Positions 1 through 64,000 of a stretch of 64,000 nt of DNA are shown here, piece after piece. Origin of the DNA: Eukaryota sp. TZLM1-RC (lineage: Eukaryota > Protista > Metamonada: BaSk clade). The notes beneath the pieces are model-generated. The model ran no database searches. It saw only the letters and a list, made by a program, of their open reading frames with translations, and had not been told where the DNA came from. Position 1 is the stretch's first letter. The number at the start of each line of letters is the position of its first letter. The position numbers and the translations under genes are program-made. The stretch covers positions 3,100,001-3,164,000 of the forward strand of contig JAUPSS010000002.1 of the NCBI GenBank assembly GCA_040285825.1. Direction: 5' to 3'.

Positions 1-60
1 CCACTACCCCCAGTACCATTGTAATTTGCTCATTTACTGATCCTATATACAGCTCTGAAT

Positions 61-500
61 ACGGAATGGTTAGATGAAGCGACTATTTCCAATTATCTTT
101 CCACTTTGAAATCTTCACACATAGATTTCATCCATTCTGCAACCATTGTCGACTTCCTCAATAACGACGATTTGGCATCAGAGCATATGAAAACAGTATG
201 TGTTTTATTCCTGTCAATGACAATATACAAGGGAATGGTTGTTCACATTGGAGTTAATTAATCTTTGAAAACTTTAATAATACGAGATATTTTTACTATT
301 TAGATTCTTAGACTAAATCACTTAATTTTGAAGTTGCAAAATTGATAGTTAATCAGTTTGGTGACTTGGCGCCAATTGTCACTTTAAATAACAAACCACG
401 ACAAGCTAATGGATATGATTGTGGAGTGTTTGTATGTTGGTACGCTGCTATGGCCAAGCAGGTGTATGAATCCAATGACACCACTTGGATTTGGTGAATT
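61..500 (+). pseudogene. Ulp1/C48 (SENP8/NEDP1-like) cysteine protease remnant
   Basis: Manual translation gives EWLDEATISNY, FIPVNDN, SHWS*LI (catalytic His), FYYLDS (Asp) and PRQANGYDCGVFV (Gln/Cys), broken by stops and a frameshift. Confidence 0.7.
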
Positions 501-929
501 TTATAGATTTTTTATATGGATCTGGATTAAACGTGGCTGAATTCAGAATGAATTTAGAAATTTAAGATATTCAACTTTGCACTGATAGTGAAATCAAAGA
601 AGCTAGTACCAGAAATCATCAGGATTAACTACAATCTGGATCAAGACTAGACAGTCAGCCCAGAAAAACAAAGTCAACAGCAAGATCAACCCCTCCTTCA
701 AAAATTGTAAGACCAAAACCATTAATTGTTGACTAACAAACATCAAAGGGTAAGCGAAAACGACAACAATAAGCACTGAACAGAGAAATTTGTATTGAGA
801 ATACAATGTTGAATATTGAGATCAGGAAGATTTTGACAAAAAGACCATTGAAACCGAGTATGGTTGGAACAATTGAGCCAAGTCTTAGCGGCTTCAAGCC
901 TGATCCATTGATTAAGTTGAAATCAATGA

Positions 930-1728
930 CGACAAATCAAAATCTTCCCACTGTTATGTGCTTTGATCTTGAAACCTATCAGGATGGTCATCTTTACCAA
1001 AGACATGATGGCCAATTTCTCCCTCCTGACGAGATTATCAACAAAAGGAGAAAAGAGGGTACAAATCTTTTGAAAAAGAAAACTGATGAGCAAATGGGTG
1101 AGTGGATTTCAGATCAAGAAGTGTTTTTACTTTCGATTGTTATTGGTAAATTTGACATAATTTCTTTTTGGAGAGTAAATATTCACTTATGTTGAGAACG
1201 AGTCCTCAAGTCAGCAGATTACCAGAAATTGCTACGGATATTCAGGCAGAAATTTTCTCTGACGAGAAAACCTTGCTTCGTAAGTTCTTAAACCTTATTG
1301 GTAATAATTAACCACATTGTTTTCTTAGTCACAACCTAATGCAGTTTGATTTACAGGTTTTAAAAAATAGATTAAATTATTTTGATTTGCCATTTCCTAC
1401 TGTTCGAGATGGTACAGCAATTGATGTACTCAATCAACTTTCACCAAGATGGAGAGAAGTTGTCATCAGGGAAAATGGCTTTTTTCTTTAAGATACTTGG
1501 TTTTTTGCCAAAAAATTCATAAAAATACCTTACGGACATGGATAAAGCAATCTGGCATATAGAATGATAAATGAAAAGAAAATCAAACTTCATCAGGAAT
1601 TTTCCCATATTTGACCAATTGATTGCTTAGCTACTTCTCCTCTGAGACAAAATTCAATTCAATATGGGCTTCATGATTGTATCCTTTGTCTGAAACTTTT
1701 CGTGCTGTTTCAAAAAGATAAATTCATT
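930..1728 (+). pseudogene. Family B DNA polymerase 3'-5' exonuclease domain remnant
   Basis: ExoI VMCFDLETY, FSDEKTLLRKFLNLI, ExoII SHNLMQFDLQVLKNRL and ExoIII YGLHDCILCLKL. Several in-frame stops and a frameshift. Confidence 0.7.
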
Positions 1729-2454
1729 TTATCATCTTATAAAACCATTCGAGCAACCGTCAACTCAATGGTTAAACATTCAAATGTGATACTCAAATTG
1801 AGAGAAACTGCTTCAAAATTTCAACAATTGCGAATTCACACCACTTGTTGCTTAAAGCTGTATTTACAGTCCCGATTTGAACGTAATTTAGTACTACCAC
1901 AAATATCTACCAAATTAAATGAATCATTAATGGCCAGAAGTCGTTATTCTTCAGTTGAGTATTATGGGCAAAAAATGGTAAAGCCAAAAAGTGCATTTCC
2001 ACAGGATTTTGAAGACTTTGTTTATGGTGAAGGAGATTATAGATTATCGACTACCTTTGAACAACAAAAGTTGAACAAAACTATAAGATATTTTGATCAC
2101 TTGAGACACAAGCCTGAGCAGTTTCCACGACTCCTAACTGATGGATTCAGTAGACCTCCCGAGTATATGGACCCAGTGATGTTTGCAACTTTTGAGAATA
2201 ATTTGAAATTAAATTGTGAAAAACATTTCAATCGTTTTAATAACGTCTATTTTGCCAAAGTAGATGTGGAAAATGTGTTAGCAGAAATGCACAAACTGGG
2301 TGGGTACGCAACACCATTATCTACAATAATTTCATTATATAGACTGAGACTTCGAAAATTCAAAAACATATTTTTAGTTGATGGTAGAGATTACTTGAGC
2401 TTTTTAAGACTTGTACCTGAAATATTTCAGACCTTCTTGATGATGAGTTTTTAA
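1729..2454 (+). pseudogene. Fanzor1-like N-terminal (WED/REC) fragment
   Basis: YKTIRATVNSM...IHTTCCLKLYL...LPQI...EYMDPVMFATFENNLKLNCEKHFNRF resembles my recollection of Fanzor1 N-termini. No RuvC follows. Recognition by eye only. Confidence 0.55.
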
Positions 2455-5033
2455 ATTTGTGTCAAGATCATGATATTTGAAACAATGAATGTGACGAAAT
2501 CATTTATGATCTTATAACGTCATTTACTTGTCAAATTGAGAATTTAGTCACGGATGAAAGTCTGAGTGCCTTTACTCACTTATTCACAGTTATAGCTTCT
2601 AGTTTTCACAAAAACTGTATCTTGAGATGTTCAAGAGAAGGTAAAAGAAAAATATACTTGAAAATAGAACCTACAAAGATCCAAAAACATGTAGACTTTA
2701 CAGACACACGTAATCAGATCTATCTTGACCGTAATCAACCTCAAACAGTTAAGAACTGAATGATTGATGATGACTCAGTCGTTTATGTAAACATAAATAG
2801 AGACTATAAATAAAGAGAATTACTCTCAATATTTGGTAAAGACTCCGATAAACAATTACAAACTATTAAGTACATCAACCATGAAATACAATTAACATTA
2901 AATACAACTAATAATTGACAAGATAATGATAAAACAAAGTAAGTAAATTAAACCCAAAGATAAATTATCAATTATTGAATTAATTTAATTAAATAATAAT
3001 TATATTAGCAATATGAATTGTTATTTTTTCAACATCAGTAATGGTAATTATGGAAGATTTGGAATTTGATTTTTGTAATAACAGGCCAACAGCGGTCAAG
3101 GTAAGCTCAGAATTATCAATCAAAATGATTGAATCAGTATTTGAATCTAAATCAGAATTACCAAGATGCCACGTATACCAACTGAAAGGAAACAGGAGAA
3201 AATTAAACCCAAAGATAGATATTACATTGATGAAATTGAAATACAAATAATGCGTTAAAAAACCAGATGACATTAGAGGAAAACCTAGTTGGTTAAAATT
3301 CAGTAGCTTCATCAATGACCAATTTTGATTAAAGCATTAATATACTGAACATCTGGTTAAACACAATAAAGATAGAATCAATTAGTTTCAAATAAAATAG
3401 AAACAGAAGCACTAATTACAATTAGCGGTCTTCAATAGGATTGACAATTGATCCTTCATCTTGAGAATAACTTTACAAAGATTTGCTGCTTAAAATCAAA
3501 AACAGTTGCTTTGAAATTAGAAGTGGTAATTCAAAATGACCATCAGTAGCAGTTGAATCACGAACAAGAAGAGCTTCTTAATCAATAGTAGAATCAGTAG
3601 TAACAATTGATTGAGATTGACAACCAACAACAAGTACCTCATCAAAATCAACATTAGATTTAACAAGGGTAATAAGAGGTTCATCATTAGCAAACCCACT
3701 AATAACTTTACCATCAGAATCAACTGGACCTAAAGTTTTGACATTGGTGAAAATGAAGTATCAGTAGTAGAGCGATAAATTCAATAATTTTGAATAAAAT
3801 TAAAAATGTAAATGTTATGGATTTGTCTAAGTGACCACAAGAATATATACACCTCTGGTCAAGGGTTCGAGTCTCAGTGATGGCACAAAATTAAGCTATA
3901 CACAGAACAAAGACAAAGGAGAGAGCACACAAATACAGTTTGTGAAGGATCATCAATAACTAAAGAATACTTACTTGCTGCTGGAAATCAAATGCGGGTC
4001 ATAACGAAGAAGAAGTGCATACAGTTTAATTGTGGGGTATGTCCCAAATGGTGGAATTGGAAGAGAGATCGTAAAGGGAGAAACAATGGTCTTCAAAGGT
4101 AGAGTTAATGAGGGAGAAAAGCCATTGAGAGGCAACAGTGAAGAGGACGTAAAAAATATGCCAACAACAGAAACCTTGAGTGACTGCTGACCAAACGACG
4201 GGAAAGGCTCAATGGAGGCGAAACTAGTAACCTTGATATCGAAGAAGAGAGGTTGGAGACCGTTGGAACTGCTCAAGATTTCATATGTAAGAAAATCCAG
4301 GTCATTTCTCTTTTAGAAATCTATTTTTAGTCAGTGTTATAACATAATAACTTATTGACCATGCCATACGCGTACGGTGTTTGGCATTTTGCATATGATT
4401 GCATGTATGGCACCATATATTATTAATTTATTTATATTTATTTATATTAATAAGAGGTATTATGAAAATGGTATGCGTCTCACTTTCAATTTCTCCCTCA
4501 CCACTTCCATTCTCTTCTCCAGTGTCGTCTTCATGTTGTTGACATTGAGTCCTGGTGGCTAGGAGCAGGAGTTTTTACTAACGTAAATACTTGCTTTTTG
4601 GTGACCAACACACTGCTGCAATGGTTTCAAAATAAATTGATAAGATTTCTTAACTTTTGTATGTTCCTACATTGTCAAAATCCCATAACGTAATACCTGA
4701 AAATTTACCATTTTTTTTACTTTACACCCGCTTTGTCCTTGACTCCTCAGCTTCGTATTATCAGTCTTAAAACCTTACGTTTATTCTTCACAAGCCAAAC
4801 TCAAACAGTCAATTCAACGTCCGTTATGAGACTGGAAGAACTGTGATTGACAAAAATCACTACGTAGGTACAGGTAATTTTTCGAATTGCCTTTGGTGTT
4901 CGTGAAAGAGAAAACTATACTTTGTACACCATTGACAATTGTTATTCAAGCTGAAAAATATAGTTTAAAAAAGGATTTTTAAAGGAGGAATTGCCAATGA
5001 ATATGTACTAAAACATCTAAAGTTTTGACATTA

Positions 5034-5112
5034 TGTCGCCTAAAGTCTATTGTAATAAAGAAAAGTCTGATTTATTTTCTATTCATATTATATAAGCTTT
5101 AGGGCGCCAAAA
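5034..5112 (-). repeat. 3' LTR (79 bp)
   Basis: 4 mismatches to the LTR at 61264-61342. Preceded on the minus strand by the purine tract AAATAGGGAAAATGCAG. Confidence 0.9.
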
Positions 5113-5241
5113 CTGCATTTTCCCTATTTCAATATAAATCAGCTAATATGAATATGAAACAAAACTATATACAAGAAACTAAATAACTATAAATAAATAT
5201 ATATAGTCGATATAATATAAATAATCGATATAAACTAATAA

Positions 5242-8200
5242 TTAGCTTCGCTTCCTATTTCTGTTACTACGTCTAGGCCTCGTGGAAGGCGTAGACTCAT
5301 TGGTGGTACCTTTACGTTGGCTAGTTTTACGTTTACCAATTTTCTTGTTATTCTTATTGAACAACTTGTAAGCTTCTGAATGTTTAACTGAATGGAGAGG
5401 CTCTTCTGTTGTCTCACCGCCAAACCATTGTACAGTACAGAAACTACGTGAATCAGAACTATATTCTGAGAGGATTTTCTCCATAACGTGTTTTTCAACA
5501 TCGCCTGCTGCGACTGCTTTGAGGTACTCCATATCCTGTGTGTTTTCAGCATTATAGATTTTACAATCTTTCTTGGCAGCTTTTAATTCTGTGCCAGTAG
5601 TAAGATTCTTCAATAATAATGTGGATTTGGCGGGAAGGTCAATAACTAAGAATGGTCCATTCCAAGATCCAAGTCACCAATATTAAATACTATAAAACAC
5701 GAATAAGTATTATTTACTGAAGACGGAGTATTAAATGTTTGGTGACGCTCTGCTTCTTGCCTTTTTTGTAGACGAGTATTTTTCAATTTAATGTCATCTG
5801 ATAAAGGAATATTAGTTTCGAATTTGGATAAATTTCCTAATATGTTAGCAGGGTCTGTTCTTGGACTAATCGAAGAACCGAACATAAGTTCGTAGGGGGT
5901 AAAGCCAGTTTTTCTGCTTTTAGTAGAATTTATCAATAGTTGGGATATAGGTACATAAGTAGATTAATTTCCGTAATCATTAAAATCTATTAATAGTTTC
6001 CTTAAGCATTGGAGAACGTCTCTATGTTTACGTTCTGCATGTCCATTACTTTCTGAATAGTGGGGAATTGAGTTACTCATCTCAATCGCTAATCTATTAC
6101 ACACTTTTTTGACAGTCTCATTGGCGAACTCAGGTCCATTATCGCTATGAATTAACATAGGCATGCCAAAAAATGCGCAAACGTTCCAAATCAACGCATC
6201 TGCGGTTTTTAAGACATTGAGTTCTTTTAAAGGGAATAAAATTGTATATCCAGTAAAAGAGTCTACAAATACTAATAAATATTTATTTCCTTCGTTGTCG
6301 GTGTTCAGAGGTCCATTTGTATCGACGTTTAATCTGGCAGATGGACGATCTGCCCATAGAGATCCTGTGGAAGGTGTTTTTGACCTTTTAACTGGAGCCG
6401 TTTTTTGACAAGTTGGGCAACTTTTGACATAATTTATGAGGTCCTTTCTCATATTAGGCCAGTAGAAGTCACTTTTGGATAGTTTGTGTAAACTATCGTT
6501 TTTGTTGGGGTGGCCAGATTGAACTAAACCATGTATTAATAATAGTGCCTGTTTTCTGAGGTTCTTTGGAATTAAAATTATATTTTTATTATTTTTCCAA
6601 ATTTGAGTATTTTCATCTAGAATTGCATTTTCAATTCTAAAGAGTCATTGTTGTTTTGGGCTATTTGTTGTTCAGATCTTATTTTAGAGAACCAAGAAGA
6701 AAAATGGGTAAGTCTTGGTGTCTACTTAAAGATAAAATTGATGGGATATCTTCAAAGTCCGAATCAGAATCATCGCCTAGTGGAGGTACCTTCGTAATTC
6801 GAAAGTACAGTATCTGGTATATTCATACTACAAATAGAAGGAGTTTCCTCGTTTTGATCCAAATCAATATTCCTCGATAGCATATCTGCCCAATGGTTAT
6901 CTTCACCAGGTTCATGGACTATATCAAAGTCGAATTCAGATAGTATCGGCAGCCATCTCTTCACAATTCTATTTTTCTCTGGGGCTGCGGCCAGGAATGC
7001 AATGTTTTTGTGATCACTGAAAATTGTCAAATGTCTAGTTAATAGGTAGCTTTCTAAACAACTTTCAGTTAAAATCAAGAGTATTGCATATAATTCTTTC
7101 TGTAAAGCGGACCATTTTCTTTTGTTTCTGTGAGTAATCAACTATAGAATGACAAAGGTTTCACTTTCCTTTTATTTAGCGGGGTTCCTGCAGGGGAGTA
7201 GGGTTCAATTTCTTGCCAAATTACGCCTCCTACTGCTACATCTGAAGCGTCAGTACTTATTAATACTCGCTTGCCCGCAGCTGGTAATTCAAGGGGCATG
7301 TGGTTTACAATTAAATCTTTGATTTGCTTTAGATAATCGTCATGCTCATTGGTTTATTTAATAATTCTAGGTTTTCCTTTTATTAAATCGTTAATTGGAG
7401 CTATTAATTCAGAAATTCCAGGAAGCCAATCTCTTATGTAATTGATTGATCCAAACAAGGAGTGAACCTCTTTCACTGTTTTTGGTCTGGGTATTTTCAT
7501 AAGGGCTTCAATATTTTTCATGCTGATAAACCTAGCTTTGTTCTGGAAGGTGCTTCCTAATATGTCAATGGGGTGTTTGGCTGTGACGAATTTGCATTTT
7601 CGTAAACCAATGTTTACCCGTCTTTTTCTGGCGCATTCGAGGACTCTTTGTAGTCTTCTGTAGAATTCATCAAATGAAGTACCGACTAATATGATGTCGT
7701 TTATGTTTATGAAAACGCCGTCTATTTGGAAAATTTCCATCATTACATTTTGGAATACTGCTGAGATATTCTTTAAACCGAAGCAAGCTCTTTTGAACAT
7801 GATGGACCTCCCAGGTATTGAAATTGATGTTTTTTCAATATCTTTTTCTGCTACGTTCATTTGCCAGAAAACTTTTGGTAAATCAAGTGTGGCAATGTAG
7901 TCTACTTAAAAATTTCAATATGTCACTAATCCGCGATAAATTAGGTTCGACAGAAATTGTATGGGCTTTAACACCATCTTTACGACTGAAGTCACCAGTG
8001 AATCTAGGTTTTCTATCATCTGGATAGATAACTAGGATAATTGCAGAGCTTAATTTATCAAGAGCTTTGATGAGCTCATTCCTTTCGTTAAGGGGAATTT
8101 CTAATACCTTTTGGGTATCCCCAACCATACCGAGAGTCTGAAAACTAACGTTTCTGCCACTTTTATGAGTATAGCTCCACAGAGGAGGAAGCTGGTCGAA

Positions 8201-8588
8201 CAGACAAAAATCTGTAGGTTCGAGGTAAGCTTCCGCATCCTCTCTTAAAAACTTATAGAACCCATCGGAAGAGTCGTCTTCTCACTCCATTTCATCTAGT
8301 TGAGATTGAATTTCTTCATACTCTCCTAGTGGGGAAGACGTGTCTAAGGTGTGATTTCCATCCGTTCCTTTTGAGACAGGTTCTACATTTGGGAGGAAAA
8401 AAGGAGCCGGGTGTGTTCTCTTTGCCTCGTCTGTTTCTTCTTTCCTTTTGAGGGGAGAGGGAGCCGGGTCCGTTCTCGTAACCTCTTTCTCGTCTGAAGG
8501 AGGGACCTCATCCTCTCTTTCAACTTCTTCTTTCTTGGAGGTAGAAGGTGGGATCTGGGTCCGTTACCTCGTTACCCTTTTCGTCATG
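5242..8588 (-). pseudogene. Gypsy gag/pol remnant, copy A (RT, RNase H, integrase, GPF motif, chromodomain-like)
   Basis: RT ACFGLKN...ININD (YxDD decayed); RNase H TDASD/KELYAI/SDHKN; integrase CPTCQ, IHSDNGPEF, SNGHAER; GSWNGPF; MEKILS...VQWFGGETTEEP. Multiple stops and frameshifts. Confidence 0.9.
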
Positions 8589-8667
8589 TGTTGCCTAAAG
8601 TCTATTGTAGTAAAGAAAAGTCTGATTTATTTTCTATTCATATTATATAAGCCTTAGGGCGCCAACA
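8589..8667 (-). repeat. Middle LTR (79 bp)
   Basis: Identical to the reverse complement of 61264-61342. Adjacent PPT GAAAAAGGGAAGAAGCAG. Confidence 0.93.
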
Positions 8668-8789
8668 CTGCTTCTTCCCTTTTTCAAAATGAATCAGCTT
8701 ATATGAATATGGAATAAAAACTATATACAAACAACGAAATAACTATAATAAATACATATAATCGATATAATATAAATAATCGATATAAA

Positions 8790-11700
8790 CTAAGAATTAG
8801 CTCCTCTTCCTAATTCTACAACTGCGTCTAGGCTTCTTAGGAGGCGTAGACTTATTGGAGGTACCTTGTCGTCGACTAGTGGTACGTTTTCCCATTTTCT
8901 TGTTATCGTTACTAAATAACTTATAAGCTTCTGAGTGTTTAACTGAATGGAGTGGCTCTTCCGTTGTGTCACCGCCGTTGTGTCACTGTTCTGTACTGAA
9001 CAGTACAGAAACTACCTGAATCAGAGTGGTATTCTGAGAGGATTTTCTCTATAAAGTGTTTTTCAACATCGCCTGCTGCGACTGCTTTGAGGTACTCCAT
9101 ATCCTGTGTGTTTTCAGCATTATAGATTTTACAATCTTTCTTGGCAGCTTTTAATTCTGTGCCAGTAGTAAGATTCTTCAATAATAATGTGGATTTGGCA
9201 GGAAGGTCAATAACTAAGAATGGTCCATTCCAAGATCCAAGTCACCAATATTAAATACTATAAAACACGAATAAGTATTATTTACTGAAGACGGAGTATT
9301 AAATGTTTGGTGACGCTCTGCTTCTTGCCTTTTTTGTAGACGAGTATTTTTCAATTTAATGTCATCTGATAAAGGAATATTAGTTTCGAATTTGGATAAA
9401 TTTCCTAATATGTTAGCAGGGTCTGTTCTTGGACTAATCGAAGAACCGAACATAAGTTCGTAATGGGTAAAGCCAGTTTTTCTGCTTTTAGTAGAATTTA
9501 TCAATAGTTGGGATATAGGTACATAAGTAGACCAATTTCCGTAATCATTAAAATCTAATAATAGTTTCCTTAAGCATTGGAGAACGTCTCTATGTTTACG
9601 TTCTGCATGTCCATTACTTTCTGAATAGTGGGGAATTGAGTTACTCATCTCAATCGCTAATCTATTACACACTTTTTTGACAGTCTCATTGGCGAACTCA
9701 GGTCCATTATCGCTATGAATTAACATAGGCATGCCAAAAAATGCGCAAACGTTCCAAATCAACGCATCTGCGGTTTTTAAGACATTGAGTTCTTTTAAAG
9801 GGAATAAAATTGTATATCCAGTAAAAGAGTCTACAAATACTAATAAATATTTATTTCCTTCGTTGTCGGTGTTCAGAGGTCCATTTGTATCGACGTTTAA
9901 TCTGGCAGATGGACGATCTGCCCATAGAGATCCTGTCGAAGGTGTTTTTGACCTTTTAACTGGAGCCGTTTTTTGACAAGTTGGGCAACTTTTGACATAA
10001 TTTATGAGGTTCTTTCTCATATTAGGCCAGTAGAAGTCACTTTGGATTTTTTGTGTAAACTATCGTTTTTGCTGGGGTGACCAGATTGAACTAAACCATG
10101 TATTAATAATAGTGCCGGTTTTCTGAGGTTCTTTGGAATTAAAATTATATTTCTATTATTTTTCCAAATTTGATTATTTTCATTTAGAATTGCATTTTCA
10201 AATAAAGAGTCATTGTTGTTTTGAGCTGTTTGTTGTTCAGATCTTGTTTTAGAGAACCAAGAAGAAAAATGGGTAAGTCTTGGTGTCTACTTAAAGATAA
10301 AATTGATGGGATATCTTCAAAGTCCGAATCAGAATCATCGCCTAGTGGAGGTATCTTCGTAATTCGAAAGTACAGTATCTGGTATACTTATCCTACAAAT
10401 AGAAGCAGTTTCCTCGTTTTGATCCAAATCAATATTCCTCGATAGCATATCTGCCCAATGGTTATCTTCACCAGGTTCATGGACTACATCAAAGTCGAAT
10501 TCAGATAGTATCGGCAGCCATCTCTTCACAATTCTATTTTTCTCTGGGGCTGTGGCCAGAAATGCAATGTTTTTGTGATCAGTGAAAATTGTTAAATGTC
10601 TAGTTAATAGGTAGTTTTCTAAACAACTTTCAGTTAAAATCAAGAGTATTGCATATAGTTCTTTCTGTAAAGTGGACCATTTTCTTTTGTTTCTGTGAGT
10701 AATCAACTATAGAATGACAAAAGTTTCACCTTCCTTTTATTTAGCGGGGTTCCTGCAGGGGAGTAGGGTTCAATTTCTTGCCAAATTACGCCTCCTACTG
10801 CTACATCTGAAGCGTCAGTACTTATTAATACTCGCTTGCCCGCAGCTGGTAATTCAAGGGGCATGTGGTTTACAATTAAATCTTTGACTTGCTTTAGATA
10901 ATCGTCATGCTCATTGGTTTATTTAATAATTCTAGGTTTTCCTTTTATTAAATCGTTAATTGGAGCTATTAATTCATAAATTCCAGGAAGCCAATTCTTA
11001 TGTAATTGATTGATCCAAACAAGGAGTGAACCTCTTTCACGTTTTTTGGTCTGGGTATTTTCCTAAGGGCTTCAATATTTTCCATGTTGATAAACCTAGC
11101 TTTGTTCTGGAAGGTGCTTCCTTATATGTCAATGGGGTGTTTGGCTGTGACGAATTTGCATTTTCGTAAACCAATGTTTACCCGTCTTTTTCTGGCGCAT
11201 TCGAGGACTCTTTGTAGTCTTCTGTAGAATTCATCAAATGAAGTACCGACTATTATGATGTCGTCTATATATATGAAAACGCCGTCTATTTGGAAAATTT
11301 GGATCATTACATTTTGGAATACTGCTGGGATATTCTTTAAACCGAAGCAAGCTCTTTTGAACATGATGGACCTCCCAGGTATTGAAATTGATGTTTTTTC
11401 AATATTTTTTTCTGCTACGTTCATTTGCCAGAAAGCTTTTGGTAAATAAAATGTGGCAATGTAGTCAGCTCTAATTAAAAATTTCTATATGTCACTAATC
11501 CGCAATAAAATAGGTTCGACAGAAATTGTGTGGGCTTTAACACCATCTTTACGACTGAAGTCACCAGTGAATCTAGGTTTTCTATCATCTGGATAGATAA
11601 CTAGGATAATAGCAGAGCTTAATTTATCAAGAGCTTTGATGAGCTCATTCCTTTCGTTAAGGGGAATGTCTAATACCTTTTGGGTATCCCCAACCATACG

Positions 11701-12311
11701 GAGAGTCAGAAAACTAACGTTTCTGCCTCTTTTATGAGTATAGCTCCACAGAGGAGGAAGCTGGTCGAACAGACAAAAATCTGTAGGTTCGAGGTAAGCT
11801 TCCGCATCCTCTCTTAATAACTTATGCAACCCATCGGATGAGTCGTCTTCTCACTCCATTTCATCTAGTTGAGATTGAATTTCTTCATACTCTCCTAGTG
11901 GGGAAAACGTGTCTAAGGTGTGATTTCAATCCATTCCCTTTGAGACAGGATCTACATTTGGGAGGAAAAAAGGAGCCGGGTGTGTTCTCTTTGCCTCGTC
12001 TGTTTCTTCTTTACTTTTGAGGGGAGAGGGAGCAGGGTCCGTTCTCGTAACCTCTTTCTCGTCTGAAGAAGGGACCTCATCCTCTCTTTCAACTTCTTCT
12101 TTCTTGGAGGTAGAAGGTGGGATCTGGGTCCGTTACCTTGTTACCCTTTTCGTCATGTGTATGTGTGTGTTGCTGGTTCCAGTTGCTGCATGTTAGGTGA
12201 AAGATGTCTGAAAGATGTCTGAAATTCTGTAAAGGTTTCTGGAAGATGTTCACTAGTAAAGTACTGGGTTTATGAGCGGTATACCTTGACTTTAATATGG
12301 CCAATAATTAT
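8790..12311 (-). pseudogene. Gypsy gag/pol remnant, copy B
   Basis: Near-identical to copy A. RT retains YIDD (ORF 11122-11424), integrase core is ORF 9214-10020, and frameshifts are present. Confidence 0.9.
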
Positions 12312-12390
12312 TGTTGCCTTAGGTCTATTGTAATAAAGAAAAGTCTGATTTATTTTCCATTCATATTATATAAGCCTTAGGGCGCCAACA
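12312..12390 (-). repeat. 5' LTR (79 bp)
   Basis: TGTTG...CAACA termini, followed on the minus strand by the same leader (ATAATTATTGGCCAT) as the element at 61343. Confidence 0.92.
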
Positions 12391-13441
12391 ATTAGTGAAA
12401 TATAAATTTGAATCGTCAGTGTTGATAAAAAAACCAGCATTAGATTCATGATGAACAATATCAAAGTCAGTAATGGTAATTGTGGAAGTAATGGAGTCAA
12501 TAATGTTGCTGAAATTGGAGCCAGACAAGTCCACAGTGGTCGAAGTAAGATCAGAATCATCAATCTTAAATAAGTCATCACAATTGGAATTTGAATCAGA
12601 AATGACAAGATCCCATGTACACTAAGTTACAGGAAAGAGGAAAATAAAAGAGTCGGAATGGGAGCTAACAACAACTACATCATCAAAATCAACAACGTAA
12701 TAAGAGAAATTAGAGGTTTATCATGAGTACTGCAACTAAAACTGAACATTCAAGACGAACTGGACCTCTGCTACATTGAACAAAACACTAGAAATGTTTC
12801 CATGTGCATCAGAATGAAGAGGACGAATCGTGTCTTAGTAGTGAAGAAAACAAGTGTAAACGTGACTTTATTTACGTGTCATGAGGTGAATCCTGACAAC
12901 AAACCAGAATAAAGAATTGACTCTACCATTTGAAGAAGGGTTCTTATTGTAACACTCATATTGGTATGGGGGTGAGAAAGGGCAGGGAAGAAAATATGAA
13001 TGAGCTAAAGAAGATACGTAAAGTTGTAATAACTGAAGTGGTCGCAGACAAGCTTCCGCCACAGTCAAATTTGATACAGTTACATCATATAAGATCAAAA
13101 ATTCAAAAAAATGAATCGAGAAGAAAGCAGTAATTGAGGTGGAGAAACCTAGTTACTCCTTATGCTGAGCACTTAAACTGTTAGAACTTAAGAAATCAGT
13201 AAAGTTTCAAAATCACACTGTACAAGCGAGGTGTATTTCAAGTTGTTCAACCCACTAGCGCTAAAGTAACGCTTAGAAAGGATCTGTTTTGAATGTGGCA
13301 AATTTGAAGAAGAACTTGCAGATGTTGGCAAGTCAATAATCGACAAGCAAGCGATTGATCTTCAATCATTTTTTCAATCAATTGAATGATCAATGACTTA
13401 AAATGAAAATTGAAAATTGAAATTGCATAAGCTTTGATTCA

Positions 13442-14435
13442 ATGAAAACCTTCCTTATCGCTCTCTGTGTAATCGCAGCTGTTAACGCTGAATACTTTTT
13501 ACAAAGCCCCAATGTCCATCGCGTCAACTCTGGTAGTGCTCTTTGGACCGCTGAAGTCAATCCCCGTTTCTTAGGATGGACCACCGAACAATTGGACAAT
13601 TATTTCAACGATCAAGTTGACGAAAACGCCGTCGAAGGACCTTCCAAGGAACAAATGATGGGCAGTAACTCTCTCCCTGAGAGTTGGGATATCCGTGAAG
13701 CTCATGGTTGTGGAAAGTATATCCTCGATCAAGGTTCCTGTGGTTCATGTTGGGCTTTTGGCGTCTCGGGTAAGTTTTATCAAGAGGAAGATTAACCTCA
13801 GGTGCCATGACCGACAGATTCTGTCAAGCAACCAAAAACCCCAACTTCCCTGTTCTCTCACCTCAAGAGTTGACCTCATGTGATACCTCCAATCATGGAT
13901 GTAATGGTGGTCTCCACACTGGTGCTTACAGATATATGGAATACAATGGTCTTGCTACTGATGCATGTTATCCTTATATTTCTGGAAAAACTAGAAAGGC
14001 TGAAGACTGTGCTATTCCCGACAAGTGCAAGAGTGAAAAGTATTTCGCCAAGAAGGGATCTCAACAAACCTTCCGCAAGGAAGAAGACATTATGGCCGCT
14101 TTGATGACTCACGGTACCTTAAAGGTTGGTTTCGTTGTCTACTCCGATTTCATGTCTTACAAGTCTGGAATCTACCATCATGTTTCCGGCGCTCAAAGAG
14201 GTTTGTTTGTCTGAAGTAATTAATCAAAGGTGGACATGCTGTCAGACTCATTGGATGGGGAGTTGAAAATGGTGTCAAGTACTGGACATGCGCAAACTCA
14301 TGGGGTTTGTTTATTTCATCATAACTAATCAAAGGTTCTTCATGGGGTGAAAACGGTACCTTCCGTATCCGTCGTGGTGTCAATGAGTGTAACATCGAGT
14401 CTCGTGGACCCGCCTCTGCTCTTCCTCAGCTCTAA
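13442..14435 (+). CDS. Cathepsin B-like papain-family (C1A) cysteine protease, 3 introns (13770-13801, 14201-14229, 14305-14334)
   Basis: Signal peptide, [36 protein letters not shown]. Removing three GT-AG introns of 29-32 nt gives one continuous frame to TAA. Confidence 0.95.
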
Positions 14436-15715
14436 GTTAGCATTGTGATTTATTACCTTGTATAAAGCATTTATAGGAATGAACAATCTTTTAAAAAAAA
14501 CAAGTATCACTTTTGTCAAATTGGATCAAACCGGATATCTGTCTTTGACTATTCCAACATCACGTTAAATCTCTTATATATCGCATATTTTCAAAATGTA
14601 TCAGTGTTAATAGATAGCAATAGAAAATTGAAAAATATTGAAGATCATATTCCATTAAAAGTGCAAGTCTTTGTGCTTTTGGAGAAATCTCAGCCTTATC
14701 CTGTTGACAAAAATAATACAATCGATGTATACTCGTCAAAATCGTAAAAACGTAAAGCAATTATTTTCAGGGCAGATAGATCCAATAAAGAATCATCAAA
14801 ATCTATACAAGAAGATGCTTGTGATTCAAGACTTGAAGGGTCATTGTTTTATAGTTTGTGTAAAGAAATTTATTGTTTAAATCTATTTTCAAAGGGAAAA
14901 TTAAGAAAAATCAGAATAAACTGACTCAGATGGAATTAGAAGCGATAGACAGTAAAAAGATATTAATGTCAAAATATGCTAGGTTTGTAAATTCTTATAC
15001 AAAAGGTCATTGTAAAGAAGAATGTAAATGGCAAATGTTTAAATTCCAGGAAGAAGAAGACGTAGTGTGTTGCTACAACTCTCGTACTGTTGATTTACAA
15101 CTAAAAAAGATTCTGATGATGAAGTTGATTGTAAACTTGATGGGTGGGTGTTGCGAAATTGGAAGTAAGCACTGGAGTTCCAAATCAAATATGCTGGAAC
15201 TAGGATTTCGATTTGAAGCGAGTTTAGTTATACTTATCTGTCTCAAGTCGACTTATTCTTACATCCATTGACACAAATCCTCTTTAGCATCTTCATAGCC
15301 ATTGTTCTTTTTCAATTATTGTTCTGTTCAAATGTCATGTTATATCAAATAAAAATATACTGTTTTTCAAATCAATCAAACAAATATTCTAAAATTTACT
15401 CATTTGACTGAAATATCATTGGCAACCATACTGTGCTGTTTTTGGACTGTATTTTGTAAAAAGTCTTTGGTCTCTTCTTGAGATGGAGGAAATAGATATT
15501 GATTAATTGAAGATACAGGTGAATGATTTACTTATGATGGACAACGTAGTCCTGGCATTTAATTGAACAACATGAAAGTAAGAAGTTTTATGTCGCAAGT
15601 TTTGAGTCGAATCGAGTCGATTAAATAATAGGTGGCTCGACCACAACTCAAATCGAAATCCTGATTGGAATTTTTCGGATGTCTAATTTAGAACTTTGGA
15701 TATTTGCCATTCTAT

Positions 15716-17683
15716 ATGGCAGATTCTACAGTTCCGTACACTGAATTCATCGCAACACCAACCAATGAACGCAAAATGAAGAGTGGTTTTGTCTACATTG
15801 TTTTCGGTGCTGTCTTTCTTCTCTTACTGGCTACTATTACTGTTTTTGTTGTTCTTTTTAAGGATGATGCTCCCACTCAAAAGAGTCGTTTCTCCTTGGT
15901 TCACACTGAAACCACAGGCGATCTTGTGGTTACGACCACCTACTTCATTGATCTAAACAAAGAACGGACAGTAATAGAAGTGATTGATAGGGCCAACTCT
16001 CAATCCAACAAACAGATGGTGCTCCACAATGACAAATTCTACATCACAGGAGATGTTTGCCAACATACATCTAATGAAACAAGATCTCAGTATGTCAGTG
16101 CCTCTCAACTGAAGATCGATTTTGCCAGACACGAAAGAGTCGAAGATCATAGCCATGGTGACTGTCTGCTTTATGAAACAAAGAAGGATGAGGAATATGT
16201 TTGTTTGAATGACTATGGTTTTGTTGAGCTTTTTTGTAAGAAAGACCACAACGAAGAAGAATGTTTAACGTTCACCAATCACTCTGATGTTGGTACTCAT
16301 TCTACTCTTGACGCTGATTTCGAGGTTGTTTGTACTGATGTTCAATACCCCCACTTTAGAGTAAATAATAACTTTGTTCTTGACGCCTATCAGCAGTATA
16401 TCTATATTAACATCCCCAACCGAATCATTTGGGGGGATGATGCGCTGTTGATAAATCATGATCTGTATGAAATTCAAGACGACCAATGTGGTTTAGCTCT
16501 ACGTAAAGACAAAAAACGAGAGATTCAAGGGTACTCCAACTTCTTCACTATTGGTCCAAATCATTTTAAACAAGCCGAGACAAGAATTGTTGATGATGTA
16601 GAATGTCAAGTGTTTACATTATCTTTTGATGATACGGATTGGGAGATTGCCTTTGGTGATGGTTTTGTACGTCAAGTTTGTTTTTGGATCCCATATGTGC
16701 CAAAGTGGAAATGTGAACCTTCCAACCCCATTTCCATTAGTGCACAAGATCCTCATTTAACCTTACCTGATTGGTGTTCTTTTTCAGAGAAAGTTCCCAT
16801 ACCCCATCCTTATTTCTTTGCCACTGTGAACACTGTAGGGTATTATTTCAATCTTGAAGACGGGATATACGTTAGAGATGGCTACCTTACTTACATTGTT
16901 AGCAGTATTAGCTTGATTGAGCCTGATTTCTACACTGCTAGCAATGACTCTTGCTGTCAACTCGGTTTCAACGACCATAATGCTTGGGATTTAACCATTC
17001 GACTCGACATGATTAAAAGCTCTTTGCACTTGATTCATTCCAAAGACTCTACTGATTTCTGTTTTGGTGATTTTTTCGATCTTGGAACCAGGATTTGCGT
17101 GAACGAAGAAGGATTTATTACAAGAAAACTTGCTCAGAAGTTTGGCAATCACACTTGGGTTGTACATACATTTGCAGATCATGAATTAGTTGAAAAAGAT
17201 AATCCTCTCTTTACAATTCCTTCATCATGTGATACTCCTCAAGACTGTCCGTTGAACCTCCGACACCGGGTTTCTTTTACAGAATCAGGGACAGGAACAA
17301 AATATTGGTTTGATTATGACAATAAGATCTATCGTGCTCAGGGAGATGGTCAGGACTATCTTGTTCATGTGGAAGACCAAAAGAAATTCACCATCAACAA
17401 CAATGGAACTTGCACCGAAGAAAATTTTGATGGTGGTCAAAAAGAGCTCAACTTCTTCTTTCAAGTCATTTGGGATGACATCTATCTTGAGAGAATGGTC
17501 AACGGGTGTCCAGAGTACAATGTAGGTGACCGTCATTATGTAGTGTGTGGAATGCCTAATTCACAGTATTCGGTAGTTTATAGTGTTTGTGACATTAACG
17601 GTACAATTCATCTTGAAAATCACAAAATTATCGATTCGGAGGATGAAAATCTCATTTTATCAGAACTTTGTTCAAATTTTTGA
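15716..17683 (+). CDS. Type II membrane protein with about four Cys-containing ~140-aa repeats, function unknown
   Basis: Long intact ORF from ATG 15716, YTEF motif, N-terminal TM (FVYIVFGAVFLLLLATITVFVVLF), repeated C..Y....E.C...G...F.NH..V pattern. Confidence 0.8.
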   Translation: MADSTVPYTEFIATPTNERKMKSGFVYIVFGAVFLLLLATITVFVVLFKDDAPTQKSRFSLVHTETTGDLVVTTTYFIDLNKERTVIEVIDRANSQSNKQMVLHNDKFYITGDVCQHTSNETRSQYVSASQLKIDFARHERVEDHSHGDCLLYETKKDEEYVCLNDYGFVELFCKKDHNEEECLTFTNHSDVGTHSTLDADFEVVCTDVQYPHFRVNNNFVLDAYQQYIYINIPNRIIWGDDALLINHDLYEIQDDQCGLALRKDKKREIQGYSNFFTIGPNHFKQAETRIVDDVECQVFTLSFDDTDWEIAFGDGFVRQVCFWIPYVPKWKCEPSNPISISAQDPHLTLPDWCSFSEKVPIPHPYFFATVNTVGYYFNLEDGIYVRDGYLTYIVSSISLIEPDFYTASNDSCCQLGFNDHNAWDLTIRLDMIKSSLHLIHSKDSTDFCFGDFFDLGTRICVNEEGFITRKLAQKFGNHTWVVHTFADHELVEKDNPLFTIPSSCDTPQDCPLNLRHRVSFTESGTGTKYWFDYDNKIYRAQGDGQDYLVHVEDQKKFTINNNGTCTEENFDGGQKELNFFFQVIWDDIYLERMVNGCPEYNVGDRHYVVCGMPNSQYSVVYSVCDINGTIHLENHKIIDSEDENLILSELCSNF

Positions 17684-17989
17684 GACTTTTCTTTTATATA
17701 ATATATGATCTTTACGCTTTCAACCATTAACCACTTCAGCCAACTAGAAAATGATTTCAAGCAATTGCGCATTTCTGCTCAAATTGTAAACGCAAAGATG
17801 AATCATTGTTATGTCATTCACGCTATCTTAATTTCTTTTTTTCATGACTACCCTACTTGTGCTCAAATTGAAGTAGATTTATGAATTTGCTTGTTTGTTG
17901 TCATAAACCTAAAGCTTAATTAGGCCTACAATAATTGTTGCCATAAAGTTTGAGATCATAGAGATAAAAACGAGTTATTTGATACTTTC

Positions 17990-19545
17990 CTATTTGTAGT
18001 ATGTAAGCCCAGAGGAGCCAAAAGTGTTTTCTTGCATTTGATCCATTGCACTGGAAAAACAAAACCTATAACGCCGAAAGTAGTACAGGATTCTGAATTT
18101 GTCAAAGCAGTGGAAGCAGATGATTCTGAAAAACACATTTAAAGAACAACCTCTCGATCTATCAATTTGGATAACATTAATTTTTGTACTGAATAATAAA
18201 AACCAAACATTATTGCAAAAACAACAGAAGAAATCACTTCATTTACACTTGTAGAAGCTCATAATATTTTGAATATGAATAATACTGCAAATGAAAAACG
18301 TACTACAAACAAACACAGGAATACGGTTATTGTGTCTAATGTATTCAAAATTGTCTAGACCTGATAGTAGAATTAGAAATAGAATTAAGTCTGGATCAAA
18401 ATTAAATTTTGATTAAAATTAAATAATTTGTGAAATTAATTTCTGATTTACTATCTTCTTTTGGTCGATTTCAACAATCTTTGGTAATTAACTGTTTCGA
18501 TGTTAGAAAGAGAGAGGTTTTGAGATTGTGGAGCAGAAGTATTTGATATTGTTATTTGATATTGTTATTTCAAATGGTTGTTTAAAAAATTTAAATTGAA
18601 AATACTCTACTGCAGATAGATGCTTGAAATGTAGAATAGAAGACAATTACCACCCTCCCATAAAAATTCCCCAAGAAATACATCCGTGGAAATGCAATAA
18701 ATTTGCCTTCGTTTTTACAAGATTTTTGGATCAATTGTGTATGGGGAAGTATTCTATTAATATTTTCTGGGAATTCTTTGGTTCTTTTTGGGCTACTTTT
18801 GAACACAATTTCGTTGAAAATTTTGAATATTTAACTAACAATGCACCAAGAAAAGTGCCATCTGACAAATTGAGCAAAATTTTTGAAGATAAATGCTTGA
18901 ATAGCAAGTGGCCTAGTGCTTTGTCCACTTTAAATCCAGGAGTTAAAGCTCCCAATAACCAAGAAACTGTAGATAAACTCAAGATCCTTCATCCATTTGA
19001 AGACCCAATAATGGATCAAAATTATTATGGAGATTAGTGGGATAACCATCCATTGATGACATTAGAAGTATTTTCAGTAATCAAAAGGAAAAAAAATAAA
19101 TTATGCGAAAAGACTGCAGGTTTTTCTGGTCTTTCTATAGATGATATCAAAGCTGCGGTTTTTTCGTTAGAAGATTGTCTAATTTTATTAACCAAATTTT
19201 TGATTACAGTTTTATGTGATGAGCTCAAATATCCTAAAGAATTGAGATGTCGACGTTTGACTGCACTTGTCAAAAACTCAAGAATGGATGTTCGTTCGCA
19301 GTTTCTGAAACTCTGCACAATATTTTTTCAGCTTGCTGTTCAAACAGATTCTATGAAAAAGCAAAAAAATTTGTTACCATTTCAATACGGTATTAATACC
19401 ACTGATGGAGTTGCTTCAGTTTTTTTTGCTACAGATGTTTTATTTTTTACCAAGATGAATCCAATGTTTGCATGTTGGTGGATATTAGTTATGCCTACAC
19501 TTCAATTCATCGGTGCAGTATTCATGGCGCTTTATTGAATTACTT
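17990..19545 (+). mobile_element. Decayed non-LTR retrotransposon 5' region / RT N-terminus
   Basis: KLKILHPFED, TAGFSGLS, RRLTALVK, DVR, FQYGINTTDGVAS: RT N-terminal motifs shared with 46420-47650 and 57060-57351. Confidence 0.65.
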
Positions 19546-19550
19546 GCCTA

Positions 19551-19702
19551 ATTATTAATAGATTACCTCGGTTTTTGAATCGAATTAGAGAAGCCTTAGC
19601 TAGACATCAAACAGGTCAAGATTTTGTAGAGGAAATCTTGGTTCAATGATATTCGTCCCATAAGTTACGAGTCTATTTTGTTAAGTGTGCAAGTTCAATA
19701 AA
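19551..19702 (+). repeat. 3' end of a non-LTR element family (ORF end plus 3' UTR and AATAAA)
   Basis: Homologous to 25441-25628 and partly to 56781-56850. Encodes LPRFLNRIREALARHQTGQDFVEEILVQ*. Confidence 0.65.
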
Positions 19703-19950
19703 TACACTTGTTATATTAACTCCATTTTTAAAAAACATTATGGAGTATTATAACAAGCGAGTTGTTATACAAATGAATGACAAAATCTCCCGTCATTCAG
19801 TTGATGGGGTTTTTAATAGTAGAAAGAGTAGTAAGTAAGTTGAGGTTTTTGGTTGAGTTTTCAATTGTGACTGTCCAAGAATTGAATATACTTCACATTC
19901 AAAGACTTACCTCCACTCTTTCCAACACTTTCTATCTTTACCTATTCACA

Positions 19951-20590
19951 ATGCAATCCTGGACTGAAGAATCCTCACGACTTTTCCGTGTTCGCAAAAC
20001 TGTTTTACAAATGCTCAACGACAGAGGCTACCGTGTCCTTCCTGAGGATCTCGAAGAATCCATTGAAGATTTTCGTTCCAAATTTGGTGATACTCCTAGG
20101 TATGACATTCTTTCTCCTTCATCCTAGCCGTGAAGGTCTAACCCTTCTCCATTCTCACAGCGTCACAAACTCTCAAATCTTTGTCTTCTTCCCCACAGAC
20201 GATAAGCTCGGCCAAAAAGCTGTCCGGGAATACGTCAACAAAATGAAAGGTGAAAGTGTTGAACATGGCATTTTCGTCGTTAAAGAGGGTCTCACTCCTT
20301 CTGCCAAAAGCAGTCTCTCTACCCAGGGAGTACGGTTGGAAGCTTTCACAGAGGGCCAGCTGTTGGTTAACATTACAGAGCATGAGTTAGTTCCGCAACA
20401 TATTCCATTATCTAAGGAAGAAAAAGGTACTCTTCTTCAACGATATAAGCTGAAGGAAAATCAACTTCCGAGAATTTTGATTGATGACCCTGTTGCCAGG
20501 CACTTTGGATTGATTAGGGGTGATGTGGTTAAAATCATTAGGAATTCTGAAACCGCAGGGAGATATGTAACATATAGACTGTGTGTGTAG
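19951..20590 (+). CDS. RPB5: RNA polymerase I/II/III common subunit RPB5, intron 20100-20127
   Basis: RLFRVRKTVLQMLNDRGY, LLVNITEHELVPQH, LPRILIDDPVARHFGL, RNSETAGRYVTYR. A 28-nt GT-AG intron joins the two ORFs. Confidence 0.97.
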
Positions 20591-20907
20591 AAAGTTTTGT
20601 TTTTACTTAGTTTTTAATTCCTTGGTCTCTTTTTTTTGGCTTTTCTTTGATAATTCAATTTTTGTTATTTTGAATGGTTATTAATACAATATGTTTATTT
20701 GACAATAGTATAATTTGTGAATTATTCAAGTCAATTGATTCGATTAATGATCAAAATCAACTAACTGAAAACCATTCAAAAACCCACGCATAATGATAAC
20801 AACCAATAGAAAACAATTTCAGTCATAAATTTAAAATTTGAACAAATATCAATAGTGTAAAGGATCAATTAATTTAATGATGTTCAAAACTGAATTAGAT
20901 CACCAAC

Positions 20908-21720
20908 TTAATCGATTCCTTTTATATCAACCCGCCATCCACTAGGCAAAAATTTCGGTTTAAGTTTGATAAGAAAAAATACCCTCCATAAACGTTCAAA
21001 CTTAAAGTAATCACTAACTCTTTCAACTACCATCAAAGCTGAAGGTTTAGCATTGGTGTAGCTATAAACAGGCAGTTTGAGAGCTTTGTCAATCAAATCA
21101 TCAATCAAATCTGATTGATTTGCTTTACTCTCTTTATTAATGATTTCAATGTTGGTTAATAAAACTGATTGAAGTTCTTTTACTCTCTTCTGAGGAAGGT
21201 TTTTGGTCCCCAGATTCTTCTTCAATGCTCTTGCTGCACTAACAAGCCTTCGATTCTGGGGTAAAGGTCTAGTAAGGGCTACATGTCGAGGCACACTGTA
21301 ATACTCAAAGACAGCACGTCTCAAAGCAGTATACTCTCCTTCTAGATAATGATGACACTTACAGCAGAGTAGCAACACGTCATGACTACGCCTACTCTTG
21401 AACGAGACAGGAAAGTGTTGTCTAAATTCAGAGGGGACGACATGATGACGAGTCAGTGAGTCCGTCGAACCACAGCCAACACATTGGTTTTGAAGTGGCG
21501 AGGTGTAGAAATCTTCTGAGTGACCATTACCCTTGGGAGTGAACAATAAGCGAAAACATTGAGAATCGTCATCCTTGAACGGATTAGGAACCACTTCTGC
21601 TAAATTTCGTGAGACGTACCAAGTTAATCTTGAATAAGCACATCTGCATATGATTTCATTTGTAGGGGACATCATGATACAGTTTTCATATAGCTTACGT
21701 TGTAAGGGAGGTAGTTTCAT
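20908..21720 (-). CDS. Stand-alone HNH-like protein similar to the EXD2 C-terminal domain
   Basis: LYENC...WYVSRNLA...RLLFTPKG...NQCVGCG...RHHVVP.EFR.HFP..FKS..SHDVLLLC.KCH. No exonuclease domain. First ATG at 21720. Confidence 0.8.
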   Translation of the reverse strand: MKLPPLQRKLYENCIMMSPTNEIICRCAYSRLTWYVSRNLAEVVPNPFKDDDSQCFRLLFTPKGNGHSEDFYTSPLQNQCVGCGSTDSLTRHHVVPSEFRQHFPVSFKSRRSHDVLLLCCKCHHYLEGEYTALRRAVFEYYSVPRHVALTRPLPQNRRLVSAARALKKNLGTKNLPQKRVKELQSVLLTNIEIINKESKANQSDLIDDLIDKALKLPVYSYTNAKPSALMVVERVSDYFKFERLWRVFFLIKLKPKFLPSGWRVDIKGID

Positions 21721-22211
21721 TTCAGGACTATGAATAACAACATGGATTACTTTGGTTGGAGATATATACAAAATAAGATTAATTAATAGAAACTCGTTGG
21801 AATATAATTTAATTTACTGAACATGCACACTTAACAAAATAAACTCAGAACTAACGGGGCGAAATTCATTGAACCAAGACTTCCTGTCAAATTGTTGATC
21901 TCGATGGAATAAATCAAATCGCAAAATACTTTTTATTAATAAAATGACATTTTTTTCCTATCAAATATCTACGTTCAATACTAAGCTTGCAACAATGTCA
22001 AGACCGCCTTGGTAAACTAAGCCGTTCATTGATTATTCAATTAATTATATTGATTATTAGTGTTATTAATCTGATTAGTTATTGATGAACAAGTAACTTT
22101 TAACCCTCAAACCACCAATATTACCCTTTTAAACTGATTAATTTTTAGTGAATCACAGAAATATTTACGTTAACAATAGAATCTGAAACAAACTATGTTT
22201 TATAATATAAA

Positions 22212-22913
22212 TTATTCAATTTCTCCCCCAATTCTCCTACCAAACTCTTTCAAATACCTACATGGATCCTGTTCAGACATGTAATTTCCTATCTTTTTCA
22301 ACCAAACAGGGAACAAGTTATGGCTAAAGTCAAGACAGATCTGGGAACCCAACTTGCTCTCGCTCTCGAGCCGCTGACAAAATGAATCCGAGAGCCGAAT
22401 AACATCATATTGAAACTTTTTGGAATGAATTAAATTCAAAAGTGCGTACTTCAAATCCTTACATACCTCTGCTTGAGCAGATGGTTGGCCTGGATACTTG
22501 TGAACATTACCGACACCCATTAGCTTAATCTGGTCTATCTCAACAGCATGACATAAACCAATATCACTGCAGAAATCTTCAGGTTCCGTGTTTGCCATGA
22601 AATAAACTACAGATGGAAGAATATAGTTTTTGGTAAGTGTAATGCAAGATTCTTCGTATTTTCCTAATCTTTTACACTGTTCGCCTATGTAATCGCCCAA
22701 GTTGTGTAGAAGAAAAGGATCAAGGGTCATTGTACGAAGAAGTTGCCAGGAATTTCTGCAAACGAAACATTGAGTATTTTCTTCGATATCTTTAATGTAT
22801 TTACCCTCTGGAAAAGGGTCTTCTTCTAGGGGAGTGTTATAATCCTGTTTTGTTGGTAAAACAATACTTGCAAAAAGCAGTTGTAGAAGAATGAATGAAG
22901 ATATGATGTGCAT
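22212..22913 (-). CDS. Secreted saposin-like protein (two SapB-type domains)
   Basis: Signal peptide, CFVC...C...C...PEDFCSDIGLC saposin cysteine spacing, and a second degenerate domain. Confidence 0.8.
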   Translation of the reverse strand: MHIISSFILLQLLFASIVLPTKQDYNTPLEEDPFPEGKYIKDIEENTQCFVCRNSWQLLRTMTLDPFLLHNLGDYIGEQCKRLGKYEESCITLTKNYILPSVVYFMANTEPEDFCSDIGLCHAVEIDQIKLMGVGNVHKYPGQPSAQAEVCKDLKYALLNLIHSKKFQYDVIRLSDSFCQRLESESKLGSQICLDFSHNLFPVWLKKIGNYMSEQDPCRYLKEFGRRIGGEIE

Positions 22914-23103
22914 TTGAAGAGAAGACCAAAGTCTTAGTACAAATACTTCAAAGTTAGTAATTGATACCCTACACTACAGATGACGAACAATTGATTCCAT
23001 AAAGCTGATATCAAGAAAGAGATAACAAGTGGTTTGATTGTGATAAAAGAAAGTGACTTGTCAAAACTCATCCTATATTAATCTTTCGGCATCATCTTCA
23101 ACG

Positions 23104-23571
23104 ATGAGAAATCTTGCAATAGCAGAGTCTGGAGCTGAGATCGTAGAGTATTCTTCACAGTACCATCATGAAAGTAGGTGTTCTAATCTACTTCTAAGAG
23201 ATGCATCCCTAGTCTGGTTTACCCATGTTTCATGTCAACCTCCACATCATGTGATAATGAAGTTTCCTGCTCTTTCACGTGTTCATCGAGTTGGAGTGTA
23301 TCTTCATGGTGAGAATAACCAAAATCCCAGACAATTAAACTTCTACCTATCATTAAATGGATCTCTGTGGGAATGTGTTGCTGAAGGGGAACTTGAGCAT
23401 CGGGCAGGGGATCATCTGTTTGACTTGGAGAAACCATATGAAGCCCAATACGTCAAACTGGAGATTGTATGTTTACTTCTTTTCTTATCATAGACCGAGA
23501 ACTTTGGGGGTTCTGGTATATATGTGTCCAAGTTATATGTGTTTGGAGAACCTTTAGAGTCCACTGTTTAA
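23104..23571 (+). CDS. Galactose-binding-like (F5/8C/DOC-type) domain protein, intron 23467-23493
   Basis: NLAIAESGAEIVEYSS...WFT...AQYVKLEI|TENFGG..IYVSKLYVFG after removing a 27-nt GT-AG intron. Confidence 0.75.
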
Positions 23572-24301
23572 ATTGCTTGTATAACGTTGTTTCAGTTTAT
23601 CTCACATGGTTTTTTTTGAATAAATACAGGCAAATTCCTTTGTATCAATGTGCAAGGGTATTCTATACAATTCGTATGGGTGCAAATATATTTTTGTGTA
23701 ATAACATTGGAAATGCAAAAAGGTTTTCATTATGTTGAGACTATAATTCAGATTATACCACTACATGTTATGTGACTTCCACTGGTCTGAATTCGTAACA
23801 ACCCAAGACAAAAAAATTAAACGAAAAACAAAAGAAATGAAATTTACAATAGAAACAAAACTGTAATAAAATAAACTAATCAAAACTTTCCAACAACAAA
23901 AAATACTCTTCCATAACTATATACTCAATCATCAATTCAGGAAAATCTTCGTGTCTGTCCTCAGCCATCTTTGAAAGCAAGTCACATGGCGGTGTTTCTT
24001 CTCCTAGGTATACTGCGCGTGAATTCTGTATGACTTCTTGTTCTTGGACTTAGCATTGGACATACAGAAGGTTAAGCACCAGATTTCAATTTGATTTATA
24101 ACAGCTTCAACAATGATAGATGTGATGTGTGCCATTGATTGTTGCTTTGTTGTTTTACTCATTAGTATAAGAAATTTTGCCACAGACGTGTTCTTTGAAA
24201 CTTAGATCAGACAAAAGGATTTCTTGTTGTTGAGTGTACTGAAATATTGGTAAAAGGAGTTACAATAATTAAAACCAACAGATACAATTTTTTAATATAT
24301 A

Positions 24302-24703
24302 CAACTAAATCCACCTTTAATTAGGGGAGACGTATATGTCCTTTCCACATCAAATAATGGAACCAAAATAATTCAAAAAGGGTTTAGGCAAAATTGACCA
24401 AAAAATAATGTTGACAAACCAAATTTAAACAACATTGATAATTTGATGTTGTTTTGTACAATACATTCAAGCCACACTACTAGAACAAATAGTAAAAGTC
24501 AGTGATAAATTGAATAAACCTTTGTGTTTGGCTAATCAACATAAGTCCCGACTTTGCCTATTGTTGAAGGTAGACGATGCTTCAGAAATGTAATTAGTAC
24601 AAAAGAAATATACCAAGATATGCCACCCTTTTGAATTTTGTGGTTCAAAAATTCATGTTTGAAAGGACACAGAGCGTACCCTAATTAAAGGTGGATTTAG
24701 TTG
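24302..24703. mobile_element. MITE (Tc1/mariner/pogo-type), 402 bp
   Basis: Perfect 25-bp TIRs CAACTAAATCCACCTTTAATTAGGG (imperfect to about 50 bp), TA on both sides, no ORF. Confidence 0.88.
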
Positions 24704-25440
24704 TAAATAACTACAAAGATGTTTGATTTTGGATAAATTGCTCTTCAGTAGATATAAGCGAATGCCTGATGATCGAAAGACCATTTCCGCATCCTCGTGG
24801 AGGTCTGTTCAAATTGTTTCAATAATGGTGTAACTCGATCTAAATACCATTGGAAGAATTCATGAAACACAGCTGACTACACAGAAGTTAGGTAAAACCA
24901 GCTCATTCACCAGGAAAAGCGAGCGACACAGAGAGCACAGACTTCCAACACACCGATAACACAGAAGCAGGAACGCTAAAGACGGGGGCCAACATCAGCA
25001 CAAGACGGTTTCATATCAACCTATTGCAAAGCTTCTAGCAATCATTAGTACGACATTCACGCATACGATCGTTGTTGCAAGTTGAGACGTTCAAACGATA
25101 TGCTCCACCTGTCCTACGACTTAAACAATTCGTAGTGTTGGGTAGTGAATAAACAATAAAATAATTCTAATCTGTAATTTCTGTTCAATAACAGTTGTGC
25201 TAAAGTTTTATCTCATCTGATAGAATGTGAATTGTCCCATATTCCTAATCATGCTCATGTTAGTACACATTATGTTGGTTTGGGCTGGACTAAAGCCTCT
25301 ATTCTTACTTCTTGTGCTTTTGTTTGTGGACCTAGAAATGCCATAACTTGAGTTTTCAGAAAGGTTTGCACATTGGAAAATTTTTTAATGTCAAGGAAAA
25401 TTAAATTTTGAGTTTTATTGTGTGTTCAATGAAAAGATTT

Positions 25441-25628
25441 GATATTTTTTTATGGCGTTCACGGATTCAATTTGCCATTATTAATGGATTACCACGGTTT
25501 TTCAATCGAATAAGAGCATCTTTAGCTAGACAGCAAGTAGATCAAGATTTTGTAGAGGAAATCTTGGTTCAATGATAGTCGTCCCATTAGTATTGAGTTA
25601 ATTTAATTAAGTGTGCAAATTCAATAAA
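25441..25628 (+). repeat. 3' end of a non-LTR element family
   Basis: LWRSRIQFAIINGLPRFFNRIRASLARQQVDQDFVEEILVQ* plus UTR, matching 19551-19702. Confidence 0.65.
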
Positions 25629-25702
25629 TTAAAATTAATGTGTTCATGTTGCAAGGAAAAATACAAAAATGCTACAGATTCACTGTAATAAAACGCTATA
25701 AC

Positions 25703-25891
25703 TTAAGATAAATATGGAGGCCTATCACCAACACTATCCTCTACAAAATAATCTACAATTGCCTTGATGTTGATACATGCTAACTTGTTACGATTCCATA
25801 CCTTATCCTTTCCAACACATTCTTCTTTACAAACTTCAGATCGACAACTTAACAAGGCATGACATTTCACAGTAGGGCACTTCTCTCTCAT
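25703..25891 (-). pseudogene. Fanzor/TnpB C-terminal fragment (Zn-finger half and RuvC-III)
   Basis: HALLSC...C...VWNRNKLACINI...RPPYL, matching WNRDxNAxxNI...RP with the catalytic D changed to N. Confidence 0.7.
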
Positions 25892-26922
25892 CCAGTGATC
25901 ATCATCGGATCATTATCAGTGACATCAATAACTTCAACATTTAGACCCTCAACTTTAGAATCACTCTTTACATCAAAAACTACATCAACATTAGTAAAAT
26001 TAACGTCTGCATTGTTAATACCGACAAGAGCTTTTGATAAATGACAAAAAGTGAAGAATCAGCCAAAGTAATTTTTAAATTATCAACAGTAAATGAAGGA
26101 ATCAGTAACTGAGCAAATTACAGTGATGGTGGGGGTGGTGGGGGTGAGGGTGGAACAACATTGGTGGTGGACAACAGTTTCTCCAAGAACAACATGAAGA
26201 AAGATAAACACGATAAGCGATTGACGAAGCATTGGAAAAAATGACATTCTTGAATACAATTTTCAAGTTTCCATGAAATAATTATTAAATCAAATTGTTC
26301 AGTGTAATAAATACGACACTTTAAAGAAGCTACAATTGCAACTGATTGAAGAAAATTCAAAGGAATTGGCCCTTAAAAAACAGTTCAAATTCTCTGACTT
26401 TCGATCAGGAAAAGATGTAAGATTGATGAGACAATATGATTCAATTAACACTTTGTTTGTTGTCATCAGTTCTGAATTCTGTCCTTCATTACAAACACAT
26501 CAAACAAACACAGAATTTATGGGTGAACGATTACTTATTGCAATATAGAATATTGATTTGCGTATGCTCATTAAACAACATGTGTAGATGTTTCAATTTG
26601 GTTACTTCAGTACAACTTGAGTTATAACAACACAAAAGATAATAACATTGTATTCACATTTAACTAATGCATTTTGAAACTATTTTATTATCGTCTCCCT
26701 CATTCAATGTAAGGAAACCATTAATAAAATTGATCTTACAGCTGTGGTGTTTTTCACACAACAGGTAAAATAAAGGTAACTTCAAAATAATTCTCTTTGT
26801 GCTTTAAATATCATGATTTTGATAAAAAAAGGTATTTTTAATGCACTTTTACATTCATCATCAAAACAGAAAAGATAAATTAAATAATGAATATTGAATA
26901 TTAAATAAATAGCAAAAACTAA

Positions 26923-27537
26923 TCAATCCTCACGTGGTATCGTGACTTCACCAACCAAAGCAGACATTACCTTAGCAAACTGCAAAGGACACATGCTAAG
27001 CTTAACATCAACTTCGCCGCCTCCTATATAGACATGGCCAATTAAATCCTTGACAGATTTAGCCAGTATTATCGGAATATCATGATCTTTGTACATCAAC
27101 CCAAATGGTGACACGGCATTGTAACCACATCCAGTGAGTTCAAATGCTTCCTCGTCAGACATAAGACGGAGGTTAAAGGCCTTGACGGTGGATAGACCTT
27201 CATTTTCGGGAAAAGACTTGAGGAATTCGTGTAGCATTGCAGAATTCATACGTTCTGTATATTGTACCACAATGGCGTAATACTTGGAGTTGTGTGGATG
27301 TGAGCAGTCATCATAAATGCAGCGAGTGTTGACCATAAGTAAGGTTTTGCAGAGATGATCTATTGATGGTGCATTGAGATAGGATTGACGTTGCGAAAGC
27401 GGCCAGTCATAATAGTCACTAGGACAACGATGTAGCCTAGCAGTGGTAAGACCCTTGTGAAGTGCAAAGGAAAGAGTAGAAGCAGCGGGTTCTTCCAGAA
27501 GACTTTCTATATGTTGAATTCGTTGTTCCAAGTCCAT
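26923..27537 (-). CDS. YbaK/aminoacyl-tRNA deacylase-like domain protein
   Basis: LCKTLLMVN, ELTGCGYNAVSPFG, IGGGEVDVKL. ATG at 27537. Confidence 0.85.
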   Translation of the reverse strand: MDLEQRIQHIESLLEEPAASTLSFALHKGLTTARLHRCPSDYYDWPLSQRQSYLNAPSIDHLCKTLLMVNTRCIYDDCSHPHNSKYYAIVVQYTERMNSAMLHEFLKSFPENEGLSTVKAFNLRLMSDEEAFELTGCGYNAVSPFGLMYKDHDIPIILAKSVKDLIGHVYIGGGEVDVKLSMCPLQFAKVMSALVGEVTIPRED

Positions 27538-28239
27538 GCTAGGAATTAGAGTTGGCAAACTGGAATGAATTTCCACATTTTCCAATTTCAAGTGGAAATA
27601 AAAACAAAAACAAATATGAAAACATAAAAAACACAATTAAAATGGGCGGAATATTTTAAATGTGCGAAAAACTGAAGCTTTTCCAAACTTTGAAGTAGTT
27701 TTTACTAAAGGAAAAAAATAATAAAATAAAGGAAAAAATCCACCATTGAAGTTTTGTGTCTTCACCATTGCCATTTACTGCGATTGCTTTCATAATTATG
27801 TGGTTATTGTTGATATTGTCTCCTTTTATGTAAAAAATCACACATTTCAAAACAAACAAATTAAATGCTGAAAATGCAGTTGAAATCAAGCAAAAAACAA
27901 TGAAACAATGTAGTTGTGTAATTAAGACCTTGATGCTGGCATAAATATGCAACTTGTTTGAATACTCGTCCTGTATTAGTACAAATCCAAAGGTTATTAC
28001 ATACTGAACACACTTCACATGTCATTATTGTCAAATACAAATAAACTTTAATCCTCATTACGTTCAGTTCAACAATGATTTGCTGACTCTGCTCTAAACA
28101 ATAAGTACATTAAATTTGAAATTGATGTGCTCCATTTGAAGCAAACGTGTCAGAGTGCTAATCAGTGTCTTTTATTCCAGAAAAGCATCACCAAATCTGA
28201 CTCCTGGAGAAAGTGATTTGTTCAAGATAAGTTTTGCGG

Positions 28240-29429
28240 ATGTCCCAAAATTTTGATTCGATCTCCGACATTTGTTTGATGAGTACTCACTCTATTTCAG
28301 ACGACAACTCAAGTGTTAGGCAGAATTTGTTTACTCATCGTAGGATAGTGAATTGTTGAGTAACATCAATAAACCCTGTTCCACTTCCACAAGAGGGAGA
28401 GGGAGAGGTAATCGTTCCAGAAGCAGAGGACGGGGTAGAGGTTTTGGTCCACGTGGACGCGGAAGAGGCGCTGGTCGTGGCGGATTCAATACTCATCATG
28501 GCAAAACATCGAACAACATGCGGTCTGAGAGCCCCTTGCAAGTCTCTCACAATGATGTTTCTCTCTTCTGGAACGTTGCTTGTGAATGTGGAACGCCTTC
28601 AATCACAGTTTACTTCTCCAAAATCATTCTTTCCGATCCTCAAAACCCTCCTTACAGCCATGAATTAACATATCATTCCAACATACCCGATCTTCTTTGC
28701 TACGATACAACACTGCCTAATGGCTTCTACTTTGTCTATTTCTACCGGAATGGATGTTTCGTCATAAACCCAACATATCCTGTACATTTTGCACTCAGCC
28801 ACAACTTTGTTATTGTTGAACGTCCCCAGTATTTTAACCCAGTTGACCTTCTACCCCGGCCAACCGCAAACCGAGCCCTCCTTTTTCAGCTTGAATATTA
28901 CTTCTCTGATGACAATTTTGCTGTGGGAACAGCTATGCATACAGCTAGTTTGAAAACGGAGACTAAGCCTGATAGGTGGGTTCCGTTTGAATTTATTATT
29001 GAACAAAAGTTTTTTAATTCTCTGGCCCGAAAATACAATGTGAAATTATCTGCAGAATTTCTTCATGAATTAACCCAACAGAGTGAATCAATTCAAAGTG
29101 ACTTAAAGTATGGTATCAGAAGGAAAACGAACTATGTACCCAGTCGACAATCTCAAAATTCAAGGAAATTGGCCTTTTTCCCTCTCCAATCCACTGATGA
29201 GGTTCTAGATGTAGTTGATGAACTGCATTCCCTCAATATCGCTGTTTCTTCTTTCATTTCTTATTTTAAACGAGGTTGTAAGGCGATTCGGGCTGTTGTA
29301 TATTTAAAGGATCCTAAGGATGCGAGTGTGCTACTGGAAGGAAGTTTCTTAAGAGTTAATGGAAAAGAGCTTATCATACGTTATGACCATCATGTGCTCG
29401 ATTTTGGTAATGCCACGTCACCACGATGA
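28240..29429 (+). CDS. La-motif RNA-binding protein with RGG box, CBM48-like domain and RRM-like C-terminus; introns 28274-28300 and 28315-28343
   Basis: RGRG repeats; LPNGFYFVYFYRNG...INPTYP...NFVIV; LLFQLEYYFSDDNF...WVP (La motif). The 29-nt intron links ATG 28240 to the ORF, while the 27-nt intron is in frame and optional. Confidence 0.8.
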
Positions 29430-29926
29430 AGCCAAACGGAGAAGAATGACACAGGGTCTCAGCGTTCATATTTTTTTGTTTATTTGTTTTGGTTGAGATG
29501 TGTTGGCATAAATTCTTTCATTGTACAATTTTCTTTAAAATCTTCACCTTTTACAATGATTCAGAATTTTCAAAAGACATGCTTTCTGAAAATTCTCTTT
29601 GAATGTAGGGCATAAAAAAAGGGCAGATGAGGTAAATCTCAAACAAAGTTGAATCGCAAAGTAATTGAAAAGCTAAAATTCCCAATTCAAAAAAATTATT
29701 GATGTTGTTCCATTTGTTTTTCTTGAGTTTATTACTGTGGAGTATTTAACAAAACCAGCATTAAATAAAATTTGAATTGCAGAAAAAATTTGTAATTTCA
29801 AAGAACATCAACAAATCTACAAAGTCCATTTGTAATATCCAGGACGTAAACAACCAATTTTTTTACTGTTAGACAAACAATTGCTAAATAAGCTTCATCG
29901 AATGAATACTTGAAGTCCACAAATGT

Positions 29927-31201
29927 TTATTTTGCTTCCTCTAAACTATACAAAAGAATGTAAGCTATTGGTAAATCACCTCCTCCTGACAGCTCCTTCA
30001 CCTTCTCCTCGCTTATCAAGGCTACCTTGGCATCGTCATACCACACCCACTTTTCTTCACCTTCTTCTACAGTTTTGACATAAGACATATAATGCCCTCC
30101 TTCAGCTGAACGCCCTTTGTGTGCCACAACAGCAGTTAGCCTATACACCATTTTCTTATCTTGCAAAACGGATTTAAGACCTTCTGTGCAGTACTCATAT
30201 AGGTCAAGCGTCATCGGGAATGTAACCTTCTTCAGTATCTTGACACGCTGGGCAATATCTTCTCTCCATTCAAACCTCACAAAAGAAGTGAAAAGATATG
30301 GTGGCAGTGAATTCAACAGAGAAGAGCTCTTAAAGACTGCATTCCTTCCCAAAATTTGACTGTTCTTTTCTATATGGCCACTTAACATTTCTTCTAAACA
30401 TTGCTCCAAATAGTCACACTCAGAAGTAATGTTGACCTTTACACTCGTGACCACCTCCGCTGCTTTATCTTCCACTTCCTGGGCTTCAGTATTACTGAGC
30501 TTACGTGAGAGCTCAAGCCCAAACAGCTGCATGGCCAGGTTGTCGTTCATGGGAAGAGATGATGGAGCAGAGACTCTTGGTACGTTGGTGGTGGGAGGAA
30601 CGTTGCGAAGGAGTGATAGTAATGATTCTAAAGCTTCTTCTGCATCCTGCTGAGCAAAGAACCCATGCTCAGTTCGCTCATTGAACTGGGGAAAAGCGTT
30701 TCTGAAGAGAGTGACTAGTTGAGAGGGAGAAAAAGCAGAACCACTAGATTGAAGAGTTTGAAGGGTGGTGTTGAGCTGATTGAGGAGAGGCTGTCCAAGG
30801 GAAGACTGTAGTGCTGGAAGGAGGTGTGGGATACGGGCTAGAGCTTGGAGAACAGAAGAGAGATAGCAGGTGTTTCCAAGGTTGACGCACCCACGACCAG
30901 GGAGCTTGACGATGTGTGAGTCACCTTTTTGGATATCCTCCAGGAAAACGGGTTTCTCAACTGCAATCGGGGCCGAAATAGCTGAACCGATCAGAGTAAG
31001 AGGTTTGTTTGGAGGTAGAGTAAGTGCAGAGATAGGAAGTGAGTCGTCCTTGATCATTCCCTTTCCGATGAGTTTTTGGTTCTCCGGAGGGACATTAGTG
31101 AGGGAATAAATCTGTGCACGGAGCGTAGAGACGAGATCGTCAGGATTAACTTCGAGGGTATACAGCTCTCGGCCGTGCTTGATAGATATGGATTGAGACA
31201 T
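29927..31201 (-). CDS. UBP6: Ubiquitin C-terminal hydrolase UBP6/USP14 (UBL plus USP)
   Basis: UBL with NVPPENQKL, Cys box GCVNLGNTCY, QQDAEE, His box HKGRSAEGGHY, LSGGGD. Confidence 0.95.
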   Translation of the reverse strand: MSQSISIKHGRELYTLEVNPDDLVSTLRAQIYSLTNVPPENQKLIGKGMIKDDSLPISALTLPPNKPLTLIGSAISAPIAVEKPVFLEDIQKGDSHIVKLPGRGCVNLGNTCYLSSVLQALARIPHLLPALQSSLGQPLLNQLNTTLQTLQSSGSAFSPSQLVTLFRNAFPQFNERTEHGFFAQQDAEEALESLLSLLRNVPPTTNVPRVSAPSSLPMNDNLAMQLFGLELSRKLSNTEAQEVEDKAAEVVTSVKVNITSECDYLEQCLEEMLSGHIEKNSQILGRNAVFKSSSLLNSLPPYLFTSFVRFEWREDIAQRVKILKKVTFPMTLDLYEYCTEGLKSVLQDKKMVYRLTAVVAHKGRSAEGGHYMSYVKTVEEGEEKWVWYDDAKVALISEEKVKELSGGGDLPIAYILLYSLEEAK

Positions 31202-31699
31202 AAAGAGATAAGTGGTATCTAGACAAAATAAATCATGATTCAGTAGTCTTGAATCAAGACTTTGAATAATTTCTAGTGATCATTCGAATGATTTTGGGGG
31301 GCACTCGGATTGGTTGCTAGGCTGACCTTTCAATCTATTGAATGTTCCCTTCATATTCTTTCTCAATAGATAATTTCACTGGGTCCTAAATACAGGCTTA
31401 GATGCTTCAAAACATACCTGAGCGTGACAACTACCTCTATTTGTCATGACATGTCATGAAACTAAATCTTTACAAGTTATTATCTGTAAATTTATATTGT
31501 TTTCTATTTGTTTGAAAATCAATTAGATATTGTCCTATTACCAGTTCTCTACTCAAGACAATCCCTCAGGAGGTGGTGCCTTCAGGCCTATAGTACTTGT
31601 CTACATGAGAGGAATTGCTGTTGCAATGGTTTACTGTGGGCACATATTGCATCGTTACCACTTTAATAAGACTCCTGAAGTTGCGGATGATTTAGCATG

Positions 31700-32885
31700 T
31701 TTTTTCAACAATTGGTCTCTTTAAAAGTCGTTCCTCCACCTGAGCTTACTGCTGCACGTCTCATTGCTGTAATAAAACCTGATAGTGAAACTAAACCTTC
31801 AGGAATTCGTCCCATTGCAGTAGGAGAAATTTGATTTCTGAATTTCCTAATTGTTTCCCTAAAAATATTCATTTGCTTAGTCCATCATTTTCAAAATATT
31901 TGTATGACCTTGATGTTGCTATTAATAAAATTGCACTAGGAATTTGGTGTCAATGTTTTCCCAACTCAGTTCAAGAGATTCCTCCACGAAATTTAGTTAA
32001 TTTAAGGTATTGTGTGAAGAAGCTTCAACAGAAACCGACAGTAATATATGAAGGCTTGGATTATGAAGTACGTCTTGGCATAACCAAACAAAAACAATCC
32101 CGCTTTTGCAAATTTTTTACTAGATGTTTGTGCTAGTTCTGCGTTTTGTTTAATTAATCAAGTACCAAGATTTTATGGTTTGTTCCTAGATGACCCCTGC
32201 TTTTCATTATCTATGCATCTTCAATCTTATATTTGGCCTGATAATCTTTGTCATGGTTTAATTTGTAAATGTGGAAAGTCTGTCACTCCAACTCATTTAT
32301 TAATTGTAATCATTCTTCTACTTTTAGATCAAAAGTGCATGATTCTAGTCCGTGATCAGCTTGATTGCATGTTTAAGTCTCACAAGATCGAATCCTTTTT
32401 AGAACCTTTGCTTTCCATTTTGGCTGATAAATCTGACAGAATTGCTTTTGGTGATAGCCGCGGTGATGTGTTAGTTCCCGGTCTTGATGGTTCAATGATC
32501 ATTATTGACGTCAGATCTGATGATGTATCAAACAGCTTAAAATGAAAAACTAGCACAGTCTTATAATTCACCTATACGTTAGCTGAAGAAGCTAAAATTA
32601 TTCAATATACTGAAAAAAACATTAATCTGAATTCCAACTCACATACTCAATACCTTCTTTGTCATTTTGCTTTTTCTTTAACTGGAACCTGGGGTTCAAC
32701 TGCGTTATCTTTTATAGACGTTTTTACATCTATTGTCAAAAATAGAACTGGAAGAATATTTGACCGAACCTTTTGGCAAAATAGAATTGTATTTTCTATT
32801 TTTGAAGGAATGCATAGCCTTGTTTCTAGCTCGTTGTTATCACTAGAAACATTTTGTGAAGAAAATGCTGTAGGTATTAACAATA
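31700..32885 (+). mobile_element. Decayed RLE-type (CRE/R2-like) non-LTR retrotransposon
   Basis: RPIAVGE (RT), CKCG...THL zinc knuckle, LEP, RGDV, IIDV endonuclease motifs, FWQNRIVFSI terminus. Internally deleted. Confidence 0.8.
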
Positions 32886-35463
32886 AACTCTATTGAGCAG
32901 GGATTTTACTGTAGAGCCCTAAGAGATCTGTTGATTGGTTTTTTTGGGCTTATGAGAAGCAATTGAGAGAGACATAGTAGAAGAGTGGTAGGAATGTGGT
33001 TTTTAGAATTGTAAAGTTTAGTTTAGTTTTTTATCAGTATGTCGCATATTCAACATTTTATGATGTAAATGCTATAAAATGAATATACAATTACGCCTTA
33101 TTCAGTAGTTTACTTTTTGTAGGCAGTACTTACCCTAATCAAAGCCAGTGTCCAAGTACAAATCAGAGTCAAATACAATTAATGTAATTCTGTGGCTTGT
33201 ATTTCGATTTCAAAACCATTAAAAAAATTAAGACGTCACCAATTTGACTTTCAACTACTGAGTGTTGATAGATTTTGTCTATTGCAGACTTATTTCCACT
33301 TGAAGGTTGACCAAAACTATTTGATTACAGCTCTGGGTGGACTCGCTTTTTAAATGTGTTTAATCCGTCATAATCTTTTGATAAATGAAATGTTACTATT
33401 GTCAACTATTTTTGTGCTGATACTTTCAAAGGGATTGTTCAACCCCAAAATTTTTTGACACCCCAAGAGTCTGATGTTTGGTATTGTTTTATGTATACGT
33501 TCTATAAGTGATGTTGAGTTACAGCAAAGATTCACATAAAGCAATGAGATAATTCGGAGTGAACATCATAATGAACTAGAACATGAAGTAAGAGGTTAGC
33601 AAAATTGTTGAATTTTGGATCAAGCTTCCACTTAGCTCTATTATGTATTATCAGGACGTGAGAAGCACTTTTAAAACTCAACAAACTTCAATATTGTAAT
33701 GTATGAGAATTTTGTTATTTTAATATTGTTATTTCCGGAATTTGATAACTTGAACAACTGTATAAAAATGTGGTACAATAAAGCTGGTTCAGAATGAACA
33801 CTGGAGACAAAAGTTTAGTTCCCTAAGTTCAGATATTTCTTTCGACAAATTTTACATCGATATAGTTTACCACCGGTAAGTAATTCAATCAAGGCAAAAT
33901 TGTAGCAAAGTGAATGCTTCTAAGAGAAAATCAATCAACAAGGACAACCAATGATGATCAGCGTTGAAATTTTCTGAGTTTAATATGACAAGTGTGATTT
34001 GCACTGCATCATTGTAGCTATTTTTCTTTGAGGTCCCTCGTATAAATTCTTGAAAATCATTTTCTTGCGAATTAGGGTATTTGTCGATCATTTTTTTCAT
34101 TGTCCCCATAAAAATCTAGGTTGTTTCGGCTTGGGAGATAGTTCCCCAAATAAAGAAATAAATGGTAAATTGGCAAAAAATGAAAACCCATTACAAAATG
34201 CATTATTTGTCATGACGTCATGACGTTATCTTGAACTATGATTAAAATCAAATACAAAACTTTCAAGTAGAATTTATTAGAGATGATGATGTCTGTTCAT
34301 CTTTGTAATGCATCAAATCAAAGGCTCGCTAATTCTGAAATTCTACGTCTGAGATATCCTCTTTTACCATCACGTCCACGGATGAACATCTTTGTTGTAT
34401 CTGAGAAATTTGGTGTTGAGAAAAAAGCAAAATTTTTGGTGCGGTAATTTTTGATATTGCTTCCACAAAAATTTGGAAAATTCTGGATTAGTCACAGTGT
34501 ATGGTCACAACTTGTAATGAGTGAGATAACACAACTATTGAAGACCCAAATGTTGTGTATCATTCCAGAGTTTAAAGACAATCTCAAGATACAACAAACT
34601 TGTACAACAACATTTGCTCTTCACTGACTTCGATTTCTGCTGGGAAAGCACTGCTGAAAACAATGGTTATGGTTACTGAAAATTTTCGGTTCTCCATTTG
34701 TTCAAAATTTCCGAATAGTATTATTTTGGTTAGTTATGCGGCTTCAAAGAAAAATCAACTTTAAGCTATTTGTGTTTTTTGACGCTATTATTTTGTTAAC
34801 TTTTGTGGTTACTAATCATTGAACTGTGTCGTTTTGATCAACTGTAAAACTCAATTTAGTGACTTGATTCTATCAGCTTGCTTCTATGACTTTTTCATGA
34901 CTTTTTTCGGTTTTTCTTCGTCGAAATAGGCTGAATATCGGGACAGCAGAGTTTCAGTAATTTTCAAGAATGAGGTGATTTGTTATTTTGTGTACAATTG
35001 GACTATACAGAGGTAAAAATAAATTGAATAAATTGCTGATATAAATTGAATAAGCAACTGATGAATTAAATTGAACTGTTATAATTATTCTTTTATAGCG
35101 ACCAATACAGCTGATGTTGGGTTATTTTCTGTTATCAACCAGTTGTTCTACCATTGAAAATTGAATGAACTCTGTTCAAATGTGATCGAAAGTTGTTTAA
35201 AAACTCATTCGAAATGGGCATAAAAGGGGCGAATTGTTCAACTTATTTACAAAAATGACAGATACATTTAACAGGTGAAAACAAAATTGTCAAATCATTT
35301 TCAAATCTTTTCCTTTACCAACATGATCAACAATAGAATGGCAATTGTTAAAGAACGATCAAATGCACAGAAGAAATGGTGAAAGAAAGAAATCGATTGA
35401 CCACAAAATATGAAGGCTGATCATCATTGGTAGTTTTGTTGTTGCTGATACACAAGGTTAGTA

Positions 35464-36555
35464 CACTGTTGGCAGTAATTAGTCTCACTGCCAAATTAGT
35501 CTCACTGCAAAATTAGTCTGAGTGAGACTAATATTGTCCAATGACCATTCAAAATCGTCTTTGTGAGACTAATTTTGTCCTGAGTTTCATAAACATTTTT
35601 CCAGTACTTTTTTCAAAAACTTATAAAATTTTGTACCAATCATTTTTTATTCATTTTTTCTCTTACTAATGAACGGTCTTTTCTCGGGTTCTCCTCTCGT
35701 ACAATCTTTTGCACGGGCTCAACGCTCTAGCACGGCTCACACTACACCTTCTGCGGAAGTAGATACCTCCACTCCTATCGTCTTACCACTTCCTGAAATA
35801 CAACACCATGATGAAACCGCTGTGTTGTCTCCCACTGCAGGAACTAAAAGACGAATTCAACAAGTTTCCACCAAACAAACTCGTAAAGTGGTTCTTGAGT
35901 GGATGGAAAGATGGGTACAAGAACAAAACACCGAAAAGGGGTTGAAAGCTGCCACTGTCAAACAGTTTCCCGAGCACTTCAGATCGTCTTCAAACGCCAG
36001 CATCCAAAAGGCATCAGACTGGTGGAAAAACCGCCATCAGTTTTATAGGAGGTTGGAAAAGGACAAATTGTTTCTAGAACGTGTACAAAACAGTACAGTG
36101 AAGAAAATTCTTTTAAAAGCCAGGAGCGGAAGAGGTAGAAAGAGAGCTGAATGGGTAGAATGGGTACACAAAGAACTGCTGGAGGAGTTTCGGTTGTTAT
36201 GAAGATATCTGGAAAGATGTGAGTGACGACGATGATTTCACTGAAGTACAGGGATTCGACGATAATTCAGAGGAGGAAATTCAAGTAACCGAAGATTTCA
36301 TAACACAACAGGAGATTACTAAGCTGAAGGATGAAGAAGAGGATGAATGTTATATTTTAGAATAGATTGAGTGTTTTTTATTGATGAAGATGTTGTTTGT
36401 CTGGTGGTCAAAGGAAATAAGGTCGAGACAAAATTAGTCTCAGTACAGAATTAGTCTCACTGCAAAATTAGTCTGAGTGAGACTAATATTGTCCGGAAAG
36501 CACAAACAATTCAGTACAAAATTAGTCTGAGTGAGACTAATTACTGCCAACAGTG
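35464..36555 (+). mobile_element. Internally deleted pogo/Tc1-mariner-type DNA transposon (1092 bp)
   Basis: 26-bp TIRs CACTGTTGGCAGTAATTAGTCTCACT, TA flanks, several subterminal AATTAGTCTCA repeats. Confidence 0.9.
35669..36202 (+). pseudogene. Truncated transposase N-terminal (DNA-binding) ORF
   Basis: 177-aa ORF inside the TIR element ending GRGRKRAEWVEWVHKELLEEF, followed by an out-of-frame acidic C-terminal tail. No DDE domain. Confidence 0.65.
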
Positions 36556-36639
36556 TAGATATCTTAGGTTTTTACGAGATGACGTGCTACTCGTTTTAAA
36601 ACAACTATATCAATACCACTCAATTTTCTATCTTTACTT

Positions 36640-37350
36640 CTTCGGTATTCCTGTCTGCCGACATGAATAATTATTGGTCCTCATTGCAGGTGTTTTCTAC
36701 ACGGGTGGTACTCCTATCACTGGCTCCTATGATGTGAAGTGGATATTGTGCTCTTGTTTCTTCAACAATGGAAAAGGTACTCTGTTGTTACACTGAAGGA
36801 GAAACTTTTACCAGCATGGATCCTTGTTAACCCTGTTTTGTTGGAATCATTGGTTCTTACAGGTCATTGGATTCATTCATCCAATGAGGTGTTCCTGTTT
36901 AAAATGCTCCATTTCGTTTTCCTCGTAAAAGAAAAACAACTTGGTGATGGGTGAGGTGATGGTTGATCGCCGTAAGAGCGACGTTCGTGAACGTATGTCC
37001 TTTAATTTGAGTGGTTTTCTTCAGGCAAAACACAGGGCTTCCGGACTGAAACTGCCTGACTAAGCCTTTATGCTTTGCTTCGCGAAAAGTATTCTTTCAG
37101 TAGGATTGCAAAAATCTCTGATTATTCGCATTCAGGGCGAGCTATTTCGAGTTTTTCCTTCCTCGCTCAGTCTCTTGAAACAGATCTTCAAAAACTGTTT
37201 CTGAAAATACATAATTTGTGTGTCAAACTGGTATGAAGTCTTTGTTCATCCAAAAGATCTCGCAATCTGACTGATTGAACATGTGTCAATTGTCATCAAA
37301 CAGGGCATGTGGCTTGCGATTGTCCCTCAAAAGAAAGAAGTGCATCATAA
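36640..37350 (+). pseudogene. Decayed gag-like ORF ending in a CCHC zinc knuckle
   Basis: CVNCHQTGHVACDC (CX2CX4HX4C) at 37282-37323. Upstream frame is broken. Confidence 0.5.
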
Positions 37351-38172
37351 TAGCAATAACACGCCACCGTTATCTGAAAATTTCAACGTTAATCATCCAT
37401 GGTTGTTCATGTTTCATAATTTAACACGTAAAATCATTTAGTTTGCAATTATTCTTTTCCTTGAATATATTTTTTTACTGGTGATAACCTTTGTCATAAA
37501 AAATTTGTCGAAAAATCCCTGATGGATCTAAACTATTGTCTCTGTGCCGGTTATGTTAATTTAGACCCACTATGTTGTATCACATTTTATGCAATCGTCC
37601 AAGTTATGAAATTGCTGAACAACACAATATACCTAAATGGAGACCTAACTCAATGTAAAATAGGTTTGCTAAACTTTAACTTCCTTTCCTAGTGTACTGT
37701 GGTGTTAACTACGATTTTCCTTATTACAATATGTAAATTTTCACAAACAACACAGTTAAAAAATGGAGTATCACAGTTCTGACTGGTAAGTTATCATCAT
37801 CATTATTTAAACGTTATTTAAACTTACCTGAACCACGAATTTTGATTTTCCTATTTAGAACCAAATTTCACAAGGTCTATTGATTACTGACAACATGAAT
37901 AGCAAATTGAGCATCTACTCAAACATCTCTAGTCAATTCAAAGAAAAAAGAACAGTTTGGTGTAGATTTTCCAAAATAGGAAGCAGAGATGTTTAAATGG
38001 AATAACATTTATATCAAAGTTTTCCATCGTTTAATGAACTGAAGTTTAAAACTTGTTTTAAAATTGAACTGAAATATGTGGTCTGAGAAGACGAAAAATT
38101 TTCATCACAATTGCAAAAATTTTGAGTACCAGAATTTTGCTCAAATTCAAACACACTTAGCAACAACTATTC

Positions 38173-38783
38173 ATGATTGACCACGGCTACACCGCCCTTC
38201 AGCCAACAAAGTATCTATGATCTGCCAACAACCTAATTATAGAAAGAAACACAATCCTTTGATTGCTGTAGGGATCGTTTGCATAACCATACTGTTCCTT
38301 TGTCTCATTCTGATTCTATCTTATTTTATTATTGTTTCATCATCAGATTCAGACAATCAGAAGATTCGTAGATTTTACGGCCGAGACTTCTTCCTGGGCC
38401 ATGAATTCATGGTAGATATTGATGCCCGTGATATTTGGATCTCAAACCACTTTGACGGTGATACTCACCTTTGTACAGATTCTAAGAAATGTCGCAATGG
38501 TATTCCTACATCATCATGTTCCTCTATGACTCAAACAGTTTTAGATGCACTCACAATTCACCCTAATGCTCAAAAAGGTGCTACCGTTTCTATCATCAAG
38601 TCCATCAATTTGAACATTTACAGGGTAATTTGTACCCAATACACTTATGGTTCAACTGAATGGTGCTTGACTGATGACGATCGTCTTGCTGTTGTTACCA
38701 TTGACTTCAACGGTGAAGAAATGACATTCCACATAACCGGTCATAGGGAAGTTACATCTGATGAAATTGCAGACCAGTGTTGA
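38173..38783 (+). CDS. Type II membrane protein, single-repeat relative of 15716-17683; intron 38211-38242
   Basis: Splicing a 32-nt GT-AG intron gives MIDHGYTALQPTKKKHNP, then a TM, then CTQYTYGSTEWCLTDD...FHITGHREV. Confidence 0.75.
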
Positions 38784-40199
38784 CAATTCGATTTGTTCTA
38801 TTGATTTAAACAAATAAAGAATGGATGTTACGTTTTACTAATATGATTCAACGCTCAAAAGACATTCTTTTTCCATAAACTTAGTGAGGTTAATGACAAC
38901 AACAACTCATGAATTATTAGCGAGTATCATAAATAAACTTAGTAAATGAAAAATTTGTACTGAATAACATTACTTGAGATACAAGAATTTTATAGAATGA
39001 TTTTGTCAAGCATGTTTTCACAATAAGTCATTGCTACACAGCAATATGGCTTACAAACTATATATTAAACCGTGAAAATGTAAACGTAGAAGCGGTAACA
39101 CAGAATTTGATTTGTATATTTAGTCATTTAATTATTGGTTTCCCGAACTCGCCATTTTGTATAAAATTTCTATTTTAGGAATAGCACACTTTTAAAAATG
39201 TTTTCCTGAATTTGACACATATGGTTGAAATAAAAGAACAAAGAAGATCTATTTGGGAACGGATTTCCGATTTCAATCCAATTGGAGAGCTGGGGAAATC
39301 TCCTGTAGGGTGAAGTTGTTCTAAGAAGTTCTAAAGGGAAGGGTAATGAGACCCCTGTGGCATGCTGTTGGTTGGACAATTTGGACAACGGTTCATTCTA
39401 TCTTTCGATTTTGAAGTTTTCAGCCTTTGAAACAGCACTATGAAGTGGTTCTAGAAGTGTACATCCCATTTGCATCGCTACTCATTGCGAGATGCTGGTG
39501 TGGATTATCTTCGCGATATCGCTAATTTCCATTCTGTGGAACAAAGACAGCTTATGTCTATCTGCTATCGTATTATCATCTCATTGGAAGAAACACTATT
39601 TGTATGTGCCCCATCTTTCCCCACTGAAGTCAAAGAGTTAACCCCTCGTAGCAGACTGATCAGCTCTATGTGGCTCAGAGCTTTCGGTTTTCGTGAAGAC
39701 ATCCCTTACGTCCACATTGTATTCGATGGGAATCTGATTTATGCACTCAGGGAAGTCCGAGAATGTGACAACATGGTATATGATGTTACCTACATGATAA
39801 AAGGACGAAAGCACACATGAAATATGGATAAATTTCGACATTCTTCGTGGTTGGATTTCCCATATTCTCTGGAGAGAATGTGGCTGGGTGTTAGAAGTTA
39901 ACACCAATAATCAGTGTCTCAGTAGGAAGAATATGTTAACTGAAATCAACGAATTTAGGGATCAATTTACATGTTTCTTTCTATTGTGTTTGTGGAAGTT
40001 TTGAACCTTAAAAAACTCAAACATTGTCTGGAAGGATTGATAACTCAATAAGTAACACACACATCATTGTTTGAACATTATGTGTTTAAAATTGAAAAAT
40101 TGAACTAGTAAATTGAACCAATATTCGACAACAGCTTGAACATATTCATAAATTAGACAAATTGCTAAACAATGAATTGAAATTCAAAAACATTAACAC

Positions 40200-40567
40200 A
40201 AGTTTCTACATTAGTTGATGGTATTGAAATTCAAGCCAAGTTATAATCAACTGATGCTATTCGTCATTTGAGTTTTTTAAGAATTAATGATGAAGTTGCC
40301 AAAGAATTGTTTGACAAGTTGAATTTAATTTTTGGCAAAATTGATCAAATGATGAAATTGGATGTACAGAAACATATCAAATTTACCATTATAAAACTTT
40401 GTTTCAATTCCGACTTTAATCATATATTTCAATCTACAAAACCTCTTATCACTAGCCATTTGGCCCAAAAATTCAATGAATTACGGGTAAAAGTTTTGCC
40501 ACAATTACTAAAATGTAAAATGTCCCAAATTCCTGATCATCCTTATCTGACTAATAATGCTTGCTAA
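40200..40567 (+). mobile_element. Non-LTR retrotransposon fragment (post-RT region)
   Basis: Homologous to 47030-47360 (AIRH.GSFLRINDE.AK.LF.KL) and to the 42410-42817 region. Confidence 0.65.
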
Positions 40568-40962
40568 TGTCAATCGATTCAACTAACCAACAAATGATGT
40601 TTCAATTTTTATCATTGCAGAACTAAAGAATTAAGTGAATGAATTAAATATAATCAAATTTTGAAACTGTCTTTAGAAGAGCTTCTGTTGCAACGACTAT
40701 GATATAGGTGATATTGACTCTGATTGAATGGATAACTCTGACACTTGTTGATTATGTTTCCGGTGTTGTTACCAGTAGCGCTCTGGTTATGGCATCGAAA
40801 AAAACGAATCAGTGCGTCAAAGATGACTTTTTGGTTCACTGAATTTGGTCTTTATGAATTAAACGTCATGTACTCATGTAAGACGAACAGACATTGTTCT
40901 GCAGTTTTTAACAAGGATTTCACCAAAGACATCTCCAATACTGAGATTAAAACTCCCCTTAC

Positions 40963-41607
40963 ATGCAACAGACTGATTTGCACGTCTATGAAAGTGACCA
41001 TATCAAAATAACGTTTGATAAACTTCGCTGCACTCACGTTGGAGAATGCGTTCGAAACTTGCCCCAAGTATTCAACCCACTGAGTCGCCCATGGATTGAT
41101 CCCGCTAAAGCAGATCCTGAGGAAGTAGCCGATGTGGTAGAACGTTGTCCAACAGGTGCACTACACTACGTTATGACCGAACGCAAGGAGAAACCAGCGC
41201 GACCATGTCAAGTCCGCATTGCCTCAAATGGTTCCATCTATCTGAAAGGACGGTTTAAGCTACACGACCCTGAAACATTGCATGACATTGAAGATACTAG
41301 GTTTGCATTATGTAGGTGTGGGAGGTCAGAGCATCAGCCTGCATGTGACAATCAACACAAGAGGACAGGATTCAAATCAGAACTGTCTCGGGATTCTATA
41401 CAACCAACAGAAGCAGCAGACGTTGCACAATTCAGCAAATTGAATGTGTTGTTAGTGAATGAGGGACCTGCTGTTATGAACGGTAGCTATCAGCTAAGTG
41501 TTGAAGATGGTTATGTGGTATCTTCAGACAAGACCCTTGTTCTCTGTAGATGTGGAAGGTCTTTGGTAAAGCCATATTGTGATGGAAGTCATGACGGTGG
41601 TCCATAA
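40963..41607 (+). CDS. Fe-S protein: Fer4_19-type (4Fe-4S) domain plus two CDGSH domains
   Basis: CTHVGECVRNLPQVF...RPWIDP...CPTGAL; LCRCGRSEHQPACDNQH; LCRCGRSLVKPYCDGSH. Intronless. Confidence 0.9.
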   Translation: MQQTDLHVYESDHIKITFDKLRCTHVGECVRNLPQVFNPLSRPWIDPAKADPEEVADVVERCPTGALHYVMTERKEKPARPCQVRIASNGSIYLKGRFKLHDPETLHDIEDTRFALCRCGRSEHQPACDNQHKRTGFKSELSRDSIQPTEAADVAQFSKLNVLLVNEGPAVMNGSYQLSVEDGYVVSSDKTLVLCRCGRSLVKPYCDGSHDGGP

Positions 41608-41839
41608 CTGCCCTGATAATGTGCTTGCAATGATGATCTGTCATGTTTAAGCTTTTAATTGTAATTACTCTTCGATCAAAATGATCACATTGATGTCAAT
41701 TTAAAAATCGTCATTTTTCAGCTAGAGGTAAAAGCAATACATCTTATCTGGTAATCAGAGGAGATGAGTTCAAAAGGTAAGTAAAATAGTTTCTAAAAAC
41801 AAAAATATTGTTAATATTGTTTATAATAATATTGTTTTA

Positions 41840-42170
41840 CTTAGTACTAATGGTCATCTAAACAAGGCTGAAGATCGTAAGAGAGATAAATATACTGAGA
41901 TATTAAATCATTTAAATAAGAACCTTTATTCGAAGTTTTCGTTTGTTCCTTTTGCCTTTTCGATTTCTGGCAACATTGCTGGTAAGAATTTTGCAGAGAA
42001 TTTATGGAAAAATCGTATCATTTTCGCTTTGTACAGAAGTGTTCCCAAGTACTTGAGTTTAATGATGTCCAGACTTTATAAGGATTCATCAAGAGTTGGC
42101 GTGGAGAATTTAGTTTCTTATGTGTTTTAGTTTGTTTTGTTTTTATTTGCTTCTTCGTAGAAAATAAATA
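41840..42170 (+). mobile_element. 3' terminal fragment of RLE non-LTR element
   Basis: Close paralogue of 43652-44020. Confidence 0.75.
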
Positions 42171-42304
42171 ATTAGAATTCAAAAATATTGTTTATGAATT
42201 GTCTATATGTATATTGTTTTGTTTATATGTTGTCCCGCATCTTCATTTCCCAAAAAATGAGAATGAAAAATAAATAAAATAATATAAGGAGATATATAGA
42301 TATA

Positions 42305-44020
42305 TAGGGAGATCCTTTGGGTCCATTCTTCTTTTGCTTAGCACTTCAATCAGTTTCAGTAAAATTTAAGATGATTCCTGACATTCATTGATGTGCTTAT
42401 GCGGAGGATTTGTCACTTATTGGTCCTTTGTCCCTTTTACAGCAAAGATTACAACATTTTGTCATTCTGTCCCAACAAATTGGGTTAGATATTAAATTGC
42501 CCGAATGTTTCATTATTGGTGATCAGAATGTTAAGGTAGCCTTTAATGAGACATTCATCAGATTCATTGATTATGAAGCAGGTGCAATTCGTTTTTTTGG
42601 CTCCTATTTTGGAAACAATGAAAAGATTAAATCGAATTTGACATGTATTTTGGAAAAAAATGAAGAGCAACTTTTGGCTATTCAAGAGTTAAAAATTGAC
42701 AAGCATTTAGTGTTTTCCGTCCTCAATGTGTGTTTTGGATCAAAAATTAATCACCTTCTTCGTTCTTTATCCCCTACAATTTCACATGATTTTTCACGTC
42801 AATTCAATGCTTTGTGATCTAATTTTTTGAGGTAATTTGGTGGAAATATGTCCGTCAATTGCTCATCATACATTTTTTAGTCCTAAATTTGCTGGAGTTG
42901 GTTTTTCAAAAGCAGAGTATTTATGCAAAAGTGCTTTCATTGGTGGTATGAATAATTTTCTTTTTGTGTGGAAATTACGGTTTGATGAGATTCCTTTGAA
43001 TGAATCACATCCTTTATTGAAGTCTCTCGAAAACATGGTGCACGAACTGCCTATCGATGTGTGGAATGAGTGTTTCCTTCTGTTCCTTCGAGATCTTTCA
43101 CCAATCTTCATCTTGCTGTTGTAAAATTACAGAAGTCTGTTCTAATTGGTTTTGAAGACCTGGATTTTTCTAAACGACTTAGTGTGACTAAGATTAATAA
43201 TCCCGTCTTTGCTGCCTTTTAATCAGACATTCAGCATTGCACTAGTTTAATATCTCAGCAACCAAGGCCATTTGGTCTTCACTTAACAAATGAAGCTTGG
43301 AAACAAAAAATGCGGTTGAGATTGGGGCTGTATCCAGGTGGTCTTTTGGATAATTCTGTTTGTATTTGTAACGAAAAACCTACTGCCAATTTCCGTCATA
43401 TTGTCAGTTGTCAGAAATTCCTTCAATATCGGTCAGTTCTTCATAATGCCGTCCGTAATGTGACATATGAGATGTTCAAATGTTACAATTTTAGTTGCAA
43501 AGTAGAACCATTGTTGAAGCATTATAGCGATAATAATCTGTTTAATTCACGTCGAGGTGATTTAATTGCTCCTTTTGTGGATTCTTCTCAAGTTGTTTTT
43601 GATTTTACTACAGTTGATCCCTTTGCTTCAATTTATCGTGATGATGTTTTAGTTAGTTCTAATGGTCACTTGAACAAGACTGAGGTTCGTGAACGAGAAA
43701 AGTTTGCTGTGCCATTAAATGATTGAAATAAGAACCTTTACTCGAAGTTTTCGTTTGTTCCTTTTGCCTTCTCGATTTTTGGCAACATTGGACAGTCTGC
43801 CTTGAATTTATCAATGATTTTGGTAATTTATGCCGTTCAAGTGGCAAGAATTTTGCAGGGAATTTATGGAAGAATCGTATCATTTTTAGAAGTGTTCCCA
43901 ATTACTTGAGTTTAATGATGTCCATGCTCAACAAGGATACTTCAAGAGTTGATGTGGAGAATTTTGTTTCTTATGTTTTTTAGTTTGTTTTGATTTGTTT
44001 TGTTTCTTCGTAGAAAATTA
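42305..44020 (+). mobile_element. 5'-truncated, decayed RLE-type (CRE-like) non-LTR retrotransposon
   Basis: GDPLGPFFFCLAL, AYAED (YxDD), KINHLLRS, CIC...HIVSC, HNAVRN, VEP, RRGD, VFDFT, LWKNRIIF. Confidence 0.85.
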
Positions 44021-44151
44021 AGATATTTAACCCAAAACAATTCAATTTTCAACAAATAATATAATATATAAAATATAAATATAAATATGTATTATAAGTT
44101 GAAATAAAGTAAATAACTTTATATAAATACTAAAAACCACCAAAAAAAACC

Positions 44152-46356
44152 TCACTGTCTCAACATAACGGTACTTTCCCAAACTAATTCACCATCAACA
44201 TCATTTAAAACAAAGAATCCAAGTCTCTCAAACTGATACCTTGCACCAACGCTTTCTTCCTTCAAACAAGCCTCCCCTCTTGCATTGTAGTGTTGTAAGC
44301 TATTCTCATCAACCAACTTCAGCCACTCAGCATCTGGTAGAGCTCCAGGATTCTCAATATCACCCTTAAACAATGAAGAGTAGACATTAACACTGAGATT
44401 GACACTTTCATCAGAAACCCAATGAATGGTGACTTTAGTTTTGGTCTCTTTAGGAAGTGATTCACAACAGATAGACTCTACCACTCCATTCTTCTCGGTA
44501 TAATCAATGCACCTGACAACACCCAAACCACGCAAACGGACAGTTTTTCCTGGAGCGAGGCGGAAAAAGCCAGGTTCAGGGTTAGTTTTGAAATCAGAAT
44601 TTTCGATATAAACAGTTGATCCTGACTTGACAACTCTTGATCCCCTTTCTGAAATTTTGGGGTGGTTCTGGAGAGTTACAGTTTCGGAAAGATGACATTC
44701 ATCATCCTTGATAACGACCTTTACAGGGTTTAAAACTACCAATCTACGGTCACAATCCTCATCCAATTCTGACCTAATGACGTGATCAATCAATTCTGGT
44801 CTGATTGTATTTGACCCCCTAGAAACAGAAACTAGCTCACAAAACTTTCTAATAATTGATGGAGTTACCCCTCTTCTGGCAAGCCCATTCAATGTGTAGA
44901 GACGAGGATCAGAAAAAGAGGTCAAAATTCCCTCTCCAATCAATTTATTGATCCTTCTTTTTGACATTAAAGCACCATGAATGTTTAATCTCGAAAACTC
45001 CCATACTAAAGGACAATAACGATCTAGAGCATTTAAAAGCCAATAATACGAATCTCTTCTAATTTGAAATTCCAAAGTACAGAGAGAATGAGTTATATCT
45101 TCATATGAATCAACCAGACAATGAGTGAAATCATAAGAAGGATAAATGCACCATCTGTCCCCGCTCTGAGGATGGGGGGTGTACTTGATCCTGTAAGCTA
45201 CCAAATCCCTTAAACAAGGGTTGTCAGATGTCATGTTCATTTTCATCCTGAGAACAGCTTCTCCTTCAGCAAATCGACCTTGTCGCATCATTTCAAATAA
45301 CTTTAGGTTTTCTTCAACAGAACGATCTCTATATGGGGAGTTTGTCTTTGTCTCACGAAGCTTAGCAAACTCATCACCAGTTAAATGATCCACATAGGCC
45401 TTGCCCCGTCTAATCAACTCGACTGCATCATTATAGAGTCGATCAAAGTAATCAGAGCTGTGTGTAATCTTACTTGGAGAGAATCCTAACCACTCAACAT
45501 TAGCAATAATGTTCTGGAAAAACTCAGTTTTTTCGGCTTCAGGGTTAGTATCATCAAATCTTAGAATGCATTCCCCCTTAGCCTTCTCTGCCTCCCCAAA
45601 GTTCAAGCACATACTCTTAGCATGACCGATATGGAGGTACCCGTTGGGTTCAGGTGGAAAACGAGTGATAACACGGCCTCCGGTTCTTTTGAGGTGATCG
45701 TCAAGGTTTTGAGGAGAGTTGAGGGAAGTGTTCTCCGAGGGTGCAGGGAAACGTGGTCGGTCAGATACTTCGGGGATTACAACATTTTTGACCTCTTCCA
45801 AGACTTCTGATGACTTCTTGGTTGGTTTTGACTTGGCTTTGGCCCTGTCCTTGGCTCTCTTGGCAGTCGTTGTACTCTGTCGTTCTTCTTCTGTTAACGG
45901 GCCGATCAATGCGGCTATCTGGTCATCCATGGCCTTCTTCAGCTGACGACCATCTACCCACGGAAGACGGTCCTGGATAGATGTACGGATGGGCAGAGTG
46001 TTGTAGGCGTAGCGTTGAGTTTGAAGCTGGGAGGCATGCTCGGCAATAACTTCCTTGGCTGTGGCCTGAACTTGGTCATCGGTGTAAGTAACGCCAACAC
46101 CACAGTTATGTTCAAATTGAGACTTGGCTTCAGGAGATGAAAGGTCTACTCCCGAAGAAACGAGACGACATGCTTCAGTGACTTGCTCTGAACGGTTGAG
46201 TTTGCCATCTAGACATAGTTGGAGAATGTAGTCCTGGAAGGGTGTTTCAGGAAGAGATTTGTGAAGGACATGAAGTCTAACACGAGTGGGGTTGTCAAGC
46301 TCGGATGGGTCAACGTTGAAGCGCTGGGCAACAGCTTTGTCAGCCTTGGACGGCAT
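44152..46356 (-). CDS. QARS1: Glutaminyl-tRNA synthetase
   Basis: TRFPPEPNGYLHIGHAK, RFDDTNPE, ITHSLCTLEF, MSKR, YQFERLGFF, with eukaryotic N-terminal extension. Confidence 0.96.
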   Translation of the reverse strand: MPSKADKAVAQRFNVDPSELDNPTRVRLHVLHKSLPETPFQDYILQLCLDGKLNRSEQVTEACRLVSSGVDLSSPEAKSQFEHNCGVGVTYTDDQVQATAKEVIAEHASQLQTQRYAYNTLPIRTSIQDRLPWVDGRQLKKAMDDQIAALIGPLTEEERQSTTTAKRAKDRAKAKSKPTKKSSEVLEEVKNVVIPEVSDRPRFPAPSENTSLNSPQNLDDHLKRTGGRVITRFPPEPNGYLHIGHAKSMCLNFGEAEKAKGECILRFDDTNPEAEKTEFFQNIIANVEWLGFSPSKITHSSDYFDRLYNDAVELIRRGKAYVDHLTGDEFAKLRETKTNSPYRDRSVEENLKLFEMMRQGRFAEGEAVLRMKMNMTSDNPCLRDLVAYRIKYTPHPQSGDRWCIYPSYDFTHCLVDSYEDITHSLCTLEFQIRRDSYYWLLNALDRYCPLVWEFSRLNIHGALMSKRRINKLIGEGILTSFSDPRLYTLNGLARRGVTPSIIRKFCELVSVSRGSNTIRPELIDHVIRSELDEDCDRRLVVLNPVKVVIKDDECHLSETVTLQNHPKISERGSRVVKSGSTVYIENSDFKTNPEPGFFRLAPGKTVRLRGLGVVRCIDYTEKNGVVESICCESLPKETKTKVTIHWVSDESVNLSVNVYSSLFKGDIENPGALPDAEWLKLVDENSLQHYNARGEACLKEESVGARYQFERLGFFVLNDVDGELVWESTVMLRQ

Positions 46357-46419
46357 TGGTGGAGGTGAGAAAGAAGGATTAAACCATCACAATTTCAAGC
46401 ATAAATCAATTTAATTGGA

Positions 46420-47650
46420 CGGATGTTCATCCAATTGCAGTTTCTGAAACTCTGCACAACATTTTTTTCTGCTTGCTGTTAAAGAGATTCAAAGAAAAAG
46501 CAAAAACAAATTGTTGTAGTTCTAATACGGAATTAATACCACTGCTGGAGTTGCTTCTGTTTGCTACAGATGTTTTATTTTAACCAAGATGAATCCAATG
46601 TGGGTATGTGGTAGGATGTTAGTAATGCCTTAATTCAATTCATCGGTGCAGCATTCATTGCGCTTCAATGAATTACTTTCCTGAATTAATGCTCTATTTT
46701 CCAACAATATATTGCACCCATTCTGATTTGGATTTTGCCAATTCTATTAGGAAATTTTCATGTGGTGTAAAGCAAGGAGATTCTTTAAGACCTCTTTTGT
46801 TTTGTCTAGTCATTCATCCAATTTTGTTGATAAATCTAACACTGTTGCCTTCCTCAAATATGATTGCTTCTATGGAATACGTTGGTCTTATAGGTGACTT
46901 AAATATTGTGAGAGAAGCTCTGTATGTTTTATGAATTATTCAACAATATTGGCACAACAACATCATATCGACTCAACTTACTTAAATCCATTTTACTTTC
47001 AACTTCTCTAGTTTCGAAAATAGCTGATGGTAATGAAATTCAAACCAAGTTGTATTCAACTGAGGCTATTCGTCATGTGGGTTCGTTTTTAAGAATTAAT
47101 GATGAAATTGCCAAAAAATTGTTTAACAAGTTGTATTTAATTTCCGAAAAAGCTGACTAAATTGGATGTACCACAACATATCAAATCTAACCATTTTGAG
47201 ACTTTGGTTTAATTTCTAACATTGAAAATGTATTTCAATATACAAAATCCTCTTATCTCTAGGACCTTGGTCCCGAAGTTTAATGAATTACGTGCAAAAG
47301 TGTTGTCAGAATTACTAAAATGTAAAATGTTCCAAATTTCAGATCATGTCTATCTTAGTCCACATTATGGCCGATTAGGTTGTACAAAAACCTCAATTCT
47401 TACTTCGTGTGCTTTCATCGGTTGATGCAGAAATGCAATATTCCACACAGTTACGCACATATTACGCACAGTTCTACAATTTTCGCATTAAATGAAGAAA
47501 ATTCAAAGATTCATGTAGACAAATGGAATCGATACTTTTCTAATCATTTAATGGTAATTTACGCGAAAAGAATGATATTAATTCAACAAATTGCTCTTCA
47601 AACATTACAGAAACGACTGACTGAAATGTATGAAATTTATCTTTAAAAAA
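46420..47650 (+). mobile_element. Decayed non-LTR retrotransposon RT region
   Basis: DV.PIAVSE, GVKQGDSL.PLLFCL, LSPHYGRLG. Many stops. Confidence 0.75.
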
Positions 47651-48134
47651 TATACAGCTTGGCTGTTTTCAATCAAGGTCTCCACTTGATGTTATTGCAA
47701 AAAAGTGTTTGTGAAAATCAGTCATCAGATACTGTTAATAATATATCAAAACTGACTTGGTGAATTTATAGATGAATTATGAGATTTTGTTTGCTAGTTG
47801 AATACTTTTTGACTGGGTTTCCACAATCCGTTGCTGATTGATTAGGATTGATTGAGTTGATGTGTATCAGATTAGGAAAATTACCTGTCCTGCTATTCCG
47901 GTTGCCGTTATTGATCGGTCTGTGAAGAATCGTACTCAAATGGGTCCGTTTAGTCTCAGTGGGGGATGTGTGTGATAATATGTCCTCTATTGTTTTGGTG
48001 TTCTATACAGGTCTATATGGACCTTTTCCTTTATGTCTTCTAAAACGGCCTCTGTGATCTCTAAATCTAAATCTATTTACACGTCTAGCTCGGCCATCTC
48101 GGCCCCTTTCTACACTATCTCTACTAACAGGCAC

Positions 48135-49250
48135 CTAAGATTCTCCTAAATTGAATCTTTCTTCTTTGAGAACTTGGCTTCCAGCACAACGAGACGTTGA
48201 TAGGTCTTCCCTCAGCCATTGTCTAAATTCTGGTTTTTTAGTGAACGAGCTACCTTGTTGTTGGATGTAGTTGTTGGGACGATTCCTATACGTGAATACT
48301 GAAGCTCGTTCCGTATGAATGCTATTTACTGAATCTGCGTCAAACCAAGGTGATTTTGGCTTGAATTTTTCCAATTTGCTACTATCATTTTGCTCCATAT
48401 ATTCTCTGAAGAATGTGGAAGCTCCCTCCGTCAACTCCGTATAATTGAGAATCTCAGTATCAATTCTGAAATCGAACCGGACAGGCAAATTGGATTGTAT
48501 GATTCTTCCGAGTCAGTCCTACTTCTCTGCTCCATGTAGAGAAACATTACTCTTCTGTCATGGTGGTCTAATTAAGAGCCCATCCAATCAAATTTGTCCT
48601 TGATACCAAGAGTCATGATCGCTTTAATTTTATTGTCCATACCAGAAAGTTTGAGACGTCGCTCTGCGTTACGTCGGAAAGTCTCTCTGCTTGTTTCGTC
48701 CAGAGCTTTGATGAGCTCAATCCTTTCATTTGTGGAAATTTTCAGTACCCTTTGGATGTCCCCAATCATACCGAGGGTCTGGAAAACTACGTTTCTGCCT
48801 CGTTTTGGAATGGAGCTCCATAGAGGAGGAAGCTGCCCGAACGGATAGAAAGCTGTAGGTTCGAGGTAGGCTTCCGCATCTTCTTTTAAAAACTTATAAA
48901 ATTCCTCTGTTGAGTGGTCTTTCCCTTCCATATCCTCTAATTGAGATTGGAGTTCGTCGTACTTTCCTAAGGGAGAAGATGGGTGAGATTTTCATCCGTT
49001 TCCTTGCTAACAGATTCTATATTTGGGAGGGGAGAGGGAGTTGGGTCCGTTCTCGTAACCTCCATTGACAAATCCTTTTTCTCGAGGGGGAACCAAGTTC
49101 GTTCTCGTAACCTCTGTTTGGTCAACTACTCTTGTGAAAGGAGGGACCTCGTCGCCCCCTTCATGTTTCTCTTTAGTTAAAGAGGAGGTGAAATTGTCTC
49201 GTTGTCCTTATGAATTCCTGGTGTTAGTTGTGAAGGATCCTGCAACATGA
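48135..49250 (-). pseudogene. Diverged ORF1 fragment of the 79-bp-LTR Gypsy family
   Basis: EDAEAYLEPT, KRGRNV, NYTELTEGA, PWFDAD and HTER match the ORF starting at 61420. No LTR recognised nearby. Confidence 0.85.
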
Positions 49251-49539
49251 TAAGTGTTGTTTGCTGAGTCTCAGAGATAACCCGTGCTGGTTTTTTTGAC
49301 CTGAAAAGATATCTTTGTTGGTAAGATAATGATGATCGCCGAAAAGAAAAGTGAATAATTCACCTTTACAATTCAACCATCCAAAACACTTGCTTTACAT
49401 AGGATATCATTTAAATTCAACTTAAAAAATTATTAAGACAAAAAACTATTTATTAATAAATAAATTGATCCCATACATCACAAAACATTAAACACAAATA
49501 AAAATAAAGATAAAATCAAAAAAAAAACAAAGATTAAAG

Positions 49540-52257
49540 TTACTTCTTCAATCGCAACATTCGTCTCTTTCCACCAGCACTTGAACCTGTTGCTTGGGGT
49601 TTAATTGCTGATTGCAAGTTGGCTTGAGCACCACCATAAATTCCTGCACTACCACCGAAAGGGTTAGCAGATGGAGTAGAAGCAGGGGGCTGGCCAAAAG
49701 GATTTGTGGAAGGAGTAGTATTTTGAGGAGCGCTGCCACCGCCAAATGGAGAGGCAGTAGATTGACTTGCGAAGGGGTTGGAAAAAGGTTGAGAAGGTGG
49801 CTGGGAGCTTCCACCAAATGGGTTTGCTTCAGCTGCAGGTTGTGAAACTGAAGAAGATCCAGTGTTGCTCGACCCAAATGGGTTAGGGTTAGAAGATGAC
49901 CCAAATGGGTTTGCTTCAGCTGCAGGTTGTGAAACTGAAGAAGATCCAGTGTTGCTCGACCCAAATGGGTTAGGGTTAGGGTTAGAAGATGACCCAAATG
50001 GGTTTGCTTCAGCTGCAGGTTGTGAAACTGAAGAAGATCCAGTGTTGCTCGACCCAAATGGGTTAGGGTTAGGGTTAGAAGATGACCCAAATGGGTTTGC
50101 TTCAGCTGCAGGTTGTGAAACTGAAGAAGATCCAGTGTTGCTCGACCCAAATGGGTTAGGGTTAGGGTTAGCAGATGATCCAAATGGGTTAGGGTTAGAA
50201 GATGAGGTTCCACCAAGAGGAGTTGTAGTTGCTGGCTGGGAACCAAAAGGACTAGATTCAGAAGAACCTTTTTGAGCTACGGATGTGGGTGAAGCACCAC
50301 CAAAAGAGTTAGGGTTAGAAGAAACCGAAGATGAACCAAATGGTGACACCATTGAAGGTTTTGTTGTTTCAGTTGTTGGTTCAGCACTTGTCTTGAAAGG
50401 TGAAGCTCCAAAAGGGCTCGGTTTTTCCTTCTTTAGATCGGGTTTTACGTCGGATTGGCCGAATGTGAAGTGAGAAGTTGAGGTTGGCTCCTTTGGTTGC
50501 TCACTTACAGAAGTAGTTTTAAATGGAGAGGGAGCAGTAGATTGATCATTGCCAAAGGAAAAAGGTGATGTTGCAACAGTTGGTTTCTCATTTTCATCGG
50601 CCCCAAAGGTAAATCCCAATGATTTAGAACTTTCTTCCTTTTTTTCTTCCTTTTTTTCTTCCTTTTTTTCTTCCTTTTTTTCTTCCTTTTTTTCTTCCTT
50701 TTTTTCTTCCTTTTTTTCTTCCTTTTTTTCTTCCTTTTTTTCTTCCTTTTTTTCTTCCTTTTTTTCTTCATCCTTTGGTTGGGTGAACGCAAACGGAGAA
50801 GGTTGTAATGTTGTCGTTTCTGTTTTTTGGGTAGAAAAAGGTGTGGAAGCGAAGGATTCCTCCTTCTTTTCTGTTGGAGTTCCAAAACTAAATGGCCCAA
50901 CATTCGGTACTTTTTCTTCTTTTTTTTCTTGTTCTTCTTTTTTAACAAAAGAAAAAGCCATTGATGGTTGGGGTTGTTGTGACTTCCCCTCTGATCCAAA
51001 CGAAACAAAAGGTACTTCTTCTTTCTTTTCTTCATCCTTCTTAGTAGCAGGAGTGAATGAGAAAGCTGGTGATGTAACAGATTCCTTTTCCTCTCCAGTC
51101 TTGACATCTCCAAATTTACCAAATGTAAAACCACTTTGAACTTCTTCTTTCTTCTCTTCCACTTTATCTTCCTTCTTGTCTTGTTTTTCGGTAGCGACCT
51201 GGCCAAATGTGAAGCCTTGCTGAGGTTCTTCCTTCTTTTCCTCAGATGAAGGTTTGCCAAACGAAGACGCAGTAAACTCAGTTTTTTGTTCACCAAACCC
51301 TCCAAAACTGAAAGCAGAAGACTGTGGCGAAGTTGTAGTTGGTTGAGAGGCACCAAAAGTGAATGTTGGTGCGGATTTTTCTTTTTCAAACACCTCTTTA
51401 ACACCAGAATCAAGTGACTTTTCCTCTTTTTCTTGTTTTTCAGTGGGTTTTTCCTTTTGTAATGTTGATTCTTGAACTTCTTCTTTTGGTGTTTCAATAA
51501 ATCCATATTTAAATGATGACTCTGCAGTTGTTTCTTTCAACTTCACAGTGTTACCACCAAACAATTGCGACCTTGACAACCTTTCTGGTTCCTTTTCCTT
51601 CTTGTCTCGTTCATTTTCCTTCTCCTCTTCTTCCTTTGGCGGGGAGAAAGAAAAGGGGGTTGATGAGGGTGCTCTTTCAGCCTCTTCTTCTTGCTTCTCC
51701 TTTACTTTTCCATCATCAATCACTTTGTCCTCTCTTACTTCCTCAACAGGCAATTGGTCAATCTTGGATAAAGATTCAGCAAAGGACTTTCTGAAAGCCG
51801 GTGGTGGTAGCAAAGTTCTGGCCTCCTTAATTATAGACGGAACGGGTGAGTACTTGTGACTTGCCTTTGGCTTAGCGACAGGGCGTTTTAGAGACAATGC
51901 CCCCCTTCGCGAGAGGGAGTAGATATGGCGAGTGGGTCGGACCTTTCGTGGGGATGAAGACGAGAGTGTAGGTTGTTCGAGGGAGGGGACAGGACGTGGA
52001 GAGGAAGCAGGAGGCTGTATTGAATGGAGAATTTCTAAAATTCTATTGACTGTTTGTTCGGGAGATTGTTGTTCAATACGCGGACGAGAGGTGGGAACGC
52101 CTGGACCCGTAGCACGGCGTTTTTGACCCACATGTGAGGATGGAGGAGTATCAAATTGCATTAATGAAGACTGGGAGAGAGTGTGGCGACGTGTACTCGA
52201 ATGAGTTTGTGGAGAGGAGTCGAGGTCAGCCAACGTTATACCTCGTCCAGAAGTCAT
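49540..52257 (-). CDS. FG-repeat nucleoporin, Nup1/Nup153-like
   Basis: Many FxFG/FSF repeats with charged spacers, then SPFG/NPFG repeats and a basic C-terminus GKRRMLRLKK. Confidence 0.8.
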   Translation of the reverse strand: MTSGRGITLADLDSSPQTHSSTRRHTLSQSSLMQFDTPPSSHVGQKRRATGPGVPTSRPRIEQQSPEQTVNRILEILHSIQPPASSPRPVPSLEQPTLSSSSPRKVRPTRHIYSLSRRGALSLKRPVAKPKASHKYSPVPSIIKEARTLLPPPAFRKSFAESLSKIDQLPVEEVREDKVIDDGKVKEKQEEEAERAPSSTPFSFSPPKEEEEKENERDKKEKEPERLSRSQLFGGNTVKLKETTAESSFKYGFIETPKEEVQESTLQKEKPTEKQEKEEKSLDSGVKEVFEKEKSAPTFTFGASQPTTTSPQSSAFSFGGFGEQKTEFTASSFGKPSSEEKKEEPQQGFTFGQVATEKQDKKEDKVEEKKEEVQSGFTFGKFGDVKTGEEKESVTSPAFSFTPATKKDEEKKEEVPFVSFGSEGKSQQPQPSMAFSFVKKEEQEKKEEKVPNVGPFSFGTPTEKKEESFASTPFSTQKTETTTLQPSPFAFTQPKDEEKKEEKKEEKKEEKKEEKKEEKKEEKKEEKKEEKKEEKKEEKKEESSKSLGFTFGADENEKPTVATSPFSFGNDQSTAPSPFKTTSVSEQPKEPTSTSHFTFGQSDVKPDLKKEKPSPFGASPFKTSAEPTTETTKPSMVSPFGSSSVSSNPNSFGGASPTSVAQKGSSESSPFGSQPATTTPLGGTSSSNPNPFGSSANPNPNPFGSSNTGSSSVSQPAAEANPFGSSSNPNPNPFGSSNTGSSSVSQPAAEANPFGSSSNPNPNPFGSSNTGSSSVSQPAAEANPFGSSSNPNPFGSSNTGSSSVSQPAAEANPFGGSSQPPSQPFSNPFASQSTASPFGGGSAPQNTTPSTNPFGQPPASTPSANPFGGSAGIYGGAQANLQSAIKPQATGSSAGGKRRMLRLKK
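49815..50200 (-). repeat. Coding tandem repeat, about 4 x 87-93 bp (NPNPFGSSNTGSSSVSQPAAEANPFGSSS)
   Basis: Near-perfect direct repeats inside the nucleoporin ORF. Confidence 0.9.
50633..50768 (-). repeat. 12-bp coding minisatellite (EEKK)n, about 11 units
   Basis: (TTCTTCCTTTTT)n on the plus strand. Confidence 0.9.
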
Positions 52258-53395
52258 TGAAAGCGGTTGAATACAATACTATAAGTGCTATGAGACTAGT
52301 TGGTAAAATGAATTTCAGTTTCTGTTTCTTCACATTTTGTGTTTTTAGAATTTGAAAATCAGTAAAGGAAAATCATTGGATTTTTAACCTTTTGCTCTTT
52401 CTCGGTACGAAAGTGTTGTTAATTCGAGAAAATTTTTGAATTAATTAATAGAAGTAATTAATTGTCAAAATTGTGTTAGGAACTTGGAAATCTCTCAACT
52501 GGAATTTCTGAAGTAATAGACCTGTATTTTCTGCAATCCTCACACGTATATGGATAATATTTTAAAAAAACTTGCGATGTAGACCATACCACAATTGACC
52601 AACAAAGAAATTTATGTATGAGCAACTTTTTTGGTTTTTTAGGTGAATCAGTTTGTACTGAATCAACAGTGGAGTTATTAATTGAGGTGAATCACAGCTC
52701 ACAATCCTTAGAAGATCTGGGTTTGTTCATTTTAAATTGATATACAGCATGTACTAATTTCATCGAAACTATCTGTACTTTTTTTAACCATATTTTTATC
52801 GATCTAAAATACTGTCTAATATTCAACATCCTCCAAACAAGCATGACTATTACTAGACCTACTGACAACGTTTTGCTTATATTCTACACCAATAGCTAAA
52901 AGAGCTTTAGAAATCATTGTTGAATGGACTTAAAATTTGTACTTTGAAACAAATATCAATATATAATTGATATTACCACAGATCAATCAAAAGTTCCAAA
53001 CCCAACCAAGCTCTATTCAAAATGGGTACAAGGTCGAGTTTGACACAGTTTCTAGAGTTTTTGTACCTAAAATTGTTCAAAGTTAATTTAAAGAACAACA
53101 ATAAGGTACAGTATTCCAAAATCAGCAAAAGTCATTGTTGAAAAATAATATAATTTTTTAATTTTGTAAACAAACCAAAGTCAGATCCAAAAAATGGGCA
53201 AAATTGATCATTTTGTTTTTGTACATATAATATCATATATCTTACATTCGAATTCCAATATTCCATTATTCCTCAAATTTTGGAGATCTGAATTCCATTT
53301 CAACAGGGAATTCCAGAGTTCAATTTCTGAAGATTGTTTTCTTTATAAAACAAAACGACTTTCTTGCTAAAGTAATCATTGTTCTTTTCCTTTTT

Positions 53396-53487
53396 TGTTG
53401 CCTAAAGTCTATTGTAGTAAAGAAAAGTCAATGAGGAAAAGTTGATTTATTTTCTAATCATACTATATAAGCCTTAGGGCGCCAACA
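53396..53487 (-). mobile_element. Solo LTR of the Gypsy family (92 bp, about 13-bp internal insertion)
   Basis: TGTTGCCTAAAG...GGGCGCCAACA with T-runs on both flanks (compatible with a TSD) and no internal sequence. Confidence 0.9.
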
Positions 53488-53696
53488 TTTTTTCAACATC
53501 TAGACCTCTTTTTTCATTGTTCCTCTGTCTACAACCTTACCATCCATGCTGACTGTGAAAAAGGTTGGCTACTTTTCAATTCCAATATTCTGAAATTCTG
53601 AACCTGAATGAAAAGGTTAGAATTTAAATTAATTATTGTATTTATTAAAATGTACTTTTTTTGATCGAATAATTGAAATCAACATTTGATTGTCAC

Positions 53697-54290
53697 ATGA
53701 TACGCGACATAAAGGTTTGTTTGCTTGGTGAAAGTGGTGTTGGCAAGACCTGCTTGTTGCATCGCTTCATCCACAACGAGTTTTGTGAACATATGAGCAC
53801 AATAGGTTCTGCATATGTTTCGCACAGCATTCCTCATGCAGATGTTCCCTCTGGTGTACCTATGTCAATTTGGGATACGGCTGGCATGGAAGTATTCAAA
53901 GCTATAACACGGCAGTATATAAGAGGATCTGATATCACTCTAATATGCTTTGATTCAGATCGACGTAGCTTTCTAGCAGCAGAGAATTGGGCTGATGAGG
54001 TTGCAGCCGAGGAACCTAATTCTACTCAAATCATGGTAGCTACCAAGATGGATTTAGTCAGTACTATGGCTCCCCATATTCCACAGCAGGAAGTGAAAAG
54101 TGTGATGAAGAAGAAAGGTCTAGCTCATGTGTTTAATACATCAGCGAAAACCGGACTCAATGTCTCAGAATTGTTTTCAACGGTTGACCAAATAGCAGTG
54201 GAAAAGTTTATACAAAAGCATCCTCGTCATTTCAGCACTGTTCATGTCGAAGGAGCAGTCAGTGTGAGAGCCATGTCATGTTGTTCATAA
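53697..54290 (+). CDS. Divergent Rab-like small GTPase
   Basis: GESGVGKT, STIG, WDTAGME, TKMD, SAK, C-terminal SCCS. Confidence 0.88.
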   Translation: MIRDIKVCLLGESGVGKTCLLHRFIHNEFCEHMSTIGSAYVSHSIPHADVPSGVPMSIWDTAGMEVFKAITRQYIRGSDITLICFDSDRRSFLAAENWADEVAAEEPNSTQIMVATKMDLVSTMAPHIPQQEVKSVMKKKGLAHVFNTSAKTGLNVSELFSTVDQIAVEKFIQKHPRHFSTVHVEGAVSVRAMSCCS

Positions 54291-55337
54291 ACCCCAGCCA
54301 ATGATTGTTTCACTTGCTTTTCGGTATTTTGATGGTACTTTGAAGTTTCAACATTGTTCTGATATTGTTTCTGCTCATCTGAGAGATCAATAATTTGATC
54401 AAAAACCTAGTGATCCTATAATTAGTTGATATAATTAATTGGAGATGTAGGGTTTGTATGATATCAAACATACGCAACTTTATCTACTCACAAAACACAT
54501 CAAAAATAACTGCAGTTGGCATGCCTTCCAGCAACAAAGCTAAATGGATGGAACCCTCCATCCATGATCAATTTTCAGCAGAACAATTTGAAAAACAAAT
54601 TTTTACAACTTTTTTTAAAATTGTATTTATGTACTGTATTTTTATTGAAATAAAATTCTATCTAGTATTCAATATCTTCCAGACAAGCGCCACTATTACT
54701 GAACCTACTCACAGCATTTCTTTCATATTCTACACCAATAGCTAATAGAGCCTTAGAAATCATTGTTGAAATAGACATGAAAATTCAAAAAACAATTCTA
54801 TTTAGCCAGAAAGTGGAATTCATTTTTTACGAGATCTATTCAGTAAAACTTTTTGAAGTTTTCAAAAAAGTGTAACCCTGAAGGTCCAATATTGCCAAAA
54901 AAAGAAATTGCAAACGGCACAAACTGATATTTCACATGTGCGACTCTACCAAATTGTGCCAATGGTTCTTCATATTTTTTTTATTTTCTTTTTTTCGGCG
55001 TTAGATAGCGGCGAATCAGCGGAATACACCGAACGAGCAGCAGAATTTTTGCAGACATCTACTGAGACAACATCCACAAAACTCATAAATTGAGACCTTT
55101 CATTACCCCTTATTCTGGTTTCACCTATTGCAAACACGTTGACACATACCAGCTTATCGCTATTCAAAATCCGTTTCGAGACATTAATACTGAATAATGA
55201 CCGAAAACAGTATCATCATCATAAGTTGAAATTCATTTAACAAGAATTGAAGGAGAAAGATTCTCAGATTATATCAAAATTTATAGTGTTGAAAGATATA
55301 ATCATCATTTTATAACAAATTCAAAGATAAACTATGC

Positions 55338-55989
55338 CTATACTGCAGTGTACATTGTTGTAGGTTGACCTACAGGTTGCTGTTGACCAACAACCTGAAC
55401 ATATTGCACATATTGCTGAGTACCGTTGACATTGTGTTCTGAAATGGAACAAAATCCCACAATCATCATGATATAAGCAACGAATTCCAAGATAAACCCA
55501 ATAACAATAATCTTAAGGAAAAAACCTACAAGATAGAGAGTACCTGCAGTAGAGAGTGACGGAGAACCCAGCTTATCTCCCATTGTCTTCAGAGAAAGCA
55601 TGAAAAAGATTGCACGAATCATTGCTAAAATGAAGTAAATGACAATCGCACCAGCAGCAGCCTTGAAGATCTTCATGAGGTCTTCCGGATTGAGGTTTTC
55701 GAAGCTAAACCCAGCCATGTGATGATAGATGGCAATGCCAAAGAGTGCGGCGGCACATAAAGAAAGAGTCCAGGCCACGATAAAATTGGTAAAGACAGAG
55801 TTATCCTTAATCGCAATGCCCGCAAATATTGACCCAATAAAGATGAGAGTGATACCTGCAAATCCAAAGAAGATTCCACCTCCAGGTAGGAGAGAGAAGA
55901 TGGCTATAATCGATCCAATACCACCAAAAATCTTGGTAAGTGTGAGAGATGCAGATCCCACTGCATTGAGACTGTATTGAATACATACT
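55338..55989 (-). CDS. DUF996-like multi-pass membrane protein; start codon split by intron 55961-55988
   Basis: KIFGGIGSII...TAGTLYLVG...IIVIGFIL..VAYIMMIVGF.SI fits the prokaryotic DUF996 pattern as I recall it. Removing 28-nt GTATGT...CTCAATGCAG gives A|TG GGA TCT. Confidence 0.75.
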
Positions 55990-56044
55990 TGATAGTTGAT
56001 ACTTGATTGATAATTGTTGATTTGATTGAGTTCTTTGGTTTTCA

Positions 56045-56199
56045 TTTGAAATGCATACTTTCGTCAAGCATGATTCAAACTTATTCCAAGAACTTTCATT
56101 CTTGATGAGATCGTCCACAGACGTTCTAGAATCCTCGAATAATTGGCCACCAATCTCAGTGAGTCCATTTCTCCTCTAGAACAATACGCAGCTTTGAAG
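56045..56199 (-). ncRNA. Candidate Fanzor omegaRNA scaffold
   Basis: Directly 3' of the Fanzor stop: stems GTTCTAGA/TCTAGAAC, ATTGG/CCAAT, CGTC/GACG, CAAGAAT-GAAA-GTTCTTG, and a terminal TTTGAA..ATGC..AC-GAAA-GT..GCAT-TTCAAA. Confidence 0.55.
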
Positions 56200-56780
56200 C
56201 TAGTTTCTTTGTGGTCTCTGGAACACTTCTGGTCTTGTTCCATAGTAGTGCTCACTAATTGCAATTTCTAGCTGATTTAGTGATGCAGAAATGTCTCTAG
56301 ACCATTGTTGATTACATTTCGGACAACTGAAATAGGCGTTGTGAACTTTAACTTCACCATCAACTTCTCGATAGATCTTTTGGTGTAGCATCTTGCAGCA
56401 GTTCACCTTTGCAGATGTCATATATCATCTCCGATCTTCACATTTGCAAATGAACATTGTAGCAACTTGAGAAACGCCTTACGTGGAGTTTTCACTTTTT
56501 GACGTGATGTACCACCACCTCCATTGCCAAACCATACCTTTACTTCTCGACCGTTTGCAAATTTTTTCACTTTGTTGATAATTGAGCTGAATCTTTTCTG
56601 TTTTCTTATAAAGAAGTCAAATGTGTTTCTCCTCAATGCTTTCCGAGCACTCAGATATAATTGCTGCTTTAGTAATGATCGTCTTACGTTATTACCTTCA
56701 TAGTCCTTATAGTTGCCGATAGTTGATATTTCAAGCAGATAATGGTTCAATTTCTGCACGTCATAAACATCTTTGATCCA
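56200..56780 (-). pseudogene. 5'-truncated Fanzor (TnpB-like RuvC-II / Zn-finger / RuvC-III)
   Basis: FFIRKQK...VWFGNG...KTP..AFLKLL...VKIGD[E]YMTS...CCK...FSCPKC..WSRDISASLN...RPEVFQR. A 1-nt deletion in the Glu codon near 56424 splits the two ORFs. Confidence 0.85.
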
Positions 56781-57059
56781 TCTTGGTTCATTGAATTTTG
56801 TCCCATTAGTTATGAGTTAATTTTGTCAAGTGTGCAAGATGAATAAAAAATCCGATAAATGTTAATTGTAACTTTTGAATAAATTTTGAAAATTCGTCAA
56901 TCAGAACAGCTAAGTGTTGTTGATTATGGATATTCATCAAAGTACATTTTTGAGTCCTAACACCATCTGATTGAGATTAAACCACAGCTTTATTGGACTT
57001 GACGGAAACACGTAAGAGAGTGAATAAAAAAATTTATTTCAAGCTTAAACTAATAAAAT

Positions 57060-57351
57060 TAAATGGATGTTCGTCCAATTGCAGTTTCTGAAAGCTTGCA
57101 TAATATTTTTTGCAGCTTGCTGTTCAAATTAATTCAAAGAAAAAGCTTTTTGGTAATTGCATTTTGAGTTCATCAAGTGGAGTAAAGCAAGGAGATCCCT
57201 TGAATCAATTAGGACCTCTTCTATTTTTTTGGCCATTCATCCTATTTTATTACAAATTCTAGAGATGTTTCCTTCGCTAACAATGATTGCTTATATGGAT
57301 GATGTTGTTCTTATAGGTGACTTAACGATTGTGAAAAGGGCAACTATATGA
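57060..57351 (+). mobile_element. Non-LTR RT fragment
   Basis: DVRPIAVSE, QGDPL, IAYMDDVVLIG. Confidence 0.75.
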
Positions 57352-57869
57352 TTGAATTGAATTTAATTCTGCTATTTCCCACATGATGCTGTTGGAGGCA
57401 CTGTTTTGCCTGTTCAATAAATATTCTTCCCTATTTCCCAAAGATAGTACAAATACTCATTTTTCTTCTTCACCAAATAACTAGTGATCAACTAAATTCA
57501 GCACATTCAAACAAGCTACATGTTTCCAATAACATTACCTTGCCTTACCTTGCCTAGTTTTTGATTGTCTGTTGTCAAGCACTAATAATGATCCATCGTA
57601 TATTGTTCAATATGTAGACGTAGTAAAAATTGATCATTGAAATACCCGTTTTTTCAACAAAATCCATACTAATTGAAAAACTCCAAGTAGTTTATTCACT
57701 AGAAATGTTGTAAAATAGATTATAAATAAAATTCACTTCCCACTGATCGTCACTTCAGCAATGTGATAAATAAGTTTAACAAAAGCATATAGAAGAAGTT
57801 TCAATAATAATATTTTATACACAAAACACTAATAAAGAAGAAAATAAAATGATAAAAAAAGAAATCAAC

Positions 57870-58990
57870 TCACCTCTTTTTAATCCAAACCTGGAAACTG
57901 TGGGTATTACGATCAACCTTAAACTTAATTGTTGGCTCCCCTTCACAAAACTCCCAAACAAGGTTAAATAGTTTTAAGCTACCTTTTCCAGTTATTATCC
58001 TGATAAAATCAACTTCATTCTGGTGACACCACTGCAGTGACCTAGTAAGACATTTCGCAGCCCCTTCTGCATCAAAGTAATGCAGATCTAGAAGAAAACC
58101 CTCATTTTTGCGTTGAGGTAACACTGAATCTTGAATTTTGTTTATCGAGTTGGTTAGAACTTTCACATGGTAAGTTGAATCGATTGTCTTTATAGAGAGA
58201 AGTCTTGACCTGCTATTCTGAAGAGATGCCAAATGAGAAAGGTCTTGGTGTTGGAATGGTATAGGGTTAGGGTTAGGCTTTCGATGGATATGGGCGGTTG
58301 CTCTCTGTGATTGCTTTCTTGATTGAGTCTGTGATTGCTTTCTTGATTGAGCATTTGATTGATTGCTCGCTTTGGAACTAACTACAGATTTTGACGATTC
58401 ATGGGTTGGAATCGAACCCTCGACCATGGAGGTAGAACTCGATCGACTTTCCCAAATAGACGATTCTTCAGAACTATCCAAAACAGAATAAGAATTATTT
58501 AAAGAATAGAATTCTTGAATAATATAGATTAATGTATCTACTGGTAAATCATGGTATTGAATGATCCATTGTGTTGCAATTTCTTCTGACATGCCGGAAA
58601 ACCTTTGCAATAGAGAATCCATCATTTGAGCTTGTTTGATGCTGAAAACCGGTGGATGATTAGTCACAGTAGGAGTTGGGATAGATGTGTAGGCAGAGAG
58701 ACAAACATGGCACTCAGCAAAGACGAGATCAGCAGAGAGAAACGGAGAGGATAAGGTAATGGATTCAATAGTGGCAAAGATAGTAGATCTAGGGAGATGG
58801 GGAAACTCAGCTACTAGAATCTCAGAAAGCGTGTCAATGTCAATCGAAGTAATGATTGGTTTAACAAAAAGATGTTATGAGAACAATAAAGATGGGCCAG
58901 CGTTACCACTCTCACGGACCTAAGAGAAGAGAGAGGTCCGAAGAGGTGAAAACGTTGAATTCTCTTTTGGTTTTCGTGGTATGCAAACAT
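57870..58990 (-). CDS. Smr-domain protein with CUE-like N-terminal segments; 5' end needs a GT-AT intron at 58872-58906
   Basis: LDLH...A...L...IRIITGKG (Smr). The frame is open up to 58874. ATG 58990 joins it in frame through a 35-nt intron. The 5' model is tentative. Confidence 0.65.
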
Positions 58991-59066
58991 TGAATCACTA
59001 ACTCTCTACAGTGAAACCTACAGTGTTGCCTTGTATGAACAAAAATCTCAATAGTATTCTTCTCAA

Positions 59067-61277
59067 ATGGTCACTATTATTGATACTTTTACATTTGCAG
59101 TTGGAACCATATTTGTTGGTTTACTTATCATTATTGCCATTAGTAGCCTCAAACATCCACAGTAAGTTTACTTATCCTTCGTACCTTACATAATCACAGC
59201 AATGAGGGGACTATATGGGGCGATTGCAGCAGCAATTCTTGCGGTTGTCTGGTTTTCGATTCTATTCCTCACAGGTGTTGCATGGGTATTTGCCTTCATT
59301 CCCTTTATTATAGGGGCTGTTTTGGGCCTCCTTTTAGCACGCCTTGTTGCAATGACATCTTTACCGTAATGTCTTCCATCTGTTTGCTTACTGTAGCCAA
59401 ATGGTTGCTCTGCTGAACGGATTAGGTGGTTTAGCGGCAGTACTGCTTGCATTTGCTACATTTTACGAACCAGGGCTTGCAACTACGTTACCTCTTTTAC
59501 TGGCAATATTCTTACCCCTCTGGATTGGTACTGTTACCTTTTTTGGTAGTATGATCGCTGTTGCCAAACTCATCGGGAGGCCCAAAGTTCTTGGTATGTA
59601 CACCTTTAGATTGATCACAGCCAACGATTATCCTGGTCCTCTAAGAATGTTTGCCTTCCTTTTATCATTTGTCGCACTTGTCCCATTGTTGGTCTTGTTC
59701 TTGATTTTAGCCACTATGGCATCTTTTCTCGGGCTATGGATTCTATTGGCTATAGCGGTTGTCAGCGCGATAATGGGCGTGTATGTACTATGACTTCACT
59801 TACCGAAGCCTATTTGTCATTGGGATTGGGGGTTTGTTACAGATTGGATTTACTGATTTTAGGTGGTATGTTTCTTCTTCTATCCTGCTAACACTAGCTG
59901 ACATGCCTGTCGCAATTTCAATACTCAACTCATTGTCTGGAGCAGCTGGAACCACAGCAGGTTTCATGGTTCGAAATGATCTGGTTGTCATTATCGGAGC
60001 CATTGTTTTCGCTTCAGGTGCAATCCTCGCGTGGCTGATGGCACGTGCAATGAATAGAAATCTAGGAAGGGTTTTACTTGGACAATGGACAGGTACAGCG
60101 GCTACTTCCACTAAAGCAGAGAAAACACGAACACAAGAATGGAAAGCTGAAGACGTTGCCCGTGCTCTTTCTCAGGCCAAGCGTGTGATGATTGTACCAG
60201 GTACTGCTTCTCTCTTTCTCATCTTATTTCAGGTTATGGTCTTGCTGTCTCCAGGGGTATTGTTCTTGTTGAATATTGCTCATTTCAGCGTATTGTAACC
60301 TTCTCAACTCACCTCAGCCAATTTGCTTGTCAGGAACTTGTTGAGTTTTTGCAATCCAAGGGTGTCAAAACTGTTTGTTATAAATCCATTTCTCTCACCA
60401 CATACCTATGTCTCTCATCCTGTTGCTGGACGAATGCCAGGACATATGTCTGTTCTGCTTGGTGAAGCTCGGTTTGGTCCTATTTCCCTTCTACTCATTT
60501 CAGTGTTCCATGGAAGCAGATTCAAGATGTTGATGATGCCAACAGAGAAATTGAAGGTGTAGACGTTTGTGTTGTGGTTGGAGCGAATGACACTGTTAAC
60601 CCTGCTGCCATTGATGATCCACAGTCTCCTATTGCTGGTATTGAAATCCTTCCACACTAACTACAGGTATGCCAATCATAGAAGCTCACCGTGCCAAAAG
60701 AGTGGTAATGATCAAGCGTAGTCTTGGATTTGGTTACGCCAAGATTGATAACCCCCTGTGGTATAGAAGTAATTGCTACATGATGTTTAGTGATGCAAAA
60801 CAGGCCTTAGAAGGTATTCGCGACGCTTTACCTTCAGATTTTAAAGCGGGCGGTGCCAAGCATGTAGTTTCTGAAGAAGTTGTGGATAAGGAAATAGTAG
60901 AGGAGGAAGAGGTGTTGACTTGGGCTGGCCTCGACATTGATCGCCGAACCAAAATCTTCGTTCCAAAAGAGGTATTCAAAGATGAAACACGGGTTGCATT
61001 AGTTCCTGAACATGTCAAAAAATTGTCAAAAATGGGATTCATGGTTTATGTTGAGAAGGGCGCAGGAGAGAGGGCAAAATTTGATGATTTAGCTTATTTA
61101 AATTCAGGGGCCGTCATTGTGGATAATTTTGACGAGGGGGTAAAATTACTAAAAAACGAACAGGATTTTGTAACTGTGTATGAACCGGTGCAGGAAGATG
61201 AGACGAGTAGTGGTCATACAGAAAGTGGTGAAGTTTATGATGATGAAGATCAAGAAGTTGACATGTTGGCGCCCTAA
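59067..61277 (+). CDS. NAD(P) transhydrogenase, beta-linker-alpha fusion, 12 introns, interrupted in the alpha part by an LTR element
   Basis: Spliced model gives HPHTAMRG, MTSLPQMVALLNGLGG, IGGADMPV, MNR, PGYGLAVSRAQ, HPVAGRMPGHM, GANDTVNPAA, GMP, KRSLG.GYA, then alpha N-terminus VPKE...ETRVAL.P...VEKGAG. Introns: 59162-59194, 59366-59396, 59594-59620, 59781-59808, 59832-59862, 59866-59897, 60201-60232, 60257-60288, 60290-60317, 60373-60403, 60472-60503, 60638-60666. Confidence 0.9.
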
Positions 61278-61419
61278 GGCTTATATAATATGAATAGAAA
61301 ATAAATCAGACTTTTCTTTACTACAATAGACTTTAGGCAACAATAATTATTGGCCATTTTAAAGTCAAAAGGTATACCATAACTTCAGCATTAGTGAACA
61401 TCTTCAGACACTTTACAGC

Positions 61420-64000
61420 ATGTCAGACATCTCCCAACCAGATATCTCTGACTCTAATCCACCACTTAATATGCAGCAGGTACCAGCGTCACATACACAT
61501 GATATAGAGGGCAACGAGGCAACGGACCCGGATCCCACCTCCCCCTCCCTTAATGTAGAAGAAGATGAAAGAGTGGACGAGGTCCCTCCATCTTCAACAA
61601 CAGAAGAGGTAACGAGAACGGACCCGGCTCCCTCTCCCCTCAGGAAAAAAGAAACAGAAGAGGTAACGAGAACGGACCCGGCTCCCTCTCCCCTCAAAGC
61701 AATGGAAGAGGCAACGAGAACGGACCCGGCTCCCTCTCCCCTCAGGAAAAAGAAACAGATGAGGCAACGAGAACGGACCCGGTTCCCTCTCCCCTCAGGA
61801 AAAAAAGAAACAGATGAGGTTACGAGAACGGACCCGGCTCCCTCTCCCCTCAAAAGCAATGGAAGAGGCAACGAGAACGGACCTGGCTCCTCTCCCCTCC
61901 CAATTCTAGAACCTGTCTCAAAGGGAACGGATGGAGATCCCACCTTAGACACGTCTTCCCCATTAGGAGAATATGAAGAAATTCAATCTCAACTAGATGA
62001 AATGGAGGGAGAAGACGACTCTTCTGAGGGGTTCTACAAGTTATTAAGAGAGGACGCGGAGGCTTACCTCGAACCAACAGATTTCTGTCTGTTCGAGCAA
62101 CTTCCCCTTTATGGAGTTACGTTCAAAAAAAGAGGCAGAAACGTTGGTTTTCAGACCCTCGGAATGATTGGGGATACCCAAAAGGTATTGGAAATTCCCC
62201 TCAATGAAAGGAATGAACTCATAAAGGCACTCGATAAATTGAGTAGAGAGACATTCGGGCGTAACGCAGAACGCCGCCCCAGAATCTCTGGAATGGACAA
62301 GAGAATCAATGAATTGATGTCTCTTCCCATCAAAGATAGATTGGATTGGAAGGCCTCCTTCCTAGATCAATACGGCAGGAGAATAAGGTTTCTCTCCATC
62401 GAACAGAGAAGTAGGACCGACTCGGAAGACATCCTACAATCCAAATTGCCTGCCTGGTTTGATCCTAACTTTGATACGGAAATCCATAATTACACGGAGC
62501 TGACAGAGGGTGCACCCACATATTTTAGGGAATTTATGGAGCAGGAGGATAGTAGTGAACTAGACAAGCTTGAACCAGTAACCCCCTGGTTTGATGCAGA
62601 CGCTCTAAATAACATTCATACGGAACGATCAGCTGTATCCACGTATAGGAGCCGTCCTAACAACTACACCCAACAACATGGTAACTCGTTCACAAAACAA
62701 CGAGAGTTTAGACAATGGGTAACGGGAGATCCATCCACATCTCTCCACCTTCCCAAACTGCCTGTTGTAGCCCCTATAATTTCTGAAAAAAGCCAACCAA
62801 TACAGGTCTGCTCTATCGACAGCATACCCGATCATGTTCCAACAGTGAACGTCCCGGAACCTGTAACAAGACAAGACGTTGCACCTCAGGAAGAACCAAC
62901 TTCCTCTCAACCCATGGAAAGTGAAATTGGAGAAGACATTGAGTTGAACGGGCCAGTCGTTGGAGAAACGGCTCCTTTTCAACCCTCAGTAAGAGACTCT
63001 TCTTCCGATAGACCTATGCGTATTGAGGACCTACAATCCTCAAGAAGAGCTATTGACATGAGCATAGCTAGTAGCCTTCATAGACAGATTGATCCACGGT
63101 CTAAGGATATCGACTATAAAAGACCTCGATTATCCGCTGATGACCCTATTAACAAAATGTCTATCATAGCTTTTCTTTTAAAATTTCAAACTTGGGATAA
63201 ATACGGGCGAAAGATAGTTAATAGAAGCTTCGAAGCCCCAGGTCAATCAGATTGGACCAGAGCCTTTATGATAGCTACCCAGCTATTTGGAGAAGGCCAA
63301 GCAGAAATAACCCAAGATAGGATTAAAGATCTCCCCAAACATATACGCGACGAGATCACCAGGGATACAACACAGCCTTTGGTAAGGATTGATCCAGCTA
63401 TAACAGATAAGCTCGGACCCCCAATCCACCATTATGATTTATTTAGGAGCATGATGATGAGCACTTGCCCCACAGGAATATCCAGCATGATCGACCCTAG
63501 CCTTCTATCTAGATGGCAGAGTCAAGGTTTACTCGGTGTTGATTATACCGACGCCGACGTCATGGTATTTCTGTTAAAAAGAACGCAATTCACATCATAT
63601 CATGAGGCTTGTACAGCTCTAATGAAGCCTAGAATAAATTGGAGGAAAATCCACAATAGGCATGAGGCTGACAACGAGTTTGGTCGTTATGTAGAAGATT
63701 TTGGAGACGTCTTGAGAATGACCACCTACATGACCGACCTAACCATCCCTGATTTAATTAGAGGAAGCAGTGGGTTGATAACCATATCTCCCGCTCTAAT
63801 AGCCGAGTACTTCCTTATGGGTCTGGATAACTTTGCTATATCAAGCGAACTCCTCCCAGTATGGACTAGGGAAACCTTGTGGGACTCACCGAACAGAACA
63901 ACTCTACTCGATTTGATATCGACAACGAGAAGACATTTCCTCGCTTGGTGTTACACAGCAGGAAACAAGCCCACAATGGATGTACTAAGGAACAGGGCTA
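61420..64000 (+). CDS. Retroelement ORF1 (gag position), at least 860 codons, open to the window edge
   Basis: Manual frame-1 translation from ATG 61420 (MSDISQPD...) has no stop through 64000. It is absent from the ORF track, presumably because it has no stop in the window. Confidence 0.88.
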   Translation, partial: MSDISQPDISDSNPPLNMQQVPASHTHDIEGNEATDPDPTSPSLNVEEDERVDEVPPSSTTEEVTRTDPAPSPLRKKETEEVTRTDPAPSPLKAMEEATRTDPAPSPLRKKKQMRQRERTRFPLPSGKKETDEVTRTDPAPSPLKSNGRGNENGPGSSPLPILEPVSKGTDGDPTLDTSSPLGEYEEIQSQLDEMEGEDDSSEGFYKLLREDAEAYLEPTDFCLFEQLPLYGVTFKKRGRNVGFQTLGMIGDTQKVLEIPLNERNELIKALDKLSRETFGRNAERRPRISGMDKRINELMSLPIKDRLDWKASFLDQYGRRIRFLSIEQRSRTDSEDILQSKLPAWFDPNFDTEIHNYTELTEGAPTYFREFMEQEDSSELDKLEPVTPWFDADALNNIHTERSAVSTYRSRPNNYTQQHGNSFTKQREFRQWVTGDPSTSLHLPKLPVVAPIISEKSQPIQVCSIDSIPDHVPTVNVPEPVTRQDVAPQEEPTSSQPMESEIGEDIELNGPVVGETAPFQPSVRDSSSDRPMRIEDLQSSRRAIDMSIASSLHRQIDPRSKDIDYKRPRLSADDPINKMSIIAFLLKFQTWDKYGRKIVNRSFEAPGQSDWTRAFMIATQLFGEGQAEITQDRIKDLPKHIRDEITRDTTQPLVRIDPAITDKLGPPIHHYDLFRSMMMSTCPTGISSMIDPSLLSRWQSQGLLGVDYTDADVMVFLLKRTQFTSYHEACTALMKPRINWRKIHNRHEADNEFGRYVEDFGDVLRMTTYMTDLTIPDLIRGSSGLITISPALIAEYFLMGLDNFAISSELLPVWTRETLWDSPNRTTLLDLISTTRRHFLAWCYTAGNKPTMDVLRNRA
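61603..61899 (+). repeat. Six 45-55-bp tandem repeats (EEVTRTDPAPSPL) in ORF1
   Basis: Core GAGG(T/C)AACGAGAACGGACCCGGCTCCCTCTCCCCTC repeated with alternating short linkers. Confidence 0.9.

Follow-up and report, generated by a model that had tools for sequence, protein, structure and literature searches.

The AG that closes an intron, which the spliceosome reads in its catalytic centre, is among the most constant signals of eukaryotic genes. In the 64-kb stretch of DNA analysed here (the window), from the soda-lake flagellate Skoliomonas litria TZLM1-RC, a first-pass annotation had pointed to two short stretches within one gene that have normal 5' ends and a branch motif at a fixed place and that end in AT. 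This raises the question of whether the two stretches are introns removed at AT and, if they are, what would define their 3' ends.

The gene and its relatives

The two stretches lie in the following gene.

59067–61277, + strand: putative transhydrogenase gene of 13 exons, corresponding to the deposited 614 aa protein P9112_003602 (P0151)

The best database match (tblastn) was 'hypothetical protein P9112_003602 [Eukaryota sp. TZLM1-RC]', to which the long exons were identical in translation, with gaps at the introns only. The spliced model was queried exon by exon, and candidate boundaries were tested on short joined stretches (junction products of about 35 nt). When each exon was scanned alone against Pfam, the exons were collinear on PNTB (PF02233) and then on AlaDh_PNT_N, the last exon covering the end of PNTB and then the first 77 positions of AlaDh_PNT_N. 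The order of domains is a PntB membrane domain, the NADP(H) domain dIII, a linker, about 80 residues of PntA dI and an acidic tail. Scans of the 64-kb window for Rfam families and tRNA genes gave no matches.

Orthologous loci were examined in two further genomes, those of Skoliomonas sp. TZLM3-RCL (RCL; L001:6001–8057, gene RCL1_004142, protein P0001) and Skoliomonas sp. GEM-RC1 (L002:5175–6930, neighbour GEMRC1_001605, protein P0002). All three proteins consist of PntB and the first approximately 80 residues of PntA dI followed by a short tail and a stop (60950–61277 in the window and the C-termini of P0001 and P0002). The tails after the dI stub were about 47, 41 and 28 residues long in the three proteins and are acidic in the S. 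litria and RCL proteins. As the RCL and GEM-RC1 proteins end likewise with tails of comparable length, the dI-truncated architecture is ancestral. The skoliomonad gene lacks the remainder of the alpha subunit, with its membrane helices and NAD(H) site, and the transhydrogenase function is therefore only putative. The closest longer relatives, of about 1040 aa, were uncharacterised metagenomic proteins. The GEM-RC1 gene has one extra G in a run of G (L002:5925–5950), as a result of which it is annotated as two genes, of 268 and 309 aa, and this is either a homopolymer error in the assembly or a real frameshift.

Intron structure

The S. litria gene contains 12 predicted introns of 27–33 nt within 2.2 kb, of which ten end in AG and two in AT.

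59162–59194, + strand: GT-AT intron, 33 nt, phase 2, containing an in-frame TAA; GTAAGT...CCTTAC-ATAAT, with CTTAC at 59185–59189 and presumed branch A at 59188
59366–59396, + strand: GT-AG intron, 31 nt
59594–59620, + strand: GT-AG intron, 27 nt
59781–59808, + strand: GT-AG intron, 28 nt
59832–59862 and 59866–59897, + strand: two GT-AG introns flanking a 3-nt exon, GTG (59863–59865), inside GGADMP
60201–60232, + strand: GT-AG intron, 32 nt
60257–60288 and 60290–60317, + strand: two GT-AG introns flanking a single-base exon, C (60289)
60373–60403, + strand: GT-AT intron, 31 nt, phase 0; GTTTGT...CTCAC-CACAT, with CTCAC at 60394–60398 and presumed branch A at 60397
60472–60503, + strand: GT-AG intron, 32 nt
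60638–60666, + strand: GT-AG intron, 29 nt

The earlier description of the two AT-ending stretches was borne out at the coordinates it had given. All 12 introns share a 5' GTWNKK and a YTNAY motif at positions −10 to −6 (5 nt before the end), placing the presumed branch A at −7, and are poor in G beyond the 5' hexamer. The 5' ends of the two AT-ending introns, GTAAGT and GTTTGT, match the pattern of their ten GT-AG neighbours, while the terminal AG found in metamonad introns with a fused branch-point/3' splice-site motif is replaced by AT in both. When the S. litria and RCL genes were pooled, all 19 introns were 27–33 nt long with GTWNKK and with YTNAY at −10 to −6, and three of them end in AT.

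A strong 5' hexamer with YTNAY at the exact distance would be expected about once per 10^3–10^4 positions, as estimated from base composition, and homology fixes both places within a few bases; the two sites are thus not attributable to chance. In a census of the window with the strict pattern, there were 13 matches ending in AG (3.6 expected) and 14 ending in AT (6.3 expected), but the window has few intron-bearing genes and these counts carry little weight. Apart from the two introns considered here and one match overlapping a GT-AG intron, the AT matches lay outside the gene and mostly in AT-rich sequence.

The very short exons can be written in more than one way. Across 59832–59897 the deposited protein reads GIGGADMP, and the identical mRNA could also be written with one TT..TA gap. 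At the 1-nt exon, the two-intron model gives SR-A-QF, as in RCL, whereas the deposited SR-G-QF corresponds to a 60-nt gap and differs by 1 nt (GGGCCCAA versus GGGGCCAA in the mRNA); GEM-RC1 has G.

Placement of the AT boundaries

The genes of RCL and GEM-RC1 are continuous at both of the S. litria GT-AT sites. In tblastn alignments the first AT-ending intron appeared as an insertion of 11 codons (Q*VYLSFVPYI) relative to GEM-RC1 and RCL. A reading through its TAA with a ciliate code was ruled out, as the orthologues do not have those 11 codons. In the alignment of single exons to the GEM-RC1 protein, exon 1 corresponded to residues 1–31, the split codon to residue 32 and exon 2 to residues 33–88. 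At the second junction, the exon at 60319–60372 corresponded to residues 69–86 of the intron-free reference and that at 60404–60469 to residues 87–108, and PNTB positions 337–357 of the Pfam profile begin at the second residue of the exon downstream of 60373–60403. Because the residue numbers are contiguous, both AT junctions are free of gaps, and removal of the two stretches is gap-free against RCL as well as against GEM-RC1. Among all 33-nt deletions within 6 nt to either side, only GT..AT yields HPHTA, which is the sequence of the RCL orthologue (CAT CCA CAC ACC GCT) and of the deposited protein. The exact GT-AT junctions, 59161/59195 and 60372/60404, predict mRNA reading ...CATCCACA joined to CACAGCAATG... 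(the downstream exon starting CACAGCA) and ...GTCAAAACT joined to ACCTATGTC... (starting ACCTATG).

The first-pass annotation held that the nearest AG would not serve at either site, and this proved correct: use of the AG at 59199 gives a 38-nt intron and a frameshift, and use of that at 60440 deletes HPVAGRMP. Its further claim, that only the AT boundaries restore the conserved PntB sequence, needs qualification. The alignment is gap-free only with the AT boundaries, but an enumeration of GT/GC-AG and AT-AC pairs found canonical alternatives that keep the frame at the cost of indels against every orthologue and the deposited protein. For the first intron this is a GT-AG intron at 59162–59206, with the loss of TAMR, and for the second a 22-nt AT-AC intron at 60380–60401, with the addition of three residues.

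The deposited S. litria protein

The assembly was made from Nanopore reads and polished with 206x Illumina data (PMC11316075), and the gene models were trained on RNA-seq mapped with HISAT2, with manual curation for S. litria alone (PMC11316075). The genome paper contains no discussion of introns, the word being used once, in the methods (PMC11316075). At the first junction the deposited protein reads ...SSLKHPHTAMRG..., which contains HPHTA. Given the genome sequence there is no other route to this reading, so the submitters must have annotated 59162–59194 (GT-AT) as an intron. To our knowledge, GT-AT introns are not produced by AUGUSTUS, and the model must therefore stem from manual curation.

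At the second junction the deposited protein reads GVKNTYVSHP. Here too 31 nt were removed, but they were placed 2 nt to the left of the GT-AT position, at 60371–60401, with CT..AC ends (...GTCAAAA joined to ATACC...). The two products are one base apart, AAT versus ACT (N versus T). CT..AC is GT-AG read on the opposite strand, and its placement looks like the artefact of a spliced aligner favouring a canonical motif at the price of one mismatch. A GT-AT junction would presumably be reported as CT..AC by such an aligner, while a gene predictor would not be expected to invent CT..AC. The same explanation would also fit the curated G where the model with a 1-nt exon gives A. The deposited boundaries could, however, have been set by homology rather than RNA, which counts against splicing at AT. 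When transcript-derived protein fragments were sought around the second junction (residues 280–440 of the deposited protein), only pieces of bacterial PntB were recovered, and contig L003 was of an unrelated bacterial type.

Probable intron gain and a GT-AT intron in RCL

The orthologous genes have 12 introns in S. litria, seven in RCL and none in GEM-RC1. None of the 12 S. litria positions is common to the seven of RCL and the GEM-RC1 gene has no introns, so the introns are young, and this distribution suggests that the gene gained introns recently, in bursts specific to each lineage. The genes next to it in the RCL and GEM-RC1 loci have no intron or one.

One of the RCL introns also appears to be GT-AT (L001 7171–7200, GTATGT...TTAAC-CACAT), at a position other than those in S. 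litria. In the uncurated RCL model the GT at 7171 is paired with the AG of the next intron, at 7274, so that the model skips VLLGEAKVPWDSIEE (7201–7245), an exon that S. litria, GEM-RC1 and bacteria all conserve.

Gene integrity and genomic DNA support

The coding sequence is 1845 nt after splicing (614 codons and a stop) and is open through all 13 exons; the absence of any other stop or frameshift that the first-pass annotation had reported was confirmed. Compared with the GEM-RC1 gene, pN was 0.28 and pS 0.82 (saturated), values that show long-term constraint only and from which the S. litria gene is judged to be under purifying selection. The 615 open codons, stop included, show none of the marks of a pseudogene (premature stops, frameshifts, relaxed constraint).

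A repeated element begins at the 3' end of the gene.

61264–64000, + strand: repeated retroelement (LTR, then a long intron-free ORF), where read depth rises from 0–2 to 20–120, with loose ends at 61264

The last residues of the gene, LAP, and its stop come from the LTR of this retroelement, and the deposited protein includes LAP. Judging from the tails of the orthologues, the insertion would have clipped at most a few residues.

Contigs from three low-depth runs of one sample were unspliced over a GT-AG and over a GT-AT intron. The runs are taken to be DNA, since record 7 of X1 spans the GT-AG intron unspliced. Record 6 of X1 reproduces 59109–59259 with 0 differences, which answers, for the first intron, an earlier call to verify the T in genomic data: position 59194 is T. 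An assembly error behind the AT ends is unlikely.

Alternative explanations

The two AT ends might reflect something other than splicing at AT. One way would be for the true bases to be G, with the T's introduced by Nanopore assembly or polishing. The assembly is indeed based on Nanopore reads, and the DNA contigs cover 59194 but not 60403. However, the contig over 59194 agrees without difference, the assembly had been polished to considerable Illumina depth, and an AT end is also present in the independent RCL assembly, and we regard this explanation as very improbable. Alternatively, the gene may be decaying, with introns that once ended in AG, both 3' sites killed by G to T changes, a transcript that is mis-spliced or retains the introns, and the retroelement as a mark of the loss. 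The repeated retroelement does replace the last codons from 61264, and retention of the first intron would bring an in-frame TAA into the message. Against this, the 1845 nt in 13 exons hold no further stop or frameshift, and the dI stub and tail are of similar length in RCL and GEM-RC1, so that few residues at most were removed by the insertion. Two hits among 12 terminal G's, both to T and with no other lesion, would also be improbable, the RCL GT-AT intron sits in an otherwise intact gene, and the curated S. litria model reads through both sites. The earlier argument that two random G to T mutations are unlikely is strengthened by the third GT-AT intron, in RCL, and by use of the first GT-AT junction in the deposited protein. 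Decay of the gene is accordingly given a low probability.

The introns could also be spliced at other boundaries, to give a slightly different protein. The in-frame alternatives do exist (GT-AG at 59162–59206, AT-AC of 22 nt at 60380–60401 or the deposited CT-AC), and the deposited protein has N instead of T at the second junction. Yet the first two would cost four residues or add three in conserved segments, in comparison with three orthologues and the deposited protein, and the alternatives break the 5' consensus, the range of lengths and the −7 branch spacing kept by all the other introns. With CT..AC there would be no 5' GT, and the branch motif would fall 3 nt from the intron end. Splicing at other boundaries is thus unlikely. 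Taken together, the comparisons favour both stretches being probably short spliceosomal introns of the metamonad type that belong with the GT-AG introns around them and are removed at AT.

Comparison with known introns

Fornicata and the BaSk flagellates are sister groups (PMC11316075). The introns of Giardia, Spironucleus and Trichomonas have an invariant spacing between branch point and 3' splice site, and the two form a fused motif (PMC6679479). The short introns of these metamonads (Giardia VCTRACACRCAG, Spironucleus RCTAACAARHTAG and Trichomonas) resemble those of Skoliomonas in being about 30 nt long, with a GTATGT/GTAAGT 5' consensus, a fixed distance from branch A to 3' end and no polypyrimidine tract (PMC6679479, PMC10711314). 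Their motif ends in AG, however, whereas in Skoliomonas it is followed by a 5-nt spacer of free sequence, and three of 19 introns in one gene family end in AT. A survey of the Giardia transcriptome listed a single GT-AT junction, that of a candidate 30-nt type A intron, which was rarely used, with splicing in 1.3% of reads (PMC10711314). The Skoliomonas gene differs further in being intron-dense, its 12 introns lying within 2.2 kb.

Such strict spacing has been noted as resembling U12-type introns, and the Giardia snRNAs have been described as U2/U12 hybrids (PMC6679479). GT-AT is a rare, conserved and splicing-competent subtype of U12-type introns (PMC1557818), which, like the Skoliomonas introns, have the 3' site at a short, strict distance from the branch point and tolerate non-AG ends such as AT-AN and GT-AT (PMC1557818). 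The 5' site of U12-type introns is RTATCCTT, unlike the GTAAGT and GTTTGT found here (GTAAGTTT, GTTTGTTA). The U12 branch site, TCCTTAAC, lies 10–15 nt from the 3' end, while the sequences here are ACCTTAC and CTCTCAC with the A at −7, so that the resemblance is partial. As all introns of the gene obey one consensus, nothing points to a minor class apart from the rest.

A U2-type GT-AT intron, in DGCR2, is conserved between human and mouse (PMC1557818). It shares with the Skoliomonas introns a U2-like 5' site and the AT end, and the DGCR2 case is conserved between species (PMC1557818). Vertebrate GT-AT introns are nevertheless isolated cases among hundreds of thousands, and are long introns with polypyrimidine tracts, whereas in Skoliomonas the AT ends recur within one gene. 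New here are the check at nucleotide level by an intron-free orthologue, the support from a curated protein and the independent GT-AT intron in a second species.

A possible mechanism

We consider it likely that the GT-AT splicing is real and that this lineage defines the 3' splice site by its distance from the branch point, with the RNA junctions read from homology and the curated model. Such a ruler agrees with all 19 introns described here and with the invariant spacing published for Giardia, Spironucleus and Trichomonas. After the branching step, the phosphate that lies a set number of nucleotides beyond the branch A would serve the spliceosome as its 3' splice site. An A would be required at −2, while U would be tolerated in place of G at −1. 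The first and last G of an intron are normally joined by a non-Watson-Crick contact, and U at −1 may be tolerated because it could still pair with the 5' G at +1 in that contact. We infer both the ruler and the contact between G+1 and U−1.

If the introns were gained recently, the AT ends may be 3' sites that have yet to be optimised. They may also be used inefficiently, to judge from the low use of the Giardia GT-AT junction. More tentatively, and short of calling it probable, the skoliomonad spliceosome could rely solely on a 7-nt ruler, counted from the branch adenosine, to set the 3' site, accepting AU as well as AG, with non-AG ends in at least a tenth of recently gained mini-introns.

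Were the 7-nt ruler confirmed, it would represent a U2-like system with U12-like selection of the 3' site and would offer a natural experiment on the way in which the ends of new introns arise. Routine AT ends in a U2-like class, if real, would mean that an intron can do without its last G as long as the branch point fixes the geometry, and the fused-motif introns of Giardia and Trichomonas would then be linked to U12-like site selection. Gene predictors that insist on AG would mis-annotate such genomes, as in the RCL model, where a conserved exon beside a GT-AT intron is lost.

Other features of the window

A further candidate was found in the neighbouring CUE/Smr gene.

58872–58906, − strand: candidate third GT-AT intron of the window, 35 nt, GTAACG...CTCAT-AACAT

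Its removal would join, in frame, an exon bearing an ATG to the conserved N-terminus of CUE/Smr. The large exon of this gene lacks an ATG and is preceded, three codons upstream, by a TAA. Its first 80 residues show conservation with the orthologue in GEM-RC1, which aligns from residue 10 of the exon. The curated protein (P0270, 57873–58990, − strand, 251 aa) starts at an internal MMDS and drops about 80 conserved residues.

At 1000–1500 on the + strand there is an ORF resembling a PolB-type exonuclease (CFDLET...HNLMQFD) with a single in-frame TAA. It adjoins a motif ending in TTAACCACAT, a 10-mer identical to the end of the RCL GT-AT intron, and is probably part of a decayed mobile element.

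Follow-up and report, generated by a model that had tools for sequence, protein, structure and literature searches.

A single cytosine at position 60289 of the window, the 64,000-nucleotide stretch of DNA that was analysed from the soda-lake flagellate Skoliomonas litria, is very probably a true and constitutive one-nucleotide exon (probability about 0.88, judged from the DNA sequence). The window comes from contig JAUPSS010000002.1, and record positions are obtained by adding 3,100,000 to window positions. C60289 is bounded by an AG and a GT, each of the flanking introns is complete by itself, and the base is needed to keep both the reading frame and the length known from homologues. Intron 8 ends in CTCAT TTCAG and intron 9 in CTCAC CTCAG, while G60256, C60289 and C60318 join to a GCC codon (Ala), which yields YGLAVSR-A-QFACQEL. 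An earlier note on this DNA had read the site in the same way, with an Ala codon assembled from three exons. Its coordinates, lengths and border sequences for the two introns and the base between them were exact, and no other reading of the DNA came close to the one-base exon with regard to splice signals, frame and path scores.

Features of the host gene and of the one-base exon with its flanking introns, in window positions
Feature	Position	Strand	Length (nt)	Details
Host gene	59067..61277	+		NAD(P) transhydrogenase beta plus a short N-terminal alpha domain I piece; Pfam, exon by exon
Intron 1	59162..59194	+		GT-AT; A at -7
Micro-exon	59863..59865	+	3	GTG, inside GGADMP; between introns 59832-59862 (31 nt) and 59866-59897 (32 nt)
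Exon 8	60233..60256	+	24	Ends the Gly of PG, codes YGLAVSR, gives the G of codon 326
Intron 8	60257..60288	+	32	GT-AG, phase 1; donor GTATTG; putative branch A 60282 (-7)
Exon 9	60289	+	1	C; second base of codon 326 (GCC, Ala); 3,160,289 in the record
Intron 9	60290..60317	+	28	GT-AG, phase 2; donor GTATTG; putative branch A 60311 (-7)
Exon 10	60318..60372	+	55	C, third base of codon 326, then QFACQEL...GVKT
Intron 10	60373..60403	+	31	GT-AT; A at -7

The host gene and its local intron rule

The host gene is deposited as P9112_003602 (TZLM1-RC; 614 aa), and it was modelled with 13 exons and 12 introns whose summed length of 366 nt equals the deposited range minus the coding length of that entry. 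Its exons matched Pfam PNTB in order, and the last exon added positions 2-77 of the 136 of AlaDh_PNT_N, which is half of that domain. All exons were free of stops, the frames at the remaining 11 junctions were clean, and identity to the RCL orthologue was 57% throughout. The orthologues in RCL and in Skoliomonas sp. GEM-RC were located by protein search. The assembly has a Nanopore R9.4 base; it comprises 16 contigs with 41x Nanopore coverage and 206x Illumina polishing, and its gene models were made with GeneMark-ET, AUGUSTUS and PASA plus manual curation (PMC11316075).

The 12 introns of the host gene were 27-33 nt long, and all of them carried a YTNAY motif with its A seven bases before the 3' end. 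The 10 introns other than 8 and 9, along with two introns of a paralogue, had been found without a branch filter. Seven further introns in the window and seven in RCL also fit, and since these were chosen with the branch filter they are not independent tests of the rule. Introns 8 and 9 each obeyed it (27-33 nt, putative branch A at -7), and in all introns examined the putative branch A stood at the same distance from the 3' end, at -7. Introns 1 and 10 are GT-AT introns that likewise have an A at -7, which suggests that distance from the branch A fixes the position of the 3' end. A piece of run X1 matched the DNA exactly across the AT end of intron 1, and the three-nucleotide exon GTG agreed with the deposited protein. 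In RCL, the RPS8 gene contains a 54-nt intron (locus 8015-8068), nearly double the usual length, that showed no notable hairpin. Longer introns can thus occur in the clade, which weighs against reading the 61 nt as two introns.

A multi-copy element (a retroelement) begins at 61264, and the final codons of the deposited model, together with its stop, lie within it, so that the tail of the gene is affected and its core untouched. A beta subunit followed by only half of alpha domain I and an acidic tail was seen in all three skoliomonads (60669-61277 in S. litria, and in RCL and GEM-RC), which makes the truncation ancestral; as both orthologues end at about the same place, the short alpha piece would be older than the insertion of the element. 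The second S. litria transhydrogenase is the paralogue P9112_002137, a full-length protein of 1010 aa in beta-alpha order (locus 501-3592). Transhydrogenase is usually a mitochondrial membrane protein. S. litria has been proposed to be without a mitochondrion-related organelle, and the main text of the genome paper makes no mention of a transhydrogenase (PMC11316075). Elsewhere in the window, a GlnRS gene (44152-46356) had its best matches in GEM-RC (73%) and RCL (66%), and synteny around it was not conserved in either of the two.

Splice signals, chance and rival readings

Weight matrices trained on 17 other S. litria introns, a small set, gave the donors of introns 8 and 9 a score of 5.8 each (leave-one-out range 1.0-8.6) and their acceptors scores of 10.1 and 12.9 (leave-one-out range 1.9-11.2). 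The chance of an equally good internal pair of acceptor and donor that also restores the frame was 3e-5 when the interior was shuffled and 2e-5 at intron base composition. Enumerating all in-frame, stop-free paths with at most two cuts, GT or GC donors and AG, AT or AC acceptors produced 757 paths. Among these, the two-cut path came out on top with 34.6 bits; the runner-up among paths of homologue length had 21.4, and neither AT/AC acceptors nor GC donors offered a better one. Back-to-back mini-introns on both strands of the window amounted to two pairs only, those around the 1-nt and 3-nt exons of the host gene, with 0.1 expected per shuffled window. If 12 introns are placed at random, 7-10% of genes of this kind would contain a 1-nt exon, and 2-4% would contain two exons of at most 3 nt, as the host gene does. 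A hairpin folding the 61 nt into one short intron was looked for and not found (z -0.6).

The earlier note had held that one 61-nt cut, or use of the donor at 60295, breaks the frame, and I found both to be so: the 61-nt cut ran into a stop after 60 codons, and the donor at 60295 shifted the frame when tested with the acceptor at 60317. Retaining intron 8 or intron 9 alone also caused a frameshift. Two in-frame alternatives had been overlooked, however, namely the retention of both introns and a non-canonical cut of 60 nt. Of 261 homologue motifs, 259 had PGYG and HPVAG 32 residues apart, the same spacing that results from the two-cut path. At the site of the split codon, 238 of these 259 had Ala, 14 Cys, 5 Gly and 2 Thr, and the RCL orthologue has VSRAQF inside one exon, as the two-cut path gives. 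The match of this Ala to the PntB motif was indeed obtained, but it lends weaker support than had been implied, given that the intronless GEM-RC orthologue and the deposited S. litria model both have Gly (VSRGQF). GEM-RC is the sister of S. litria (PMC11316075), which makes Ala and Gly equally parsimonious, so that the residue alone decides nothing; the case rests on the splice signals. The GEM-RC orthologue (locus 3175-4930) has GIGSADMP and is split by two frameshifts near 3935-3960, and this copy may be a retrocopy or mis-assembled.

Transcript aligners are unable to place a one-base exon, and odd borders are typical of them. The deposited VSRGQF, with a net 60 nt removed at the site, arises only from single 60-nt cuts with GT..CA, TA..AG or AT..GC ends, and it could therefore point to one non-canonical intron of 60 nt (GT...CA 60257-60316 or TA...AG 60258-60317), taken out in a single step and leaving a GGC codon. 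The Gly of GEM-RC and the apparent tolerance of this genome for non-AG acceptors (GT-AT) would fit as well. Such an intron is nevertheless very unlikely, as the GT..CA acceptor (-17.9) and the TA..AG donor (-2.6) score under every known site, the length is double the normal one, and a perfect internal acceptor and donor would be left unexplained (p about 3e-5). Moreover, the deposited model reads Asn at the next junction from a CT..AC cut, two bases from the GT..AT intron that lies there, which makes its borders look like aligner shifts; the model thus hints, indirectly, at the removal of a net 60 nt from the RNA with misplaced borders. An assembly error is equally improbable: an exonic base (e.g. 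one more C beside those at 60318-60319) would have been lost, and the true intron would be a GT-AG intron of 61 nt. This would agree with the Nanopore R9.4 base, the frameshifts in the GEM-RC orthologue of the same project and the good scores of the ends of a 61-nt intron. Run X1 (DNA-like, share 0.10), examined on 58600-61600, matched 59109-59431 exactly, in two pieces, as well as the repeat that begins at 61264, and its depth was zero at 60216-60316, which leaves room for such an error; scans of metagenomes by protein and by exact exon-8 DNA gave no match. Illumina polishing at high depth and the clean frames at the other junctions argue against it, and the internal signals would have to be a 1-in-30,000 accident that happened to correct the error exactly.

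The absence of splicing is less probable again, whether both introns were retained or a partial in-frame path was used (e.g. 60262-60288 alone). The unspliced path is in frame and free of stops, but it would insert 20 extra residues into the GYG-A/V nucleotide-binding helix of domain III, where the homologue spacing varies by at most 1, and the deposited model removes 60 nt here. Solved domain III structures align without a gap across the motif, which likewise argues against the retained form, although it may occur as a minor isoform that escapes nonsense decay. No likelier than retention is that this gene copy is decaying and has one 61-nt intron followed by a genuine frameshift. The repeat boundary inside the last codons and the full-length beta-alpha paralogue would be in keeping with decay; set against these are the lack of stops, the intact signals at 12 of 12 introns, the identity to the RCL protein and the similar end points of both orthologues, with an alpha piece older than the insertion.

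Proposed excision and origin of the two introns

I infer that splicing takes place in vivo and that the 61 nt act as two complete U2-type mini-introns, to be excised successively by a separate spliceosome each. Recognition would span each intron by itself (intron definition), exon definition over a single base being impossible. A donor would pair with the first branch A ~20-26 nt downstream, with the cut falling 6 nt past that A, so that donor 1 would join acceptor 1 rather than acceptor 2, 61 nt away, and the C would be kept. The lengths of 27-33 nt and a 3' end apparently measured from the branch A suggest that donor 1 takes branch 1 and that skipping is disfavoured. Since skipping of the C would shift the frame and destroy the NADP(H)-binding domain, the exon would have to be constitutive.

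U1 recognises a donor by pairing with the final three bases of the exon and the first six of the intron. At donor 2, the three bases on the exon side consist of the acceptor-1 AG plus the C, and eight bases separate this donor from branch A 60282. With this overlap and the branch A so close, both introns could probably not be held at once and would be cut in turn. After either cut, the C would become the end of an ordinary exon, and no special fold would be needed. Co-transcriptional emergence would favour the removal of intron 8 first; in plants, the downstream intron is more often removed first (PMC8831610).

None of the intron positions are shared between S. litria (12) and the RCL orthologue (7), the nearest being 5-6 nt apart. 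Codon 326 is without an intron in RCL, GEM-RC and the paralogue, and the exon and its flanking introns are not conserved in the orthologues. A recent gain of introns in the S. litria line, rather than their loss elsewhere, is most likely and the simplest reading of these sequences: two introns would have been gained 1 nt apart, with nothing to penalise the short exon. A caveat to this is that the GEM-RC copy, with its two frameshifts, may be a retrocopy or a product of mis-assembly. The exon itself would need no special function, only a spliceosome that is indifferent to exon length. Introns 8 and 9 ranked 26th of 171 pairs in mutual likeness, i.e. there was no clear sign of a duplication. In the distant paralogue (codon 312) as in the RCL orthologue (4987-5015), the second Gly codon of PG(Y/F)G is split by a phase-1 intron, which the two could have inherited from a common source or gained in parallel.

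Known one-base exons and wider meaning

Recursive splicing at zero-length exons proceeds stepwise through ratchet points, at which AG directly adjoins GT, in introns of many kb. The S. litria site is similar in that an acceptor stands against a donor and removal would be stepwise, but it retains one coding base and its introns are ~30 nt long; a zero-length recursive splice site was rejected because the sequence reads AG-C-GT, not AG-GT. Fungal stwintrons of the types [D1,2]/[A2,3] are complex intervening sequences removed by two consecutive U2 reactions (PMC5587772). In them, a splice signal of one intron is split by the other, and the mRNA keeps no base between the two, whereas both S. litria introns are complete; a nested reading (G|C donor) would remove 62 nt and was discarded as out of frame.

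One-base exons are already known from plants and fungi, and the S. litria case extends a known class. The earlier note had called them very rarely documented, which is fair but dated in view of the published APC11, VPS55, CYP621A and Coprinopsis cinerea examples. In Fusarium CYP621A, the one-nucleotide exon lies in a 139-nt span, is conserved in 20 orthologues and is confirmed by reads (PMC12940212). The likeness to S. litria is close: the single base is the second position of a codon within a conserved motif, stands between phase-1 and phase-2 GT-AG introns, and was found via a double-length gap and an intronless relative. The S. litria span differs in that it measures 61 nt, occurs in one species and is known from the DNA. 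The Arabidopsis APC11 1-nt microexon sits in a 422-nt span, and its sequential, intron-defined removal has already been proposed (PMC4674806), and another has been published for plant VPS55 (PMC8831610). These too are internal spliceosomal exons of 1 nt that are essential for the frame and were overlooked by annotation, but the plant exons are ancient and experimentally shown, whereas the S. litria exon, with flanks of 32 + 28 nt, is seemingly recent and was read from DNA. C. cinerea has 13 microexons of 1 nt, 57 of 2 nt and 27 of 3 nt with long-read support (PMC12230235), a graded series in an intron-rich fungal genome of the kind that may also exist in S. litria. Among metamonads, Giardia, Spironucleus and Trichomonas have a fixed distance from the branch to the 3' end, with a fused branch point and 3' site (PMC6679479). 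Short, uniform introns and a fixed branch distance are common to these diplomonads and parabasalids and to S. litria; the former are, however, intron-poor with a strict consensus, whereas S. litria has dense introns with a degenerate YTNAY signal, some of them ending in AT. A literature search found no paper on skoliomonad splicing.

The S. litria exon has shorter flanks than any published one-base exon that was found, with two introns and the exon in 61 nt and donor 2 overlapping acceptor 1, and it would be the first one-base exon found reported for a metamonad. This overlap would force stepwise excision, and both the order of the cuts and the rate of skipping could be measured in existing RNA-seq. 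A tentative extension, whose odds fall a little short of even, is that the S. litria spliceosome has no lower limit of exon length. Introns would then be defined by a ruler (a donor, ~30 nt, a branch A at -7 and a loosely read 3' dinucleotide), recent gains could fall 0, 1, 2, 3 or 4 nt apart and be cut in turn, and the genome would hold dozens or more unannotated exons of 0-3 nt whose lengths are near geometric down to zero. If true, S. litria would offer a natural system for pure intron definition, with C60289 as one instance of a genome-wide rule, and the value of the present case would rise accordingly. For annotation, the present case means that deposited S. litria gene models contain wrong junction residues and overlook micro-exons, which matters because the claim of organelle absence rests on the S. 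litria proteome. A GT-AT intron with an A at -7 is also present in the RCL orthologue (locus 5171-5200), and the deposited RCL model has overlooked it, losing 15 residues (VLLGEAKVPWDSIEE).
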